From: an uncultured Gammaproteobacteria bacterium
GTDB lineage: Bacteria > Pseudomonadota > Gammaproteobacteria > Burkholderiales > Sulfuricellaceae
Length of the DNA stretch: 64,000 bases
Assembly: GCA_963741495.1 (NCBI GenBank)
Contig: CAVUID010000018.1
Coordinates: 110,542-174,541, forward strand
Direction: 5' to 3'
A model generated the notes under the pieces. That model was not told the DNA's origin and did not search any database. It saw only the letters and a program-made list of their open reading frames with translations. The position numbers and the translations under genes are program-made. Numbering within the stretch: position 1 is the stretch's first letter; every line of letters starts with the position of its first letter. Positions 1 through 64,000 of the stretch are shown here, one piece after another.

Positions 1-1319
1 CCCGAGAGCAGGTACCAGTGATCTTCGAGCTGGATCGGCAGCATGTAGTTGAAATACTCCTGCGCCTGGCCCTGAGCGTCACGGATTTTGTACTGGAAAC
101 TGGGGCCAACGTTACGCAAGTCGTTTTTTTCGCGCTTGGCACTGCCGGTCTGGAAAAACTTGTTCAGATTATCCCAGGCGTTAGCGCCGCCATCCTCATG
201 ACTGAAGTTCTCGATATTAAATTTGCGGAACTCGCTAAATTCCACGGTGTAAGTGGCGTCGTTGTTGGAAAGCTGGCTGGATTCCTTGACCACGCCTTTC
301 ATGTCGAAAGGCTTGTGGCTCGGGCTGAACAGATTCCAGCCTTTCATGTTGAGGCGCGTGCCGCCATCACCGAAGCTGGCCTGATAAATCGCAATACCCT
401 TGTAAATCAGCGGATGGTTGACGCTAATGGTGCGGGAAATATTTTCCTGGGTGGCTTTGTCGATCAGCGTGATGTCGCTCTCGAAGGATTTTGGCTGGCC
501 GGTGGGATAATGCTCTACCCGGAATTTATTCAGCTTGATGTCGAAGGGCAGATCCTGAACCAGGTATCCGTCGGCGATATGGATGAAAACAACATCGGCG
601 CCGGCACCTTCAGGGATGGTCACGCCGCCGCGGAAAGACAGATTGGCGGGCGACAGACGGCTAATGGCGGGTACCTCGCTCTGCGGAATATCCCGGGTTT
701 CGATGGTTTTCCAGCCCAGCAATTGCTGTGCCTTGAGCGGAATGTTTCCGTCTATCAGCCCACCCAGGCAAATCACCACAATGCCGGCGTGCGTGAGTAT
801 GTAGCCGATGCGGTGGTAGCTGCCGGCCTTTGCGGCAATCAGGACATCCCCGGCTTCATTGGGCGCGCCCAGTTTGGCGCGAAAGCCCTGACCCTGAAGG
901 TAATTGCCAAGACGGTGGGTTAATGTGGCCGCAGGCAGGCCTGTGGCATATTCAGCCCGATGGTGAAAGGCCCGTAGTGAGGTTTCTGTGGCGTGTTCGC
1001 GGAAGGTGCGCATCTCGCGCAGCATCAGCGGTGTATTGCGATAAATGCACAGGCTGGTGGAGAGGATCAGGAACGCCAGAATGAGGAGGAACCAGCTGGC
1101 GTGATAAACATCGTACAGTCCCAGCATTTCAAAAGTCTGAAACCAGAATTGGCCAAACTGCATGATGTAGTTCGGGTATGGCTCGTTTTGCTTGAGCACG
1201 GTGCCAATGACCGAAGCGATTGCCAGCACGGTGAGCAGGCTGATGGCAAAGCGCATCGAACTCAGCAGTTCATACAGGCCCTGAGCCAGATTGCGGTGTG
1301 ATGGGTTTTGATGGGTCAC
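1..1319 (-). CDS. resB: cytochrome c biogenesis protein ResB/Ccs1 (N-terminal ~440 aa; 3' end runs off the window)
   Basis: Absent from the ORF track because it has no stop inside the window. My own reverse-strand translation from GTG 1319 is open to position 1: VTHQNPSHRNLAQGLYELLSSMRFAISLLTVLAIASVIGTVLKQNEPYPNYIMQFGQFWF...THAGIVVICLGGLIDGN...NHPLIYKGIAIYQASFGDGG. This is a typical ResB N-terminus, and the gene lies directly downstream of a c-type cytochrome gene. Confidence 0.8.
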   Translation of the reverse strand, partial: MTHQNPSHRNLAQGLYELLSSMRFAISLLTVLAIASVIGTVLKQNEPYPNYIMQFGQFWFQTFEMLGLYDVYHASWFLLILAFLILSTSLCIYRNTPLMLREMRTFREHATETSLRAFHHRAEYATGLPAATLTHRLGNYLQGQGFRAKLGAPNEAGDVLIAAKAGSYHRIGYILTHAGIVVICLGGLIDGNIPLKAQQLLGWKTIETRDIPQSEVPAISRLSPANLSFRGGVTIPEGAGADVVFIHIADGYLVQDLPFDIKLNKFRVEHYPTGQPKSFESDITLIDKATQENISRTISVNHPLIYKGIAIYQASFGDGGTRLNMKGWNLFSPSHKPFDMKGVVKESSQLSNNDATYTVEFSEFRKFNIENFSHEDGGANAWDNLNKFFQTGSAKREKNDLRNVGPSFQYKIRDAQGQAQEYFNYMLPIQLEDHWYLLS

Positions 1320-1394
1320 GATATAAAAACTGGCGCGGACAAAAAAGGGTGACTTGCGCCACCCTTGTCTGTTTACGGTTGCCCGTGGATTGCT

Positions 1395-2015
1395 TTAGTT
1401 CAGGCCGGAGATGTATTCCGCCACAGCAGCCATTTCCTGATCTGTCATTTTGGAGACGATGACGCGCATCATTTTTGCAGCATCGTTGGAGCGCTCGCCG
1501 CTACGGAATTTCTTCAGCTCGGCCAAGGTGTACTCGCCATGCTGGCCGTGGAGTGCCGGGAACTGAACTGGAATGCCAGCACCGTTCGGGCCATGGCAGG
1601 AAGCGCAGGCGGGTACGCCGCTGGCTTGGTTGCCGCCCCTGTAGATTTTCTGTCCTAGCGCGATCAGATCCTTGTTCTGGGCGCTGCCGGGAGTAACCTT
1701 ATTCTGGGCGAAGTAGGCGCCCAGGTTTTTCATGTCTTCCGGTGTCAGGGCGGCAACCATGCCTGCCATGATGGCGCTTTTGCGCTCACCGGATTTGAAG
1801 TCGGCCAATTGCTTGGTGATGTATTCGGGATGCTGCCCCGCCAGTTTTGGGTTGGCTGGCGCAGTGCTATTGCCATCGGCGTTGTGACAGGCAACGCAAA
1901 CCGTCGTCGCGATCTCTTGAGCCTTGGCAGGATCGCCCTTGGCGGCAGTTTGTGCCAGTGCTGAAGATGCGGCCATTACACCCGCTATCGCCATCATCGC
2001 CATGGTTTGTTTCAT
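1395..2015 (-). CDS. di-haem cytochrome c4 family protein
   Basis: 206 aa with a signal peptide (MKQTMAMMAIAGVMAASSALA) and two CXXCH haem motifs (CVACH, CASCH), each with a downstream Met ligand region. Confidence 0.9.
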   Translation of the reverse strand: MKQTMAMMAIAGVMAASSALAQTAAKGDPAKAQEIATTVCVACHNADGNSTAPANPKLAGQHPEYITKQLADFKSGERKSAIMAGMVAALTPEDMKNLGAYFAQNKVTPGSAQNKDLIALGQKIYRGGNQASGVPACASCHGPNGAGIPVQFPALHGQHGEYTLAELKKFRSGERSNDAAKMMRVIVSKMTDQEMAAVAEYISGLN

Positions 2016-2092
2016 TCTCCGACTCCCTTAGACAGTTCTTTTGAGATTTAAAAGTTGACAATTCTATACCAAGAGTAAGCTATCATGCCACT

Positions 2093-2722
2093 TTGATAGA
2101 AAAATTTTCCATGGCTTTACTTCAGCACGCACAGTTTCATATTTCCGCCAATGATTTGCACGATCTGCCCCCGCCGTTCGGGCGCGAGGTGGCTTTTGCC
2201 GGCCGCTCCAATTCGGGCAAATCGAGCGCAATCAATACGTTGTCCAACCGAAACCGGCTTGCTTTCGTCAGCAAAACGCCGGGGCGCACCCAGCTGATCA
2301 ATTTTTTCAGCCTGGGTGAAGACCGCTATCTGGTGGATCTGCCGGGTTATGGTTACGCCAAGGTGCCGGAAAAAATGCGCCTGCATTGGCGTTCGGTGCT
2401 GAGTGCCTATTTGCAAACCCGGTCTTCGTTATGCGGTCTGGTGCTCATCATGGATGCACGCCGCCCTTTGACAGACCTGGATCGGCAGATGCTGGAGTGG
2501 TTCCAGCCGACCGGAAAACCGGTACATGTGCTGTTGACCAAATCGGACAAATTGACCCGCCAGCAGGCAACTGCCACGTTGCGCACGGTGGAGAAAGGTT
2601 TGCAGGAAGTTTACCCGGGCGCTACTGTTCAGTTGTTTTCCAGCCCCAAGCACCAGGGCATGGAAGAGGCGGAACGGGTGATTGGCAAGTGGCTCATGCC
2701 CGCCGACGATGCCCCGACATAA
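2093..2722 (+). CDS. engB: ribosome-biogenesis GTPase EngB/YsxC/YihA
   Basis: P-loop [14 protein letters not shown], then DLPGYGYA and TKSDK motifs. Divergent from cytochrome c4, as in many proteobacteria. The start could instead be the ATG at 2111. Confidence 0.9.
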
Positions 2723-2832
2723 ATGTCGGGCGGAATCCAGAGTTTGGGCTCGTACATATAGCACTGCCCTTGCGCCCGTAAGGTGAATTAGGGTTAAAAT
2801 GCAAATTTCCCCGCCTTCTTTAAGGAAACATC

Positions 2833-3519
2833 ATGCCTCAATATCGTATTGCGCCCAGCATCCTCTCGGCCAACTTTGCCAATCTCGGCCAGGACGTGGA
2901 CAACGTGCTCGCCTCCGGCGCGGACATCGTTCACTTCGATGTGATGGACAACCATTATGTGCCCAACCTGACCATCGGACCGCTGGTGTGCGAAGCCCTG
3001 CGCAAGCACGGTGTGACCGCGCCAATCGACGTGCATCTGATGGTCAAGCCAGTGGACCGTATCATCCCCGACTTCGCCAAGGCGGGCGCCACTTATATCA
3101 CTTTTCACCCAGAAGCTTCCGAGCATGTCGACCGCACCATCGGCTTGATCAAGGAAAGTGGCTGCAAGGCCGGCCTGGTATTCAACCCGGCCACGCCGCT
3201 GGACGTGCTGGAATACACCCTGGACAAACTCGACATGGTGCTGCTGATGTCGGTCAACCCCGGTTTCGGCGGTCAGAAATTCATTCCCTACGTGCTCGAC
3301 AAAGCCCGCAAGGTTCGCCAGATGATCGATGCGCGCGGCCTGGATATCAGCCTGGAAATTGACGGCGGCGTTGGCCCCGGCAACATTCTGGAAGTCGCCC
3401 GCGCTGGTGTGGATACTTTTGTCGCCGGTTCTGCCGTATTCGGTGCCGCAAAAGACAGCGACCCGCATCGCTTTGACTCCATCATCGCCGCGATGCGTGC
3501 CGAACTGGCCAAGGTTTAA
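2833..3519 (+). CDS. rpe: ribulose-phosphate 3-epimerase
   Basis: 228 aa: [14 protein letters not shown]...[12 protein letters not shown]...[13 protein letters not shown]...DGGV. Conserved rpe-gph-trpE order. Confidence 0.95.
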
Positions 3520-3527
3520 TCGCCATC

Positions 3528-3860
3528 ATGTTCAGGCGCGCCGTTTCACTCTTGCTGCTGGCCGCGGCGCTGCCGCTGGCGGGTTGCGAGATGCTGAGCG
3601 GCGGCGACAAAGGCAAGGACGGCGAATCCATCGGCTTTGCTTGTCGCCTGTCGGACAAACTGCCTGAAGACTGCATGAAGGAAAACAGCACCTATACGCC
3701 CACGTCTATTCTCACCGGCTGGAAACGTGCCGATACGGAAAAGAAAGAAGCTGTCCACGGCGCTGAAAAGCCGGCCGAAGAAGCAGCCGTCGAGGGCGAG
3801 ACCAAGCCTGATGGCGACCAAGCTGCCGAGTCTGCAGCAGAACAACCTGCGAAACACTAA
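3528..3860 (+). CDS. small lipoprotein of unknown function
   Basis: Lipobox LPLAGC after a hydrophobic signal. The C-terminus is a low-complexity acidic/Ala-rich tail. Confidence 0.55.
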   Translation: MFRRAVSLLLLAAALPLAGCEMLSGGDKGKDGESIGFACRLSDKLPEDCMKENSTYTPTSILTGWKRADTEKKEAVHGAEKPAEEAAVEGETKPDGDQAAESAAEQPAKH

Positions 3861-3865
3861 AATAC

Positions 3866-4555
3866 ATGACAAAACCCACTTTCCCCCTCCGCCTCAAGGC
3901 AATCGTCATCGATCTCGACGGCACCCTGCTCAACACCGCACCCGATCTGGCCGAGGCAGCTACGCGCATGGCGGCGGAACTTGCCCTGCCGCCGGTGGAG
4001 CTGGCGACTGTCACAAGCTACATCGGCAACGGCGTTTCCCGCCTGGTGAAGCGAGTGCTCACCCGCGAGATGGACGCAGAACCCGATGCGGACTTGTTCG
4101 CCAAGGCCTTGCCGATTTATGAAAAACACTACGCCGAGGTGGTCAGCCGCGATAGCCGGCCGTTTCCCGGCGTGGTGGAAGGCTTGCAGGCGATGAAGGC
4201 TGCGGGATACCGCCTTGCCTGCATCACCAACAAGGCGGAAAAATTCACTGTGCCGCTGCTGAAAGATACCGGCCTGTTCGATTATTTCGAATTGATCCTG
4301 TCCGGTGATTCGCTGCCCAAGCGCAAGCCGGATCCGCTGCCGCTGCAACACGCGTGCAAACATTTCGGCATCGAGCCGTCCGAACTGCTGCTGATTGGCG
4401 ACTCTCTCAACGACACCCAGGCTGCACGTGCGGCAGGCAGCCATGTATTCTGTGTGCCCTATGGCTACAACCGTGGCCGCAGCGTGGAAGAACTGGACCT
4501 TGATGCCGTGGTGCCCAGCCTGCTGGAAGCCACAAAACTGATGGTGAAAATCTGA
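3866..4555 (+). CDS. gph: phosphoglycolate phosphatase (HAD superfamily)
   Basis: HAD motif I (VIDLDGTLLNT), a K-R-K-P-D-P region and a GDSLNDTQAARAAG motif. Located between rpe and trpE. Confidence 0.85.
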   Translation: MTKPTFPLRLKAIVIDLDGTLLNTAPDLAEAATRMAAELALPPVELATVTSYIGNGVSRLVKRVLTREMDAEPDADLFAKALPIYEKHYAEVVSRDSRPFPGVVEGLQAMKAAGYRLACITNKAEKFTVPLLKDTGLFDYFELILSGDSLPKRKPDPLPLQHACKHFGIEPSELLLIGDSLNDTQAARAAGSHVFCVPYGYNRGRSVEELDLDAVVPSLLEATKLMVKI

Positions 4556-4671
4556 TTCATGAATAATCGGCAAGTTGAACTGAAAGGCGTCGGGCTTTCC
4601 TGGCGATGGCGTGCCTGGCAATAAGCAGTGCCAGCCGTTCCCCATTTCAGTACAACTTACGGAATCACACC

Positions 4672-6147
4672 ATGACCGAACAGGAATTCAACCGTCTCGC
4701 CGCAGAAGGCTACAACCGCATCCCGCTTACGCTGGAAACGCTGGCCGATCTCGACACCCCGCTTTCTCTTTACCTGAAGCTCGCCAACCAGCCCTATTCC
4801 TACCTGCTTGAATCAGTAGAAGGCGGCGAACGTTTTGGGCGCTATTCATTCATCGGCCTGCCCGCCAAAACCCGTATCGTGGTGCGCGGCAAACAGGTTA
4901 CGGTTGAAAGCGGCCAGGCTGTTCTTGAAAGCACCGCCAGCGCTGACCCGCTGCAGTTCATCGAGTCCTACATGGCTCGCCTCAAGGTGGCTGAACGGCC
5001 AGGCCAGCCGCGCTTTTCCGGCGGACTGGCGGGATATTTCGGCTATGACACCATTCGCTATGTCGAAAAAAAGCTGGCTGGCACAACCAAGCCGGACGTC
5101 ATAGGTGCGCCGGACATCCTGCTGCTGCTGTCCGACGAACTGGCGGTGATGGACAATCTTTCCGGCAAGATCTATCTCATCGTCTACGCCGACCCGGGTC
5201 AAGCGGATGCCTTCGCCCGTGGACAGGAAAGGCTTGTGGAACTGCGCAGCATGCTGCGTCGTCCGGTAGAAATACCCGAGTCTCGGGTTTCAGCGCCGCA
5301 GCAGGCTGACTCCGAATTCGGCGAGGATGCATTCAAGGCCGCCGTGGAAAAGGCCAAGCGCTACATTTTTGACGGCGACATCATGCAGGTGGTGCTGTCC
5401 CAGCGCATGAGCCAGCCCTACGCCGCCTCGCCGTTGTCCCTGTACCGGGCGCTGCGCACGCTGAACCCGTCACCCTACATGTTCTACTACGATATGGGCG
5501 ATCATCATGTGGTCGGCGCCTCGCCGGAAATTCTGGTGCAGCTCGAATCCGATACCGTGACCGTGCGCCCGATCGCCGGTACCCGCCCGCGCGGCAAGAC
5601 CCGCGAAGAGGACGAAGCGCTGGCGACCGATCTGCTGAATGATCCCAAGGAGCTGGCCGAGCATCTGATGCTGATGGACCTCGGACGCAACGACGTGGGC
5701 CGTGTCGCAGAAACGGGCACGGTGCAAGTGTCCGAGAAAATGGTCATCGAGCGCTATTCACATGTGATGCACATCGTTTCCAATGTCGAAGGCCGGCGCA
5801 AACCGGGTGTTTCTGCGCTGGATGTGTTGCGTGCAACCTTCCCTGCCGGCACGCTGTCCGGCGCCCCGAAAGTGCGCGCTATGGAAATCATCGACGAACT
5901 GGAGCCGACCAAACGCGGCATCTATGGCGGTGCTGTCGGCTATCTCGGCTACAACGGCGACATGGATCTGGCGATTGCGATTCGCACTGCCGTGATCAAG
6001 GACGGCACGCTGTTCGTGCAGGCCGGCGCCGGGGTGGTGGCCGATTCCGTCCCGCAAAGCGAGTGGGAAGAAACCCGCAACAAGGCGCGCGCCGTGCTGC
6101 GGGCCGCCGAACTGGCGCTGGGCGGACTTGGCGCGGAAGAAAAATGA
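4672..6147 (+). CDS. trpE: anthranilate synthase component I
   Basis: [19 protein letters not shown]...[17 protein letters not shown]...[19 protein letters not shown]...GGAVGY. I prefer the ATG at 4672 over the track start at 4606. Confidence 0.95.
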
Positions 6148-6797
6148 TCAGCCTGAGCCAGGTATGCAAACGTTATCCCGGTGGTTATGAAGCACTGAAA
6201 AACATCAGCTTCACCATCGAAAAAGGGGAGATGGTGTTCATTACCGGCCATTCCGGCGCGGGAAAAAGCACGCTGCTCAACCTGATTGCTGCCATCGAGC
6301 CACCCAGCAGCGGCAGCATTATCATCAACGGACAGAATCTGAGCCAGCTTCGTCGCGCGGCCGTGCCGTTCCTGCGGCGCAACTTCGGCCTGATGTTTCA
6401 GGACCACAAGCTGCTTTATGATCGCAGCGTTTTCGATAACGTCATGCTGCCGCTCGAGATCACGGGTTTTGATCGCAATGAAGCCGCCAAGCGCTCACGC
6501 GCCGCGCTCGACAAGGTCGGGCTGCTGGAGCGCGAAAAAACCATGCCCATCGCTCTCTCCGGTGGCGAGCAGCAGCGACTGTGCATCGCCCGTGCCATTG
6601 TCCACCGCCCCTCCATCCTGCTGGCGGACGAACCCACCGGCAATCTCGACAGCGCTTATGCCAGCGATATTCTGGAAATGTTCAAATCATTCAATCAGGT
6701 TGGCGTTACCGTGCTGATCGTCACCCACGACGAGCGCCTGATAGAGCGCTTCGGCGAACGCACCCTGCATCTGCAACACGGAACCCTTGCCGCATGA
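6144..6797 (+). CDS. ftsE: cell-division ABC ATPase FtsE
   Basis: Walker [10 protein letters not shown], signature LSGGEQQR, Walker [13 protein letters not shown]. Its ATG overlaps the trpE stop (ATGA at 6144-6147). Confidence 0.9.
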
Positions 6798-7696
6798 GCC
6801 GCCACTGGCGCACCCTGATGGGCACCTTGCGGCGGCTGGCCGGCACGCCGCTTGCCACGCTGGTGACGGTCAGCGTCATCGGCATCGCCCTCAGCCTGCC
6901 GGCCGGGCTCTACCTGCTGCTCTCCAATCTCAGCCAGGCTGGCGATACGATGGAAACCCAGCCGCAGATCAGCCTGTTTCTCAAACTTGATGCCGGTAAA
7001 GATACGCAGCGCCAGATTGAACAACAACTCAAGGGCCACGCCGCAATCAAGACATTCCGCTTTGTCGGCCGCGATCAGGCGCTCAAGGCACTTTCTGAAA
7101 GTAATGGCCTGGGCGACCTCACCGCCGGCCTGCCGAACAACCCCCTGCCTGACGCCTACGTCCTCACTGCCAAGGAAAGCGATGTAGCCCAGCTGGACAA
7201 GCTGCGTAGTGAGGTTTCGAAATGGCCAGGCGTGGAAACCGCGGAACTCGATTCAGCCTGGGTCAAACGCCTGAACGCCATGCTGGATCTGGGCCAGCAG
7301 CTTACCTTCATGCTGGCCATTCTGCTGGCTTTCGGCCTGATTGCCGGCATGGGCAACATCATCCGCTTGCAGATTCTCACACGGCAGGAAGAAATCGAGG
7401 TCAGCAAGCTGATCGGCGCCACCGACCGTTTCATCCGTCTGCCTTTTCTCTACCACGGCGCACTTCAGGGCCTGCTGGGCGGCCTGGCTGCCTGGGTCAT
7501 CATCGCCATCAGCACCCAGCTGCTGAATGTCAGCGTAATCAGGCTTAGCAGCCTCTATGGATCAGCTTTCAGGCTGGAAGGGCTGGCCACGGGGGATGCC
7601 GTCGCGCTACTGGGATTTTCCGCCATCCTGGGCTGGGTTGGCGCCTATGTTGCTGTCAGCCATTTTCTGCGCCACTTTCACCTTTCCCACCACTAG
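6794..7696 (+). CDS. ftsX: cell-division permease-like protein FtsX
   Basis: ATGA overlap with ftsE. N-terminal TM segment, periplasmic domain and three C-terminal TM segments (FtsX topology). Confidence 0.85.
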   Translation: MSRHWRTLMGTLRRLAGTPLATLVTVSVIGIALSLPAGLYLLLSNLSQAGDTMETQPQISLFLKLDAGKDTQRQIEQQLKGHAAIKTFRFVGRDQALKALSESNGLGDLTAGLPNNPLPDAYVLTAKESDVAQLDKLRSEVSKWPGVETAELDSAWVKRLNAMLDLGQQLTFMLAILLAFGLIAGMGNIIRLQILTRQEEIEVSKLIGATDRFIRLPFLYHGALQGLLGGLAAWVIIAISTQLLNVSVIRLSSLYGSAFRLEGLATGDAVALLGFSAILGWVGAYVAVSHFLRHFHLSHH

Positions 7697-7783
7697 ATAC
7701 TTAATACCGCTTTCACTGGCGGCGGTGCTGGCGTGTTAAAGCCTGGCACGGTCTGCGGTGTGAACGATAGATTAATTTCTGAA

Positions 7784-8833
7784 TCAGCAAATCCGCGGCA
7801 ACTGCTCTCCGCTCAGCCAGTCCACGATGCGCTTGCCGCCGAAGGATGTTTCCATCTGCACGAAGGCGTGGTTGTCCGCGACCACCTCGCCAATGATGGC
7901 GGCGTCGCGGCCGAGGGGGTGGTTTTTCATGGTTTCCAGCAGCCGTTCCGCCGATGCCGCCGGGCAAATCGCCACCAGCTTGCCTTCGTTGGCGACGTAA
8001 AGCGGGTCGAGGCCGAGAAATTCGCAGGTGGCGCTGACGGCTTCGCGCACCGGCAGGCTGGTTTCCTGGATGAGCATGCCCACGCCGGATTGCCGTGCCA
8101 GTTCGTTGAGCGTGGTGGCGACGCCGCCGCGGGTCGGGTCGCGCAGGCAGTGAATCTCGGGCACTGCGGCTACCATGGCCGCCACCAGCTCATGCAGGGC
8201 GGCTGAATCGGAGAGAATGGCCGAGCTGAAGGTGAGATTCTCGCGCTGCGACATGACTGCCACGCCATGGTCGCCCATGAAGCCGCTGAGCAGAATCCGG
8301 TCGCCCGGCTGGGCTCGTTCGCCGCTGATATGGATGCCCTCGGGCACGATACCGATGCCGGTGGTGTTGATGAACACGCCATCCGCCTTGCCGCGTTCCA
8401 CCACCTTGGTGTCGCCGGTGACGATGGGCACGCCCGCTTCCCGGGATGCCGCGGCCATGGAATCGACGATGCGCTTCAGGTCGGCAAGCGGAAAGCCTTC
8501 TTCCAGAATGAATCCGGCGGAAAGATAAAGCGGTTTCGCGCCCGACATGGCGACGTCGTTGATAGTGCCGTGCACGGCCAGGGAGCCGATGTCGCCGCCG
8601 GGAAAGAACAGCGGCGTGACCACGTGGCTGTCGGTGGCCATCACCATGCGCCCGGCCGGGACGCTGAAGCTGGCCTGATCGTTGAGCTGGCGCAGGAACT
8701 CGTTATCGAAAGCGTCGAGAAAAAGCTCTTCGATCATTTGCGCCATGGCGCGCCCGCCGCTGCCGTGCGTCATGTCCACCCGGCCCTGTTCCAGGTCCAG
8801 TGAACGAATGTAACGCCTTCTGATTTTTGCCAT
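7784..8833 (-). CDS. hypE: [NiFe] hydrogenase maturation protein HypE
   Basis: 349 aa from MAKIRRRY...MTHGSGG to the characteristic C-terminal ...GEQLPRIC. ATGA overlap with the hypD stop at 8833. The upstream 94 codons of the track ORF are a spurious extension. Confidence 0.93.
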   Translation of the reverse strand: MAKIRRRYIRSLDLEQGRVDMTHGSGGRAMAQMIEELFLDAFDNEFLRQLNDQASFSVPAGRMVMATDSHVVTPLFFPGGDIGSLAVHGTINDVAMSGAKPLYLSAGFILEEGFPLADLKRIVDSMAAASREAGVPIVTGDTKVVERGKADGVFINTTGIGIVPEGIHISGERAQPGDRILLSGFMGDHGVAVMSQRENLTFSSAILSDSAALHELVAAMVAAVPEIHCLRDPTRGGVATTLNELARQSGVGMLIQETSLPVREAVSATCEFLGLDPLYVANEGKLVAICPAASAERLLETMKNHPLGRDAAIIGEVVADNHAFVQMETSFGGKRIVDWLSGEQLPRIC

Positions 8834-9946
8834 CAAACCACATCCTCTTTGTAGCGTCCGTAACTGTAATACGCCGCGCAGGCGCCTTCCGATGAAACCA
8901 TGCACGAGCCGATCGGATTTTCCGGCGTGCAGACGCCGCCGAACAGTTTGCAATCCAGTGGTTTCTTTACTCCGCGGATAATCGCGCTGCATTCGCAGGC
9001 CGGATTGTCGGCCACCTGCTGATAAGTCAGCCTGAAGCGCTTTTCCGCATCGAAATCCGCAAAACGCGGCCGGATGGCGAGGCCACTGTGCGGCACCACG
9101 CCCAGGCCGCGCCACTCGAATGCCTCGCGCACCTCGAAAACCTCTGCCACCAGCCGCTGTGCCTTGAGATTCCCCTCACGCGACACGGCGCGGGTGAATT
9201 CATTTTCCACCTCGGCGCGTCCCGTGTTCAATTGCCGCACCAGCATCAGGATGGCCTGCATCACGTCGAGCGGCTCGAATCCGGCAATCACCACCGGCAG
9301 GTGATATTGCGCGGCGAAGGGCTCGTAGGGCTGACTGCCGATCACGGTGGAAACATGCGCGGGGCCGATCACGCCATCTACATCGGGCTTCTCCGCTGCT
9401 CATGATGGCGGAAATCGCGGCCGGGGTGAGGACGTGGTTGGAGATCACGGAAAAATTTTTCAGCCCCTGCGCTTCGGCCTGCAGGATGGCCACGGCGGTG
9501 GGCGGCGTGGTGGTCTCGAAGCCGATGGCGAAAAACACCACTTCACGGTCCGGATGGTCCTGGGCGATTTTCAGGGCATCGGCGCTGGAGTAGATCATGC
9601 GGATGTCTGCGCCACCTGCCTTGGCCTTGAGCAGGCTCATGCCGCCCGAGCCCGGCACGCGCAGCATGTCGCCGTAGGTGCAGAGGATCACGCCGGGGAT
9701 GCGGGTCAACTGGATGGCGTAATCCAGCCGCCCAATGGGGAGCACGCATACCGGGCAGCCCGGGCCATGGATCAGGTTGACATTGGGCGGCAGCAGGTTC
9801 TGCACGCCATAGCGGTAGACTGCGTGGGTGTGGCCGCCGCAGAACTCCATCAGGCCATAGCGGCGTTCCGGTTGCACCTCGCGCGCAATGTCCGCTGCCA
9901 GCTTGCGCGCCAGAGCGCCGTCGCGGAATTCGTCGATGTATTTCAT
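8833..9946 (-). pseudogene. hypD: hypD interrupted by a single frameshift
   Basis: The N-terminal 186 aa (MKYIDEFRD...CGGHTHA...GPGCPVCV...NHVLTPAAISAIMSSGE) are in the frame of ORF 9200..9946. The C-terminal part (PDVDGVIGPAHVSTVIGS...CECSAIIRG...CTPENPIGSCMVSSEGACAAYY) is in the frame of ORF 8833..9372. The two frames join near 9380-9392. Confidence 0.8.
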
Positions 9947-10179
9947 TCGGGTGAGGCGTCGAGCGCCGCGCTGATTTCTGCAAACAGGGCCAGGGTTTTG
10001 GCGGCTTCTTCCGGGTCGAGCCGGTTGAGGGCGTAGCCCACATGAACGATCACATAATCGCCCACAGCCACGCCGTCCACCAGCGCCAGGGAAATGGTCT
10101 TGCGCACGCCGCCCACATCCACGACAGCCATGTCGTGTTCAAGAACTTCCGCCACCAGGGCGGGGATTGCCAGACACAT
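9943..10179 (-). CDS. hypC: hydrogenase assembly chaperone HypC/HupF
   Basis: Canonical MCLAIPA N-terminus at ATG 10179. 78 aa. ATGA overlap with the hypD start. Confidence 0.9.
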   Translation of the reverse strand: MCLAIPALVAEVLEHDMAVVDVGGVRKTISLALVDGVAVGDYVIVHVGYALNRLDPEEAAKTLALFAEISAALDASPE

Positions 10180-12536
10180 TATTCCAGTCCTCTGTTGATT
10201 GCCACCCACGCCTGCCCGAGGCTCAGGCCGCCATCGTTGGGCGGTACCTGTCGGGCTTCGAGAACGCGTAATCCTGCTTCTGTCAGCGCATCGCGCAAAT
10301 TCCGGCTGAGGATGGCATTGAGAAAACAGCCGCCACCCAATGCCACGATTTTAATGCCGCTTTGCTGCGCAGCCTGCATCACCCATTTCGTCAGCCCGTG
10401 CGCCAAGGTAGCATGAAACAGCGCCGCGCCGTAGGCAGGGTCGCGAGTGTCAGCCAGTGCGCCGAGCAGGGGAAGAAAATTTAGTGTGCCATCTGTGTTC
10501 AAGGTATAGCCATCGGGCAGCGGCGCAACTGTGCCATGCGTTTCCGCCAGCCCTTCCAGCAGCATGGCCGCCTGGCCTTCGAAGCTGGCCATATTCCTGA
10601 TCCCCAGCAAACCCGCGGCGGCATCGAACAGGCGTCCACAGCTCGACGTGAGTGGCGTATTGACGCCCTTGTCCAGCATCTGGCGTAGCATATCGGCGGC
10701 GGGCAAGGCGAAGCGCTGGCTGATTTCATCGCCCCGGCCCAAGTGCGTGGAGCGCGCTGGCCGCCATGCGCCACGGCTCGCGTGCGGCGCGGTCGCCGCC
10801 CGGCAGTGGCAGGTTTGCCAGATGGCCGAGGCGTTCGCAGCGTCCATTTTCGAGGCGAAGCAGTTCGCCGCCCCAGGCCGAGCCATCGGTGCCCAGACCA
10901 ACGCCATCCAGCGCCAGCCCCAGCGCGGGTTCGTCGCTGCCATGCTCGGCCAGAACGGCGGCGATGTGGGCATGGTGATGCTGTACGGCGATAGCCGGTA
11001 TGCCGCGTTCAGCGGCGAATTCGGTTGCAAAGCGGCTGCTGTGAAAATCCGGATGCAGGTCATGGGCGACGATTTCGGGCCGGATTTCCAGCACGTTCAT
11101 CAGGTGCGCCACCGTTTCTTCCAGCGCCTCGCGGGTCGGAGCGTTGTCGAGATCGCCCAGGTGCTGGGAAATGAATGCTTCGTTGCCGCGCGTCAGGCAT
11201 ATTGTGCTCTTGAACCAGCCGCCGCAGGCCAGCACGGAAGGGCCGGAGCGGGGCAAAAGAATGGCGCGCGGGGTGTAGCCACGGGCGCGGCGGATGAAGT
11301 GGAACGGGGAGTGAAGTGTGAAGTGTGAAGTGTGAAGTGTGGCAGCAGTGGCGTTTCTTACCACCGAGTCGTCGCAGCGCACTACGATATCGCGGTCGTG
11401 CAACACAAAGGCGTCGGCAATGCTGCCCAGCCGCGCCAGCGCTTCGTCGTTGCCAATCACCAGCGGTTCACCGCAGGGGTTGGCGCTGGTCATGACCAGC
11501 AGCAGTTCCTGTGGCTGGTCCAGCCAGGTTGTGCCGGACGGCCTGTTCGCCGCCTCGTGGAATAGCAGGTAATGCAGCGGGGTGTAGGGCAGCATTGCAC
11601 CCAGCCAGGCGATGCCTGGCGCAATGCCGGGTAAAGCTTCATCGCAGCCCGGTTGCTTGCGCAGCAGCACGATGGGGCGCTCGCGTGCTTGCAGCAGGTC
11701 TGTTTCCGCTGCGCTCATGTTCACTATTTTCCCCAGCGACGCCGTATTGGCCGCCATCACTGCAAAGGGCTTTTCCTCGCGCTGCTTGCGCTCGCGCAGT
11801 GTGGCTAACGGCCCCGGCATTGCGCGCATCGCAGACAAGGTGAAAGCCGCCCAGCCCCTTGATGGCGAGGATTTTTCCTGCCTTGAGCATGGCTACGCGT
11901 TGTCGCGATGACATCCGGTGTTTCGATGACCTGCCCGACGGCATCGCGCAGGGAAAGCTGCGGGCCGCACACCGGACAGGCGTTGGGCTCTGCGTGGAAG
12001 CGGCGCGTTTCGGGGTTGCGGTATTCCTGGCTGCATGCCGGACACAGCGGAAAGCTGGCCATGCTGGTGTAAGGGCGGTCGTAGGGCAGGTGGCGGGTGA
12101 TGGTGTAGCGCGGGCCGCAGTCGGTGCAGTTGATGAATGGGTAGCGGTAGCGGCGGTCGGTTGAGTTGAACAGTTCGGTCAGGCAGGCGGGGCAGGTGGC
12201 GGTATCGGGTGCGATGGCGGTGCGGGCAGGGCCGCCTTGACTTTCCTGTATGGAAAAATCCTGAAAAAGGGAGAGCAATATGTTTTCTTTTGCTTCCACC
12301 GACGTAACACGGGCCAAGGGCGGAGCGTCCGATTTCAGGCGGCGGAGCAGGTCGCTGATGGCGTGTTTCTCACCCTGCGCCGTGATTTCCACCCCCTCGC
12401 CATCGTTGCGCACCCAGCCGGCAATGCCGAGTTCCTTTGCTACACGATAAACAAAGGGACGGAAACCAACGCCCTGAACCTGGCCGCGTACGCGAATACT
12501 TGCAGTGACTGGAACAGCGTGGTCGCTACTGTTCAC
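10179..12536 (-). pseudogene. hypF: carbamoyltransferase HypF split over four reading frames (three frameshifts)
   Basis: Frame of ORF 11805..12536: acylphosphatase domain plus 2x CXXC-X18-CXXC zinc fingers. Frame of ORF 11639..11944: VAMLKAGKILAIKGLGGFHLVCDARNAGAV. Frame of ORF 10726..11838: ATLRERKQREEKPFAVM...RARGYTP...AVQHHHAH. Frame of ORF 10179..11063: GRGDEISQRF...LGGGCFLN...VPPNDGGLSLGQ. Junctions lie near 11895-11915, ~11806 and 10731-10742. Confidence 0.8.
11311..11340. repeat. solo tandem heptamer tract (GTGAAGT)x4 inside hypF
   Basis: The plus strand reads gtgaagt gtgaagt gtgaagt gtgaagt gt. It is translated in frame on the minus strand as ...LHTSHFTLHSP... between DDSVVR and RRARGY. 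Confidence 0.9.
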
Positions 12537-12849
12537 TAGCCTTGTACTCGTCCGGCTGCGGCTGGGTCGCTGGCAGCTGGTCTTTTTCTTTTTTTGCCGC
12601 TTCCCGCTCGGCTTGCTTGCGCTCGTTATAGCGCTGAACCAGTGCCCTGGATTCAGCCTGCGCTTTTTCTATGGCTTCGGGGGACGGTTCACCTACCGGC
12701 TTTTCCAGCTTTTTTACCGTTGTCAGGTTGGCTTTCTCGCAGGGCATTTCCTGGTAAATGGTTTTGCCGCCCGTATCCTGGCATCGGTAGACATCAGCCT
12801 GAGCCGTGAAAGCTATGGCCATCAATCCGATCAAGAGCAATGCTTTCAT
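12526..12849 (-). CDS. DUF4124-like secreted protein
   Basis: Signal peptide MKALLLIGLMAIAFTAQA, then a DVYRCQD..GKTIYQEMPC motif and a charged coiled tail. Overlaps the hypF start by 11 nt. Confidence 0.55.
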   Translation of the reverse strand: MKALLLIGLMAIAFTAQADVYRCQDTGGKTIYQEMPCEKANLTTVKKLEKPVGEPSPEAIEKAQAESRALVQRYNERKQAEREAAKKEKDQLPATQPQPDEYKASEQ

Positions 12850-12891
12850 CTCTTCTTCCTCTCCTCTGAACGCTATCAATCCCTGATATTG

Positions 12892-13683
12892 TTACACCCC
12901 ACGCGCGCGCAGCCAACCCAGCCATTCATCCATGCCCTCCCCGCTGGTGGCGGAAGTGAGAAGCACGCGGATGCGGGGGTTGACCCGTTTCGCATATTCG
13001 ATACATTTTTGCACATCGAAGGACAGATGGGGTAACAGATCGATCTTGTTGAGCAGCATCAGGTCGGCGGCGGCAAACATGTCCGGATATTTGAGCGGTT
13101 TGTCCTCGCCTTCGGTGACCGACAGGATCACCACCTTGTGCGCTTCGCCCAGGTCAAAGCTGGCGGGGCATACCAGGTTGCCGACGTTCTCGATGAATAG
13201 CAGGCTGTGGTCATCCGGTTTCAGGTCTTCAAGGGCATGTTCGATCATGTGGGCATCGAGGTGGCAGCCCTTGCCGGTGTTGATCTGCACAGCGGAGACC
13301 CCGGTGGCGCGGATGCGCTCGGCATCGAAGCTGGTCTGCTGGTCGCCTTCGATCACTGCCACCGGCAGTTCGCCCTGCAACAGTTCGATGGTGCGGGTGA
13401 GCAGCGTGGTCTTGCCGGAGCCGGGGCTGGAGACCAGGTTCAGGGCAAAAATGCCATGCGCGGCGAAATGCTGGCGGTTGTGCTGTGCATAGGCGTTGTT
13501 CTTGGACAGGATGTCCAGCTCGACCTGGACCCGGCGCGAGGTTTCGCCGTGAGCGTGGTCATGCTCATGGCTGTGTTCATGGTTGGGATGGCGGAAGCGC
13601 AGCTCGCCCTGATCGTGGCCGTGCGTATGGGCCTTGCCGCCGATTTTCAGTTCGCCGCTACCGCAGCCGCAGGTTGTACACAT
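12892..13683 (-). CDS. hypB: hydrogenase nickel-incorporation GTPase HypB
   Basis: Canonical MCTTCGCG N-terminus at ATG 13683, a His-rich stretch (HTHGHD...[11 protein letters not shown]), P-loop [11 protein letters not shown] and NKIDL. Confidence 0.92.
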
Positions 13684-13710
13684 TAAGTTCTCCATTTCCA
13701 GGAAAGGCCA

Positions 13711-13813
13711 GAACAAGTGTGCATGGTCTTTGCGAGCGCAGCGAAGCAATCTTGTATTTCAACGAGTTGCGAGATTGCTTCGTCATTGCATTCCTCGCAA
13801 TGACCACTTGTTC
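13711..13813. repeat. palindromic intergenic element (GTCATTGCGAG...GCGAAGCAATCT type), copy 1
   Basis: Outer inverted repeat gaacaagtg/cacttgttc. Inner arms ggtctttgcgagcgcagcgaagcaatct / agattgcttcgtc...ctcgcaatgacc. A second copy lies at 29641-29717. Confidence 0.8.
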
Positions 13814-13827
13814 AGGGGTTTCTGGGT

Positions 13828-14166
13828 TTACTCCATTTCCAGTTCCTTGACCCGCATTTCCGTGCCGCCGGTGACTTCCACCGGCATGTCGCACTCGGGA
13901 CAAAGATCATAACGCTCGATCAGTTGAATCGAGCTTCCGCAGCTGAGACAGCGCCCCGTGCCCGGGGTTTCAATGATTTCCAGCCGGGCGCCATCTGCGA
14001 TGCTGCCGCGCGTCACGGCGTCGAAGCAAAAGCGCATGGCTTCCACTTCGACGCCCGCGAGCTGGCCGATTTCCAGCCATACGGCGTGGACTTTCGCGCT
14101 GCCATGTTGCGCTGCGCTGTTTTCGATAATCTCCAGCACGCTCTCGGCGAGCGACATTTCATGCAT
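13828..14166 (-). CDS. hypA: hydrogenase nickel insertion protein HypA
   Basis: MHEMSLAESVLEII N-terminus and a CXXC...CPXC zinc site (CLSCG...CPEC). 112 aa. Confidence 0.92.
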   Translation of the reverse strand: MHEMSLAESVLEIIENSAAQHGSAKVHAVWLEIGQLAGVEVEAMRFCFDAVTRGSIADGARLEIIETPGTGRCLSCGSSIQLIERYDLCPECDMPVEVTGGTEMRVKELEME

Positions 14167-14984
14167 CAGGCGTCAGCAGGCAAGGGCGTGCGGCGAGACA
14201 TTCGTCGCGCAAGCAGGAAGCTGCCCGCCACCACGGCAATGACGAAAACCCCCATCATCATTTCCCGTCCTTCGCTCCACGCATCGACCGCGGGCGAGAA
14301 ATACTTTGCGGCGCCGAAGGCCGCCACCAGCAGGCTCAGGGATGCGATCGACAGGCTCATGATGCGCGAAGCCAGGCAGGCCATCTGATTGCTGCGCCGG
14401 ATGAGGCGGGAAATCCACAGGCCGTTGAGGCCGTCGGTCAGCATCATGCCGAGCATGAAGGTTGCGCCCATCAACAGGGAATATTTCCATCCACCCAGGG
14501 CGGCGGCAGTGACGGAAAACAGGGCGGCCTGACTCATGGTATCGAAAGACAGGGCAAACAGGGCGCCGACCAGCGCGACCAGCGCGGGGTGGCTGGCATG
14601 CTGGAGACGCCCGAACAGACGGCCCTTCAGCCCGATGGGCCGGACCACCTGGTCAGGCGCGGCTTTCAGTACAGCGAACAGGTTCATCGCGCCCAGCAGA
14701 GTCAGAAATATGATCGAGATCCAGGCGCCGGCATCCTCCAGCCAGGGCGGGGCTTTCCATTCCTGCGCCAGTACCCCGACGCTGATGGCCACCGCCATGA
14801 CGATGACGCCATGGCCCAGCGAAAACAGGAAACCGCACCAGCGGGAAACGCGCCGCTCGGCGGCGGCGTTGAAGCGGGTCAGGCCGTCGATGGTGGCGAG
14901 ATGGTCCGGGTCGAAGCCGTGCCGCATGCCGAGTGCGAAAACCAGTGCCAGCAGCGCGGAGAAATTGGCGGGGAGATGTTCCAT
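14166..14984 (-). CDS. NiCoT-family nickel/cobalt transporter (HoxN/NixA-like)
   Basis: Four NiCoT signature regions: RHGFDPDHLATIDGLTR, FSLGHG, LSFDTMSQ, GMMLTDGLNG. Multi-TM. Adjacent to hypA. Confidence 0.8.
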   Translation of the reverse strand: MEHLPANFSALLALVFALGMRHGFDPDHLATIDGLTRFNAAAERRVSRWCGFLFSLGHGVIVMAVAISVGVLAQEWKAPPWLEDAGAWISIIFLTLLGAMNLFAVLKAAPDQVVRPIGLKGRLFGRLQHASHPALVALVGALFALSFDTMSQAALFSVTAAALGGWKYSLLMGATFMLGMMLTDGLNGLWISRLIRRSNQMACLASRIMSLSIASLSLLVAAFGAAKYFSPAVDAWSEGREMMMGVFVIAVVAGSFLLARRMSRRTPLPADA

Positions 14985-15100
14985 GAATTTATTATCCCAG
15001 AAAAATCAGTTAACCACAGGGCGGCTCACGGGGCTGAGCACATTATGTTGCCTGCCGCGTTTTATGCGGCAGGTCCGCGTTGTCGGATGGGCTGGGCCTC

Positions 15101-15367
15101 TCATTCATAGTGCGTCCACATACGCAAGACGCGAACCGTTTTCTCTTTGGAAAAGACTTCATACACGATGCGGTGTTGAATATTGATGCGCCGGGAGTAT
15201 GCGCCAGCAAGATCACCAACTAACTTTTCGAAAGGCGGTGGATTTTGGAATGGGTCGCTGGCAAGAACCGCGAGCAATTCTTGCACCTTTGATTTTAGGC
15301 CACTTGCAGCAAGCTTCTTTGCATCCTTCATTGCTTGCTTGGCATAAACAACTGCCCACCTCACCAC
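15101..15367 (-). CDS. yoeB: YoeB/Txe-family type II toxin
   Basis: 88 aa: ...PFQNPPPFEKLVGDLAGAYSRRINIQHRIVYEV....VRVLRMWTHYE. This is the YoeB C-terminal catalytic pattern. Confidence 0.85.
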   Translation of the reverse strand: MVRWAVVYAKQAMKDAKKLAASGLKSKVQELLAVLASDPFQNPPPFEKLVGDLAGAYSRRINIQHRIVYEVFSKEKTVRVLRMWTHYE

Positions 15368-15603
15368 TTAAGCTCCTTCGAGCTTTTTGCGAGGGGTTCG
15401 GCCATACCAGCCTTGATGGACTCGCGCATGCCAGGCACGGCCAATAGGTACAGGGTTTCTTGAATTGCGCTCCAATCTTCCGCGGAGAGCAGAACGGCGC
15501 TGCTGCGCTTGCCGGAAATTATGATCGGCTCGTGTGACTCCACTGTTTGGTCAATGAGCCGGTACAGATTGGCACGAGCTTCGCTGGCGGTAAGTGTGTT
15601 CAT
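15361..15603 (-). CDS. yefM: Phd/YefM-family antitoxin
   Basis: MNTLTASEARANLYRLIDQTVESHEPIIISGKRSSAVLLSAEDW. AAGGAG lies 7 nt upstream of ATG 15603. Overlaps the toxin gene by 7 nt. Confidence 0.85.
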   Translation of the reverse strand: MNTLTASEARANLYRLIDQTVESHEPIIISGKRSSAVLLSAEDWSAIQETLYLLAVPGMRESIKAGMAEPLAKSSKELKW

Positions 15604-15630
15604 TTTGTGCTCCTTCAAAGAAGCCTAAAT

Positions 15631-15656
15631 GGTACGCCATTACGTACGTCTGTCAA
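15631..15656 (-). promoter_or_regulatory. candidate yefM-yoeB promoter/operator
   Basis: The minus strand reads TTGACA-gaCGTACGtaatggCGTACCat. A -35-like hexamer is followed by two CGTAC repeats 6 nt apart. GTAC-core repeats are the known YefM-YoeB operator type. Confidence 0.4.
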
Positions 15657-15847
15657 GCGACTATGCGATCGCTTCAAGAGGCCCAACGTCGTAGCTCAGG
15701 GACAGGACAAAAGCGCAGCTTTTGGCCTGTCCCACTGGAGCGCCCAGTTAGGTGAAACCTTTTATTGCCCAACTCGCAAACAAGGCGTTAATGAATTTGA
15801 ACGGCTCGCCTATCGGGTATGCCGCTCAAGCGGCCATATTCCTTTGC

Positions 15848-15890
15848 GTCCTTCACGTGTGTTGTTCCGCTTTAGCAGAATACAACCACG
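15848..15890 (-). repeat. 43-nt conserved motif, copy A (next to yefM-yoeB)
   Basis: The minus strand reads cgtggttgtattctgctaaagcggaacaacacacgtgaaggac. It matches 26002-26044 (plus strand) at 36/43 positions. Confidence 0.8.
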
Positions 15891-15934
15891 GGGTAGACCC
15901 TTGCGATCTTTGCGGTTAACTGCTTTTTCAGGGT

Positions 15935-17704
15935 TTATATTACCTTGACCTGCACCAGTTCTTCACCTGTCGGGTCGACCACGTGCACGGCGCAGGCGAT
16001 GCACGGGTCGAAGCTGTGGATGGTGCGCAGGATTTCGATCGGCTGTTTCGGGTCGTGCAGCTTGTGTCCCTTGAGCGCGGCCTCGTAGGGGCCGTCCTGC
16101 CCCGCCGTGTCGCGCGGTCCGGCATTCCAGGTCGATGGCACCACCGCCTGATAGTTGTCGATGATCTGGTCCTTGATGACGATCCAGTGCGCCAGCGCGC
16201 CGCGCGGCGCTTCGGTGTAGCCCACGCCCTTGGCCAGTTTCGGCCAGGAGGATGGCTCCCACAGGGTTTCGTTGAAGGTGCGCACGTCACCTGCCTTGAT
16301 GTTGGCCAGCAGCTGGTCGTACCAGCCCTGCATGGCATCGACGATGATCTTGGTTTCCAGCGTGCGCGCAGCGGTGCGGCCGAGGGTGGAATACAGGGCG
16401 CTGACCGGCAGGTCGAGTTTTTTCAGCGTCATGCCGACCAGTTCGCGGGTCTGTTCGTGGCCCCTGGCATGCAGCATCAGCACCCGCGCCAGCGGGCCGA
16501 CCTCGACCGCCTTGCCGCGCCAGCGCGGCGATTTCATCCAGGAATAGGAAGCGTCGGTATCCAGGTGCTGGTAGGGCGGCTTCGGCCCGGTGTAGTTGAG
16601 CCTGGTTTCGCCCTGGTAGGGATGCAGGCCTTTTTCCTTGCCGCCGCTGTAGTCGTACCATGAATGGGCGACGTATTCCTGGATCTGGTCTTCGGCATTG
16701 AGGTCCACCGGGTGAATCTTGCTCAGGTCGCGGTCGAGGATGACCCCGGACGGAATCAGGAAGCTGGCCGGGTCGTCCATGCCTTTTTCCGGGAAGTCGC
16801 CATAGGTCATGAAGTTGCCGATGCCCTCACCCTGAGTGAACCATTCCTTGTAGAAACCGGCGATGGCCAGCGTATCCGGCACATACACCTGATCGACGAA
16901 GTCGCGCATCTGGGCGATGAGATTCTTGACCTTTTCCAGCCCCACCATGTTGAGCGCGGTGGCGCCCGCCCCGCCGCGATAGTGCGGGCCCTTGCCGCGG
17001 CCTTTATGGCCCGGATGGACGCTGATGGCGCACGGCACGCCGCCCACCACGAAATTGGGGTGGGGGTTCTTGCCGCCGAAAATGGTATGCAGTTGCGCCA
17101 CGTCGCGCTGCCAGACCAGCGCTTCGAAATAATGCGCGACCGCCATCAGGTTGGCTTCCGGCGGCAGCTTGTAGGCCGGGTGGCCCCAGTAGCCGTTGCT
17201 GAAAATGCCGAGCTGGCCGGATTCGACGAAGGTTTTGAGCTTCTTCTGCGTGTCGGCGAAATAGCCGGGCGAGGATTTGGCATAGCTCGACAGGCTTTGC
17301 GCCAGCTCGGAAGTCCGTTTCGGATCGGCCTGGAGCGCCGAAACCACGTCCACCCAGTCGAGCGCGTGCAGGTGGTAGAAGTGCATCACATGGTCGTGGA
17401 CATACTGGGCCGCGATCATCAGGTTGCGGATCAGCTGGGCGTTGGGCGGAATCCTGTAATCGAGCGCATTTTCCACCGCGCGCACCGAGGCGATGCCATG
17501 CACCAGCGTGCACACGCCGCAGATGCGCTGTGCGAAGGCCCATGCATCGCGCGGGTCGCGGCCCCGGAGGATGATCTCGATGCCGCGCACCATGGTGCCG
17601 GCGCTGGAGGCGCGGGTGATTTCGCCCTGATCGTTGGTTTCCGCCTCGATGCGCAGGTGGCCCTCGATGCGGGTGATGGGGTCGACGACGATACGCTGGC
17701 TCAT
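15935..17704 (-). CDS. hynL: [NiFe] hydrogenase large subunit (group 1, Isp-type)
   Basis: 589 aa: ITRIEGH...RICGVCTLVHG near the N-terminus and DPCIACAVH near the C-terminus. ATGA overlap with isp2. Confidence 0.95.
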   Translation of the reverse strand: MSQRIVVDPITRIEGHLRIEAETNDQGEITRASSAGTMVRGIEIILRGRDPRDAWAFAQRICGVCTLVHGIASVRAVENALDYRIPPNAQLIRNLMIAAQYVHDHVMHFYHLHALDWVDVVSALQADPKRTSELAQSLSSYAKSSPGYFADTQKKLKTFVESGQLGIFSNGYWGHPAYKLPPEANLMAVAHYFEALVWQRDVAQLHTIFGGKNPHPNFVVGGVPCAISVHPGHKGRGKGPHYRGGAGATALNMVGLEKVKNLIAQMRDFVDQVYVPDTLAIAGFYKEWFTQGEGIGNFMTYGDFPEKGMDDPASFLIPSGVILDRDLSKIHPVDLNAEDQIQEYVAHSWYDYSGGKEKGLHPYQGETRLNYTGPKPPYQHLDTDASYSWMKSPRWRGKAVEVGPLARVLMLHARGHEQTRELVGMTLKKLDLPVSALYSTLGRTAARTLETKIIVDAMQGWYDQLLANIKAGDVRTFNETLWEPSSWPKLAKGVGYTEAPRGALAHWIVIKDQIIDNYQAVVPSTWNAGPRDTAGQDGPYEAALKGHKLHDPKQPIEILRTIHSFDPCIACAVHVVDPTGEELVQVKVI

Positions 17705-18970
17705 GATGCGTCTTCCTGTTTGAGATGTTCGGCCACCAGTTCGGTGATGCCGATCATTTTAGTGTCCATTTTGTAGTGCTCCAGGCCTTCCTCGAGCACA
17801 TTGCGGCAGTTGGCGCAGGCGGTGACCATGGTGCCCGCACCCGTGCCCTCGATCTGGCGCTTCTTGATCCTGAACACCTTGAAGCGCAGTTCCTCGGCAC
17901 CGGTGATCGCGGAGACGCCGCCCCCGCCGCCGCAGCACCAGTTGTACATGCCCGGGTCTTCCATTTCGCGGAAATCGCTGGCAACCATGTTGACCAGGTT
18001 GCGCGGCTCGGCCACGATGCCGCCGCGCCGCACGATCTGGCAGGGGTCGTGCAGGGTGAGCGCCTCATCGGTCTTGCCATCGGTTTTGAGCCGGCCATCC
18101 TTGCGCAACTGGTCGAGCAGTTCCAGTACATGCACCACTTCAAACTTGTATGGCCGGCCGATGAGATTCGGCCCCTCCCAGCGCAGGGCGGAGAAGGCGT
18201 GGCCGCATTCCGGGCTGATGACGTACTTCACGCCGAGTTTTTCCGCCGCATCGACCACGCGCGAGACGATTTGCCGGGCGATGTCGGAAACGCCGATCTG
18301 GATGCCGCTGTTGGTCGCCTCGAAGGCCTCGCTGGAGACCGTCCAGCTGATGCCTGCCTGCTTGAAGATGCGCGCCAGCGAGCCGAGATATTCCGGGTAG
18401 CCGAGGATTTCCATGGAGGACATGATCACCAGGTAATCCGTCGCCGGCCTTGTCCACCGGAATCTCGAGACCGGTTTCCTCTTCCTGCCCGTGCACCTGG
18501 GCCATGAACGCCTTGAGCTTGATGCCCATCGGGCTGCCCAGTTCAATGGTTCTGCGCGAGGCCTCGACCAGCCCTGCCGGCGCGTGCCCGGCCGCCGCCA
18601 TGCCTTCGCGCATCTTGCGGATCATGTAGGTGATGTCGTTACCCACCGGGCACACCAGGGTGCAGCGGCCGCACAGGGTGCAGCTGTCGTACACCAGCGG
18701 GCTCCATTCCTCCAGCTCCGCGTCGCTGATGGTTTCGCCCAGTCCGACCAGCGAGGCCAGCTTGCCGAGCAGAGTGTATTCGCGCTTCCACAGCTTGCGC
18801 AGGGGTTCCAGCTTGTGGATCGGGGTGTATTTCGGATCGCCGGTCTCGGTGTGGAACAGGCAGGCATCGGCGCACAGGCCGCAATGCACGCAGCTGTTGA
18901 AGAAGCTGGCGATGGGCGCATCCATCACCTCGCGAAAGGCGTTAAGGCCGCGTTCCAGAGATGCACTCAT
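17701..18970 (-). pseudogene. isp2: isp2 (HdrD-like Fe-S protein of Isp hydrogenases) with one frameshift
   Basis: The N-terminal part has 2x CXXCXXC ferredoxin motifs (CVHCGLCADAC, CTLCGRCTLVCP) up to ...EIPVDKAG, in the frame of ORF 18140..18970. The remainder (ATDYLVIMSSMEILGYPEY...CCGGGGG...CANCRN, CCG domains) is in the frame of ORF 17701..18546. The junction is at 18441-18450. Confidence 0.75.
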
Positions 18971-19191
18971 AATGTTGCCTCCGAACTGTAGGGGGCATGC
19001 TCAATGCAGGGGTGTCGGCAGCCGAGATTACTCGCGGCCAGTCGCACCCATGCTTTGCACGGGCCCTGCTCCTTGCTCATAACGCTGCCTCCGTAAAGTA
19101 CGTGACAGGTTTTGATGCCTGAGTGTCGGCAGCCGAGATTATTCGCAGCCAGTCGCACCCATGCTACGCACGGGCCCTGCTCCTTGCTCAT
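18967..19191 (-). CDS. 74-codon ORF made of two tandem 37-codon repeats, unknown function
   Basis: MSKEQGPCVAWVRLAANNLGCRH... / MSKEQGPCKAWVRLAASNLGCRH.... The repeat period is 111 nt. ATGA overlaps with the isp1 stop (19188-19191) and the isp2 start (18967-18970). Coding status is unproven. Confidence 0.35.
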   Translation of the reverse strand: MSKEQGPCVAWVRLAANNLGCRHSGIKTCHVLYGGSVMSKEQGPCKAWVRLAASNLGCRHPCIEHAPYSSEATL

Positions 19192-19847
19192 AATCTCGCC
19201 CCTTTATGTCCCAGCGCATCGCCGTTGTACCAGCGGGAGATGAACAGCGACACGGTGTGAAAGAGTTTGGTGAAGGGCATGAAGACCAGCAGCAGTTCCA
19301 CGCTCAGGATGTGTATGGCCAGCATCAGGGTGTAGGGCAGCAGCAGGTGGTGGACGGCCAGGTAGCCGCTCAGCAGTGGGGCCATGGTCAGCGCCCAGGA
19401 TGCGTAATCGTCGAAAGTGGAGAGGAAGCGCTTGACCGGGTGGTAGAGGCGGTAGCCCAGCATCAGCAGCAGGGCCACGATGGAAAGAAGGGTCACGCCG
19501 TCCACCAGCGTGGTCGGTAATGCGGGCCAGCCCAGGCCGACCGTCTTGCGGAACAGTTCGATGTGGGGCGCAAAAAACAGCAGGGCGATGAAAAAGCCGA
19601 TGTGGAAGGTGTAGCCCATGAGGTAGGTCGGGAAAGTCCGTTTCAGCAGGGTCCGGTCCGGCAGGGAGCGGCTGAAAATGGTTTTCCATCCGCTCCAGGC
19701 CTTGCCCGGACGCGGGGTGGAAAGGTCTTTCTTGCGCCCCAGGCTGAAGATTTCGAACAGCTTGAGCAGCATTCCGATAATGAAGACCGTCAGGGCGATT
19801 TGCAGGCCCGGACCGCGCGCCCAGAGCAGCAAGGCCATGTCGCTCAT
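19188..19847 (-). CDS. isp1: isp1 (NarI-like membrane b-type cytochrome of Isp hydrogenases)
   Basis: 219 aa from MSDMALLLWARGPGLQIAL with about 5 TM helices and conserved His residues. ATGA overlap with the hynS stop. The upstream part of the 428-aa track ORF is out-of-frame overlap with hynS. Confidence 0.8.
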   Translation of the reverse strand: MSDMALLLWARGPGLQIALTVFIIGMLLKLFEIFSLGRKKDLSTPRPGKAWSGWKTIFSRSLPDRTLLKRTFPTYLMGYTFHIGFFIALLFFAPHIELFRKTVGLGWPALPTTLVDGVTLLSIVALLLMLGYRLYHPVKRFLSTFDDYASWALTMAPLLSGYLAVHHLLLPYTLMLAIHILSVELLLVFMPFTKLFHTVSLFISRWYNGDALGHKGARL

Positions 19848-20950
19848 TTCGCTTCTCCGGAGGGTTTCTCCAGGTCGTCGATGGTCACGGTCTGGTGGGC
19901 GGTTTTGGCGGCTGCCTTGGTGTGGCGGTTGTGCATGGCGATGGCGGCTCCGCCCACGATGCCCGCTGCGGCGGCAACAGCGGCGGCGCGTCCCACGGGC
20001 GTGATCGGCGTGGAAAGGGCCTGGTAAAAGCTGCCTGCATCCCAGAAATCGGGTTCGGAACAGCCGAGACAGCCATGACCGGATTCGATCGGGAAGCTCG
20101 TGCCCTGGTTCCACTTGGTGGTGGCGCAGGCGTTGAAGGTGGTCGGCCCCTTGCAGCCCAGCTCGAACAGGCACCAGCCGTTGCGCGCGCCCTCGTCGTC
20201 GAAGGTTTTGGCGAACTTGCCCTGATCGTAGAAAGGGCGCCGGTAGCAGCGGTCGTGAATGGATTCGCCGTAGAAGGATTTGGGCCGCCCCAGGTCGTCC
20301 AGTTCGGGGATCGTGCCGAAAGTCAGGTAATGGACCAGCACGCCGGTGATTACCACCGGGATGGGCGGGCAGCCGGAAACATTGATGATCGGCTTGTCCT
20401 TGATGATGTCCGATACCGCCACTGCGCCGGTGGGGTTGGGGCTGGCATGGGGCAGGCCGCCGAAGGCCGCGCAAGTGCCGACTGCCACGATTGCCGCAGC
20501 GCCTTTGGCGGCTTCGTGCAGCATGTCGAGATTGCTGATGCCGGCGATGGTGGAATACACGCCGCCGTCTTTGGTGGGGATCGAGCCATCCACCACCAGC
20601 AGGTATTTGCCGAAGAACTGCTTCATCACGGCTTCGCGCGCGGCTTCCGCCGCTTCACCCGAGGCGGCTTGCAGGGTGTGGTGATAGTCCAGCGAAATGG
20701 CGTTGAGGATCAGGCTTTCCAGGGTAGGGGAGTGGGAGCGGGTCAGGGATTCGGTGCAGCCGGTGCATTCCTGGAACGAGAGCCAGATCACCGAGGGGCG
20801 CTGCGCTTTTTCCAGCGCGGCGGCAATGGCGGGAACCATGCTGCTGGGCAGGGCCATGAGCGAGGCCATGGCACCGCAGAATTTGAGGAAGCCGCGGCGG
20901 GAGATGCCCTGTTCGCGCAACAATTCGCCCAATGAATGCTCGTCAGCCAT
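19844..20950 (-). CDS. hynS: [NiFe] hydrogenase small subunit with Tat signal
   Basis: Twin-arginine signal SRRGFLKFCG, then the FQECTGCTES proximal cluster motif and GCPP. Confidence 0.95.
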   Translation of the reverse strand: MADEHSLGELLREQGISRRGFLKFCGAMASLMALPSSMVPAIAAALEKAQRPSVIWLSFQECTGCTESLTRSHSPTLESLILNAISLDYHHTLQAASGEAAEAAREAVMKQFFGKYLLVVDGSIPTKDGGVYSTIAGISNLDMLHEAAKGAAAIVAVGTCAAFGGLPHASPNPTGAVAVSDIIKDKPIINVSGCPPIPVVITGVLVHYLTFGTIPELDDLGRPKSFYGESIHDRCYRRPFYDQGKFAKTFDDEGARNGWCLFELGCKGPTTFNACATTKWNQGTSFPIESGHGCLGCSEPDFWDAGSFYQALSTPITPVGRAAAVAAAAGIVGGAAIAMHNRHTKAAAKTAHQTVTIDDLEKPSGEAK

Positions 20951-21323
20951 CGTGCTCTCCTTTCTTTGCCGCTCTCAAGCGCTCACGCAAGACCTGTGCG
21001 GCTTCCGTCACATCCTCCGCCGGGGTCTGCAGAATCGCCGGGCAGCGCGTGACCTCGATCGACTCGTCCACCACTTCCTGCTCACCATTGCGATGCGTGA
21101 CCCACCATACGCCATGCAGCGCGGTTTCGCGAATCTGCGTCGGTCCCAGTGCCTGGAGTTCGGCGCTGATTTCGCCCTCGCCCAGCGCTTCCTGCAGGGC
21201 TTCGTAGTCGCCGGGCTGGAGCGGGAGCCCATGGAGCTGCACGTTGCCGCCCTCGCCGGTTCGCGCCAGCCTGTCCAGCAGTGTCGCGATCTCATGCAGC
21301 AGAGGTGGGGCGTTGGCGCTCAT
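20943..21323 (-). CDS. HupH/HyaF C-terminal-domain-like hydrogenase expression protein
   Basis: 126 aa. The motif ...HGVWWVTHRNGEQEVVDESIEVTRCPAIL resembles the HupH_C conserved region. Position is between the maturation protease and hynS. Family assignment is from memory only. Confidence 0.5.
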   Translation of the reverse strand: MSANAPPLLHEIATLLDRLARTGEGGNVQLHGLPLQPGDYEALQEALGEGEISAELQALGPTQIRETALHGVWWVTHRNGEQEVVDESIEVTRCPAILQTPAEDVTEAAQVLRERLRAAKKGEHDG

Positions 21324-21778
21324 CCCCGCCAGTTCCGTATGAGCTCGCCGGCTTTCGCACAGGCCAGCGGCAGTGCGGCACTTACCGCTGCCGAGGGCGT
21401 TTCGCCCCAGTCGACAATTTCAGGCTGGATGCCGACCAGCGCCCGCTGTGCCGGCAGGCTGTCGGTCAGACAGGCAACGGCCAGCAGGTCCAGCAGACCA
21501 ACTTCATGCACGCTGCGCTTGCGGTTATTGCCAAGGAAATGATCCATCTCGGCATCGCAAAATACGCCGACTGTGCCGGGTTCAGCTCCCAGCTCGGCAG
21601 CGTCGATGACCAGCAGGCACGCCGCTTCGCCAATCGGCCCAGCCAGGCTGAAACTTAAAGTACCGCCATCCACGAATTCGACGCCATCGTAGCCGGAAAA
21701 CTCATTTTGCAGTTGGCGCATGGCATGAATCCCAGCGCCCTCGTCCTGCAGCAGGGTATTGCCGATGCCGAGCACCAT
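21320..21778 (-). CDS. hydrogenase maturation endopeptidase (HyaD/HupD/HybD family)
   Basis: VLGIGNTLLQDEGAG...DGGT...IDA...HEVGL motifs. The N-terminus is uncertain: only one residue precedes VLGIGN, there is no Shine-Dalgarno, and an out-of-frame ATG lies 30 nt upstream. Confidence 0.8.
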   Translation of the reverse strand: MVLGIGNTLLQDEGAGIHAMRQLQNEFSGYDGVEFVDGGTLSFSLAGPIGEAACLLVIDAAELGAEPGTVGVFCDAEMDHFLGNNRKRSVHEVGLLDLLAVACLTDSLPAQRALVGIQPEIVDWGETPSAAVSAALPLACAKAGELIRNWRG

Positions 21779-21941
21779 GATGCAGCGGGAGGTGTTGAGC
21801 GGTCATGATTCACCAGAACCGGAGCGGACTGGCATGGGGCAGATGCAGCAAGTTGGCATGGAATATCTCCTTGCGCGGCGAGTGGTTCCAAACTAGCACC
21901 AGCGTCGTGAAAGATCAATGGGTTCGATCAATCGGGCTTGG

Positions 21942-21983
21942 CAGAAACAAAACGGGGCCAGCGTAGAAATACGCTGGCCCCGT
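21942..21983 (-). terminator. rho-independent terminator after psiF
   Basis: On the minus strand: aacggggccagcgta-tttc-tacgctggccccgtt followed by TTTGTTTCT. A second hairpin (cgggcagg/cctgcccg) lies at 21998-22019. Confidence 0.65.
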
Positions 21984-22024
21984 TCCGGACAAAATGCGCG
22001 GGCAGGTTAGTCCTGCCCGAAAGG

Positions 22025-22447
22025 TCAGTTCTTCAAACAATCGCTCATAAATTTTTTGCGCTCGTCACCCTTGAGCGCTTTGTCGCCGGCTTCCTTGTTG
22101 CATAGTTTCATCTTGTTCTGCTGGGGTGTCTTTGCGCTGGCTGCTTCCGGCTCCTTGCCACTCAGGCAGCCGCTCATGAATTTTTTGCGCTCATCGCCCT
22201 TGAGTGCCTTGTCGCCAGCATCCTTGTTGCACTGCGCCATGCGGTTCTGCTGCGGCGTCTTGTCGCTGGGGGCTTCAGATGCCTTGCCGCTCAGGCAGTC
22301 ACTCATGAAGGCTTTTCGCTCATCCCCCTTGAGATCCTGGGTTTTTGCAGTCGCGTTGCATTCTTTCATTCGTTCCTGCTGTGGACCGGCATAAGCCAGA
22401 GTGCTGGACAAGGCCAGTGCGATGGCGGCAATAATCAGTTTTTTCAT
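22025..22447 (-). CDS. psiF: PsiF-repeat (phosphate-starvation-inducible) protein
   Basis: Signal peptide plus three copies of Q(Q)xRMxxCNxxAxxxxLKGDERKxFMSxCL. Confidence 0.8.
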   Translation of the reverse strand: MKKLIIAAIALALSSTLAYAGPQQERMKECNATAKTQDLKGDERKAFMSDCLSGKASEAPSDKTPQQNRMAQCNKDAGDKALKGDERKKFMSGCLSGKEPEAASAKTPQQNKMKLCNKEAGDKALKGDERKKFMSDCLKN

Positions 22448-22502
22448 GTGGTTCTCCCGCGGTATCCGTTAAATGAGGAAGTGCAATCCTAATCCAAACA
22501 GC

Positions 22503-23594
22503 TTAAACGTTAAACAGGAAATTCATGACATCGCCATCATGCACCACGTATTCCTTGCCTTCCGAGCGCATCTTGCCGGCTTCCTTGGCGCCCTGCTCAC
22601 CTTTGCAGGCAACAAAGTCCTCGAAGGAGATAGTCTGGGCGCGGATGAAGCCGCGTTCGAAGTCGGTGTGGATCACGCCGGCCGCCTGTGGGCCGGTGTC
22701 GCCGATATGGATGGTCCAGGCGCGCACTTCCTTGACGCCGGCAGTGAAGTAGGTCTGCAGGCCGAGCAGCTTGTAGGCGGCGCGAATGACGCGGTTGAGG
22801 CCGGGTTCTTCGAGGCCCATGTCGGCGAGAAATTCCTTCTTGTCGGCCTCTTCAAGGTCGGCGATCTCGCCCTCGATGGCGGCGCAGATCGCTACCACCG
22901 GCGAGCCTTCGCGTGCGGCCAGTTCGGTCACACGATCAAGGTGCGGGTTGTTGCTGAAGCCGCCCTCGTCCACGTTGGCGATGTACATAGTAGGCTTCAT
23001 GGTCATCAGGCACAGCGGCTTGAGCAGGGCTGCATCATCCTTGTCCAGATTAAGGCTGCGGGCAGGTTGTCCCTGGTCCAGCGTGGCGCGAACTTTCTCC
23101 AGCAGCGCCATCACTCGAACAGCTTCCTTGTCGCCGGACTTGGCCAGCTTGTTGTTGCGCAGGATGGCTTTCTCGACGGTCTCCATATCGGCCAGCGCGA
23201 GTTCAGTGTTGATCACTTCGATATCTGAAACCGGGTCGACCTTGCCGGATACATGCACCACGTCCACGTTCTCGAAGCAGCGCACCACATGAGCGATTGC
23301 ATCGGTCTCGCGGATGTTGGCCAGGAATTTGTTGCCCAGCCCTTCGCCTTTGCTCGCCCCGGCAACCAGGCCGGCGATATCGACGAATTCCATAATCGCG
23401 TGCTGAACTTTCTGCGGCTTGACGATTTCCACCAGTTTTTCCACCCGTGGGTCCGGGATTTCCACAATGCCGATATTCGGTTCGATGGTGCAGAAGGGAT
23501 AGTTTTCCGCCGCGATGCCGGCACTGGTGATGGCGTTGAACAGGGTGGACTTGCCGACATTGGGCAGGCCGACGATACCGCACTTGAGACTCAT
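22503..23594 (-). CDS. ychF: redox-regulated ATPase YchF
   Basis: [21 protein letters not shown]...NVDE...[20 protein letters not shown]. 363 aa. Confidence 0.95.
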
Positions 23595-23719
23595 GAAAAT
23601 CCTTTAAATATCAATATCCAGCGAATCCTGGGTGGATGTCGTGGAAATTCCGGCCTATTTACGGGAGCGTGGACCGGGCCGTCATTATAGCGCTCCCGGT
23701 AATTTGCTCCAAAGGCCTC

Positions 23720-23944
23720 TTAAAGTTTTCTGACCTCACCCCAGTCGAAGCTGGGGTTTTCTTCGGTATTGGGTTCTGGTGGGCGATTCGCGGCCATGAG
23801 GCGTTTGAACTCGGCGATGGAAATTTCCTCTACTTCCGGCATTCTGCGTTCCGCATTGCGTCGGCGCTCTTTCCATCCCGTGGGTGGCCCCTTGTCATTG
23901 TTGCGGCGGTCCTGATTTGATCTTGGTTTGTATTTGTCAGACAT
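23720..23944 (-). CDS. small basic hypothetical protein (74 aa)
   Basis: MSDKYKPRSNQDRRNNDKGPPTGWKERRRNAERRMPEVEE.... I recognise no family. An overlapping plus-strand ORF (23636..23920) is the alternative reading. Confidence 0.3.
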   Translation of the reverse strand: MSDKYKPRSNQDRRNNDKGPPTGWKERRRNAERRMPEVEEISIAEFKRLMAANRPPEPNTEENPSFDWGEVRKL

Positions 23945-24180
23945 GAGTATGTTTCTTGTTCTTGCTTGTATTTGTGTGTAATTATCTGTTATAACGGAAG
24001 AATAATCTGAATCGTTGGCGTGTGGCAATTGCTTGAGGATTTGATGTGATGGTGAGAGGGGAAGCAAAATGGCTTTACCGCTCTTTGAAGATATGATTGC
24101 TGTACTACGCCAGGCAGGATTTTGCATGTTGGTTCAGTTTGTTATCTGAGGGCTGCTACAGCCTCCTGAATATAGGCTCG

Positions 24181-24214
24181 AAAATAAAAAACCCGGCAAA
24201 AGCCGGGTTTTTTG
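24181..24214 (-). terminator. bidirectional hairpin terminator downstream of the pilin gene
   Basis: acccggc-aaaa-gccgggt flanked by an A-run and a T-run. Confidence 0.7.
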
Positions 24215-24257
24215 GGTGACATCGAGGTGCTGCAGTGAATACCCCGATAGCCTCAAT

Positions 24258-24660
24258 TTAGGTACGGCATTCTGCAGGAACGTATTTTGCGTCACTGGGG
24301 TTGTTGCAATCCCATTCTACACCGCCGGTAGTTGCATTGACCGTGGGCACAAGATCAAAAGTGACTGTCACTCCGTTGATGCCGGTGTTGACAGAAGCGT
24401 CAATGGTGCCAGCGGTGCAGCCGATCGTGGTCAAGCCTGTGGTGCCTGTGCTGCACGCCGGAACAGTTGTCTGTGGCGCCATTGGCGAGATTCTCGGATA
24501 CAGTGGCTTTGGCGGAGCTTGCAAGGCCAATGCCTTCAGTGACCTTTGCGCGGATCGTGTAATCCGTATAAGCGGGCAGTGCGACTGCAGCCAGAATGCC
24601 GATAATGGCAATCACGATCATCAGTTCGATCAGGGTAAAACCTTGTTGTACTTTTTTCAT
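24258..24660 (-). pseudogene. type IVa major pilin gene with one frameshift
   Basis: Frame of ORF 24400..24660: class III leader [31 protein letters not shown]...SENLANGA. Frame of ORF 24258..24611: pilin C-terminus [12 protein letters not shown]...VEWDCNNPSDAKYVPAECRT with Cys pairs. The junction is near 24465-24480. Confidence 0.75.
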
Positions 24661-24725
24661 GTGAGTTCTCCTCAGTTTCGGTTTGGGTGACTTGAAAACA
24701 CGGATTAGGTGTTTGGGATGTATTG

Positions 24726-24741
24726 AGCACGGTCCGTGCCA
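24726..24741 (-). promoter_or_regulatory. sigma-54 (-24/-12) promoter candidate for the pilin gene
   Basis: The minus strand reads TGGCAC-GGACC-GTGCT with correct GG-N10-GC spacing, 66 nt upstream of the pilin ATG. Confidence 0.5.
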
Positions 24742-25015
24742 GCTGTGATCAGTTAAGTCATTCTGGCACGGAATTGTTTGTGTTAACTCATTGAAAAAAC
24801 AAATATAAAAAATATGCTATTGGTTTTTGGTCGATGTGCTCATGCCATGGGAATTGTAAGTAAGACATGCTATCCAGTGAGCATGAGTCGAAAATGTATG
24901 TTGTGTAATGTCAGGATGTGACGTTTTGCGTCACATGGGCGGGCGCGGGGAAGTGGGTAGACTCGATCACCGCCGGGCATCTTTGTTGCCAGGTTTTACA
25001 GCAGAAATTAGGTTT

Positions 25016-25705
25016 TTACTTGCCGGTCAAGGCGGCGAGGTTGAAAATCTGTGGAATGCGTTGCAGCCAGGAATCATCCATTTGGAGCTTCTTCAGGCAT
25101 GCGGCAAGGTGTCCGGGGTGGGCCATCATCGCGATGGCATTGTTAAAGGCTTTCCCCGCACTTTCGCCGTAGGCATTTCTGACCTTTTTCCATGCACTTT
25201 CAGGAATGGGGCCCCAGTTCTGGATCATGAGTGCCAAGTCGATAATGTCCCGGCTGGCGGTCGAGATGTCTGTATATCGATCGGTATTCGCCAGCAATTT
25301 CTCCGCGTACATGTCCGTCCGGCATAACACCGGGATGCCCCAGAGCGAATTCATTTCTCCTGATAAAGGGATGCGGTCTTCACGAATGATTTCAAATTTT
25401 ATGGGTGTATTGTCAATTTCAACAAAGGTGCGAATGCCGTAACGGTCTGCCTTTAAATCACGGAGTTGTTTTGGCGCCTCCGTAAAGAAACCGGCCAGGC
25501 CCCGGTCATAGGCAATGTTTCTCAGGACGCGGTAACCCTCTGCTGATGCGCAGATCAGGTCAACATCAACAGACTCCCGATATTCATCGAGCAAAAGCAC
25601 AATGGCCGTGCCGCCGCCAAAGTAGCACTCTGTTTGCTCAAGTAATGTGCCGTCGAGGGCCTGCATAAGCTTGAAAACACGCTGGTGATGCGCTCGCTTA
25701 CACAT
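25016..25705 (-). CDS. AbiEii/AbiGii-family nucleotidyltransferase (type IV TA toxin, DUF1814)
   Basis: 229 aa: ...CYFGGGTAIVLLLDEYRESVDVDLIC... The fold-type motif GG(T/S)A...R.S.D(I/V)D is typical of this family. Confidence 0.75.
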   Translation of the reverse strand: MCKRAHHQRVFKLMQALDGTLLEQTECYFGGGTAIVLLLDEYRESVDVDLICASAEGYRVLRNIAYDRGLAGFFTEAPKQLRDLKADRYGIRTFVEIDNTPIKFEIIREDRIPLSGEMNSLWGIPVLCRTDMYAEKLLANTDRYTDISTASRDIIDLALMIQNWGPIPESAWKKVRNAYGESAGKAFNNAIAMMAHPGHLAACLKKLQMDDSWLQRIPQIFNLAALTGK

Positions 25706-25898
25706 TCAGGACGCCATGCCCATATTGCCGAATGAGGCGCTGCAGAAGTTGGCGCTCGGGCTCATCCATTTGTTCGGGGGCCACGAAGCGCCAGTTCGCT
25801 TCATAAAGTGCAAGCGCCTCTTGTTCTTCGACAAGATCATCCTCGCGGCGATTCCACGCGATAAGGTGCAGTTGAGGATAGTCGGCCAAGGCAATCAT
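25698..25898 (-). CDS. 66-aa partner protein of the AbiEii-like gene (putative antitoxin-like, unusually short)
   Basis: Overlaps the toxin start by 8 nt. Sequence: ...LIAWNRREDDLVEEQEALALYEANWRFV.... I see no winged-helix AbiEi domain. Confidence 0.45.
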   Translation of the reverse strand: MIALADYPQLHLIAWNRREDDLVEEQEALALYEANWRFVAPEQMDEPERQLLQRLIRQYGHGVLNV

Positions 25899-26001
25899 GG
25901 GCTAAATGTAAGGCGGTTTCCTTAAGGCGTCAATCGTGCGCCGCAAAGAGTACCCTCTTCCTGCCTTCCCATGTCGCCCGCAAGACCGCAGGGGGCTTCA
26001 C

Positions 26002-26044
26002 CGTAGTTGTATTCCACTGAAGCGGAACAACGCACGCGAAGGAG
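26002..26044 (+). repeat. 43-nt conserved motif, copy B (flank of the AbiEii locus)
   Basis: cgtagttgtattccactgaagcggaacaacgcacgcgaaggag. It matches the reverse complement of 15848-15890 at 36/43 positions. Confidence 0.8.
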
Positions 26045-26119
26045 TGTCCCCGCCGAGAGTGGCAGCAAGCTGCTCACTCTGGCGAGACAGGGGAGGGGTC
26101 ACCCCCCTCGCCATGAGCG

Positions 26120-27250
26120 TTACGGGCCGAAAAACGCCTTGACCTTGTCCATCCACGATTTGGCGCGCGGATTGTGGCGGTCGCCGTCGGCCAGGTTGAG
26201 ATCTTCCAGTTCGCGCAGCAATTCCTTCTGCCGTTCGGTCAGGCTGACTGGCGTTTCCACGATGACATGGCACATCAGGTCGCCGTGGTGCTGGCTGCGC
26301 ACGCCCTTGATGCCCTTGCCGCGCAGGCGGAAGACCTTGCCGCTCTGGGTTTCGGCGGGGATCTTGATCTTGGCGTGGCCGTCCAGGGTGGGGATGTCGA
26401 TTTCTCCGCCCAGCGCGGCAACGGTGAAGCTGATCGGCATTTCGCAGTGCAGGTCGTCGTGGTCGCGCTGGAACACGCCATGCGCCTTGATCTGGATGAC
26501 GACGTAGAGGTCGCCTGGTGGGCCGCCGTTGACGCCGTCCTCGCCTTCGCCGGAGAGGCGGATGCGGTCGCCTTCGTCCACGCCGGATGGAATCTTGACC
26601 ACCAGCGTCTTGTGCTGCTTGACGCGCCCGGAGCCCTGGCAGGTGCCGCAGGGGCTTTGCACCATCTTGCCGCTGCCGTGGCAGCGCGGGCAGGTTTGCT
26701 GGATGGAGAAGAAGCCCTGCTGCATCCTGACCTGGCCGTGGCCGCCGCAGGTGGTGCAGGTGGTCGGCTGGGTGCCGGGCTTGGCGCCGGTGCCATTGCA
26801 GGTGTCGCACTTTTCCATGGTGGGGATGCGGATCTTGGTTTCCGCGCCGCGTGCGGCGTCTTCCAGCGAGATTTCCAGGTTGTAGCGCAGGTCGGCGCCG
26901 CGATAGACGTTGGAACGCCCGCCGCGCCCGCCGCCACCGCCGAAGATGTCGCCGAAGATGTCGCCAAAGGCATCGGCAAATCCGCCCATGCCTGCACCGC
27001 CAGCGCCACCCATGCCGGCCTGCGGGTCCACCCCGGCATGGCCGTACTGGTCGTAAGCGCCGCGCTTGCCGCTGTCCGAGAGTATCTCGTAGGCTTCCTT
27101 GGCTTCCTTGAAGTGTTCTTCCGCCTTGGGATTGTCCGGATTGCGGTCCGGATGGTATTTCATCGCCAGCTTGCGGTAGGCTTTCTTGATCTCATCATCC
27201 GAGGCGTCGCGGTTGACGCCGAGGATTTCGTAATAGTCGCGTTTGCTCAT
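26120..27250 (-). CDS. dnaJ: molecular chaperone DnaJ
   Basis: J-domain [10 protein letters not shown]...HPDRN, a G/F region and 4x CXXCXGXG zinc-finger repeats. Confidence 0.97.
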
Positions 27251-27253
27251 TTT

Positions 27254-27290
27254 GAGTGTGAAGTGTGAAGTGTGAAATGTGAAATGTGGG
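27254..27290. repeat. heptamer-array arm (GTGAARN type), dnaJ-proximal
   Basis: The plus strand reads gagt gtgaagt gtgaagt gtgaaat gtgaaat gtggg. On the transcribed strand this gives CTTCAC repeats ending 7 nt before the dnaJ ATG. Confidence 0.9.
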
Positions 27291-27293
27291 ACG

Positions 27294-27650
27294 TCATTCG
27301 CGTTCCTTTAGCGATTTCATGAGTGCGTGGGTCAGGGCTGAAACTTCATCAATCTTGAGTTGCAGAGTCGAAGTGTCCTGACAGTAGCCGATGTTTAGCG
27401 ACAGTTCCAATTGTGTGTCAAGCTCGGCAAGTGAACCGCTTGCAATCACCAAAAAACGCAGCAAATCTTTGGTGCTCTGCCTTGCTGCACCTTCTGCAAT
27501 ATTGGATGGAACTGAAACTGCAGCTCGACGCATTTGGGAGGAAAGCCCATAGATTTCCTCCCTGGGAAAAGTGGAGGTGAGACGGTAAACCATTTCGACC
27601 AGTTGCATGGCTGATTGCCAGGCACGCAGATCCTTGTGGTTCCGTCTCAC
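27294..27650 (-). CDS. four-helix-bundle protein (23S rRNA intervening-sequence protein family)
   Basis: 118 aa: [46 protein letters not shown]......[21 protein letters not shown]. The GTG start (27650) is itself the last unit of the upstream heptamer arm. Confidence 0.85.
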
Positions 27651-27674
27651 GCTTCACCTTTCACTTTTCACGCT

Positions 27675-27678
<4 letters not shown>
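27646..27678. repeat. heptamer-array arm, dnaK-proximal (inverted relative to 27254-27290)
   Basis: The plus strand reads ctcac gcttcac ctttcac ttttcac gctttac. The array overlaps the dnaK stop codon (27675-27677). Confidence 0.9.
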
Positions 27679-29585
<1,907 letters not shown>

Positions 29586-29640
29586 GATTATTCCTTAATT
29601 TAATCAAGCAAATTCAAAATTCGTTGTGGTGTGCTGCTGA

Positions 29641-29717
29641 GTCATTGCGAGCCACGCGAAGCAATCTCGCTTCTGTTTAAGTACAGATTGCTTCGTCGCT
29701 TCGCTCCTCGCAATGAC
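29641..29717. repeat. palindromic intergenic element (GTCATTGCGAG...GCGAAGCAATCT type), copy 2
   Basis: gtcattgcgagccacgcgaagcaatct - loop - agattgcttcgtcgcttcgctcctcgcaatgac, in the grpE-dnaK spacer. Confidence 0.85.
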
Positions 29718-29785
29718 CGTGTATCTGAAAAACCCTTGCAGCTAAAGTGGGGTTGAGTGTGCGGCTTTCAAGCGGCTCTGAAAAC

Positions 29786-30334
29786 TTACGCGTCGCGGGC
29801 TTTTGCGACCATGACCAGCGCCGGGCGCAGGATGCGGTCGTGCAACTGGTAGCCTTTCTGCAATACTGTGACTACCGTATTGGGTTCGGCGTCGCTGTCC
29901 ACCATGCTGATGGCCTGGTGCTTGTGTGGATCAAATTTTTCACCGGCCGGATTGAGCTCGGCGATGCTGGATTTTTCAAAGGCGGAGACCAGCTGCTTCA
30001 GGGTCAGTTCGACACCGCTCTTGAGACTCTCAATGGTGGCCGTTTCCACAGCTAACGCTGCTTCCAGGCTGTCCTTAACTGCCAATAATTCGCTGGAAAA
30101 GTTTTCCACCGCGTATTTGTGTGCATTGGCGACGTCGGTCTGGGCGCGTTTGCGGATGTTTTCGGCATCCGCCTTGGCGCGCAGCCAGGCATCGTGGTGC
30201 TCCTGCGCAGCCAGCTCGGCCTGCTTGAGCAGCTCTTCCGGGCTGGGCATGGTGTCGATCTTGCCATCTTCAGCCATGGGCACGGTTTGTGTGGTTTCTT
30301 CGTGTTGTTCCAGTGTGGGTTGCTCGTCTTGCAT
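29786..30334 (-). CDS. grpE: nucleotide exchange factor GrpE
   Basis: 182 aa from MQDEQPT (GGAGG lies 6 nt upstream of ATG 30334): ...[18 protein letters not shown]...[16 protein letters not shown]. Confidence 0.95.
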
Positions 30335-30361
30335 GAATCGCCTCCTAATCAACTGGAGGCA

Positions 30362-30390
30362 ACATGGGCGCTGTTTTGCCCATTTCAAGC
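30362..30390 (-). promoter_or_regulatory. sigma-32 heat-shock promoter candidate for grpE-dnaK-dnaJ
   Basis: The minus strand reads CTTGAAA-14 nt-CCCATGTT, about 30 nt upstream of the grpE ATG. The sigma-32 consensus is CTTGAAA-N13-14-CCCCATNT. Confidence 0.55.
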
Positions 30391-30455
30391 ACATGGTTTT
30401 GAAAAATTGTGTTTCAGAGGCGAGGGGGGCGGGAAAATCCGGTCAATGCTTGAAG

Positions 30456-30579
30456 CTAGTGTAGTGCTTTAGAATTATTGGAGCTTATTCACTGAGCCTG
30501 TAGGTCGGTCTGAAGACCGACCTACAACACCAGATTCCACGCGGCGCTAAGTTCCAAACAGAATGGAGCACTACACTAG
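30456..30579. repeat. 124-bp element bounded by 13-bp perfect inverted repeats
   Basis: ctagtgtagtgct ... agcactacactag, with an internal perfect hairpin gtaggtcggtc-tgaa-gaccgacctac. Confidence 0.75.
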
Positions 30580-30588
30580 CAGCCTGTT

Positions 30589-31650
30589 TCAGACGGCGAG
30601 GTCAACCTGTTGTATGGTGCCGGCGGCGCCGTCCTCGCCAAGATAGATGCCGGTGGAGCGGATCTGGCCGTCGAGGCGGTTGCTGGCGTCCTTGATGCTG
30701 AATTCAGTCGAGGCATTGCCAAGGTACAGCGCACCCACACCGACTGCCTTCAGTGTCACGAACTGGTCATTGCCCTGGGCGTCCTTGCTCCATACCTTGA
30801 GTAGCGAAAATACGGCATCGTTCTCGTCGATCCACCGGTTGCCGTCCTGATCATAAGCCGCAAGCTCACTGAAACCGTTGCCGCTGGCCGGGCCGAACAG
30901 CTCGCTGCCGTTGTTGATCTTGCCATCCTGGTTCTTGTCGAGGGCGAGAAAGCCACTGCCGGGGACAACAAAGGAAATCTGCTCGGCGCTGCCGTCCGCA
31001 TCGAGGTCGAAGCTGAACCTGGCGGCAGTCAATTGAGCAGCGCTGCCACTGAAGTTGATAACCAGAGGGTCTTTAGCCTGTTGCGCTGCATCGCCCAGGC
31101 GCAGGCTGACATCGCTTTGTTCCAGATACTCGCGGCTCATGGAGAGTTGCAGATCGAAGGTGATTTCCCTGCCATCGGCGGTTCTGACGATGCCCCGGGC
31201 ATGAAAACGAGTTTGTTCGGCTTCGTAATGGGTTTCATGGCGCTCATATTCGACGCCATAACCGGCAGACTGCGCAGCAACCTGTTTCCCGGCGGTCTTG
31301 GGGTCCTGCAGGGGCGCCTGCGACGGTGCGCTGGTGACCTGCAAGTCTTTCATCGACAGGATGCGGATTTTCCTGCCGGTCATGGCTTCTACCATGCTGA
31401 TGAGCAATTGCATGCGCGGGTCATTGTCCACGGCTTCCTGGGTATCCGAAACGGCATCGGATTTTTGTGCCGCCTGGCCCCGTTCGGAAATGGAAACCCG
31501 GTCCACGGCGGGGCGATTGGCAGCCCTGCCGCGCCCCTCGAAATCCGGGCGTTCCGTTCCAGCCCAGGCGCGCAATGATTCGCGCACCGAGTGTTTTTCC
31601 ACGCTGCTATGCTGGCTGCTTAAAACGATGTCTGAACTGGCGATTTTCAT
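30589..31650 (-). CDS. conserved-looking hypothetical protein with EF-hand-like Asp-rich motifs
   Basis: 353 aa from ATG 31650 (AAGGGA SD). The C-terminal half has DLDADGSAE, DKNQDGKINNGSELFG and YDQDGNRWIDENDAVF motifs (DxDxDG calcium-binding-like). No signal peptide is seen. Confidence 0.6.
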   Translation of the reverse strand: MKIASSDIVLSSQHSSVEKHSVRESLRAWAGTERPDFEGRGRAANRPAVDRVSISERGQAAQKSDAVSDTQEAVDNDPRMQLLISMVEAMTGRKIRILSMKDLQVTSAPSQAPLQDPKTAGKQVAAQSAGYGVEYERHETHYEAEQTRFHARGIVRTADGREITFDLQLSMSREYLEQSDVSLRLGDAAQQAKDPLVINFSGSAAQLTAARFSFDLDADGSAEQISFVVPGSGFLALDKNQDGKINNGSELFGPASGNGFSELAAYDQDGNRWIDENDAVFSLLKVWSKDAQGNDQFVTLKAVGVGALYLGNASTEFSIKDASNRLDGQIRSTGIYLGEDGAAGTIQQVDLAV

Positions 31651-31754
31651 GATCAATCCCTTGAAGAAAAATGCAAGTTTCCAGCGTTTTCTTGGGATTG
31701 TTGGGTGGGGAAGCTTGCCTTTTATTTAGCGGCAGCGTGGGCCGGAACTTTAAC

Positions 31755-31894
31755 GTGAAACAGTTTTGTGAAGCGTGAAGTCACTCGCTGCGCTTTGTTT
31801 GTGAAGCGTGAAATGTAAAACACTCCCCGGAGTCTGCTCTTACATTTCACACTTCACAGCAAGGGCGCAGCCCAAGCGGCTTCACATTTCACTC
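31755..31894. repeat. compound (nested) heptamer-array palindromic element
   Basis: gtgaagc gtgaagt cactcg...gtgaagc gtgaaat gtaaaac - loop - ttacatttcac acttcac ...gcggcttcac atttcac. It shares the GTGAAGY-CACTCG module with the 47021 copy. Confidence 0.85.
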
Positions 31895-31921
31895 ATTTTT
31901 ATGATTCCGGGCGGCAATCCG

Positions 31922-33013
31922 TTAATCCTTTGCCCCCATGGCAAGCGCGCGGGCCTTGCTTTCCTGGACGGTGGCGGGGTCGGGCGTCTCCTGCAGCCAG
32001 CCTTGCAGGTGGTTTAGGGTGATGTCGCACAAGGCGCGGATCCAGTCGTCACGCTCGTTGAGGCAGGGGATGTAATGAAATTCCTGACCGCCGGCATTGA
32101 GGAAATCCGCCTTGCATTCCATGGCGATTTCTTCCAGGGTTTCAAGGCAGTCAGCGGCAAAGCCGGGGCAGATTACGTCCACCCTTTTGACCCCTTTTTT
32201 GCCCAGCATTTGCAGGGTGGGGGCCGTGTAGGGCTGGATCCATTCGGCGCGACCGAAGCGCGACTGAAATGTGACCAGGAATCGATCGGGGGTGAGGCCC
32301 AGCGCTTCAGCCAGCAGACGCCCGGTTTTATGGCATTCGCAGTGATAGGGGTCGCCCTTGTCCAGCGTGTATCGGGGCACGCCGTGAAAGCTCATGATCA
32401 GCTGGTCCGGGCGGCCATGCTGCTGCCAGTGGTCGCGCACGCTGTTGGCCAGTGCGTCTATATAACCGGGGTGGTCGTGATAATGTTTTACTGTCCGCAG
32501 TTCCGGCATGTTGCGGCTCTCCAGCAGCGTCTGGAACACCGCATCCAGCGCCGATGCCGTGCTGCTCGCAGCGTATTGCGGATAAAGTGGCAAGGCGAGA
32601 ATGCGTTCACAGCCCTGTTCCCGCAGCGACGCGATGGCCGAGGGCACGGACGGATTGCCATAACGCATGGCGAATTCGATCGCCAGTGGGGCCTTGGTTC
32701 GTTCCCCAAGGTAGCCTTGCAGCATCTTCGCCTGTTTGCGGGTGTGGGCGAACAGCGGGGAGCCTTCGCGGGTCCAGATCTGGGCGTACTTCTGCGCCGA
32801 TTTGCCGGGGCGGGTGTTGAGAATGATGCCGTTAAGAATCAGCCACCACAGCAGACGTGGAATTTCGACCACGCGCGGGTCGCTCAGAAACTGCTTGAGA
32901 TAGGGGCGCAGCGCCTGCCGGGTGGGTGCGTCCGGGGTGCCGAGATTGATCAGCAGGATGCCGGTTTTGTCTGGAATGCCGTGGGCGTGGGGGGGCTCTG
33001 GAAGATAGGGCAT
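31922..33013 (-). CDS. hemH: ferrochelatase
   Basis: 363 aa: [11 protein letters not shown]...PLYPQY...SFHG(V)P...GDPY family pattern. Confidence 0.93.
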
Positions 33014-33019
33014 TTTTTC

Positions 33020-34036
33020 TCAGTGGTAGGAGAGTGCGCTGCCCAGCAGCTTGGCAGTGACGTCCACAATCGGGATGACGCGTTCGTAAGCCATGCGGGT
33101 CGGCCCGATGACACCCAGCGTGCCGACCACCTGGCCATCTATTTCATACGGGGCGGTAACGACGCTGCATTCGTCGAGCGGCACGTGGCCGGATTCGCCG
33201 CCGATGAATATCTGCACCCCCTGCGCGCCCTGGCTGACATCCAGCAGCTGGATCAGCGTGGTTTTCTGCTCGAAGGCATCGAACAGCTTGCGTAGCGAGG
33301 TCATGTTGGAAGACAGGTCGTCCACATGCAGCAGGTTTTTTTCGCCCGAAAGGACATAGCCTTCGCTGGGTTGCAGTGCCTGGCTGCTGGCCTCGAGGGC
33401 TGCGGACATGAGTGCGGTCATGTTGAGGTGCAGGCGTTTCAGTTCTTCCTGCATGCGGGTGCGTGCGTCTTCCAGCGTGCTGCCGGCGTAATTCTGGTTG
33501 AAAAAATTGGCAGCCTGGGTCAGTTCTGACGCGGAATAGGATTTGTCGGTCATGATGATGCGGTTTTGCACATTGTCGTCAGTAGTGACAATGATTAGCA
33601 GAATGCGTTTTTCCGAGAGCGGCAGGAATTCCAGATGGCTAAAGGCCGGCGAGTGACGTTTTGGCGTCATCACAATGCCCGCAAACTGGGTCAGGTCCGA
33701 CAGCAGGCGGGAGGCGGAAGCGATAAGCTGCTGCTTGTCGGCCGGGTGGAGCTGATTTTCCAGTTGGTGGAGTTGAACTGCGTCCAGAGGCTGAATTTTG
33801 AGCAGGGTGTCGACGAAAAAACGATAGCCTCGCGGCGTCGGGATTCTTCCGGCGGAAGTGTGCGGGCTGATGATGAAGCCCATTTCCTCGAGGTCTGCCA
33901 TGGCATTGCGGATGGTGGCAGCGGAGAGGTCGAGGCCGGAATATTTGGACAGCGTGCGCGAGCCAACCGGCTGTCCTTCAGCGATATAGCGTTCGACCAA
34001 TGTTTTCAGCAGTAATTGTGAGCGTTCATTAAGCAT
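33020..34036 (-). CDS. hrcA: heat-inducible transcription repressor HrcA
   Basis: [30 protein letters not shown]...[14 protein letters not shown]...[12 protein letters not shown]. Confidence 0.95.
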
Positions 34037-34096
34037 CGTCCCATTTTACTGATTTGCATCTCTTGCGGGCAATAACTTGCGGTTATAATTCCTGCA

Positions 34097-34969
34097 ATGA
34101 ATACACCCTTCCAGACGGTTGCCCTGATTGGCAAATACAATAGCGCCGAGCTAGGCGAGCCTTTGTTGCGTCTGGCGGCTTTTCTCAGGCAGCGCAATCT
34201 GGAGGTATTGCTGGCGCAACAGACTGCAGAGCGCATCGGGCCGGTGCCTTATGCCGCAGTGAGCATGGCCGAAATCGGTGCGCGCGCTGATCTGGCCGTG
34301 GTCCTTGGCGGCGATGGCACGATGCTGAACATTGCGCGCGAGCTGATCGAATTCGATGTGCCACTCGTGGGCGTGAATCAGGGGCGGCTGGGTTTTCTGA
34401 CTGATGTTTCCATAGAGCAAATGCTTGGAACCATGGAGGAAATACTTGAGGGCGAATACACCGCCGAGGAGCGTTTTCTGCTTCACACCGCCGTGCGCCG
34501 TCAGGGGCAGATTGTTTTTCAGGCCTATGCTTTTAATGATGTGGCGGTGAGCAAGGGGGTGTCAGGGCGCCTGATCGAGCTGGAGGTGTTCATCGATGGC
34601 CAGTTTGTCTATAGCCAGCGCTCCGATGGGTTGGTGGTGGCGACGCCTACTGGATCCACGGCTTATGCCTTGTCCGCCGGTGGCCCCATTCTGCATCCCA
34701 CGCTGGAAGCGATGGTGCTGGTGCCGATTTGCCCGCATACCCTGAGCAATCGTCCGATTGCGGTCAATAGCCATAGCGTGGTGGAAATTCTCGTATTGCA
34801 CGCGGTTGATGCCACTGCGCACTTCGATGGCCAGAGCCATATGGATCTGCAACAGAATGACTGGGTCGTGGCGCGTCGTTCAGAAAACAACATTCGCCTG
34901 ATTCATCCGCTGGGTCACAGTTATTACGATACCTTGCGCCAGAAGTTGCATTGGGGTGAGAAGCTTTAA
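34097..34969 (+). CDS. nadK: NAD kinase
   Basis: LGGDGTML...GVNQGRLGFLT...SDGLVVATPTGSTAYALSAGGPI. Confidence 0.95.
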   Translation: MNTPFQTVALIGKYNSAELGEPLLRLAAFLRQRNLEVLLAQQTAERIGPVPYAAVSMAEIGARADLAVVLGGDGTMLNIARELIEFDVPLVGVNQGRLGFLTDVSIEQMLGTMEEILEGEYTAEERFLLHTAVRRQGQIVFQAYAFNDVAVSKGVSGRLIELEVFIDGQFVYSQRSDGLVVATPTGSTAYALSAGGPILHPTLEAMVLVPICPHTLSNRPIAVNSHSVVEILVLHAVDATAHFDGQSHMDLQQNDWVVARRSENNIRLIHPLGHSYYDTLRQKLHWGEKL

Positions 34970-36628
34970 ATGCTCCTTTCCTTAAGTATCCGGGATTTTG
35001 TCATTGTTGATCGGTTGGCGCTGGAGTTTGAGCCTGGCTTCACTGTGCTGACCGGTGAAACCGGCGCCGGCAAGTCGATCCTGATCGACGCCCTGGCCCT
35101 GGTGCTGGGTGAACGGGCCGATGCCGGCGTGGTGCGTGCCGGTTGCCAGCGGGCAGAAATTTCGGCTGAATTCGATAGCGCCAAAATCACGGTGCTCGAA
35201 ACGTGGCTGGATGAAAACGGGCTGCTGGATGAGCCCGGTGTGTGCCTGATGCGACGAACCATTGATGAGAGTGGGCGCTCACGTTCATACATCAATGGCG
35301 CTGCCGTTACACTGCAACAGTTGCGCGAGGCGGGGGAGTGCCTGGTCGATATTCACGGCCAGCATGCGCACCAGTCCCTGCTCAAACCAGCGGCTCAGCG
35401 TGAACTTCTCGACGGTTATGCCGGGCTCGGGGCGTTGGCTCGCGAAGTGGCAGGGGATTACCGCAACTGGCAGACCTTGCTTGGCCGTTGCCTGGCGTGG
35501 GAGCAGGATTCCGCCGCTACTGCAGCCGAGCTGGCGCAGCTGGAGTGGCAAGTGCAAGAATTGCAGGCGCTGAACCTGGGGTCGGAAGAATGGGCGGAAT
35601 TGCAGGCTGAGCACGCCCGTCTCGCGCATTCCGCGAGCCTGCTGGAAAATGCCCAATACGCAGTGGAATTGCTTGCCGAGGGCGAGCATGCCCTGCTGCC
35701 TCAGCTCAATGGCTTGATCGGGCGGATCAACAAGGTGCTGGAATTTGATCCCGCGCTGGGCGAGCCTTTGGGTATGCTCGATTCGGCTGCTGCCCAGATG
35801 CAGGAGGCGGCCTACGGCCTGCGTCATTATGTACAACGTCTGGACCTGGACCCTGATCGATTGCGCCAGATCGAGCAGCGGCTGGAGCAAGTCCATGACA
35901 TGGCGCGTAAATACCGGATTGCGGCGGAGCAACTGCCGCAATTGTTGCAGGAGAGTCTCGTTCGGCTGGCTGAGTTGCAGCAGCTTGGCTCGGCAGAGGC
36001 ATTGCGCAGCCAGGAAGCGGAAGCGCATGGGGTTTATATGGCCAGGGCCGGGGAATTGAGTTTGGCCCGGCAGCGTGCGGCGCAGGAACTGGGCTCAAAA
36101 GTAAGCGAGGTGATGCAGCATCTGGCGATGGCCGGCGGCTGCTTCGAAGTCGCGCTCCATGCGCTGGCAGAGGGGAATGCGCATGGCCTGGAGCAGGTGG
36201 ATTTTCTGGTGAGTTCGCATTCCAGCCTGACGCCCAAGCCCCTGGCCAAGGTGGCCTCCGGTGGCGAGCTGTCGCGCATCAGCCTGGCGATTCAGGTGGT
36301 GACCAGCAAAGTGGCGGCAGTCCCCACCCTGATATTCGACGAGGTGGATGTAGGTATCGGCGGCGGCGTGGCGGAAGTGGTGGGCAAAATGTTGCAAGGG
36401 CTGGGAAGCGAGCGCCAGGTGCTTTGCATAACCCATCTGCCCCAGGTGGCGGCTTTGGGCCACCAGCACTGGCGGGTGAGCAAGATTACGCAGGACGGTC
36501 AGGTGGTGAGCCGGATTGAGGTGCTTGATCAGGCGCAGCGTATCGAGGAAGTGGCGCGCATGCTGGGTGGCGTGACCATTACGGATACGACCCGACAGCA
36601 TGCGGCGGAGATGCTGGGGGCGCAGTAA
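34970..36628 (+). CDS. recN: DNA repair protein RecN
   Basis: MLLSLSIRDFVIVD...LTGETGAGKSILIDAL...ASGGELSRISLA...LIFDEVDVGIGG. Confidence 0.95.
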   Translation: MLLSLSIRDFVIVDRLALEFEPGFTVLTGETGAGKSILIDALALVLGERADAGVVRAGCQRAEISAEFDSAKITVLETWLDENGLLDEPGVCLMRRTIDESGRSRSYINGAAVTLQQLREAGECLVDIHGQHAHQSLLKPAAQRELLDGYAGLGALAREVAGDYRNWQTLLGRCLAWEQDSAATAAELAQLEWQVQELQALNLGSEEWAELQAEHARLAHSASLLENAQYAVELLAEGEHALLPQLNGLIGRINKVLEFDPALGEPLGMLDSAAAQMQEAAYGLRHYVQRLDLDPDRLRQIEQRLEQVHDMARKYRIAAEQLPQLLQESLVRLAELQQLGSAEALRSQEAEAHGVYMARAGELSLARQRAAQELGSKVSEVMQHLAMAGGCFEVALHALAEGNAHGLEQVDFLVSSHSSLTPKPLAKVASGGELSRISLAIQVVTSKVAAVPTLIFDEVDVGIGGGVAEVVGKMLQGLGSERQVLCITHLPQVAALGHQHWRVSKITQDGQVVSRIEVLDQAQRIEEVARMLGGVTITDTTRQHAAEMLGAQ

Positions 36629-36630
36629 AA

Positions 36631-36797
36631 CTAGTGGTCTGCTTCGTAAATCAAGGAACATCATGAAAACGATGGATTCCGGTGTATGGCAAGGCGCGAA
36701 CCGCAGCAATAGCCAAGGCTATTGCGAGGATGAGCAACGCCGCCATGGGCCGGAAGACGCGTTTTCATGTTCCGGCATTTGCGAAGCAGACCACTAG
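36631..36797. mobile_element. 167-bp MITE-like element bounded by 16-bp perfect inverted repeats
   Basis: ctagtggtctgcttcg ... cgaagcagaccactag, with an inner inverted pair catgaaaacg/cgttttcatg. It starts 3 nt after the recN stop, and its right terminus supplies the fur stop codon (TAG, 36794-36796). Confidence 0.6.
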
Positions 36798-37219
36798 GCC
36801 TTGTGCGGGCAATCATCCTTGATGCAGTCGGCGTAGAGGTAAAGCGAGTGTTCCTGAATGCGGAAGCCGCGCTCCTTGGCGACCTGCTCCTGCCGACGTT
36901 CGATTTCCGGATCGTAAAACTCTTCTACCAGCCCGCATTGCAAACAGACCAGATGGTCGTGATGGTGACCCTCGTTGAGTTCGAATACCGCCTTGCCGCC
37001 CTCGAAGTGGTGGCGCACCAGCAGTCCCGCCGCCTCGAATTGGGTCAGGACGCGATAAACTGTCGCCAGACCTACATCCACGTCTTCCGCGAGCAGGATG
37101 CGATATACGTCCTCAGCGGTCAGATGGCGTACTTCGCTGGTCTCAAACAGGTTGAGAATTTTTAGCCGCGGCAGCGTGGCCTTGAGGCCGACATTTTTCA
37201 GGTCGTTGGGTTGGCTCAT
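36794..37219 (-). CDS. fur: ferric uptake regulator Fur
   Basis: [12 protein letters not shown]...[14 protein letters not shown]...[14 protein letters not shown]. Confidence 0.92.
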
Positions 37220-37325
37220 AATTGGCTGGCTCGAATGTACCCGGAGGAATAATTTAGGCTATCATAATATAACAAGCTGTTTAAACACAGGCTCGGGGTC
37301 TGTATTAAGCAGCTTGTTAACTTTC

Positions 37326-38561
<1,236 letters not shown>

Positions 38562-38659
38562 TTCACGCAGTTAGTGCAGGCGGGATGGGCGGAAAGCCTG
38601 TCCCGCTTTGCATGTCCGGGCCCGGTTCGGGCCCCTCGATACAGATTCGGAGAGTTCTT

Positions 38660-39790
38660 GTGCCGCAACACCAGCCAGCCATACTCGTGCTCGCAGATGG
38701 AACAGTGTTTCGCGGTATTTCCATTGGCGCGACAGGCCATTCCGTAGGCGAAGTAGTATTCAATACCGCCCTGACCGGCTACCAGGAAATTCTTAGCGAT
38801 CCCTCTTACTGCCGTCAGATTGTTACCCTGACTTACCCCCATATCGGCAACACCGGCGCCAATCCTGAAGATGCCGAGTCCGGCGGGATTCATGCTGCCG
38901 GACTGGTGATTCGTGACCTGCCTCTACTGTCCAGCAACTGGCGTGAAACGGAAACTCTGCCGCAATACCTTCAACGCAATAATGTCGTTGCGATTGCCGA
39001 TATCGATACCCGCAAGTTGACGCGAATTCTGCGCGACAAGGGCGCCCAGAGCGGTTGTCTGATGGCCGGAGAGGTGGATGAGGCCAAGGCGCTGGAGCTG
39101 GCGCGTGGCTTTGCCGGCCTGGCTGGCATGGATCTCGCCAAGGTGGTGACGCGCGCCCAGAGTGAGGTCTGGCTTGAAGGCGAGTGGAAGCTTGAAGGCG
39201 GATTTGGCCAGCAGGCTGCGCCTGAATTCCATGTCGTGGCCTACGATTTTGGCGTCAAGCGCAATATTTTGCGCATGCTCGCAGAACGCGGCTGCAAGGT
39301 GACCGTGCTGCCGGCGCAAACCCCGGTTGAAGAGGTGTTCAAGCTCAATCCGGATGGCGTGTTTTTGTCCAACGGCCCGGGTGATCCGGAGCCATGCGAT
39401 TACGCCATCAATGCGATCCAGAAAGTGCTGGAGAAGAAAATTCCCACTTTTGGCATCTGTCTCGGTCACCAGTTGCTGGCGCTGGCCTCTGGCGCAAAAA
39501 CCATGAAAATGAAATTCGGCCATCATGGCGCCAATCATCCGGTGCAGGATCTGGATAGCGGACGGGTGATGATTACCAGCCAGAACCACGGTTTTGCAGT
39601 GGACCCGGCCACACTGCCAGCCAATTTGCGCGTAACACATAAATCGCTGTTTGATGGCAGTAATCAGGGCATTGCCCGTACCGATGTGCCTGCATTCAGC
39701 TTCCAGGGCCACCCTGAAGCAAGCCCGGGACCACATGATGTGGCTTATCTGTTTGACCGCTTCATAAAATTAATGAGAGAAAGATCGTGA
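38660..39790 (+). CDS. carA: carbamoyl-phosphate synthase small (glutaminase) subunit
   Basis: GTG start after GGAGAG: [14 protein letters not shown]...GICLGHQLL...HGANHPV...QGHPEA. Confidence 0.93.
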
Positions 39791-39871
39791 AGGGTGAAAT
39801 GTGAAATGTGAATTTACGCCTGTCAAAATGGCGGCGATTTCACCCTTCACTCTTCACCCTTCACCCTTCAC
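39787..39871. repeat. heptamer-array palindromic element in the carA|carB spacer
   Basis: gtgaagg gtgaaat gtgaaat gtgaatt - 23 nt - tttcacc cttcact cttcacc cttcacc cttcac. It overlaps the carA stop and ends 6 nt before the carB ATG. Confidence 0.9.
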
Positions 39872-39877
39872 GCATTC

Positions 39878-42800
39878 ATGCCAAAACGTACCGACATAAA
39901 ATCCATCCTCATCATCGGCGCTGGCCCGATCGTCATCGGCCAGGCCTGTGAATTCGATTACTCCGGCGCCCAGGCGTGCAAGGCCCTGCGCGAGGAGGGT
40001 TACCGCGTCATTCTGGTGAACTCCAACCCTGCCACCATCATGACCGATCCGGGCATGGCAGATGCCACCTACATCGAGCCGATTACCTGGCAGGTGGTGG
40101 AAAAAATCATCGAGAAAGAGCGCCCTGACGTGCTGCTGCCGACCATGGGCGGTCAGACTGCGCTGAATTGCGCGCTGGATCTGGCCAAGCACGGTGTGCT
40201 GGAAAAGTACTCGGTAGAGATGATTGGTGCGACCCGCGAGGCGATCGACAAGGCAGAGGATCGGGAGAAATTCAAGAAGGCGATGGAGAAAATCGGCCTT
40301 GCCTGCCCGCGCGCCGCGATTGCCCACAGCCTGGAAGAAGCTTTCCAGGTGCAGGCCATGGTGGGCTATCCCACCATTATCCGCCCGTCCTTTACCATGG
40401 GCGGTTCCGGCGGCGGCATTGCCTACAACAAGGAAGAATTTGTCGCCATCTGCGAGCGTGGTCTGGAGGCGTCTCCTACCCGTGAGCTGCTGATCGAGGA
40501 ATCGGTGATCGGCTGGAAAGAATACGAAATGGAGGTGGTGCGGGACAAGAAGGACAACTGCATCATCATCTGCTCGATCGAGAACTTCGACGCCATGGGC
40601 GTGCACACCGGCGACTCCATCACTGTTGCGCCGGCCCAGACCCTGACCGACCGCGAATACCAGATCATGCGCAATGCCTCGCTGGCAGTGCTGCGCGAAA
40701 TCGGCGTGGAAACTGGCGGCTCCAACGTGCAGTTCGGCATCAACCCGAAAAATGGCCAGATGGTGGTGATCGAGATGAATCCGCGCGTGTCGCGTTCCTC
40801 GGCGCTGGCATCCAAGGCGACCGGATTCCCTATCGCCAAGGTGGCGGCCAAACTGGCAATCGGTTACACCTTGGACGAGTTGCAGAACGAAATTACTGGT
40901 GGTGCCACGCCAGCCTCGTTCGAGCCCAGCATCGATTACGTGGTGACCAAGATACCTCGTTTTGCCTTCGAAAAATTCCCCCAGGCCAATGATCGCCTGA
41001 CCACCCAGATGAAATCGGTGGGTGAGGTGATGGCGATGGGACGTACTTTCCAGGAGTCATTGCAGAAGGCCCTGCGCGGCCTTGAAACCGGCAATGACGG
41101 GCTGGATGAAAAGACCACGGATACCGACGTACTGGAAACCGAACTGGGCGAACCCGGCCCGGAACGTATCTGGTATATCGCAGATGCCATGCGCTGCGGC
41201 ATGACGCAGGAGCAGATTTACCAGCTGACCCATGTCGACCCCTGGTTCCTGGCACAAATGAAGGATCTGGTCGAGCAGGAACAGGCGCTCTCCGGGCGCA
41301 AGCTGGTCGATCTTTCCCGCGATGAGATGCGGCGCCTCAAGCGCAGCGGTTTCTCGGACCGTCGCCTTGGCAAACTGCTGGGCGTGACCCAACATGAAGT
41401 GCGCAGTGCCCGCCATGCGCTGAGCGTGCGCCCGGTATACAAGCGCGTGGATACCTGCGCTGCAGAATTTTCCACGCATACCGCTTACATGTATTCGAGT
41501 TACGAGGAAGAGTGCGAGTCCGTGCCCACGGGCAATAAAAAGATCATGGTGCTGGGCGGTGGTCCCAACCGGATCGGTCAGGGCATCGAATTCGACTACT
41601 GCTGCGTGCATGCGGCACTGGCGATGCGCGAAGATGGCTATGAGACCATCATGGTCAACTGCAATCCGGAAACCGTTTCCACCGACTATGACACTTCCGA
41701 TCGCCTGTATTTCGAGCCATTGACGCTGGAAGACGTGCTGGAAATCGTTCACGTCGAGAAGCCTTACGGCGTGATCGTGCAGTATGGCGGCCAGACACCG
41801 CTCAAGCTGGCGCGCGACCTGGAGGCCAACGGGGTGCCCATCATCGGCACCACGCCGGACATGATCGACGCCGCCGAGGATCGCGAACGTTTCCAGAAGC
41901 TGTTGCACGACCTCAAGCTCAAACAGCCGCCCAACCGCACGGCACGGGCGCCGGAGGCTGCCATCAAGGCAGCCGAAGAGATCGGCTACCCTCTGGTGGT
42001 GCGCCCTTCCTACGTGCTCGGTGGCCGTGCCATGGAGATCGTGCACCAGCAGTCCGATCTTGAGCGCTACATGCGCGAGGCGGTCAAGGTTTCCAACGAT
42101 TCTCCGGTGCTACTGGACCGTTTCCTCAATGATGCCACCGAAGTGGACGTGGATGCCATTTGCGACGGTACCGACGTGCTGATCGGCGGCATCATGGAGC
42201 ACATTGAGGAAGCCGGCGTGCATTCCGGCGATTCGGCATGTTCCCTGCCGCCCTACAGCCTGTCGCAGGAGATCCAGGATGAGCTGCGGCGCCAGACCGT
42301 CGCCATGGCCAAGGGCCTGAATGTGGTTGGGTTGATGAACGTCCAGTTCGCCATTCAGGGCCAGACGGTCTATGTGCTGGAAGTCAATCCACGTGCTTCG
42401 CGTACCGTGCCCTTCGTTTCCAAGGCCACAGGCGTGCCGCTGGCCAAAGTCGCTGCGCGCTGCATGGTCGGCCAGACTCTGAAGCAGCAGGGTGTGACGC
42501 GCGAAGTGATTCCGCCTTTCTACTCGGTGAAGGAAGCAGTATTCCCCTTCATCAAGTTTCCCGGTGTGGACCCGATTCTCGGTCCGGAAATGAAATCCAC
42601 CGGCGAAGTCATGGGCGTGGGCAATACCTTTGCGGAAGCCTTCCTGAAATCACAAATGGCCGCAAGTGTGAAGCTGCCCTCTGGTGGCAAGGCGCTGATC
42701 AGCGTCAAGGGTTCGGATAAGGAAAAGATGGTGGATATTGCCCGCAATCTGTCCGCTCTTGGCTTTGGTCTGTACGCCACGCGCGGAACGGCCGCGGCGA

Positions 42801-43081
42801 TTCAGGAGGCTGGCATCCCGGTGACTGCTGTCAACAAGGTACATGAAGGCCGTCCGCATATTGTCGATTTGATCAAGAACGGAGAAATCAGCCTGATCAT
42901 CAACACCGTGGAAGACAAGCGCGCTGTGCAGGATTCCTATGCCATCCGTCACGCCACTCTGCAGCAGCGGATTACCTACTACACGACCTTGTCCGGCGCG
43001 CGCGCAGCGTGCATCGGCATGCAACACATGAAGGAATTGCAGGTATATGGCCTGCAGGAGTTGCACCAGCGTCTAGGTTGA
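39878..43081 (+). CDS. carB: carbamoyl-phosphate synthase large subunit
   Basis: [30 protein letters not shown].... 1067 aa with duplicated ATP-grasp halves and an MGS-like C-terminus. Confidence 0.98.
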
Positions 43082-43158
43082 GCTGGGTGCAAGCTTGAAT
43101 TGTGCGGATTGGGGCAACCCAATCCGCATTGTTATTTTATTTCAGGGAAATACAAGAG

Positions 43159-43635
43159 ATGAACAAAGTGCCATTGACGGTGTTCGGAGCTGAATTGCTG
43201 CGCGCCGAACTACAAAATCTGAAAAACGTCGAAAGGCCCAGTGTGATCGCAGCCATTGCCGAAGCCCGCTCCCACGGCGACCTGTCGGAGAATGCCGAAT
43301 ATGATGCAGCCAAGGAGCGCCAGAGCTTTGTCGAAGGGCGCATCGCCGAAGTCGAAGGCAAGCTCTCCAATGCCCAGATCATTGATCCAACATTGCTGGA
43401 TGCGGAAGGTCGCTGCGTATTTGGTGCGACAGTCGAACTGGAAGAACTGGAAAGCGGTGACAAGGCAATATATCAGATCGTGGGCGACGATGAGGCGGAT
43501 ATCAAGCAACGCAAGATATCAATCGGGTCACCCATTGCTCGCGCCCTGATCGGCAAGCAAGCCGGTGACGTGGCGGAAGTTCAGGCGCCGGGCGGTATTC
43601 GCGAATATGAAATTCTGGATGTAAAGTACATCTGA
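43159..43635 (+). CDS. greA: transcription elongation factor GreA
   Basis: [22 protein letters not shown]...[18 protein letters not shown]. Confidence 0.95.
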
Positions 43636-44090
43636 TGAATCGGCTTGCTGACAAGCTGGCGCTGACTGCTATCACGCTGTGGGTGGGTGCCTTGTGGGCG
43701 ATTGGCTATCTGGCCGCGCCGGTGCTGTTTTCGGCCCTGGCCGACAGAACCATGGCGGGCATGCTGGCGGGGAAAATGTTTACCCTCGTCGCCTACGTCG
43801 GCATGGTGTGCGGGATTTTCCTGGTGATTCATCGTCTCGCCGCTTATGGCGGCGGGGCGCTGAAACAGGGATTTTTCTGGGCTGCACTGGTGATGCTGTT
43901 GTTGGCAATTGCCAGCCACTTCGGCATTCAGCCGATTCTTGAAGGTCTCAAGAGCCAGGCCTTGCCAAAGGAAGTCATGGAGAGCATGTTCCGCGACCGG
44001 TTTGCGCGCTGGCACGGCGTCTCCAGTATTGTGTACATGATCCAGAGCCTGCTTGGGCTGGTGCTGGTACTGGCGCCGCGCCGGAGCTAG
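43635..44090 (+). CDS. DUF4149-like four-TM membrane protein
   Basis: 151 aa, hydrophobic. Conserved position after greA in betaproteobacteria (from memory). Confidence 0.6.
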   Translation: MNRLADKLALTAITLWVGALWAIGYLAAPVLFSALADRTMAGMLAGKMFTLVAYVGMVCGIFLVIHRLAAYGGGALKQGFFWAALVMLLLAIASHFGIQPILEGLKSQALPKEVMESMFRDRFARWHGVSSIVYMIQSLLGLVLVLAPRRS

Positions 44091-44386
44091 TTTTTCGGCA
44101 GGGCCAGTTTCGGCTTTTTGGCGGCTTTGTAGATGACCAGTGTTTTGCCGATATGCTGTGCTGGTGCGGCTTCCAGCGCGTTGCAGATTTCTGCCAGCAT
44201 TTTTTCGCGCTGTGCGTGGTCGCCGCCGGCAACCTTGATTTTAATCAGTTCATGGCTGTTCAGGCTGCGCTCGATTTCCTTCATCACCGCTTCGGTCAAC
44301 CCGGCATCGCCGATCAGAACCACGGGATTAAGCGAGTGAGCCTGAGCGCGCAGAAAACGGCGCTGACCGGGAGTTAGGTTCAACAT
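44087..44386 (-). CDS. yhbY: ribosome-assembly RNA-binding protein YhbY (CRM domain)
   Basis: [52 protein letters not shown]. Confidence 0.85.
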
Positions 44387-44422
44387 GCTTTTAATGTTCC
44401 AAAAAATGCGACAGTTTACCCT

Positions 44423-45052
44423 ATGAAACGAAGCCGAACCAGCAAGGCCTGGATGCGCGAGCATGTCAATGATCCCTATGTACTGCAGGCAGTCAAGGAA
44501 GGATACCGATCACGCGCCGTATACAAGCTGATGGAGATTGATGAACGCGACCATCTGCTCAGGCCTGGCATGTCCGTGGTTGATCTTGGGGCTGCGCCTG
44601 GTGGATGGACCCAGGTGGCGGCAAAGAAAATCGGTACATCTGGCGTGCTGGTTGCGTTCGATATCCTGCCCATGGATCCCGTACACGGGGCGCTTTTCAT
44701 TCAGGGGGATTTTCGTGAGGATGCCGCACTGACCCAGCTCGACGATGCCTTGCGGGGAAGACCGGTAGATCTTGTGATTTCCGACATGGCCCCCAATATC
44801 AGTGGTGTCGGGATCGTGGATCAGGCGCGTAGCATGCACCTAGCGGAACTGGCGCTTGAATTTTCGCGCCAGCACCTGAAACCAGGGGCCAATTTTCTGG
44901 TCAAAGTTTTTCAGGGTGAAGGTTTTGAGGATTTTGTACGCGAAATGCGCACCTGTTTTTCCCAGGTTCTGGTGCGCAAACCCAAGGCATCCAGAGGCCG
45001 TAGTACTGAGGTCTACATGCTGGGCAAGGGCTTGCGCGAGACCGGGAAATAA
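44423..45052 (+). CDS. rlmE: 23S rRNA (U2552-2'-O)-methyltransferase RlmE/FtsJ
   Basis: [14 protein letters not shown]...[12 protein letters not shown]...[11 protein letters not shown]...SDMAPN. Confidence 0.95.
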
Positions 45053-45118
45053 ATCTTACCGGCATTCAGGCAAAGCGTTTAAAATTAAACGAAATGATGC
45101 ATTTTCCAAGGAAATAGC

Positions 45119-47014
45119 TTGAACAATCTGATGAAAAATATAGCCATCTGGCTGGTAATCGCCTTGGTGTTGATGACTGTGTTCAACCAGTTCGGTGCGA
45201 GGCAGGCAACGCAGAACCAGATCGAGTATTCCCAGTTTATCGATGAAGTGAAAAGCGGGAAAATCGCCAAGGTGACGATAGAAGGGCATGTTCTTAAAAG
45301 TGTGACCAGTGATGGCAAACGCTTCACAACCTATGCGCCTTCCGATCCCTGGCTGGTTTCCGACATGCTCAAGAGCGGTGTCGTGGTGGAGGCCAAGCCA
45401 GAGGAAGAATCATCCTTCCTGATGAACATTTTCATTTCCTGGTTCCCTATGCTGCTGTTGATCGGGGTGTGGGTGTTTTTCATGCGCCAGATGCAGGGCG
45501 GCGGCAAGGGTGGTGCTTTTTCCTTCGGCAAGAGCAAGGCTCGCCTGCTGGATGAGGCAACCAATACCGTGACTTTTGCTGATGTGGCGGGTTGCGATGA
45601 GGCCAAGGAAGAAGTTTCCGAACTGGTCGAATTCCTGCGCGACCCGAGCAAGTTCCAGAAATTGGGCGGCAGGATTCCGCGCGGTGTTCTGATGGTGGGT
45701 AATCCCGGCACGGGTAAAACGCTGCTGGCGAAGGCGATTGCCGGCGAGGCAAAAGTACCCTTCTTCAGCATTTCCGGTTCCGATTTTGTCGAAATGTTTG
45801 TGGGCGTTGGCGCAGCACGTGTACGCGACATGTTCGAACAGGCCAAGAAAAATTCTCCCTGCATTATCTTTATTGATGAAATCGATGCTGTTGGCCGCCA
45901 GCGCGGTGCTGGCCTGGGTGGCGGTAACGATGAGCGCGAACAGACACTGAACCAGTTGCTGGTGGAAATGGATGGCTTCGAAGGCACTTCGGGTGTCATC
46001 GTGGTTGCTGCGACTAACCGCCCTGATGTGCTGGATCCCGCGTTGCTGCGGCCAGGCCGCTTTGACCGTCAGGTCGTGGTGCCTTTGCCCGATATTCGTG
46101 GCCGCGAACAGATTCTTATGGTGCATATGCGCAAGGTGCCGATTGCTCCCGATGTGAAGGCTGATATCCTGGCTCGCGGCACACCCGGCATGTCCGGCGC
46201 GGATCTGGCTAACCTGGTGAACGAAGCGGCCCTGTTTGCCGCACGTTTCAACAAGCGCCTGGTGGACATGGATGACTTCGAAAAGGCCAAGGACAAGATC
46301 ATCATGGGCGCCGAACGTCGCTCCATCGTGATGCCCGAGGAAGAGCGCAAAAATACCGCTTATCACGAGTCTGGCCATGCAGTGGTGGCGCGCCTGCTGC
46401 CCAAGACTGATCCTGTGCATAAAGTCACCATCATCCCTCGCGGACGTGCCTTGGGCGTGACCATGCAATTGCCGGTTGAAGATCGTTATAGCCTGAATAG
46501 TGAAGGCATCCTGCAGAACATCGCTGTACTGTTTGGCGGACGCATTGCCGAAGAAGTGTTCATGGGGCAGATGACCACCGGCGCCAGCAACGACTTTGAG
46601 CGTGCCACAGAAATGGCGCGGCGCATGGTGACCCAGTGGGGCATGAGCGATGCCTTGGGGCCGATGGTCTATGGCGAGAATGAAGGCGAAGTTTTCCTTG
46701 GCCGTTCAGTGACGACGCACAAGAATGTCTCCGAAGCCACCATGCAGCAGGTGGACAAGGAAATCCGCCGCATCATCGATCAACAGTACGCCCTGGCGCG
46801 CAAGCTGATCGAGGACAACCGCGACAAGATCGAGGCGATGACAAAAGCCCTGCTGGAATGGGAAACCATTGATGCCGAGCAGATCAGTGACATTATGGAA
46901 GGCAAGCCACCACGCCCGCCCAAGCCAAGTCAGGGCAGCGCACCCAAGCCACCCCAGGACAATACGCCCAGCGCACCGGCAACCAGCACCCATACCCCGG
47001 CACAGGAAGCATGA
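45119..47014 (+). CDS. ftsH: ATP-dependent zinc metalloprotease FtsH
   Basis: Two TM segments, Walker [12 protein letters not shown], second region of homology, and HESGHA zinc motif. The start is TTG 45119 or ATG 45131. Confidence 0.97.
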
Positions 47015-47020
47015 TGATGA

Positions 47021-47112
47021 GTGAAGGGTGAAGCCACTCGGCATTGCCTCGTTGTGAAAAGTGAAAGGTAAAAGACATCTTCACTCTTCACCCTTCACTC
47101 TTCACCCTTCAC
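47021..47112. repeat. heptamer-array palindromic element in the ftsH|folP spacer
   Basis: gtgaagg gtgaagc cactcg...gtgaaaa gtgaaag gtaaaag acatc ttcactc ttcaccc ttcactc ttcaccc ttcac. It ends 4 nt before the folP ATG. Confidence 0.9.
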
Positions 47113-47116
47113 GAAC

Positions 47117-47935
47117 ATGTTTCATTGCGGTCGCTTTACCCTCTCCCTGGATCGCCCTCTCGTCATGGGCATCGTCAATATCACGCCCGACTCCTTTTCG
47201 GACGGTGGTCGTTTTTATTCCCCGGAATTCGCTATCGAACATGCCAGGCAACTCATCGAACATGGGGCCGACCTGCTGGATATTGGTGGTGAATCGACCC
47301 GCCCTGGCGCGCAGCCGGTTGGTATAGAGGAAGAGCTGGAGCGCATCTTGCCTGTGCTCGATGCTTTAGGCGATTGCGGTGTGCCGCTTTCGGTGGATAC
47401 ATTAAAACCCGAAGTCATGCATGCGGCGATTCAGGCCGGTGCCGACATGATCAATGATGTAAATGCATTGCGCGCCGAGGGCGCCCTGAAGGTGGTGGCG
47501 GATTCCAGCGTCGCCGTTTGCCTGATGCACATGCAGGGCGAACCGCGCATGATGCAGCAGAGTCCCCGGTATCAGGATGTAGTCGCTGAAGTGAAAGCCT
47601 TTCTGAATGAACGCATCGCAGTGGCGGGGCGGGCCGGAATTCAGCGTAACCGCATAGTGATTGATCCCGGTTTCGGTTTTGGCAAGACGCTGGAGCATAA
47701 TCTATCCCTGCTTCGGCAGCTGGATGCTTTCACCGACCTTGGTGTGCCGCTGCTGGCCGGTCTGTCGCGCAAATCGATGCTGGGCGTATTGACCGGTTTG
47801 CCGGTAGAAGAAAGAATGGTGCCCAGTGTTGCCGCAGCCGTGATTGCGGCCATGAAGGGTGCAAAAATTTTGCGGGTGCATGATGTGAAAGAAACCAGAC
47901 AAGCACTGCAGATCGTCAGTGCATTGGGAGAGTGA
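47117..47935 (+). CDS. folP: dihydropteroate synthase
   Basis: [15 protein letters not shown]...[11 protein letters not shown]...NDV...GFGFGKT. Confidence 0.95.
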
Positions 47936-47936
47936 A

Positions 47937-49286
47937 ATGAGCAGGAAATATTTCGGTACGGACGGGATACGCGGCAAGGTGGGTGAGGCGCCCATCACAC
48001 CCGATTTCGTCATGCGTCTGGGCTATGCGGCAGGGCGTGTTCTGGCGCAGGCAGGGCAGGGGGAGCGCACCAGCGTACTGATCGGCAAGGACACGCGTAT
48101 TTCCGGCTACATGCTGGAGTCGGCGCTGGAAGCGGGTCTGTCTGCCGCCGGTGTGGATGTGCTGCTTCTTGGACCCATGCCGACACCTGGCGTGGCGTAT
48201 CTTACCCGCGCCCTGCGCGCGCAGGCGGGGGTCGTTATTTCGGCATCGCATAATCCGTTTGAAGATAACGGCATCAAGTTTTTCTCTGCCAGCGGCAACA
48301 AGCTGTCGGATGCAATCGAACTGGCTATCGAGGCCGAACTTGATCAACCCATGCGTACCATGCCTTCGGCCCAATTGGGCAAGGTCAAGCGGATAAACGA
48401 CGCCGCTGGGCGCTACATCGAGTTCTGCAAGAGCTCCTTCCCCAATGAACTCGATTTGCGTGGAATGAAAATCGTGGTGGATTGCGCCCATGGCGCAACT
48501 TACCATGTCGCGCCGCCGGTTTTTCATGAGCTGGGCGCAGAAGTGATCGCCGTGGGAAATCAGCCGGATGGCCTGAATATCAATCAGGATTGCGGCTCGA
48601 CCAAGCCCGATGCGCTGCGGGCCGCGGTGTTGGAACATGGTGCTGATATCGGCATTGCACTGGATGGTGATGGCGACCGGGTCATGATGGCTGACCGTTC
48701 CGGGAAACTGTTCGACGGCGATCAGCTGGTGTATGCCATTGCAAAATTTCGCCAGGAGCAGGGTTTTCTCAAAGGCGGGGTGGTCGGAACATTGATGACC
48801 AATCTGGCCATGGAGCACGCTCTGGCAAAACTGGGCATTTCCTTTGCACGTGCCAAAGTGGGCGATCGCTATGTGCTGGAGCTTATGCAGGAGCGGGGCT
48901 GGTTTCTGGGCGGCGAGAATTCCGGGCACATCCTGTGTCTCGACCGTCATACCACCGGGGATGGCATCATTTCAGCCTTGCAGGTTCTGGAAGCGCTTAA
49001 ACTGAGCGGCAAGAGCCTCTCCGATTTCACCCAGGAACTGGTGCTTTACCCACAGATTCTGATCAATGTGCGGGTCGAAAAGGGCTTCGATTTCAAATCC
49101 AGCGCGTTGCTTCAGCAAATGCTGGCGCAGGCCGAGCAAGCCCTGGATGGAGAAGGGCGGGTGCTGTTGCGGCCATCCGGCACCGAACCCCTGTTGCGGG
49201 TGATGGTGGAAGGCAAGGATGAGGCGAAAGTGCGCCACTGGGCGGAAGCGCTGGCTGCCAAGGTGCGAGAGGCGGCGGCCTGTTAG
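47937..49286 (+). CDS. glmM: phosphoglucosamine mutase
   Basis: [13 protein letters not shown]...[14 protein letters not shown]...DGDGDR. Confidence 0.95.
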
Positions 49287-50914
49287 GATTGGAATTGAGC
49301 CACGCTGGTTTCGAAGTTGAGTGCAAGCGCCTTTAGCTTGTGAACAGCGCTGGAAAGACCGCTGATCGAGCGTGAATTGTCTTCTGCCATGCGTGAAATT
49401 CTTTCTACATTGCGGGCTATTTCCCGGCTTGAGCCTTGTTGTTCCTCTGTTGCGCTGGCAATTTCACCAATGCTTTGCGCGGTGCGTTTCGCCCCGGCAT
49501 CAATCTCGCTTAGAGAATTTGTCGCCTGATGGGCTAGCGCCACCCCCTCTCCCACTCTGCCGCGGCTGTTTTCCATTACCGCCATGGAATCTCTGGTGTT
49601 GGACTGAATCGTGTTGATCATCCGGTTGATCTCGGCTGTTGCCTTGCCTGTACTTTCTGCCAGCTGCCGGATTTCATCGGCTACAACTGCAAATCCACGA
49701 CCCTGCTCCCCTGCCCTGGCAGCCTCGATGGCAGCATTAAGCGCTAGCAGGTTAGTGCGGTCGGAGATGGCCTTGATGACCTCCGTAATCTTGCTGATTT
49801 CGCCAGAGCGTTGCTGAAGCGTATTGATCATCTGGGCCGATTCTGTCACCGCAGCTGAAATTTCGGACATTTCTGCTGCCGCCAGTGAAACCACGCTCTT
49901 GCCCTGCTCGCACAGATTGCTACCGATGTGCGAGATGGACAGCGATTCGCGTGCGTTTTGCGTCACCTGCTCGATGCTGACGGCAATCTGTTGGACGGCG
50001 GTAGCGGTTTCGGTCGCTGCCAGCGATTGCGCATGCGAGCTGGCTTCAATTTGAAGCATGGTGTCGGCCAGCAGTTTGGCCTCACCCGTTACGGTTTTGG
50101 CGGCCTCGCTCATGCTGGATACCATTCTGCGCAGGCTTTGCAGCGTGCTTTCCAGATGGCGGGCCATTTCGCCAAATTCATTGTGGTGATTGTATTCGAC
50201 GCGGCTTTGCAGATCGCCCGAAGCTATTCGTGCCAGCGCCTGCAGAAGATATTTCGATCCCTGATCCATGCTGCGAACCATCAAGGCGGTCATGGTAGTG
50301 GATGCAATTGCAATTAAAGCACCTGCAATCAGGGTAATCAGCACCAGCAGGCGCATTTTCTCAGCAGACGCGACACTGGCTTCATGTTCCGCCCTGATTC
50401 TGTCATTTTGCAGTTGGACCAGTTGTTTAAGCGGATTCAGCACTCTTTCCTCGATTGGGGGCCAGTCCTCATCAAGGATGGAGCGTGCCATCATTTTGTC
50501 ATGCGAGACATAGGCTGTTTCAAGCAACTGATAAAACGGCTCCAGGGTTTTGAGTTGAGCTTCGATAGTGGCTATCTGGCTCTGCTCCTCTTTGCTCAAA
50601 CGGGCTTGTTTAGCCTTTCTGAAAGCCTGCCATAGCGATGGCAAATTCGCTTTGACTTCGGCGAGCTGGGTGCTGGCCTGCTCGAACGTTACCTTGTCAA
50701 ACATTACGGCGGCCATGTTGAAACGGGTTTCCTTGAGCTTTCGGTCGATTTCCAGCAAAGAGGCAGAAGGGACGACGGATTCCTCGTATACGGCCTGCAT
50801 GGCTGCGGCGCTGTTGCGCAATACAAGCAGGTTTTCGGCCGCCAGAATGCAAAGCATGACGGCTGTCAGCAGTGCGCCGGCAAACAGGCTGGATTTGATA
50901 CCGGGTTTTTTCAT
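49283..50914 (-). CDS. methyl-accepting chemotaxis protein (4HB-type periplasmic domain, HAMP, MA domain)
   Basis: Two TM segments flank a ~170-aa helical sensor. HAMP domain present. Highly conserved hairpin tip [35 protein letters not shown]. Confidence 0.9.
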
Positions 50915-50918
50915 ATCG

Positions 50919-50981
50919 GGTTCAAGTCGGTTACAGAAAGATGACCGATTGTGACAGCGAGATATGACACATTTATGTCAG
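50919..50981 (-). promoter_or_regulatory. tandem Pho-box-like 7-4-7 repeats upstream of the chemoreceptor gene
   Basis: The minus strand reads CTGACAT-aaat-GTGTCAT ... CTGTCAC-aatc-GGTCATC ... CTGTAAC-cgac-TTGAACC. The E. coli Pho box is CTGTCAT-A(A/T)A(A/T)-CTGTCA(C/T). Confidence 0.4.
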
Positions 50982-50988
50982 TGCAAAT

Positions 50989-51020
50989 GAAAACGCCCGC
51001 CCCTGTAAAGGATGCGGGCG
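50989..51020 (-). terminator. rho-independent terminator after pstB
   Basis: On the minus strand: cgcccgc-atcctttacaggg-gcgggcg followed by TTTTCATTT. Confidence 0.6.
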
Positions 51021-51045
51021 GTAACAATTAGTAAAGACTGATGTT

Positions 51046-51819
51046 CTAGCCAAATTTGCCGGTAATGTAATCTTCCGTCGCTTTCTGCTTGGGGGTGGTG
51101 AAGATGGTATCGGTATCGCCGAACTCGATCAGTTCGCCCAGATACATATAGGCGGTGTAATCGGATACGCGTGCGGCTTGCTGCATATTGTGGGTCACGA
51201 TCACGATGGTGTAGTCTTCCTTGAGTTCGAAGATCAGCTCTTCGATGCGCGCGGTGGAGATCGGATCGAGTGCCGATGCAGGTTCGTCGAGCAGCACCAC
51301 TTCCGGTTTGACCGCAATGCCGCGAGCGATGCACAGGCGCTGCTGCTGGCCACCGGAGAGACTGGTCCCGCTCTGGCCCAGCTTGTCCTTGACTTCGTCC
51401 CACAGCGCCGCCTTGCGCAGTGCCCACTCAACACGCTCCGCCAGATCGCGGCGGCTCAGGCTTTCATACAGCTTGACCCCGAAGGCCACGTTGTCAAAAA
51501 TAGACATCGGGAATGGGGTCGGCTTCTGGAATACCATGCCCATTTTTGCGCGCAGGATGTTGAGATCCTGTTTGGCATCAAGAATATTCTTTCCGTCGAG
51601 CAGAATTTCGCCCTTGGCCTCCTGGCCCGGGTAAAGTTGATACATGCGGTTGAATACACGTAGCAGGGTCGATTTTCCGCAGCCGGAAGGCCCGATGAAG
51701 GCGGTCACTTTCTTTTCCGGGATGTCCAGGTTGATGTTTTTCAGGGCCTGGAACTTGCCATAGAAGAAATTCAGGTCACGCACGGTGACTTTTGGCGGTG
51801 TAACGTGAGAGTGGGGCAT
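51046..51819 (-). CDS. pstB: phosphate ABC transporter ATP-binding protein PstB
   Basis: [29 protein letters not shown]. 257 aa. Confidence 0.97.
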
Positions 51820-51833
51820 GCTTATCCCGGGTT

Positions 51834-52679
51834 CTAGTTAAACGATGATTTTTTGCGGAACATGACGCGAGCCACGATGTTCAGGCCCAGCACCCCGACG
51901 GTAATCAGGAGCGCGCCGGCCCAGGCAAGCTTTTGCCAGTCTTCATAGGGGCTCATGGCAAACTGGAAAATGACCACCGGCAGGTTGGCCATTGGTTTGT
52001 TCATGTCGGTGCTCCAGAACTGATTGTTGAGCGCCGTGAAAAGCAGCGGGGCGGTTTCGCCACTGATGCGTGCCACTGCCAGCAATACGCCGGTAACCAT
52101 GCCGGCTTTGGAAGCGCGCCAGGTAACCAGGGTGACCACTTTCCACTGCGGTGCGCCGAGCGCGGCTGCCGCTTCGCGCAACCCGTTGGGTACCAGGCGC
52201 AGCATGTCCTCGGTGGTGCGCACTACCACCGGAATGACGATCAGGGATAGCGCCAGCGCGCCGGCCCAGCCGGAAAAATTGCCGACCTTGGCAACATAGA
52301 CGGTGTAGATGAAGAGACCGATCACGATGGACGGTGCAGACAGGAGAATATCGTTGATAAAGCGGGTGGTCGGTGCGAGCCAGCCGCGCTGGCCGAATTC
52401 TGCCAGATAGGTGCCGGCCATGATGCCTATCGGTGTGCCGATCAGGGTGGCGAGCGTGGCCATTACAACGCTGCCGGCGATGGCATTGAGCAACCCGCCG
52501 GCACTGCCGGGCGGTGGCGTCATCTGGGTGAAAAGCGCGATGCTGATGCCGCCCAGGCCTTTTTGCAACAGGGTGAAAAGAATCCAGCTCAGCCAGAACA
52601 GGCCGAATGCCATGGCAAGCATGGAAGCGGCCAGGTTGAAGGCATTGATGATACGGCGTCGTGTGTAGATGGAAATCAT
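51834..52679 (-). CDS. pstA: phosphate ABC transporter permease PstA
   Basis: Six-TM permease with the EAA-loop region [12 protein letters not shown]. Confidence 0.93.
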
Positions 52680-52688
52680 GGGTTGTCT

Positions 52689-53651
52689 CTAAGTGACCTT
52701 GCCTTCACGTTTCTTGAGCTGGGCGAGCAATAATTTTGAACTGGCCAGCACAACGAAGGTGATGCAGAACAGGATCAGGCCAAGTTCGATCAGCGATGAT
52801 GTGTAAAGCTCTCCATCCGCTTCGGTAAACTCGTTGGCCAGGGCGGAGGCAATACTGTTGCCGGGTTTGAACAGCGAGGCATGCAGCTGGTGCGCATTGC
52901 CGATCACGAAGGTGACCGCCATGGTTTCACCCAGCGCGCGTCCGAGGCCGAGCATGACGCCCCCGACCACGCCAATTTTGGTGTAGGGAAGCACCACGTT
53001 CCATACCACTTCCCAGGTCGTTGCGCCAAGCCCGTAGGCCGATTCCTTGAGCATGGGCGGGACGATTTCGAACACGTCGCGCATCACCGCGGCGATGAAT
53101 GGAATCACCATGATGGCCAGAATTATCCCCGCAGTCAGCATGCCGATCCCCATCGGTGCGCCTTCAAACAGCAAGCCGATCATGGGTACGTCGCCGAAAG
53201 CGGTTTTGAGCCCGGGTTGCACATGCTGGGCAAAAACCGGCGCAAATACAAACAGGCCCCACATGCCGTAAATGATGCTGGGAATGCCGGCCAGCAGTTC
53301 TATTGCGGTGCCCAGTGGGCGGCGCAGCCATGGGGGCGACATTTCAGTCAGAAACAGGGCGATGCCGAAACTGACAGGGATGCCGATTGCAAGGGCGATA
53401 ATGGAAGTGACCAGCGTGCCGACGATAGGAACCAGCGCGCCAAATTTTTCAGTGACCGGATTCCATTCAGCACTGACCAGGAAGCCCAGGCCGAATTCCT
53501 TGATCGCAGGCATGCTGCCAATGATGAGGGAAGTGATGATGCCGGCGAGCAGCGCGAAGACGAGAAAAGCAAAAAAAAGTGTTGTGTAGCGAAAAACCTG
53601 ATCGAACAGATGGTGCCTGTTAAGGGGGGCTGTAGAGAGTGGTTTTGACAT
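52689..53651 (-). CDS. pstC: phosphate ABC transporter permease PstC
   Basis: Starts at [10 protein letters not shown] (ATG 53651). EAA loop [13 protein letters not shown]. Confidence 0.93.
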
Positions 53652-53878
53652 TTTCTGGCTTCGCTGAACTGAAGAAGGCGCTGCTTTGGGCAGCAAGCTG
53701 GTAATTATAACCAGTTTGAGCTGCGGGGCTAGCGGTTGCCTGGTAATTTGTTGAGCTCGCAAACATGGCTCTGAAGCATTTCCGGTGCTATTGCGGGTTG
53801 CCGGAAATGCTTCAGGGTCATGAACATGAAGCTGGCCGGGCGTGCTGCATTGCCCGGCCTGCTGCTCATGATGCCTGC

Positions 53879-54922
53879 CTAGTAAACGGCTTTGCCGTCC
53901 ATTCCCTTGATGTTGGCTTTCCAGGAATTGTTGATCAGCTTGACGACATTGTCAGGCATGGGAATATAGTCCAGTTCCGTTGCCATCTTGTCACCATTTG
54001 CATAGGCCCATTCGAAGAACTTCAGTACTTGAGCGGCTTGAGCCGGATTGGCCTGCTGCTTGTGCATCAGAATGAAGGTTGCGCCAACTATCGGCCAGCT
54101 CTTCTTGCCTGGCTCGTTGGTCAGGATTTCATAGAAGCCGGGTGCTTTTTCCCATTCGGCATTGCCGGCCGCTGCCTTGATGCTGTCTTCATCGGCCATG
54201 ACATATGCGCCGTCCTTGTTTTGCAACTGGGTTGCGGTCATTTTATTCTGTTTGGCGTAGGCAGCTTCAACATAGCCGATCGAACCCTTGATCTGCTTCA
54301 CGAAATTGGCTACACCCTCGTTACCCTTGCCGCCCGTGCCGACTGGCCAGGCAACGGAAGCCTCGTTGCCAACCTTGTCTTTCCATTCGGGGCTGATCTT
54401 GGAGAGGTAGTTGGTGAAAATGAACGTGGTGCCTGATCCGTCAGCGCGGTGTACCACAGTGATTTCGCTGGCTGGCAGAGCAACGCCCTTGTTCAGGTTG
54501 GCGATGGCAGGATCATTCCATTTTTTGATCTTGCCCATGAAAATGTCCGCCAGAACGGTGCCGCTCAGTTTGATCTGGTTGTCCTTGATGCCGTCCAGAT
54601 TCACAACTGGTACGACTGCCCCGGTTACGGTCGGGAACTGGGTCAGGCCGTCTTTTTCCAGATCTTCAGGTTTAAGGGGTTTGTCGGAGGCGCCGAAATC
54701 CACGGTCTTGGCTTTGATCTGTTTGATGCCGCCACCAGAGCCGATAGATTGGTAGTTCATGCCGATGCCGGTCTGAGCCTTGTAAGCCTCAGCCCATTTG
54801 GCGTAAATCGGGTAGGGGAAAGTCGCGCCGGCGCCGGTGATGTCGGAGGCGAAGGCAGAAGCGGAGGCGCTCAGGGAGAGCACCGCAGCGGCGATCAGGG
54901 TGCGGCCGAATTGCAGTTTCAT
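53879..54922 (-). CDS. pstS: phosphate-binding protein PstS
   Basis: Signal peptide, then [17 protein letters not shown]...SIGSGGG...GASD. Confidence 0.95.
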
Positions 54923-54933
54923 GGATGACTCCT

Positions 54934-54991
54934 GTTGGTTAATGGTGACAGAATCAGAAAGTGCGTGCAGTTTATGGCGGGATTGTTACAG
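54934..54991 (-). promoter_or_regulatory. Pho-box-like repeat array upstream of pstS
   Basis: The minus strand reads CTGTAAC-aatc-CCGCCAT ... CTGCACG-cact-TTCTGAT . CTGTCAC-catt-AACCAAC followed by AGGAG and the ATG. Confidence 0.4.
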
Positions 54992-55074
54992 AATTATGAA
55001 ATTGCTTTTTGCGGCTCTTGGCTTCGACACTTTGAGTCCGTTATCCCCCGGCTGGCTGGCGGAACGTTAGATAT

Positions 55075-56412
55075 TTACACCTTGTCCGCCGCTTGCCATT
55101 CAAGCATGATGCCCGGCTCGTCCGGGTGTGCCTGGAATGGGCAGGCTATTCCGATGCCCAGTCCGGCGACCAGGTTTTCTCCACTGAAAAGCAATGGCAA
55201 GGTCTGGCGTTTCCAGGGCGGAATGCCCGCTTCCTGAAAGAGGTTTTTCAGGCTCCGTTGTGGTCGTTTGCAGTCGGGCTGCAGGCGCTCACCGCCTTGG
55301 CGCAGGCGCAGGGTAACCGGGGCCTGTTCCAGCCGTGCCCGGCTGATACCTTGGCCCTGAACCGGCCAGAATTTCAATGTGCCCCTCAGTGCGCCCAGTT
55401 CGATTTCGCTTTCGCCTTGCCAGGGGTAACTCAGATCGTGGTCGGGTTGTGGCAATGCAGGAATGATCCAGGCCCGATTGAGAAATCGACGCAGCTCGAA
55501 TGATCCAAGCGGAATTCTGATTCGTGCATCCGGCTTTGCGCTCAGTAATTGATTCAGCATGTCTTCCAGGCGTATTGCGCTGGGCGCGGCAATGCCATGC
55601 AGTTTCAGGAAGTGGCGCAGCAGGTTTTTTGCGCGCGGCAGGGAAAGGCGAGCAAGCGCTGCTACGGAGAGTTTTTTTTCATGTATGGCACTGCTTGCAT
55701 CCTGGGTAGCGAGTTCTTGCTGCAACAGCGCGCTTTCGGAAAAATTGCTGCTGGCGCGCAGAAGCGTTTCGCGATAGGCAGGGAAGCGTTCCGCCAGGAC
55801 AGGCAGCACGCGGTGGCGCAGGAAGTTACGATCGAAACGGGTATCCAGATTGCTTTCGTCCTCCACCCAGTTCAAGCCTTGGCGGCGGGCATGCTGCTCA
55901 AGCTGGGCGCGGGATATTTGCAGGAGTGGCCGAAGCTGCCGTTCATGCTGCTCGCCCATGGCGCTGGCGCCCTCCACGCCGCAACCGCGCAGGAGTTGCA
56001 GCATCAGGGTTTCCACCTGATCGTCGAGATGGTGGGCCAGTACAATGAAATCCGTTGCGCAGCGTTGTAATGCTTCGTGCCGCACGCTGCGGGCGGCTGC
56101 CTCCAGGCTGTCGCCGGATTGGAATGGAACTTGGACCGCAATGGTAGTCAGCGGAACCGCATAAGTCTCACAAAGCGAGGCGCAAAAAGCGGCCCAGTCC
56201 CCTGCCTGGGGGCTGAGCTGGTGGTTGACGTGAGTGGCGGAAAGCTGGAACTGCAGGGGATGCCGCAGTTGCGCAAGGAGGTCAAGAAGAACGACGGAAT
56301 CCAGGCCGCCTGATAGGCCCAGGGCGAGATGCTGGCCAGGGCGAACGCGCTGGCTTACTACTTGTGAGACATGGACGGCGAGATCATCAGGTGGTTTCTT
56401 TGAACTTGCCAT
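55075..56412 (-). CDS. tilS: tRNA(Ile)-lysidine synthase TilS
   Basis: PP-loop [12 protein letters not shown]. 445 aa. The conserved accA-tilS pairing is present. Confidence 0.9.
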
Positions 56413-57352
56413 AGCTCATCAGTCGCTGGTAACGGGCTTTCAGCAATTCGTCCAGGGAAGGGTTTTCCTGAATCTGGTTCATGCTTTCCTGCAGCGCTTT
56501 CTTGAGGGTCTGCATCATGGTGTCCGGGTCGCGGTGAGCGCCGCCGATGGGTTCGCTGACAATTTTGTCGATCAGCCCCAGAGATTTAAGGCGGTTGGCG
56601 GTGATGCCCAGGGTTTCGGCGGCCACAGGCGCCTTGTCCGCGCTTTTCCACAGGATCGATGCGCAGCCTTCAGGGGAAATCACTGAGTAGCTTGAAAATT
56701 GCAGCATCAGCGTGACATCGCCGACTCCGATTGCCAGGGCGCCACCGGAGCCGCCCTCGCCGATGATGGTGCAGATGATGGGGGTGCGCAGTTCTGACAT
56801 GACGTAAAGGTTGCGTGCGATGGCTTCGGACTGTCCACGCTCTTCGGCGCCGATACCCGGGTAGGCGCCGGGCGTGTCGATAAAAGTCATAATCGGGATG
56901 CCGAATTTTTCTGCCATGCGCATCAGGCGTAGTGCCTTGCGGTAGCCTTCCGGGCGGGGCATGCCGAAATTGCGGTAAATCTTTTCCTTGGTGTCACGGC
57001 CTTTCTGGTGTCCGATTACCATGACTGACTGGCCATCGAAGCGCGCCAGACCACCGACGATGGCTGGATCATCGGCGTAGGCACGGTCGCCATGCAGTTC
57101 TTCAAAGTCGGTAAAGATATTCTGCAGGTAATCCAGCGTATAGGGACGCTGGGCGTGGCGTGCTACCTGGGAAATCTGCCAGGCGCCAAGCTTGCTGTAG
57201 ATGTCCTTGGAGAGCGTCTGGCTTTTCTTGTTCAGGCGAGAAATTTCTTCCGAAATATCCAGATCAGAATCGTCGTGGACGCTTTGCAGTTCTTCGATCT
57301 TCGATTCTAGCTCGGCGATCGGCTGCTCAAAATCGAGAAAAATGGTTTTCAT
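56387..57352 (-). CDS. accA: acetyl-CoA carboxylase carboxyltransferase alpha subunit
   Basis: [13 protein letters not shown]...[22 protein letters not shown]. Confidence 0.95.
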
Positions 57353-57400
57353 GGGCTGGAGGGTGTCTGGTTAACGAAATTCATAATACAGAGGTGACGA

Positions 57401-57431
57401 GCAAAAAAGAAGGGGCACAAAGCCCCTCTTT
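57401..57431 (-). terminator. rho-independent terminator after lysC
   Basis: On the minus strand: gaggggc-tttgt-gcccc(t)tc followed by TTTTTTG. Confidence 0.6.
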
Positions 57432-57446
57432 TGCGGCGCTCCTGCC

Positions 57447-58688
57447 TTACGCCAGGAGCGGGGTTCCGCTCTGCTCAAGGTTGAACGCCTTGTGCAGGAC
57501 GCGCACCGCCAGTTCGAGGTATTTTTCGTCGATCACCACTGAAATCTTGATTTCTGAAGTGGAGATCATCTGGATGTTAATGCCTTCCTCGGCCAAAGTG
57601 CGGAACATGGCGCTGGCAATGCCAACGTGTGAACGCATGCCGACACCGACTACCGATACCTTGACAATTTTGTCGTCGCCACTGACTTCACGCGCGCCGA
57701 TGTGAGCCTGAACATTGCGGAGGATTTCGATGGCTTTGGCGTATTCGTTACGGTGAACGGTAAAGGTAAAATCGGTGCTGCCATCCGCGCCAACGTTCTG
57801 GATGATCATGTCCACGTCGATATTGGCTTCAGCTACCGGGCCCAGAATCTGATAGGCGATGCCTGGTTTGTCAGGTGCGCCCAGCACGGTAATCTTGGCT
57901 TCGTCGCGATTGAATGCAATGCCCGAAATAATCGCTTTTTCCATGTTTTCGTCATCCTCAAATGTGATCAGCGTGCCGTTTCCGCCTTCTTCAAAGCTGG
58001 ATAGCACGCGCAGTTTTACTTTGTATTTTCCGGCGAACTCGACCGAGCGGATCTGCAATACCTTGGAACCCAGGCTGGCCAGTTCTAGCATCTCTTCAAA
58101 AGTGATGGTTTCGAGGCGGCGCGCTTCCGGCACGATGCGCGGGTCGGTGGTGTAGACGCCATCCACATCGGTGTAGATCTGGCATTCGTCCGCCTTGAGT
58201 GCGGCTGCCAGCGCAACGCCCGTGGTGTCCGATCCGCCGCGGCCCAGCGTGGTGATGTTGCCGTTTTCGTCCACGCCCTGAAAGCCGGCGACCACCACCA
58301 CATGTCCTTCGTTCAGATCATTGCGGATGCTGTTCTCGTCGATGGAGAGAATGCGCGCCTTGGTGTGTGCGTTGTCGGTCACGATGCGGACTTGCGCGCC
58401 GGTATAGCTTTTGGCCTTGAGCCCGATTTCCTTGAGCGACATGGCGAGAAGCGCGATGGTGACTTGCTCGCCGGTCGAGATCATGACGTCCAGCTCGCGC
58501 GGGTCGGGGTGAGTCTGAACCGATTTGGCCAGCGCGATGAGACGGTTGGTTTCGCCGCTCATGGCGGAAACTACCACCACGACCTGGTGTCCCATACTTT
58601 GAAAGCGTGCGACGCGACGGGCAACGTTTTTGATCCGCTCAGGGTCGCCAACCGAAGTGCCGCCGTATTTTTGAACAATCAGTGCCAT
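57447..58688 (-). CDS. lysC: aspartate kinase
   Basis: MALIVQKYGGTSVGD...VVVVSAM...two C-terminal ACT domains. Confidence 0.95.
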   Translation of the reverse strand: MALIVQKYGGTSVGDPERIKNVARRVARFQSMGHQVVVVVSAMSGETNRLIALAKSVQTHPDPRELDVMISTGEQVTIALLAMSLKEIGLKAKSYTGAQVRIVTDNAHTKARILSIDENSIRNDLNEGHVVVVAGFQGVDENGNITTLGRGGSDTTGVALAAALKADECQIYTDVDGVYTTDPRIVPEARRLETITFEEMLELASLGSKVLQIRSVEFAGKYKVKLRVLSSFEEGGNGTLITFEDDENMEKAIISGIAFNRDEAKITVLGAPDKPGIAYQILGPVAEANIDVDMIIQNVGADGSTDFTFTVHRNEYAKAIEILRNVQAHIGAREVSGDDKIVKVSVVGVGMRSHVGIASAMFRTLAEEGINIQMISTSEIKISVVIDEKYLELAVRVLHKAFNLEQSGTPLLA

Positions 58689-58917
58689 TTTAAAGCTCTG
58701 CAAAAAATGGGTGATTTTAGCCTAATTGCTTAAGGAACACGAGGGGTTGATGTCCGGTTGGGGGAGGGTGATAGTAGATATGTACCATCCATATAATGAA
58801 AAATTTTATTCTGTCTATAGGGGAAACCCTTATTTTATGGTAATATTTTCATGTCATTATTCGGCATTTGTCCGAAGATAATATATAAATCATTTACTTA
58901 TACAGGGGTGTAAAGTC

Positions 58918-59223
58918 ATGAAACTTTTTGACAAGGTTGCCAATCCTCGCGAGATTCGCCGCAAACTGGGTATGAATCAGCAGGAATTCTGGACCAAGAT
59001 CGGTGTGACACAGAGTGGCGGGTCCCGCTACGAGAGTGGTCGGGATATGCCCAAGCCGGTGCGTGAATTGTTGCGCCTGGTACATATGGAGCATGTCGAT
59101 CTGACCAAGGTCAAGCGCGAAGACTTCGAGATCGTGGAATATATGAAACAGTCGCATGCCGATCTGTACAAAAGCATGAAGAAAGCCGTGCGTTCCACTC
59201 ACAAGGCCGGTGAGGCGCATTAA
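58918..59223 (+). CDS. small XRE-like helix-turn-helix protein
   Basis: 101 aa. REIRRKLGMNQQEFWTKIGVTQSGGSRYESGR fits an HTH_3-type motif. An AT-rich promoter region lies upstream. Confidence 0.55.
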   Translation: MKLFDKVANPREIRRKLGMNQQEFWTKIGVTQSGGSRYESGRDMPKPVRELLRLVHMEHVDLTKVKREDFEIVEYMKQSHADLYKSMKKAVRSTHKAGEAH

Positions 59224-59256
59224 AATTCTGCTTCGGCAGGTTTTGCCGGATTGGCG

Positions 59257-60117
59257 CTAAGCGCTGTTTTTTGTCTCCAGTCCCAGCGCCTTGATATCTG
59301 CGGCCAGGGCATCGACCCATGTTTGGGGCAGGGGCGTCAGTCGTGGCGCTTCGGCTTGCATGGACGGGCGGGCCAGGCCGTACAGCAATACGCCCCGTGG
59401 CGGGGCGCCGAAGTCCATGGCGCGTGACAGAAAGTCGAGGTAGGCCTTGCGCTCACTTGCGGCGGGCGGTTGGCCGTCGAGTGCGAAAAGCGCAGTCTGA
59501 ATCCAGGTGGGGCACAAACTGGCCGCCGTACGCAGATTGGTCATGACAGTTTCAGGTTTCTGGCGGCTATGATTGATGCGCAACCGCCCTTCTGGTGTGG
59601 CGCTATCCAGTTTGAACCAGATTTCCCCATTCAGTCTTGCCATTTGCTTGAGTCCCCTGCGCACGTCTGGCCGGTGAATGAGGCTGCCATTCGTGATCAA
59701 GACCAGCTTGATCTGGCCGGTGAGACCGAATTCACCCATGATTTCCCCTACCAGCTCGATCACCTGTTCAAACTCAGCTGCGCTGGTGGGTTCGCCATTG
59801 CCGGAGAGCGCGATATCTTTCAGTTGCCGCGCTTCAGGGGGGGCATGCGCAGCCATGAAATCGCCGTGCAGCAATTCTTTCAGAAATACCCGCAGTTCAT
59901 TTTCCAGTAAGGGCAAATCAACAGGTGGCGCACTACCACGTCGCAGATTTGGTACCTGGCAATAAATGCAGCGCCAGTTGCAGGCGTTGTTGGGGTTCAG
60001 ATTGATACCCAGGGATATCCCCCCGGATCGGCGCGAGATGACCGGGTAAACATAGGTCAGTCCGGCGCTATCGCGGCTGTGGTCACGCGTGCTGAGTGGT
60101 GTTGGGCGCTGAGTCAT
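59257..60117 (-). CDS. radical SAM protein (not obviously QueE)
   Basis: 286 aa from MTQRPTPL with a CX3CX2C cluster (NACNWRCIYCQVP) and a GNGEPT motif. Divergent from queD. The upstream 268 codons of the track ORF are antisense to queD and rejected. Confidence 0.75.
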   Translation of the reverse strand: MTQRPTPLSTRDHSRDSAGLTYVYPVISRRSGGISLGINLNPNNACNWRCIYCQVPNLRRGSAPPVDLPLLENELRVFLKELLHGDFMAAHAPPEARQLKDIALSGNGEPTSAAEFEQVIELVGEIMGEFGLTGQIKLVLITNGSLIHRPDVRRGLKQMARLNGEIWFKLDSATPEGRLRINHSRQKPETVMTNLRTAASLCPTWIQTALFALDGQPPAASERKAYLDFLSRAMDFGAPPRGVLLYGLARPSMQAEAPRLTPLPQTWVDALAADIKALGLETKNSA

Positions 60118-60192
60118 GGGGCGATTGAACCACTGAACGCCGCCTCGGGCAAGAATGCTATAATCAGCAACCTTTTCGGAGCGCACTATTTC

Positions 60193-60639
60193 ATGCTGAT
60201 TACCCGCAGACTGGAGTTCGATGCCGGCCATCGCATCCCCAACCACAATAGCCAGTGCCGGCATCTTCATGGTCATCGTTATGCGATCGAGATCACGCTG
60301 TCGGGCCAGATTATTGACATCGAAGGCGTATCCGAGAAGGGGATGGTAATGGATTTCTCCGAGGTAAAAAGTATTGCGCAGGAGATCGTGGTTAACCAGT
60401 GGGATCACGCCTTTCTGGCTTACCGGGGAGACGCCGAGGTCGTGGACTTTCTTGCCGGACTGCCCGGGCACAAGACCGTGATTCTCGACGTGGTGCCCAC
60501 TGCAGAAAATCTTGCCGCGACTGCGTTTCGCATGCTTGATGTGGCCTATGTCGATCGCTATGCCAACCAGCTTCGCCTGGAGCAAGTGCGCCTGTACGAA
60601 ACCCCGAACAACTGGGCGGATGCGCGGCGCCAGGCTTGA
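60193..60639 (+). CDS. queD: 6-carboxy-5,6,7,8-tetrahydropterin synthase
   Basis: MLITRRLEFDAGHRIPNHNSQCRHLHGHRY...MVMDF...LYETPNN. Confidence 0.9.
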   Translation: MLITRRLEFDAGHRIPNHNSQCRHLHGHRYAIEITLSGQIIDIEGVSEKGMVMDFSEVKSIAQEIVVNQWDHAFLAYRGDAEVVDFLAGLPGHKTVILDVVPTAENLAATAFRMLDVAYVDRYANQLRLEQVRLYETPNNWADARRQA

Positions 60640-60759
60640 GGCTTTCCCCGTGGACCTGGGTCCGCTCTTTATGATGGTCATGGCATCCGTGCTATCCTCA
60701 AGTCCAGTCAAGTCACCCTTTGCGCGTATCGCGCAGCAGCGCCAGGATGCAGGTATTTC

Positions 60760-62721
60760 ATGATGCTCAAATCGATATTTCTTTTTTTCTCCCTGTGTCT
60801 GTTTTCTATGACGAATGCGGCAGCCGGTAGTGCGGATGATGAATTCCTCGCCGGACGCGATGCCTTTCGAAAGGGTGATGCTGCGCGCCTGAATGTGGCC
60901 ATAAAGCGGCTGGAAAATCATGCCCTGGCTCCTTATCTGAATTATTACCAGCTGCTGATGCGCCTCAAGCTTGCCAGTGCGGCAGAAGTGCGGAGCTTTA
61001 TTGCTGCTGATGCAGATTCCTATCTGGCCGGCCGGTTACGCGCAGACTGGCTGAAAATCTTGGGGCAGCAGCAGAACTGGGCGTTATTTCTGGAAGAGTA
61101 TCCCCTGCTGAATGCTAACGATGATGCCGAGCTTGCCTGTTTTGCCTTGCAGGCGAAGCTGCAGCGTGGAGATGCGGATGTGTTTCAGGAAGGCCGGAAA
61201 AAATGGCTGAGCGGGACTGAAACTGCCGCCTCATGCAGGCCGGTGTTTGAGGCCATGATGGCTGCAGATGCGTTGACAATGGAGGATGTCTGGTCCCGCA
61301 TCCGGCTTGCGCTGGAGTTGGGAAATATCAGCGTGGCACGGCAGGCGGCCGAGGATTTGCCCGGGGCGCAAAAATCTGGTTTCGGCGCAGTGGAAAAGGT
61401 GGCTGATAACCCACAGCGGTTTCTGGATGCGGCGGGCGCCACTCCTCAAGGCCGTGCCGAGCGGGAGCTGACGATGTTTGCCGTTTATCGCCTGGCACGC
61501 AGCCAGCCGATGGCTGCGCTGCCTTACTGGAATCGCTTGTTGCCTCAGTTTAGCCCGGAGGAGCAGCGTTATGTATGGGGGCAGATGGCTTTTCATGCTG
61601 CGCGCCGGCATGAGCCTGTCGCATTGCAGTGGTTTCGGGAGGCGGGTGATACGCCCTTGAATGAGCTTCAACTGACTTGGCGCGTTCGTGCCGCCTTGCG
61701 GGCAGCGGACTGGCCGCAGGTCTTGTCCGGTATTGCAGCAATGCCGGAAGCAATGCAGAGCCAGGGCGCCTGGCGTTACTGGAAGGCTCGCGGGCTCAAG
61801 GTCGGCGGCAAGACGGCGGCTGCTAATGCCATTCTGGCGCCCTTGTCGCTCGAGCATAATTTTTACGGTCAGATGGCGCTGGAAGAGTTGGGTGCGGTTG
61901 TCAGCAATCCGCATTCCCCTTATGAGCCCGGTGAGGCAGAAATGCGGGAAATCAGGGCTGTTCCGGGCATTCAGCGTGCGCTGGCGCTCTACCGGCTTGA
62001 CCTGAGAACCGAGGCAAATCGTGAATGGTTATGGTCGAGCCGAAATTTCAGTGATGAGCAATTGCTGGCGGCAGCAGAGCTGGCAAAGCGCAACAACTGG
62101 CTTGATCGGGCGATCAATACCGCCGACAAAACCCGGAGCCTGCATGATTTCAGTCTGCGCTACCCTGCGCCGCATCGTGAATTGATGCAGGCTTATGCCC
62201 AGGAGCACGGGCTGGATGAGGCATGGGTATATGGCCTGATCCGGCAGGAAAGCCGTTTCGTGCAGCAGGCGCGCTCCAGTGTGGGCGCTTCCGGCCTGAT
62301 GCAGCTGATGCCGGCAACAGCCAAATGGATTGCCAGTCGGATGGGCATGAAGCATTTTCGACAAAGCCTGGTCAATCAGATTGATACCAATATTTCCTTT
62401 GGTACCTATTATCTGAAATATGTACTTGACACCAATGACGGCCAGCCAGTGCTTGCCACGGCATCCTATAACGCAGGGCCGTCGCGTGCCCGGCGCTGGA
62501 AGGACGAGAAAGCACTTGAGGGTGCGATTTACGCCGAATCCATCCCGTTTACGGAAACCCGTGGCTATGTACAGAAGGTCATGAGCAATGCCAGTTATTA
62601 CGCGAATCGCTTTGAGCGTCAGGTCATCACCCTGAGGCAGCGCCTGGGAACGATTGCGGGCAAGGGCGCCAATAACGAATGCCAGAACCCGGATGAACGG
62701 AGCCCCGCCTGCGATCCGTGA
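60760..62721 (+). CDS. slt: soluble lytic murein transglycosylase (Slt70-like)
   Basis: Signal peptide, a superhelical U-domain, and a catalytic region GLIRQESRF...SSVGASGLMQLMPATA...YNAGP. Confidence 0.9.
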   Translation: MMLKSIFLFFSLCLFSMTNAAAGSADDEFLAGRDAFRKGDAARLNVAIKRLENHALAPYLNYYQLLMRLKLASAAEVRSFIAADADSYLAGRLRADWLKILGQQQNWALFLEEYPLLNANDDAELACFALQAKLQRGDADVFQEGRKKWLSGTETAASCRPVFEAMMAADALTMEDVWSRIRLALELGNISVARQAAEDLPGAQKSGFGAVEKVADNPQRFLDAAGATPQGRAERELTMFAVYRLARSQPMAALPYWNRLLPQFSPEEQRYVWGQMAFHAARRHEPVALQWFREAGDTPLNELQLTWRVRAALRAADWPQVLSGIAAMPEAMQSQGAWRYWKARGLKVGGKTAAANAILAPLSLEHNFYGQMALEELGAVVSNPHSPYEPGEAEMREIRAVPGIQRALALYRLDLRTEANREWLWSSRNFSDEQLLAAAELAKRNNWLDRAINTADKTRSLHDFSLRYPAPHRELMQAYAQEHGLDEAWVYGLIRQESRFVQQARSSVGASGLMQLMPATAKWIASRMGMKHFRQSLVNQIDTNISFGTYYLKYVLDTNDGQPVLATASYNAGPSRARRWKDEKALEGAIYAESIPFTETRGYVQKVMSNASYYANRFERQVITLRQRLGTIAGKGANNECQNPDERSPACDP

Positions 62722-62777
62722 CGAGGCAGTGGTAACAGACTAGAATCCTTATTCTATAAAGAAAGCGGTCATTATTT

Positions 62778-63806
62778 ATGAACATCAAGAAAATCTGTGT
62801 CCTGGGTGGCGGCGGTTTTGTCGGCACCCATCTCGTGAACAAGCTGGAAATGGCGGGTTATGCGGTTCGTGTTCTAACCAGCAAGCGTGAGCATGCCAAG
62901 AATGTTTCCGTCCTGCCCAAGGTGGAAGTGGTCGAAGCCAATATTTTTGACCCTTCGGAGTTGAATCGCCATTTTGCTGGCATGGATGCCGTGATCAATC
63001 TGGTGGGCATGTTGCACGAGCATAAGGTCAGCCGGGTGGACAAACCTATGGCGCGGCGTGGGGATTTCCATGAGGTGCATGTGGAGTTGCCGCGCAAGAT
63101 CGTTCATGCCTGTGCGGCGTCTGGAATCAAACGGTTGTTGCACATGAGCGCGCTCAATGCCGACCCCAACGGGCCGAGTGCCTATCTTCGTTCCAAGGGG
63201 CTGGGCGAGGCCATTGTGCGCGAATCCGGCATGCAGCACAGCGAGAATGAAAACTGGTATCTCAATGGACCAAAATTTGTGCATGGCTATGGGTTGGCTG
63301 TGACTGTGTTCCGGCCTTCGGTTATTTTCGGGCGCGAAGACAGCTTTATCAACATGTTCGCCGGCTTGCTGAAAATTTCGCCAGTGCTGCCGCTGGCCAG
63401 CCCGGAGGTGAAGTTTCAGCCGGTGCATGTCGATGACGTGGCTCAGGCTTTTGTGGCGAGCGTCAACAACCAGGCCACTTTCGGGCGAGTATACGATTTG
63501 TGTGGCCCCAGGGTTTATACATTGCGTGAGCTGGTCGATCTGGTTGCAAAACTGACGGGCCGTCAGCGCAAAATCATCAATCTTTGCCCGCAACTGTCTT
63601 ACCTGATGGCACTGATGATGGAATGGATGCCGGGCCCCAAGCTGATGACGCGCGACAACTATTACTCGATGCAGGTCGATGCTGTTTGTGCTTGCGAATT
63701 CCCGAAGATTTTTGATATCAAGCCCAGTGCGCTGGAAGCCGTAGCGCCGGAATATCTCTCCCAAGCTCATTGCTATCAGGGCTTCCGCTCTGCGGCAGGT
63801 CGCTGA
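62778..63806 (+). CDS. NAD(P)-binding epimerase/dehydratase-family protein (NDUFA9-like)
   Basis: Rossmann motif VLGGGGFVGTHL and YLRSK (YxxxK). Confidence 0.8.
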   Translation: MNIKKICVLGGGGFVGTHLVNKLEMAGYAVRVLTSKREHAKNVSVLPKVEVVEANIFDPSELNRHFAGMDAVINLVGMLHEHKVSRVDKPMARRGDFHEVHVELPRKIVHACAASGIKRLLHMSALNADPNGPSAYLRSKGLGEAIVRESGMQHSENENWYLNGPKFVHGYGLAVTVFRPSVIFGREDSFINMFAGLLKISPVLPLASPEVKFQPVHVDDVAQAFVASVNNQATFGRVYDLCGPRVYTLRELVDLVAKLTGRQRKIINLCPQLSYLMALMMEWMPGPKLMTRDNYYSMQVDAVCACEFPKIFDIKPSALEAVAPEYLSQAHCYQGFRSAAGR

Positions 63807-63812
63807 TCCGCA

Positions 63813-64000
63813 ATGCAGGTCTATCAGGTCGGCGGTGCGGTGCGCGACGAACTGCTTGGCCTGCCGGTGCAGGACCGGGATTATGTCGTGGTGGGCGCCA
63901 CCCCAGCGGAAATGGAGAAGCTGGGATTCCGGCCGGTGGGCAAGGATTTTCCGGTTTTTCTTCACCCCCGGACCCATGAGGAATATGCACTAGCCCGTAC
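63813..64000 (+). CDS. cca: CCA-adding tRNA nucleotidyltransferase (5' part, runs off the window)
   Basis: [31 protein letters not shown]...[10 protein letters not shown]. Confidence 0.85.

Follow-up and report, generated by a model that had tools for sequence, protein, structure and literature searches.

A four-helix-bundle gene between inverted heptamer arrays in the dnaK-dnaJ spacer and its relation to 23S rRNA intervening sequences

The 23S rRNA of Leptospira, Coxiella and other bacteria can harbor intervening sequences (IVSs) with an open reading frame for a four-helix-bundle (4HB) protein of the S23p family. In the IVS of Coxiella, three copies of the heptamer GACAGAT are situated just upstream of the S23p reading frame, and a 28-bp stem closes the element off (PMC4990558). 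Tandem heptamers have also been described in Xanthomonas (GGGAATC) and in Nostoc and Calothrix (GGGGAYT, STRR), where the arrays mostly comprise four or more units, are intergenic and lie near the upstream reading frame; about 70 convergent, that is inverted, pairs are present per Xanthomonas genome (PMC4692102). The same study interprets them as simple repeats able to form G-quadruplexes, without reference to the 4HB gene (PMC4692102). In the openly accessible literature, no publication linking 4HB genes to heptamer arrays was found, with the exception of the description of the Coxiella IVS.

In the window, the complete 64-kb stretch of DNA analysed here, the spacer between dnaK and dnaJ is wholly occupied by a 4HB gene and two inverted heptamer arrays (Table 1). 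The unit is a conserved composite cassette: an imperfect stem of about 36 bp carries in its loop the 4HB gene, which is oriented like dnaK and dnaJ. The dnaK stop codon TAA (27677-27675) is located within unit 1 of the 5' arm, and unit 5 of the same arm opens with the GTG start codon of the 4HB gene (27650-27648). This GTG represents the first possible start, since an in-frame TGA is found 6 nt upstream; Pfam homology of the protein extends from residue 6 onward. A Shine-Dalgarno-like GGTGA (27658-27654) is part of unit 4. At the other end, the stop codon TGA of the 4HB gene (27296-27294) is directly followed by the 3' arm. Immediately upstream of the dnaJ ATG lies CACACTCAAA, in which no Shine-Dalgarno sequence is present. 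The nesting of a gene of the 23S-IVS family between inverted arms, and the overlap of the 5' arm with the dnaK stop and the 4HB start, had been proposed in a sequence-only reading of this DNA, and HMM scores, coordinates and sequence agree with both. The same reading had the 3' arm end shortly before the dnaJ ATG, as is the case at a distance of 4-7 nt, but its gap of 3 nt after the 4HB stop codon shrinks to 0 nt when the innermost CGTC/GACG pairs are counted.

Table 1. Coordinates of the dnaK-4HB-dnaJ cassette and of further heptamer arrays in the window
Feature	Position	Strand	Description
dnaK	27675-29585	minus	upstream cistron; PF00012; stop codon supplied by heptamer unit 1
4HB gene	27294-27650	minus	118 codons, GTG start; PF05635/TIGR02436 (S23p, '23S rRNA intervening sequence protein')
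dnaJ	26120-27250	minus	downstream cistron; ATG at 27250
5' arm	27643-27678	minus	five heptamers, GTAAAGC GTGAAAA GTGAAAG GTGAAGC GTGAGAC, + G
3' arm	27255-27293	minus	CGTCCCAC ATTTCAC ATTTCAC ACTTCAC ACTTCAC ACT
Cargo-less GTGAARN hairpin, carA-carB	39787-39873	plus	loop about 24 nt; RNA fold -43 kcal/mol, z = -7.2
Cargo-less compound hairpin, ftsH-folP	47021-47112	plus	inner loop about 5 nt; z = -4.1
Cargo-less compound hairpin	31768-31892	minus	about 30 nt downstream of the hemH stop (31922-31924); fold -66.6 kcal/mol, z = -8.1
Solo array, GTGAAGT x4.4	11311-11341		inside the hypF frame, linker between two domains; no inverted partner

In a repeat search the arms were delimited to 27258-27293 and 27643-27678, each 36 nt long, 349 nt apart and 78% complementary with 8 mismatches in 36 positions. 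The 5' arm, which contains 39% G and 9% C, pairs with the 3' arm, its mirror image in composition, in the minimum-free-energy fold of both strands. Arm pairing is also found in the RNAalifold consensus of seven orthologues, where the seventh position of the units is usually unpaired in this clade. No sigma-70-type promoter was detected for the cassette and no intrinsic terminator (GC-rich stem and T run) on the minus strand between 26900 and 30400, and a search of the entire window with Rfam at the gathering threshold returned no family, rRNA included.

The window contains 31 GTGAARN doublets compared with 0.86 expected, a number that was reached in none of 100 shuffles. The short-loop hairpins noticed earlier at carA-carB and ftsH-folP are real and fold well as RNA, and a third hairpin, a compound one, is located downstream of hemH (Table 1). 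As at dnaK, the stop codon of carA (TGA) lies within unit 1 of the hairpin. The carB ATG (39878) follows 4 nt past the arm and, like the folP ATG (47117), has no Shine-Dalgarno sequence; dnaK, unlike dnaJ, carB and folP, is preceded by AAGGA. The 5' arm of the ftsH-folP hairpin consists of two outer units, a non-heptamer insert of 20 nt and three inner units, the 3' arm of five units. The loops at carA-carB and ftsH-folP hold no remnant of a 4HB gene.

The 4HB protein matches PF05635 with 125.2 bits (E = 1.5e-36, cut-off 33.8) and TIGR02436 with 120.7 bits (cut-off 24), and by sequence it matches the protein of PDB entry 2GSC with E = 1.5e-35. Its AlphaFold model (pLDDT 95.4) displays four helices, comprising residues 9-25, 36-56, 60-86 and 94-117, and Foldseek superimposes it with TM scores of 0.91 on 2GSC, 0.82 on 2RLD and 0.71-0.78 on the DGR accessory protein Avd (4DWL, 8UB7). 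Since the crystals of 2GSC, 2RLD and Avd (4DWL) contain five chains each, the protein of the window is probably homopentameric as well. Avd has been found in an RNA-protein complex. The 4HB family is basic with a median pI of 9.2, whereas the protein of the window is only mildly so (pI 7.9). Comparison with the relative L082 yields a dN/dS of 0.026 at a dS of 0.88, a ratio that indicates strong purifying selection on the 4HB gene. No match was obtained with PADLOC or by tblastn against cultured phage genomes, and no catalytic domain is recognisable in the protein. Identity with Avd was considered and rejected, with scores of 19.1 bits for NF033474 (cut-off 80) and 20.9 bits for PF22296 (cut-off 40). 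A DGR context was likewise rejected: neither a reverse transcriptase nor template and variable repeats are present, and the neighbours in the window and at six orthologous loci are grpE, dnaK and dnaJ.

Cassettes of the order dnaK-4HB-dnaJ with GTGAAAN arms were found at the loci L082, L083, L003, L178 (Chitinimonas), L180 and L183 (both Methylophilaceae); the clades concerned are Sulfuricellaceae, Methylophilaceae, Chitinimonas and one Burkholderiales metagenome-assembled genome. In L082, the 5' arm agrees with that of the window at each of its 36 nt, although synonymous divergence amounts to 0.29 for dnaK and 0.88 for the 4HB gene. Over flanks of 60 nt, which take in the arms together with stretches of the adjoining genes, conservation amounts to 0.74 and 0.66 compared with 0.54 for third codon positions. 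The cassette is thus no recent insertion but a long-standing component of the dnaKJ operon of betaproteobacteria that has been passed on vertically. The arrangement is conserved across this range with its arrays, not without them. An exception is L001, which is nearer to the window than L082 (dnaK dS 0.15 vs 0.29). Here the 4HB gene is absent between dnaK and dnaJ, and the spacer holds a hairpin of a different heptamer, GGGTGAT/ATTCCCC. The spacer of L001 is therefore not an empty site, and the different heptamer points to replacement rather than to internal deletion. The proposal that the short elements are cargo-less derivatives of a gene-carrying unit finds no support in their loops, where no gene remnant is kept.

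At least 7,900 homologues of the 4HB protein exist at E <= 1e-10. Two locus sets, 76 genes from genomes and 66 from metagenomes, were compiled from many phyla; both were retrieved largely via a shared VPSNIAEG peptide, so that the 142 homologues sample one subfamily of PF05635. Inverted flanks, counted as such when the two sides reached an inverted-repeat score of 12 or more, surround 78% of the genes in the genome set and 65% in the metagenome set, compared with 0.3-1.1% of random placements. The sequence-only reading would have been refuted by other 4HB genes lacking such arrays, or by a dnaK-4HB-dnaJ order conserved widely without them; both outcomes favour it. Period-7 arrays reach a density of 4.35 per kb adjoining the 4HB gene and 0.21 per kb elsewhere (20-fold), with a median copy number of 4.3 (interquartile range 3.9-4.75). 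Conversely, among 155 inverted period-7 pairs with a separation of more than 100 nt, 123 enclose a 4HB gene, and two more enclose divergent PF05635 paralogues, each with its own different heptamers. Arms are present around most of 15 homologues on viral contigs and around all three examined on cyanobacterial plasmids, where the units are GGGAGTA, GGGTGTA and GGTGACA. The family-wide architecture accordingly consists of a G-rich heptamer array, a 4HB gene and a complementary C-rich array; it extends over many phyla and includes viral contigs and plasmids of cyanobacteria.

Several 4HB paralogues occur per genome, each with its own arms. Among the insertion contexts are dnaK-dnaJ, accB-accC, ahcY-metF, the spacer between the beta and alpha genes of ribonucleotide reductase, and cas6-cas4; a 23S rRNA context was not found among loci L001-L162. 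The upstream stop codon lies inside the array or within 3 nt of it at 57 of 90 loci, and at all Xanthomonadales loci the arm reaches directly to the accC ATG. Both neighbours are encoded on the strand of the 4HB gene in 57% of cases, a proportion that does not appear unusual for bacterial gene order. At some Bacteroidota-like loci, 9 of 171, a TAnnTTTG promoter motif is located inside the loop. A promoter in this position would give the gene an mRNA of its own with only the 3' arm, which speaks for an action on DNA or in trans.

The arrays comprise about four to five units, each with a G-(T/G)-(G/A)-A (G-K-R-A) core and three variable positions. The core carries 3.88 bits compared with 2.62 +/- 0.2 for shuffled units, and 42 of 115 units contain GTGA, where 11.4 are expected. 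The type of heptamer varies by lineage and among the paralogues of one genome. Twelve orthologous accB-4HB-accC cassettes display three heptamer types, which switch jointly in both arms, and variants of units in one arm recur as mirror images in the other (Wilcoxon p = 2.7e-6). Protein identity goes along with heptamer identity (65% vs 47%), and none of 999 Mantel permutations reached the observed value. In 43% of cases an orphan array agrees with the arms of the local 4HB gene; across loci the figure is 5.7%. Co-variation of the arms would also arise from one shared DNA-binding specificity or from gene conversion between the arms. Selection on the sense-strand RNA is not apparent from the arm mismatches, among which G:U (51) is not in excess over A:C (77).

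Three general explanations of the heptamers themselves were discarded. Stop codons in all three frames were considered as a reason for the period of 7; the G-rich arm is enriched in stop triplets (83 of 115 vs 56 expected), but units of the GGGAATC type contain none and the idea is therefore not general. G-quadruplex formation (PMC4692102) cannot serve as a general explanation, as runs of G are missing from GTGAARN and many other units. Mimicry of Shine-Dalgarno and anti-Shine-Dalgarno sequences by the arms was dropped because many heptamers, such as GGGAATC, TAGATAT and AGTAGTT, do not fit.

The best explanation of these observations, for which the chances appear evenly balanced, is a heptamer-armed 4HB cassette in which a stem closes off the insert and a pentamer binds the arrays; the stem closure and the binding of arrays by the pentamer are steps that we infer. 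The arms would pair in the polycistronic transcript, possibly also in single-stranded DNA, enclosing the insert as a stem-loop with the dnaK stop codon at its 5' base and the dnaJ start codon, devoid of a Shine-Dalgarno sequence, at its 3' base. Closure of the stem may render the cassette tolerable inside operons, comparable to an IVS as extension of a 23S rRNA helix. Translation of dnaJ would then require ribosomes that, having completed dnaK, unfold the stem at its base, or reinitiation across the stem. A 4HB pentamer could bind a heptamer array of its own type with roughly one unit per protomer and thereby govern the equilibrium between hairpin and open form. Because the Shine-Dalgarno sequence and the start codon lie in the 5' arm, binding would also control translation of the 4HB gene itself. 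In trans, the protein might act on cargo-less hairpins of the same type, as found at carA-carB, at ftsH-folP and downstream of hemH, and the stem is perhaps also cut by RNase III, as in rRNA. Counting against this explanation, the sense stem is only 78% complementary, without an excess of G:U among its mismatches.

Alternatively, the stem might primarily be an RNase III substrate of the IVS type, whose cleavage separates the dnaK, 4HB and dnaJ messages and sets their relative stability, with a protein that is incidental or acts after excision. The topology, a reading frame in the loop of a long stem, is indeed that of 23S IVSs, as had been noted from the sequence, and for these RNase III excision has been shown experimentally; the Coxiella IVS has its heptamers upstream of the S23p frame and within the 28-bp stem (PMC4990558). 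The hairpins fold strongly, and stems of about 30-36 bp are of sufficient length for RNase III. This alternative is compatible with the heptamer-armed cassette and does not exclude it, but it leaves the 7-nt periodicity, the G-K-R-A core, the paralogue-specific heptamers and the purifying selection on the protein unexplained. In view of the 8 mismatches in the dnaK-dnaJ stem and the missing excess of G:U over A:C mismatches in the sense strand, we consider it possible rather than probable. Similar reservations apply to a selfish mobile cassette, in which the arrays would be terminal inverted repeats with multiple binding sites for the 4HB protein, catalysis would be contributed by the host or another enzyme, and the cargo-less hairpins would be non-autonomous, MITE-like copies. 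Mobility would be in line with the many different insertion contexts, 23S rRNA included (PMC4990558), the presence of 4HB genes on plasmids and viral contigs, the several paralogues per genome with their own arms, the orphan arrays sharing the local heptamer, the internal promoter motif of some loci, and the turnover at the dnaK-dnaJ site, where L001, closer than L082, has no gene and a hairpin of another type. However, the 118-residue 4HB protein is the only reading frame between the arms; no transposase or recombinase, no recognisable catalytic domain and no PADLOC or cultured-phage match accompanies it. By inspection no target-site duplication is visible at the arm ends (...GAGAAGAA/GTAAAGC ... 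CACACT/CAAAATG), a weak test because array ends are ill-defined. Moreover, the cargo-less loops contain no gene remnant, and orthologous cassettes are site-stable across class- or order-level divergence and under purifying selection, so that a mobile element, too, is possible rather than probable.

The heptads might also be binding sites of the 4HB protein on duplex DNA, with the protein acting as transcriptional regulator or roadblock. The omega repressor, for example, binds contiguous WATCACW heptads on inc18 plasmids. A small protein that recognises runs of contiguous 7-bp heptads, both direct and inverted, has been described (PMC9499535), and operators of this kind would account for the same heptad in both arms as well as for paralogue-specific heptamers. 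However, the antiparallel order in which unit variants are mirrored fits pairing better than shared specificity alone, roadblocks would be costly inside rRNA and housekeeping operons, and the tight placement of the arms against stop and start codons points to the level of RNA or translation, so that duplex operators seem unlikely. Coincidence, that is, slippage-generated simple-sequence repeats beside an unrelated small gene, might be invoked since heptamer repeats are over-represented in some genomes (PMC4692102). It is refuted, to a degree that leaves it next to no probability, by the 20-fold enrichment of period-7 arrays, by inverted flanks at 65-78% of genes compared with about 1% of controls in two independent locus sets, by the co-variation of the arms and by a cargo that is almost exclusively the 4HB gene.

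A wider, tentative generalisation of the heptamer-armed cassette would be that S23p/4HB proteins are sequence-specific readers of heptamer arrays, with one unit per pentamer protomer, and that they form with their cognate inverted arrays a widespread, previously unrecognised class of hairpin cassettes. The 23S IVSs, the Xanthomonas GGGAATC arrays and the cyanobacterial STRR-type arrays would then be manifestations or orphan derivatives of this class, and the DGR protein Avd a branch recruited by a retroelement. Three puzzles that are decades old are joined here, namely the purpose of the reading frame in 23S IVSs, the over-representation of intergenic heptamers and the role of the 4HB family. 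The evidence places 23S IVSs, heptamer arrays and S23p/Avd-like proteins in one genetic unit with testable properties. XCC0516, the protein of 2GSC, matches the protein of the accB-4HB-accC cassette of X. arboricola over its full length (E = 5e-66) and is therefore the protein of a GGGAATC-armed cassette; being already crystallised, it provides a ready experimental system. Should the arms bring about translational coupling, or a hairpin switch controlled by the protein, core operons such as dnaKJ, accBC and carAB would acquire a new layer of control, and the finding would also bear on the origin of Avd.

Among known systems, REP/BIME elements and MITEs resemble the hairpins in being short, palindromic and dispersed in operon spacers, where they can modulate mRNA stability or downstream expression, and in that orphan copies outnumber the protein-coding copy. 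They differ in that the arms of the cassette are tandem heptamers instead of a unique palindrome, and neither a RAYT, a transposase nor a visible target-site duplication accompanies it. Ring-shaped oligomers that bind RNA by reading periodic motifs are known in TRAP and HutP, and HutP reads UAG-N4 with a period of 7 nt. The likeness to these proteins is a functional analogy only and comprises the oligomeric ring, a number of units (about 4-5) near the number of protomers (5), and a core with variable spacers; the folds are unrelated, the arrays of the cassette occur in inverted pairs, and binding of the 4HB protein to them is a proposal. Avd shares the fold, the pentameric assembly, the basic character and a weak HMM similarity, but the protein of the window scores far below the Avd cut-offs.

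The closest relatives are the heptamer arrays and the 23S IVSs. Like the former, the arrays of the window consist of about four or more tandem units, are intergenic and form convergent pairs with the G-rich strand first, and the GGGAATC repeats of Xanthomonas are exactly the arms of the Xanthomonadales accB-4HB-accC cassette; GTGAARN, unlike the units of Xanthomonas and Nostoc, is not prone to form G-quadruplexes. With the 23S IVSs of Leptospira, Coxiella and others, the cassette has in common a protein of the same family in a stem-loop of inverted repeats. RNase III excision is established for 23S IVSs, whereas for the cassette it is a proposal. The IVSs reside in helix 25 or 45 of 23S rRNA, the cassette in the dnaK-dnaJ spacer of an mRNA, where its arms, unlike those of the IVSs, abut stop and start codons. 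Finally, the reading frame of the Coxiella IVS is decaying, whereas the 4HB gene of the cassette is maintained by strong purifying selection.

In the operon sense, the spacer between dnaK and dnaJ opens with a 5' arm of five heptamers (GTAAAGC GTGAAAA GTGAAAG GTGAAGC GTGAGAC). Unit 1 contains the dnaK stop codon TAA, unit 4 provides a Shine-Dalgarno-like GGTGA, and unit 5 carries the first possible start codon (GTG) of the enclosed ORF, because an in-frame TGA is located two codons upstream. The 3' arm (CGTCCCAC ATTTCAC ATTTCAC ACTTCAC ACTTCAC ACT) follows immediately 3' of the TGA of this ORF and is separated from the dnaJ ATG by CAAA. A repeat search returned arms of 36 nt each with a complementarity of 78% and a spacing of 349 nt. 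The whole window contains 31 GTGAARN doublets (0.86 expected) and, within its 64 kb, a single four-helix-bundle (4HB) gene. Coordinates, arms and family assignment thus bear out the sequence-only reading of a heptamer-array element with a nested 4HB cargo gene at this site.

Coordinates of the cassette, the other heptamer sites and further features of the window
Feature	Position	Strand	RNA fold z	Remark
dnaK	27675-29585	minus		
4HB ORF	27294-27650	minus		118 codons, GTG start
dnaJ	26120-27250	minus		
Paired heptamer site carA-carB	39787-39873		-7.2	
Paired heptamer site ftsH-folP	47021-47112		-4.1	
Paired heptamer site near hemH	31768-31892		-8.1	about 30 nt downstream of the hemH stop codon
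Segment in 31.8-kb compound hairpin	31781-31800			TCACTCGCTGCGCTTTGTTT
Segment in 47-kb compound hairpin	47034-47053			CCACTCGGCATTGCCTCGTT
Solo array in hypF	11311-11341			GTGAAGT x4.4, without inverted partner
hypF, one frame	11805-12536	minus		
hypF, another frame	10726-11838	minus		
hypF, third frame	10179-11063	minus		
Tandem repeat	22042-22333			unit 129 nt, 2.3 copies, 79% matches (Tandem Repeats Finder); unrelated to the heptamers

In profile searches the ORF is a clear member of the PF05635/TIGR02436 family and matches the crystallised Xanthomonas protein XCC0516 (PDB-ID: 2GSC) with E = 1.5e-35. A model calculated from 35 homologues confidently predicts a four-helix bundle (pLDDT 95.4), with 2GSC and 2RLD, a Bacteroides member of the 'S23 ribosomal protein family', as the top structural matches. 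These are followed by Avd, the accessory protein of diversity-generating retroelements, which is also matched within its ribonucleoprotein complex. Members of the protein's cluster bear the names Sulfuricella denitrificans or Sulfurimicrobium sp., and the window belongs to a MAG contig of 252 kb. The dN/dS of 0.026 between the window and the homologous locus L082 indicates a functional protein. Family members are basic, with a median pI of 9.2, and the XCC0516 crystal displays a ring of five four-helix bundles. Since XCC0516 matches the protein of the X. arboricola accB-4HB-accC cassette over its full length (E = 5e-66), it represents the protein of that cassette.

Hairpins of the same heptamer type lacking the cargo are found elsewhere in the genome, and may be derivatives of units that carried the gene. 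All three paired cargo-less sites in the window, whose surrounding genes were assigned by Pfam, are predicted to fold into strong hairpins. At carA-carB, unit 1 holds the carA TGA and the carB ATG is situated 4 nt past the arm. The C-rich arm directly precedes dnaJ, carB and folP, all three without a Shine-Dalgarno sequence, whereas dnaK possesses one (AAGGA). The hairpins at 31.8 kb and 47 kb are compound: a 20-nt non-heptamer segment is located in the 5' arm, with two heptamers outside and three inside. A partly complementary counterpart is present in the 3' arm at 31.8 kb and absent from that at 47 kb; the segment could be a small secondary insertion within the arm. The solo array lies in the linker between the Sua5/YrdC and Kae1-like domains of hypF, which reads through it on the stop-free C-rich strand. 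The hypF coding sequence is distributed over three frames, through either pseudogenisation or frameshift errors in the MAG.

Among relatives, L082 (GCA_964384915.1) carries the same cassette. Its 5' arm is identical at 36 of 36 positions and its 3' arm shows about seven changes, at a synonymous divergence of 0.29 for dnaK and 0.88 for the 4HB gene. The cassette is old at the dnaK-dnaJ site: with GTGAAAN/NTTTCAC arms it also occurs there in a Burkholderiales MAG (L003) and a metagenome contig (L083), at protein identities of 62% and 74%, as well as in Chitinimonas (L178), a Methylophilaceae bacterium (L183) and locus L180. In the RNAalifold consensus of seven sequences, the arms form three helices of 6-10 bp in which GUGAAA pairs with UUUCAC, parted by an unpaired column that corresponds to the seventh unit position; most pairs are invariant, so that the set holds little covariation information. 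Locus L001 (GCA_018813345.1) is nearer to the window (identical DnaK protein, dnaK dS 0.15) and lacks a 4HB gene at dnaK-dnaJ. Its 72-nt spacer (6911-6983) instead contains a hairpin of a different, GGGTGAT-type heptamer (GGGAAAT GGGTAAT GAGTGAT GGGTGAT GGGGG, tttt, CCCCATT x3 and CCCCATC), which indicates that the element was probably lost and replaced in this lineage rather than simply deleted internally. Uniformity within each arm of this hairpin exceeds the complementarity between the arms. In a Sulfurimicrobium MAG (L002, around 3250-3389), an orthologous 4HB gene of 92% identity is broken after codon 84 by a repeat-rich sequence of CACAGAG-type units with an inverted partner, where the contig ends.

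The architecture is much more general than the window alone reveals: a G-rich heptamer array, a 4HB gene and a complementary C-rich array form a conserved cassette. Homologous loci were collected in two independent sets, one of 80 loci with a single genome per species and one of 80 from metagenomes, which cover Pseudomonadota, Bacteroidota, Acidobacteriota, Planctomycetota, Chloroflexota and others. Both were found mostly via the peptide VPSNIAEG and therefore sample one subfamily; the compared sequences are mostly MAGs or metagenome contigs, with neighbouring genes called by a longest-ORF heuristic. Flanks of 120 nt that reach an inverted-repeat score of 12 or more accompany 78% of 76 genes in the genome set and 65% of 66 in the metagenome set, compared to 0.3% and 1.1% of random same-sized intervals in the same loci. 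Of the 315 arrays that Tandem Repeats Finder detected at most 160 nt from the 4HB gene, 212 have a period of 7 (4.35 period-7 arrays per kb near the gene versus 0.21 elsewhere); a few Bacteroidales loci use period 8. Copy numbers vary little (median 4.3, interquartile range 3.9-4.75), and the G-rich arm (G 39%, C 9%) is always the upstream one. Conversely, 123 of 155 inverted period-7 pairs at least 100 nt apart enclose a 4HB homologue, and the remainder are mostly cross-pairings between neighbouring elements. Two pairs enclose divergent PF05635 paralogues; their heptamers are of another type than at the second 4HB gene of the locus. These paralogues, found by their arms alone, together with the Coxiella IVS suggest that the arm rule extends past the VPSNIAEG subfamily.

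Arms are also present at most of 15 homologues on IMG/VR viral contigs and at all three cyanobacterial plasmid examples examined: in Nostoc (GGGAGTA) between, and antisense to, the ribonucleotide reductase beta and alpha subunit genes, in Calothrix (GGGTGTA), and in Anabaena sp. 90 between cas6 and cas4. In the latter (pANA02, L186 1-300) the 5' arm is expanded to about 40 alternating GGTGACA and GGGAACA units (about 300 nt), and the 3' arm has few units in the portion examined.

The heptamers are lineage- and paralogue-specific and co-evolve with the 4HB gene. Once the units are aligned by rotation, a common core emerges, G(93%)-T/G-G/A-A, behind which three positions vary; the information content is 3.88 bits (2.62 +/- 0.2 for shuffled units), and GTGA is found in 42 of 115 units (11.4 +/- 3.3 expected). 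In 12 orthologous Xanthomonadales accB-4HB-accC cassettes, each heptamer type (GGGAATC, GGGATTC or GTGATTG) occurs in both arms of one element, resulting in a block-diagonal matrix of own- versus foreign-arm scores. Unit variants tend to mirror in antiparallel order (mean z 0.94, Wilcoxon p = 2.7e-6). Protein identity climbs with heptamer identity, from a background of about 47% to 65% for identical units (Mantel test, 0 of 999 permutations reaching the observed value), and orphan period-7 arrays match the local 4HB arms with at most one mismatch in 43% of cases, versus 5.7% across loci. Conservation in the 60-nt flanks, which take in the arms together with portions of the adjacent genes, exceeds that at third codon positions of the 4HB gene. 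In Xanthomonas vasicola (L038, around 3290-3300), a 7-nt duplication (CAGCCAG) frameshifts the gene with both arms intact, a natural example of living arms around a cargo that has died.

The arms fit tightly between stop and start codons: at 57 of 90 loci the array contains the upstream stop or is at most 3 nt away from it, and in Xanthomonadales the accC ATG directly follows the last ATTCCC. At L014 (around 3355-3400), the apparent ATG of a probable GDP-fucose synthetase gene overlaps the 4HB stop (TCATGA); if so started, this gene would, as judged by eye, read the entire C-rich 3' arm as coding. Pairing of the arms would seal off the insert, following the logic of an IVS extending an rRNA helix, and would place the upstream stop beside a downstream start codon devoid of a Shine-Dalgarno sequence, from which translational coupling likely follows. 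The basic, presumably pentameric 4HB protein may bind arrays of its own heptamer type, about five units facing five protomers; it would then autoregulate through the 5' arm, and orphan hairpins could be further targets. The stem may be cut by RNase III.

Sense-strand arm mismatches display no excess of G:U over A:C, which counts against this mechanism. The unpaired seventh position in the dnaK-4HB-dnaJ clade may also count against it, as may a promoter motif inside the loop of some Bacteroidota-like loci. In the loci L109, L167, L172, L174 and L177, this motif (TAnnTTTG, the Bacteroidota-type -7 motif) sits between the 5' arm and the 4HB start codon, 10-25 nt before the latter; overall, 9 of 171 4HB genes have it in the 75 nt upstream, versus 1.5% of control windows. 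Neighbouring genes show no clear preference in orientation. Gene conversion, or a DNA-binding specificity common to both arms, could also make the arms co-vary. A classical transposon is weakened as an explanation by the lack of both a target-site duplication and a catalytic domain.

Per Xanthomonas genome, Rehm et al. counted about 186 arrays of GGGAATC repeats and about 70 pairs in convergent orientation; they also described related GGGGAYT arrays in Nostoc, and read the repeats as G-quadruplex formers, leaving the gene unmentioned (PMC4692102). The arms of the accB-4HB-accC cassette are these very GGGAATC repeats. In the 23S IVS of Coxiella, Warrier et al. reported a 28-bp stem and GACAGAT heptamers surrounding the S23p ORF, and demonstrated that RNase III excises this IVS (PMC4990558). 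A search of openly accessible literature found no publication joining XCC0516, the GGGAATC repeats and the Coxiella IVS heptamers. The element of the window can be classed as an IVS-type ORF-in-hairpin element residing in operon spacers, with the heptamer arrays as its hitherto unrecognised hallmark.

Follow-up and report, generated by a model that had tools for sequence, protein, structure and literature searches.

Short tandemly repeated repetitive (STRR) sequences were reportedly recognised in cyanobacteria by Mazel in 1990. Heptanucleotide tandem repeats, including convergent intergenic pairs, are known from Xanthomonas and Nostoc (PMC4692102), from Beggiatoaceae (PMC4679880) and from Geobacter (PMC2700814). 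Mrazek (2007), cited in both PMC4679880 and PMC4692102, ranked heptamers first in abundance among the long simple repeats of prokaryotes, and their excess in many prokaryotes was hypothesised to result from slippage. Rehm et al. (2015; PMC4692102) located arrays of GGGAATC in Xanthomonas and of GGGGAYT in Nostoc a short way past the gene on their 5' side. X. campestris has 70 convergent GGGAATC pairs with the potential to form stem-loops, and the repeats occupy conserved places, including chaperone operons (groES|groEL), with a length and sequence that vary among relatives; no association with insertion sequences was found for them (PMC4692102). The supplement to that paper includes a 4-unit GGGAATC array that lies 6 nt past accB and overlaps the start codon of XCC0516.

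TAACTGA repeats are found between genes in 2-6 copies in Beggiatoaceae, Cyanobacteria and Bacteroidetes (MacGregor, 2015; PMC4679880). These arrays overlap the stop codon of the upstream gene, carry stops in all three frames in one orientation, lie just ahead of start codons that have no ribosome-binding site, and occasionally occur in frame within genes in the opposite orientation (PMC4679880). A further system combines heptamers with a protein gene. Intervening sequences of 23S rRNA that encode S23p occur sporadically in Coxiella, Leptospira and Brucella and have been viewed as parasitic; the Coxiella element has tandem GACAGAT heptamers in its terminal stem ahead of the S23p ORF, and RNase III cleaves this stem (PMC4990558).

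Here we analyse arrays of the heptamer GTGAARN in a 64-kb stretch of DNA (the window) from a betaproteobacterial genome of the Sulfuricellaceae. Since heptamer repeats have already been described as STRR, GGGAATC and TAACTGA, the GTGAARN family is a further member of this widespread bacterial class of heptanucleotide tandem repeats. Like STRR and the other heptanucleotide long simple repeats, it consists of tandem 7-nt units in few copies per array, with a preference for period 7. STRR form many dispersed and mostly intergenic arrays per genome, and the window has five loci in 64 kb. The choice of STRR as the nearest concept in the first-pass annotation of the window was apt. It differs from STRR in its unit, in its betaproteobacterial host, in the pairing of its arrays into hairpins, and in that one pair encloses a gene of the PF05635 family.

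Heptamer hairpins in the window

The type copy lies in the carA|carB spacer. Its parts and the other copies that enclose no gene are as follows.

39787 to 39814, plus strand: 5' arm at carA|carB, four heptamers, GTGAAGG GTGAAAT GTGAAAT GTGAATT
39815 to 39837, plus strand: loop of the carA|carB hairpin, 23 nt, TACGCCTGTCAAAATGGCGGCGA, with a small extra stem at its tip in the predicted fold
39838 to 39871, plus strand: 3' arm at carA|carB, five NNTTCAC units, TTTCACC CTTCACT CTTCACC CTTCACC CTTCAC
47021 to 47112, plus strand: copy at ftsH|folP, with the folP ATG at 47117
31755 to 31894, no strand assigned: nested palindrome between hemH (31922 to 33013, minus strand) and the next ORF (30589 to 31656, minus strand)
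11311 to 11341, minus strand: solo array of 4.4 GTGAAGT units (as read on the plus strand) in hypF, which is encoded on the minus strand

The arms, the 23-nt spacer, the overlap with the carA stop codon and the 6-nt gap before carB all read exactly as first annotated. The carA stop TGA (39788-39790) is inside unit 1 of the 5' arm, and the carB ATG stands at 39878, 6 nt after the last unit of the 3' arm, with no Shine-Dalgarno sequence between the two. The spacer is predicted to fold into a 30-pair hairpin of -41.9 kcal/mol (z = -7.6). This copy contains no ORF; its loop is just 23 nt long, so it encodes no PF05635 protein.

We searched the window for a three-unit pattern with at most one mismatch, using 100 dinucleotide-preserving shuffles of the window as the control. 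The pattern matched 17 times in the window and 0 times in each shuffle. Tandem Repeats Finder and our own scan placed arrays at the five loci of the first-pass annotation and at no others in the window. Arrays of GTGAARN or its complement, with 4-5 units joined head to tail at 7 nt, occur at all five loci, where at least three units define an array. Four of the loci are intergenic and one is coding. The four intergenic ones fold as gene-spacer hairpins, which bears out the idea of a dispersed hairpin family, and those without an ORF fold with z of -3.6 to -7.7.

The ftsH|folP copy is a composite. Two units (47021-47034) are separated by 19 nt (47035-47053) from three more (47054-47074), after which come a loop of 5 nt and five TTCAC units (47080-47112); the same composite is present in a Sulfurimicrobium MAG (locus L121). 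The palindrome at 31755-31894 is nested, with two-unit outer arms, three-unit inner arms and segments of 19-23 nt between them; at this site three relatives have no palindrome, and locus L125 has a different palindrome built on a 9-mer. The solo array is as real as first annotated, but it is not intergenic. It lies in frame within hypF, read in the stop-free TTCAC direction, and adds some 12 residues (..ATLHTSHFTLHS..) to the protein, between its YrdC-like and its Kae1-like domain. The other in-frame array that we found, in cysS, is in the stop-free orientation too (2/2).

Every copy in the window is located between protein-coding genes or within one, and the window contains no rRNA; arrays of this kind adjoin unrelated genes of all kinds. 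Rfam 15 gave no match at its gathering score anywhere in the window, and relaxed thresholds returned only generic hairpin (miRNA precursor) noise. The view that this is no named repeat thus holds as far as Rfam goes and fails with respect to the heptanucleotide class described in Xanthomonas, Nostoc, Beggiatoaceae and Geobacter. The annotation had also noted that the GTGAA arm stands 5' and the TTCAC arm 3' relative to transcription. Because the palindrome reads GTGAA-first on either strand, this orientation carries no information for the ORF-less copies.

Several palindromic and interspersed repeats share single traits with the family. Mycobacterial MIRU, with units of 46-101 bp, lie between operon genes and overlap the adjacent stop and start codons; they resemble the window copies in this placement and lack the heptamer build. 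Rickettsia palindromic elements are unique sequences of 100-150 bp inserted in frame in protein genes, as the hypF and cysS arrays are, and they also lack the heptamer build. The Xanthomonas and Nostoc repeats are closer, sharing an array close behind the upstream gene, possible stem-loop pairs, and varying length and sequence at conserved places. They are G-rich and were studied as quadruplex formers, whereas GTGAARN is unable to form G-quadruplexes. With the TAACTGA repeats the family shares the overlap with stop codons, the proximity to starts that have no ribosome-binding site, and in-frame copies in the other orientation. Those repeats are built on another unit and are nearly always direct (169 direct sets vs one indirect), whereas the window family mostly forms inverted pairs.

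A PF05635 gene between the arms at dnaK|dnaJ

The fullest copy in the window lies between dnaK and dnaJ and has the following parts.

27644 to 27678, minus strand: 5' arm at dnaK|dnaJ, GTAAAGC GTGAAAA GTGAAAG GTGAAGC GTGAGAC
27294 to 27650, minus strand: four-helix-bundle gene, 118 aa, PF05635 (23S rRNA intervening-sequence protein) / TIGR02436, a relative of Avd
27254 to 27290, minus strand: 3' arm at dnaK|dnaJ, TTCAC units on the minus strand

The same two arms had been recognised before; the PF05635 ORF that they enclose had been overlooked. The dnaK stop TAA (27675-27677) is within unit 1 of the 5' arm. The enclosed ORF starts with a GTG (27648-27650) inside unit 5, the last of that arm, and the dnaJ ATG (27248-27250) is 7 nt past the last unit of the 3' arm. 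In the minimum-free-energy fold the two arms pair across the ORF.

The ORF matches PF05635 with E = 1.5e-36, and at least 7,900 relatives score below 1e-10. An exact look-up of the protein returned no record. Among solved structures, the one closest to it is the XCC0516 homopentamer (PDB 2GSC), a PF05635 member and the structural archetype of the family. XCC0516 is the gene whose start codon is overlapped by a GGGAATC array; Rehm et al. drew no connection between the repeats and PF05635 (PMC4692102). Similarity to Avd appears as a weak match to PF22296 (bAvd) and a match to the PHROG 'Avd protein of DGR' at 2.9e-7. The ORF is under purifying selection, with pN/pS of 0.095 against the copy at locus L208. 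Both dnaK and dnaJ lie within 40 nt of it, and the L208 orthologue stands between these two genes as well.

The dnaK|dnaJ copy resembles the S23p intervening sequences in having terminal inverted repeats that make a long stem and in encoding a PF05635 protein between them. The intervening sequences sit in 23S helices 9, 25 or 45, whereas the window copies sit in protein-gene spacers, and none is inserted in an rRNA helix. Avd is homologous to the window protein, and both are pentameric four-helix bundles. The window gene is not part of a diversity-generating retroelement, for beside it are dnaK and dnaJ and neither a reverse transcriptase nor a template/variable repeat. REP sequences are unique imperfect palindromes of 20-40 nt, and RAYT is a HUH Y1 tyrosine transposase whose gene is flanked by REP copies. 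Such REPtrons and BIMEs are alike in outline, with many short palindromes at gene 3' ends and a few flanking a small protein gene in inverted orientation. They are unlike in detail: the arms here are tandem heptamers, the enclosed gene encodes a four-helix bundle, and no similarity to REP sequences is apparent by inspection alone.

Period-7 arrays around PF05635 genes elsewhere

We next consider 80 metagenome loci found with the PF05635 alignment, in which arrays were scored within 250 nt of the gene. A period-7 array lies within 250 nt upstream of the PF05635 gene at 37 of 71 evaluable loci and downstream at 46 of 76. Both arms are present at 26 of 67 loci, and in 22 of those 26 they are reverse-complement heptamers. 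Near the gene there are 98 arrays in 37.4 kb, and farther off 41 in 133.6 kb, an 8.5-fold difference in density. In 51 cases the gene points the same way as its upstream neighbour, and in 8 it does not. Different loci carry different heptamers, and the distances between heptamers correlate with those between the proteins (Mantel r = 0.21, p = 4e-4). The layout of arms plus PF05635 gene is also present in a genome of Mesorhizobium and in a Thermodesulfovibrionales MAG, where the heptamer is GTTAAAT. Screening by a few conserved 23S motifs found a 23S rRNA context at 0 of the 80 metagenome loci, and PADLOC gave no matches for the PF05635 loci. The link between arrays and PF05635 appears to be undescribed in the literature that we searched.

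Seeding the search on the arrays gives the converse picture. Of 120 genome loci seeded on GTGAA arrays, only about 5 have a PF05635 gene beside the array, and of 120 viral loci none does, as judged with a clade-specific HMM. Distant inverted array pairs mostly bracket ordinary host or phage genes, and the only recurrent cargo is the four-helix-bundle gene. Since arrays far outnumber PF05635 genes, they may exist independently of them, with the gene perhaps only sharing their preferred sites.

The same spacers in related genomes

The first-pass annotation had proposed that related genomes be compared for empty sites, and the outcome of this comparison is mixed. The hairpin is present at carA|carB in 4/4 Sulfuricellaceae relatives examined (5/5 with the window genome), so there are no empty sites within Sulfuricellaceae. 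The heptamer in these relatives differs from that of the window, and an empty site of 2 nt is found in Sulfuritortus. At ftsH|folP, the hairpin is present in 6/6 relatives examined (7/7 genomes with the window). This full occupancy of both spacers also fits a function for the host, which speaks against the explanation that we favour below.

The relatives' hairpins are built from GTGAGGN and ATGAGTN-like units, and at dnaK|dnaJ from AATGGGG and an 8-mer. In one genome (L207), dnaK and dnaJ are 97% identical to those of the window, yet an ORF-less AATGGGG hairpin occupies the place of both the GTGAA arms and the gene. Every occupied spacer folds strongly, with stems of 23-36 bp and z from -2.4 (the weakest, ftsH|folP in L212) to -11. 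In the compared spacers the stop codon falls within unit 1 or shortly ahead of it, and the start codon is 0-8 nt past the last unit (mostly 4-8 nt); no Shine-Dalgarno sequence stands between the last unit and the start codon in the window or in the spacers shown.

At the 120 genome loci, the GTGAA array adjoins or contains the end of a same-sense ORF (100 aa or longer) in 86 of 126 cases; the figure for random positions is 13 of 126. We found no promoter or intrinsic terminator inside the element beyond chance, and mimicry of a Shine-Dalgarno sequence by the 5' arm was rejected, its enrichment not being robust. Stop codons as a selected feature of the 5' arms were likewise rejected: their enrichment mostly reflects base composition, and a small excess is left once letters are shuffled within heptamers (0.69 vs 0.57, p ~0.045). 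The specific signal in the 5' arms is the GTGA core rather than the stop triplets.

Interpretation

We explain the carA|carB element as an ORF-less copy of a family of hairpin inserts, of which the PF05635-bearing copy at dnaK|dnaJ is the full form; the element would be co-transcribed with its operon, selfish or nearly neutral for the host, and cut by RNase III. We assign this explanation a probability of roughly 0.55. The element sits right behind the last sense codon of the host gene, the enclosed gene runs in the direction of the host gene, translation in any of the three frames meets a stop in the first units, the arms are able to pair into a 23-36-bp stem, and the spacer stays occupied across related genomes although the unit changes in both arms. 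The length of the stem, together with the data on the Coxiella rRNA intervening sequence, suggests that it is probably an RNase III site; if so, the operon transcript would be cut between its two cistrons. The arms would be renewed in the DNA itself, through slippage, copying of one arm onto the other or replacement, and not kept by selection on RNA pairing. Across 23 ORF-bearing elements, mismatches between arms are G.U in the sense RNA in 14 cases and in the antisense in 21, with 36 transversions, and RNA-level compensation was rejected. These mismatches have no preference for sense-RNA G.U pairs and so lend no support to a constraint at the RNA level.

More speculatively, heptamer arrays and PF05635 proteins could be two halves of one ancient pan-bacterial element, in which the pentamer recognises its own arrays; we hold this only tentatively. 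The four-helix-bundle pentamer would bind one unit per site through a GTGA-type core, and it would maintain, copy or re-seed hairpins at gene ends, in rRNA helix loops and in phage genomes. ORF-less arrays, which number in the thousands, would then be non-autonomous offspring, and Avd a recruited relative.

If the hairpin were instead an intercistronic regulator selected by the host, it would be kept for setting the relative expression of two cistrons. It could shield the upstream message from 3' exonucleases, or it could couple translation by joining the stop of the first gene and the start of the second at the base of the stem. The occupancy of carA|carB and ftsH|folP regardless of unit, and the close spacing of stop and start codons with no Shine-Dalgarno sequence between them, are what one would expect. 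Translational regulation was proposed by MacGregor for the TAACTGA repeats (PMC4679880), and reporter work in Nostoc suggests that heptamer repeats affect the expression of recF and recO (bioRxiv 10.1101/2022.06.06.494920). However, in diverse genomes a start codon right past the 3' arm is not commoner than at random positions (13/142 vs 9/142), on which count coupling across the hairpin was rejected as a general rule. Sulfuritortus gets by with a 2-nt carA|carB spacer, arrays also lie in frame in hypF and cysS and beside unrelated genes of all kinds, and there is no wobble-biased compensation between the arms. We therefore regard host-selected regulation as unlikely.

HutP reads triplets at 7-nt spacing and is a precedent for a different role, in which the array would bind an oligomeric nucleic-acid-binding protein with one heptamer per subunit or monomer. 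Candidates are the ring-shaped PF05635 pentamer, or a cold-shock protein such as CspB, for which one heptamer per monomer is reported as cited in PMC4679880; binding to one arm would compete with the hairpin. The period is strict: leaving out the seed family, genome loci have 94 arrays of period 7 against 14, 10 and 4 of periods 8, 9 and 6, and viral loci have 173 against 28, 20 and 16. The GTGA core is present in 42% of the 5' arms, where 10% would be expected, heptamer and PF05635 protein co-vary as described above, the family is homopentameric and its relative Avd works with nucleic acid, and a protein partner for heptamer repeats was postulated from the Nostoc work (bioRxiv 10.1101/2022.06.06.494920). 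Against this, copy number has no mode at five, with 27, 15, 7 and 2 arrays of 3, 4, 5 and 6 copies in the unseeded set, so that one heptamer per pentamer subunit was rejected, and plenty of arrays have no PF05635 gene nearby. A binding array is compatible with the hairpin-insert explanation, and as an account of the element we consider it doubtful.

The arrays might also be functionless by-products of mutation. Heptamers would be the units most prone to slippage, template switching at quasi-palindromes would copy one arm to the other, and the arrays would persist where they are harmless, past stop codons or, in stop-free orientation, in protein linkers. The slippage hypothesis for the heptamer excess, as cited in PMC4679880 and PMC4692102, is in line with this. 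So are the roughly geometric decay of copy number, arm mismatches with no RNA-specific pattern, the variation in unit number among Coxiella strains, and the stop-free orientation of both in-frame arrays. Slippage nevertheless leaves unexplained the switch of both arms to an unrelated unit (GTGAA, AATGGGG or the 8-mer) among close relatives, the 8.5-fold density of arrays, in complementary pairs, around one gene family, and the purine-rich composition of 5' arms (32/36), and we judge the by-product reading improbable.

A classical miniature inverted-repeat transposable element mobilised in trans by a transposase encoded elsewhere would match the inverted terminal arms, small size, dispersed intergenic copies and differing presence among genomes, but is highly improbable: the arms are tandem repeats and not unique terminal inverted repeats, no target-site duplication is visible at the junctions of the compared spacers and no clean insertion junction was found, no transposase was found in any copy, the sole gene found within copies encodes a helical bundle of 118 aa that has neither a nuclease nor a recombinase fold, and no insertion-sequence association was found for such repeats (Rehm et al., PMC4692102).

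Significance

In many bacteria, tandem heptamers are the long simple repeats met most often. In practice, the arrays shift annotated stop and start codons and can lie in frame within enzymes, and they break short-read assemblies, as judged from the many homologue contigs of about 1 kb. PF05635 is a very large family, yet the only concepts attached to it are 'rRNA intervening sequence' and 'Avd-like'. The co-occurrence of arrays and PF05635 genes, across phyla and in the spacers of housekeeping operons, makes a single testable system out of two observations that had stood apart. If arrays and proteins are indeed two halves of one element, this would provide a mechanism and a protein partner for a repeat class unexplained since 1990, and a function for a protein family unexplained since 1993.

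Palindromic heptamer arrays in operon spacers

The arrays of tandem GTGAARN heptamers, which the first-pass annotation had described at five loci, were borne out by Tandem Repeats Finder and by our own pattern scan. A search for three consecutive units, one mismatch being allowed, gave 17 matches in the window and none in any of 100 dinucleotide-preserving shuffles. The arrays, and one open reading frame enclosed by them, are listed below; the type copy was also read directly from the sequence.

39787-39871: type copy, carA-carB spacer; a 23-nt loop between a 5' arm of four GTGAARN units and a 3' arm of five NNTTCAC units
47021-47112: ftsH-folP copy
27254-27290 and 27644-27678: arms of the dnaK-dnaJ copy
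27294-27650, minus strand (the same as dnaK and dnaJ): ORF enclosed by the dnaK-dnaJ copy, whose arms stand 355 nt apart around it
31755-31894: nested copy, by hemH
11311-11341: array inside hypF

The carA stop codon TGA falls within unit 1 of the type copy and the carB ATG lies 6 nt past its final unit; the GTGAARN unit provides stops in three frames. When the spacers were folded, the intergenic copies formed long hairpins (-41.9 kcal/mol, z = -7.6 for carA-carB; -65 kcal/mol, z about -7.5, alike on both strands, for the nested copy at 31755-31894). The earlier observation that the GTGAA arm lies 5' relative to transcription is empty for the copies that lack an ORF, because such a palindrome is GTGAA-first on either strand. 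A similar 19-nt segment (CACTCG...GTT; 47035-47053 and 31782-31800) is common to both nested copies and breaks the 5' arm after unit 2. A 129-bp tandem repeat at 22025-22447 on the minus strand encodes an ordinary PsiF-repeat protein (three repeats, E = 2.8e-55) and has no relation to the heptamer elements.

The array at 11311-11341 had been counted as a separate solo locus. It is actually part of hypF, on the minus strand and in the stop-free TTCAC reading, where it accounts for about 12 extra residues between two domains by comparison with solved HypF structures. Another protein linker that tolerates a heptamer array is found in cysS of Sulfuricella denitrificans skB26 (L209 9669-9695, minus strand), with four in-frame CCTCACC units, again in the stop-free orientation, between the catalytic and DALR domains. 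The hypF gene (10179-12536, minus strand) is split over three overlapping frames (12536-11805, 11838-10726 and 11063-10179) and the neighbouring hypD ORF (9200-9946) aligns with no more than the first half of its Pfam model; either the hydrogenase-maturation cluster is decaying or the assembly contains frameshift errors.

The dnaK-dnaJ copy encloses a four-helix-bundle gene

The initial description of the dnaK-dnaJ copy overlooked the ORF between its arms. The encoded protein matches PF05635, the 23S rRNA-intervening sequence protein family (E = 1.5e-36), and TIGR02436, 'four helix bundle protein'; bAvd and a PHROG with the annotation Avd, from diversity-generating retroelements, were matched weakly. 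Among solved structures the nearest is that of Xanthomonas campestris XCC0516 (PDB 2GSC, five chains, E = 1.5e-35), a protein described in the literature as a toroidal homopentamer. On the transcribed strand, the dnaK stop TAA lies within unit 1 of a five-unit 5' arm whose unit 5 contains the GTG start of the ORF; the 3' arm begins a few nucleotides past the ORF stop codon, and the dnaJ ATG follows 7 nt beyond the final unit. Folding to minimum free energy pairs the arms with each other across the ORF. The pN/pS ratio of 0.095 between the window and L208, the homologous locus of a relative, shows that the enclosed gene is under purifying selection. Contigs carrying close homologues of this protein are mostly about 0.5-3 kb long, and their shortness suggests that short-read assemblies break at the flanking arrays.

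Stable sites, unstable occupants

CarA and DnaJ assign the window to the Sulfuricellaceae, close to Sulfurimicrobium and Sulfuricella. We compared the spacers with syntenic regions fetched from relatives, whose overall nucleotide identity with the window is 83-88% and reaches 93-97% in the conserved dnaK-dnaJ genes. One empty site, of the kind proposed for checking at the outset, was found. The carA-carB spacer is only 2 nt long, and thus empty, in Sulfuritortus calidifontis, and in a Burkholderiales MAG it spans 91 nt without heptamers. The hairpin is present in all 4 Sulfuricellaceae relatives with the layout seen in the window, the carA stop within unit 1 and the carB ATG 4-8 nt past the final unit; the unit in these four is GTGAGGN/NCCTCAC, not GTGAARN. 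The ftsH-folP spacer was occupied in 7/7 genomes, by a GTGAA composite in the window and L121, by GTGAGG-type units in four genomes and by an ATGAGTN-like unit in one. The last seven CarA residues also differ (window 39760-39790, ..FIKLMRERS; ..FISMMQQKK or similar in L121, L123, L124 and L125), and the heptamer type of the adjacent hairpin differs as well; element and junction were apparently remodelled jointly.

At dnaK-dnaJ, L208 has GTGAA arms and the four-helix-bundle gene, an ORF-less hairpin of 72-73 nt (AATGGGG/CCCCATT) occupies the spacer in L206 and L207, and L210 has GTGAGGA-type units. The closest relative, L207 (97% in flanking genes), nevertheless has a spacer wholly different from that of the window; the more distant L208 (93%) shares the gene-bearing form. 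In S. denitrificans the hairpin consists of 8-mers, CACAGAGG/CTCTGTGC (L209 5906-6001), and downstream of hemH in a JGI MAG (L125 3160-3330) the same design is built from 9-mers, ACGGAGAAC; period 7 is therefore not a strict requirement. All occupied spacers fold strongly (23-36 pairs, -24 to -60 kcal/mol, z -2.4 to -11), the weakest being ftsH-folP of L212 (z = -2.4). The sites are stable and keep their folding potential, while units turn over and the gene is present in some relatives and absent from others.

Arrays accompany PF05635 genes

Using a PF05635 protein alignment as query, we retrieved at least 80 metagenome loci; here, as in the other fetched loci, gene positions were approximated from long ORFs. 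Among the matches listed, a period-7 array lay within 250 nt upstream of the PF05635 gene in 37/71 evaluable loci, downstream in 46/76 and on both sides in 26/67, the flanking heptamers being reverse-complementary in 22 of these 26. Array density, again among the matches listed, was 2.6 per kb beside the gene versus 0.31 per kb farther off. The units vary by locus (GTGAGGN, GTGGTGA, GATTCGT, GTGATGG, GTCAGAT, TGGGAAG and others), and in the listed matches distances between heptamers correlate with those between the PF05635 proteins (Mantel r = 0.21, p = 4e-4), 5' arms are purine-rich in 32/36, GTGA occurs in 42% of 5' arms versus 10% expected, and the gene is co-oriented with its upstream neighbour in 51 cases versus 8. 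None of the 80 listed loci showed a 23S rRNA context when screened for a small set of conserved 23S motifs.

The reverse test, with four GTGAANN units and one genome per species, gave at least 120 loci from many phyla, and a PF05635 ORF adjoined the array in about 5 of the 120 listed. A Mesorhizobium genome has GTGAATA...ORF...ATTCACC around such an ORF, GTTAAAT/ATTTAAC arrays flank another PF05635 gene, and one locus has reversed polarity.

Published data analysed for another purpose show the same association. An array of four GGGAATC units stands 6 nt past accB (XCC0517) in X. campestris and overlaps the XCC0516 start codon (PMC4692102 supplement). The Coxiella 23S intervening sequence has tandem GACAGAT heptamers in its terminal stem, upstream of the S23p ORF, and the first of these heptamers is a cleavage site of RNase III (PMC4990558). 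Arrays and PF05635 genes are thus linked in general.

The arrays themselves occur more widely than the gene. Arrays other than the query's own in the 120 listed genome loci favour period 7 (94, versus 14 of period 8, 10 of period 9 and 4 of period 6), as do those in 120 listed viral-contig loci (173 versus 28, 20 and 16); arrays of differing units often adjoin or nest. An HMM built from relatives of the window protein, which may miss distant members, above all viral ones, found no PF05635 ORF in the 1.06 Mb of these viral loci. Viral contigs (e.g. IMG/VR locus L253, 1800-2900) have heptamer arrays at many gene junctions, some nested, with GTGAAAA/TTTCACA outer arms around AAAGACT/AGTCTCA inner arms. 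GTGAA arrays sit at gene ends: among the matches listed, the end of a same-sense ORF (100 aa or longer) falls at or within the array in 86/126 cases versus 13/126 at random positions, and 29 ORFs take their stop from the array TGA. In a Cloacimonadota MAG (L004 4865-5120), TTCACTG and CTTGTCA arrays lie right beside an apparent 5S rRNA gene, called by eye, so arrays also adjoin structural RNA genes.

Classification and interpretation

Heptanucleotide tandem repeats have been described before, and the element, at first not recognised as any named repeat, falls in that class. As cited in PMC4679880 and PMC4692102, they were reported in Calothrix in 1990 as STRR, and Mrazek and colleagues (2007) found that in many prokaryotes no long simple repeats are as abundant as heptanucleotides, pointing to slippage of the polymerase. 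A pure slippage by-product, one of three main rivals to the explanation we prefer, has some support here. MacGregor described TAACTGA repeats that overlap upstream stop codons, give three-frame stops and precede start codons without ribosome-binding sites (PMC4679880). An intercistronic regulator selected by the host likewise has some support. Rehm et al. counted 186 GGGAATC arrays in X. campestris, 70 of them in convergent pairs, at conserved locations and of variable length (PMC4692102), and the Geobacter metallireducens genome paper reports families of four or five tandem heptamers. A Nostoc preprint reports effects of heptamer repeats on recF and recO expression and postulates an unknown binding partner; a protein-binding array has some support and is compatible with the explanation we prefer. 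PF05635, S23p and four-helix-bundle proteins are not mentioned in these papers, nor was the array-PF05635 connection found in the literature searched, which covers few subscription journals, so that an earlier mention elsewhere is possible.

We file the carA-carB element under the known heptanucleotide tandem-repeat class, as a paired, hairpin-forming variety with the unit GTGAARN in Sulfuricellaceae, and view it as a form of the gene-bearing dnaK-dnaJ copy that lacks the ORF. That copy shares its build with S23p-type intervening sequences but sits in an operon spacer rather than at their defining rRNA location, and we therefore say that it works like one without calling it one. In the explanation we prefer, the element would be co-transcribed with the operon and its transcript cleaved by RNase III. 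Arm mismatches show no wobble bias, a weak negative indication that the arms may be renewed at the DNA level. The anatomy, the position behind stop codons and the orientation of the gene with its upstream neighbour are shown by the data, as are the folding potential and the turnover of units at stable sites; the element itself is probably selfish or neutral.
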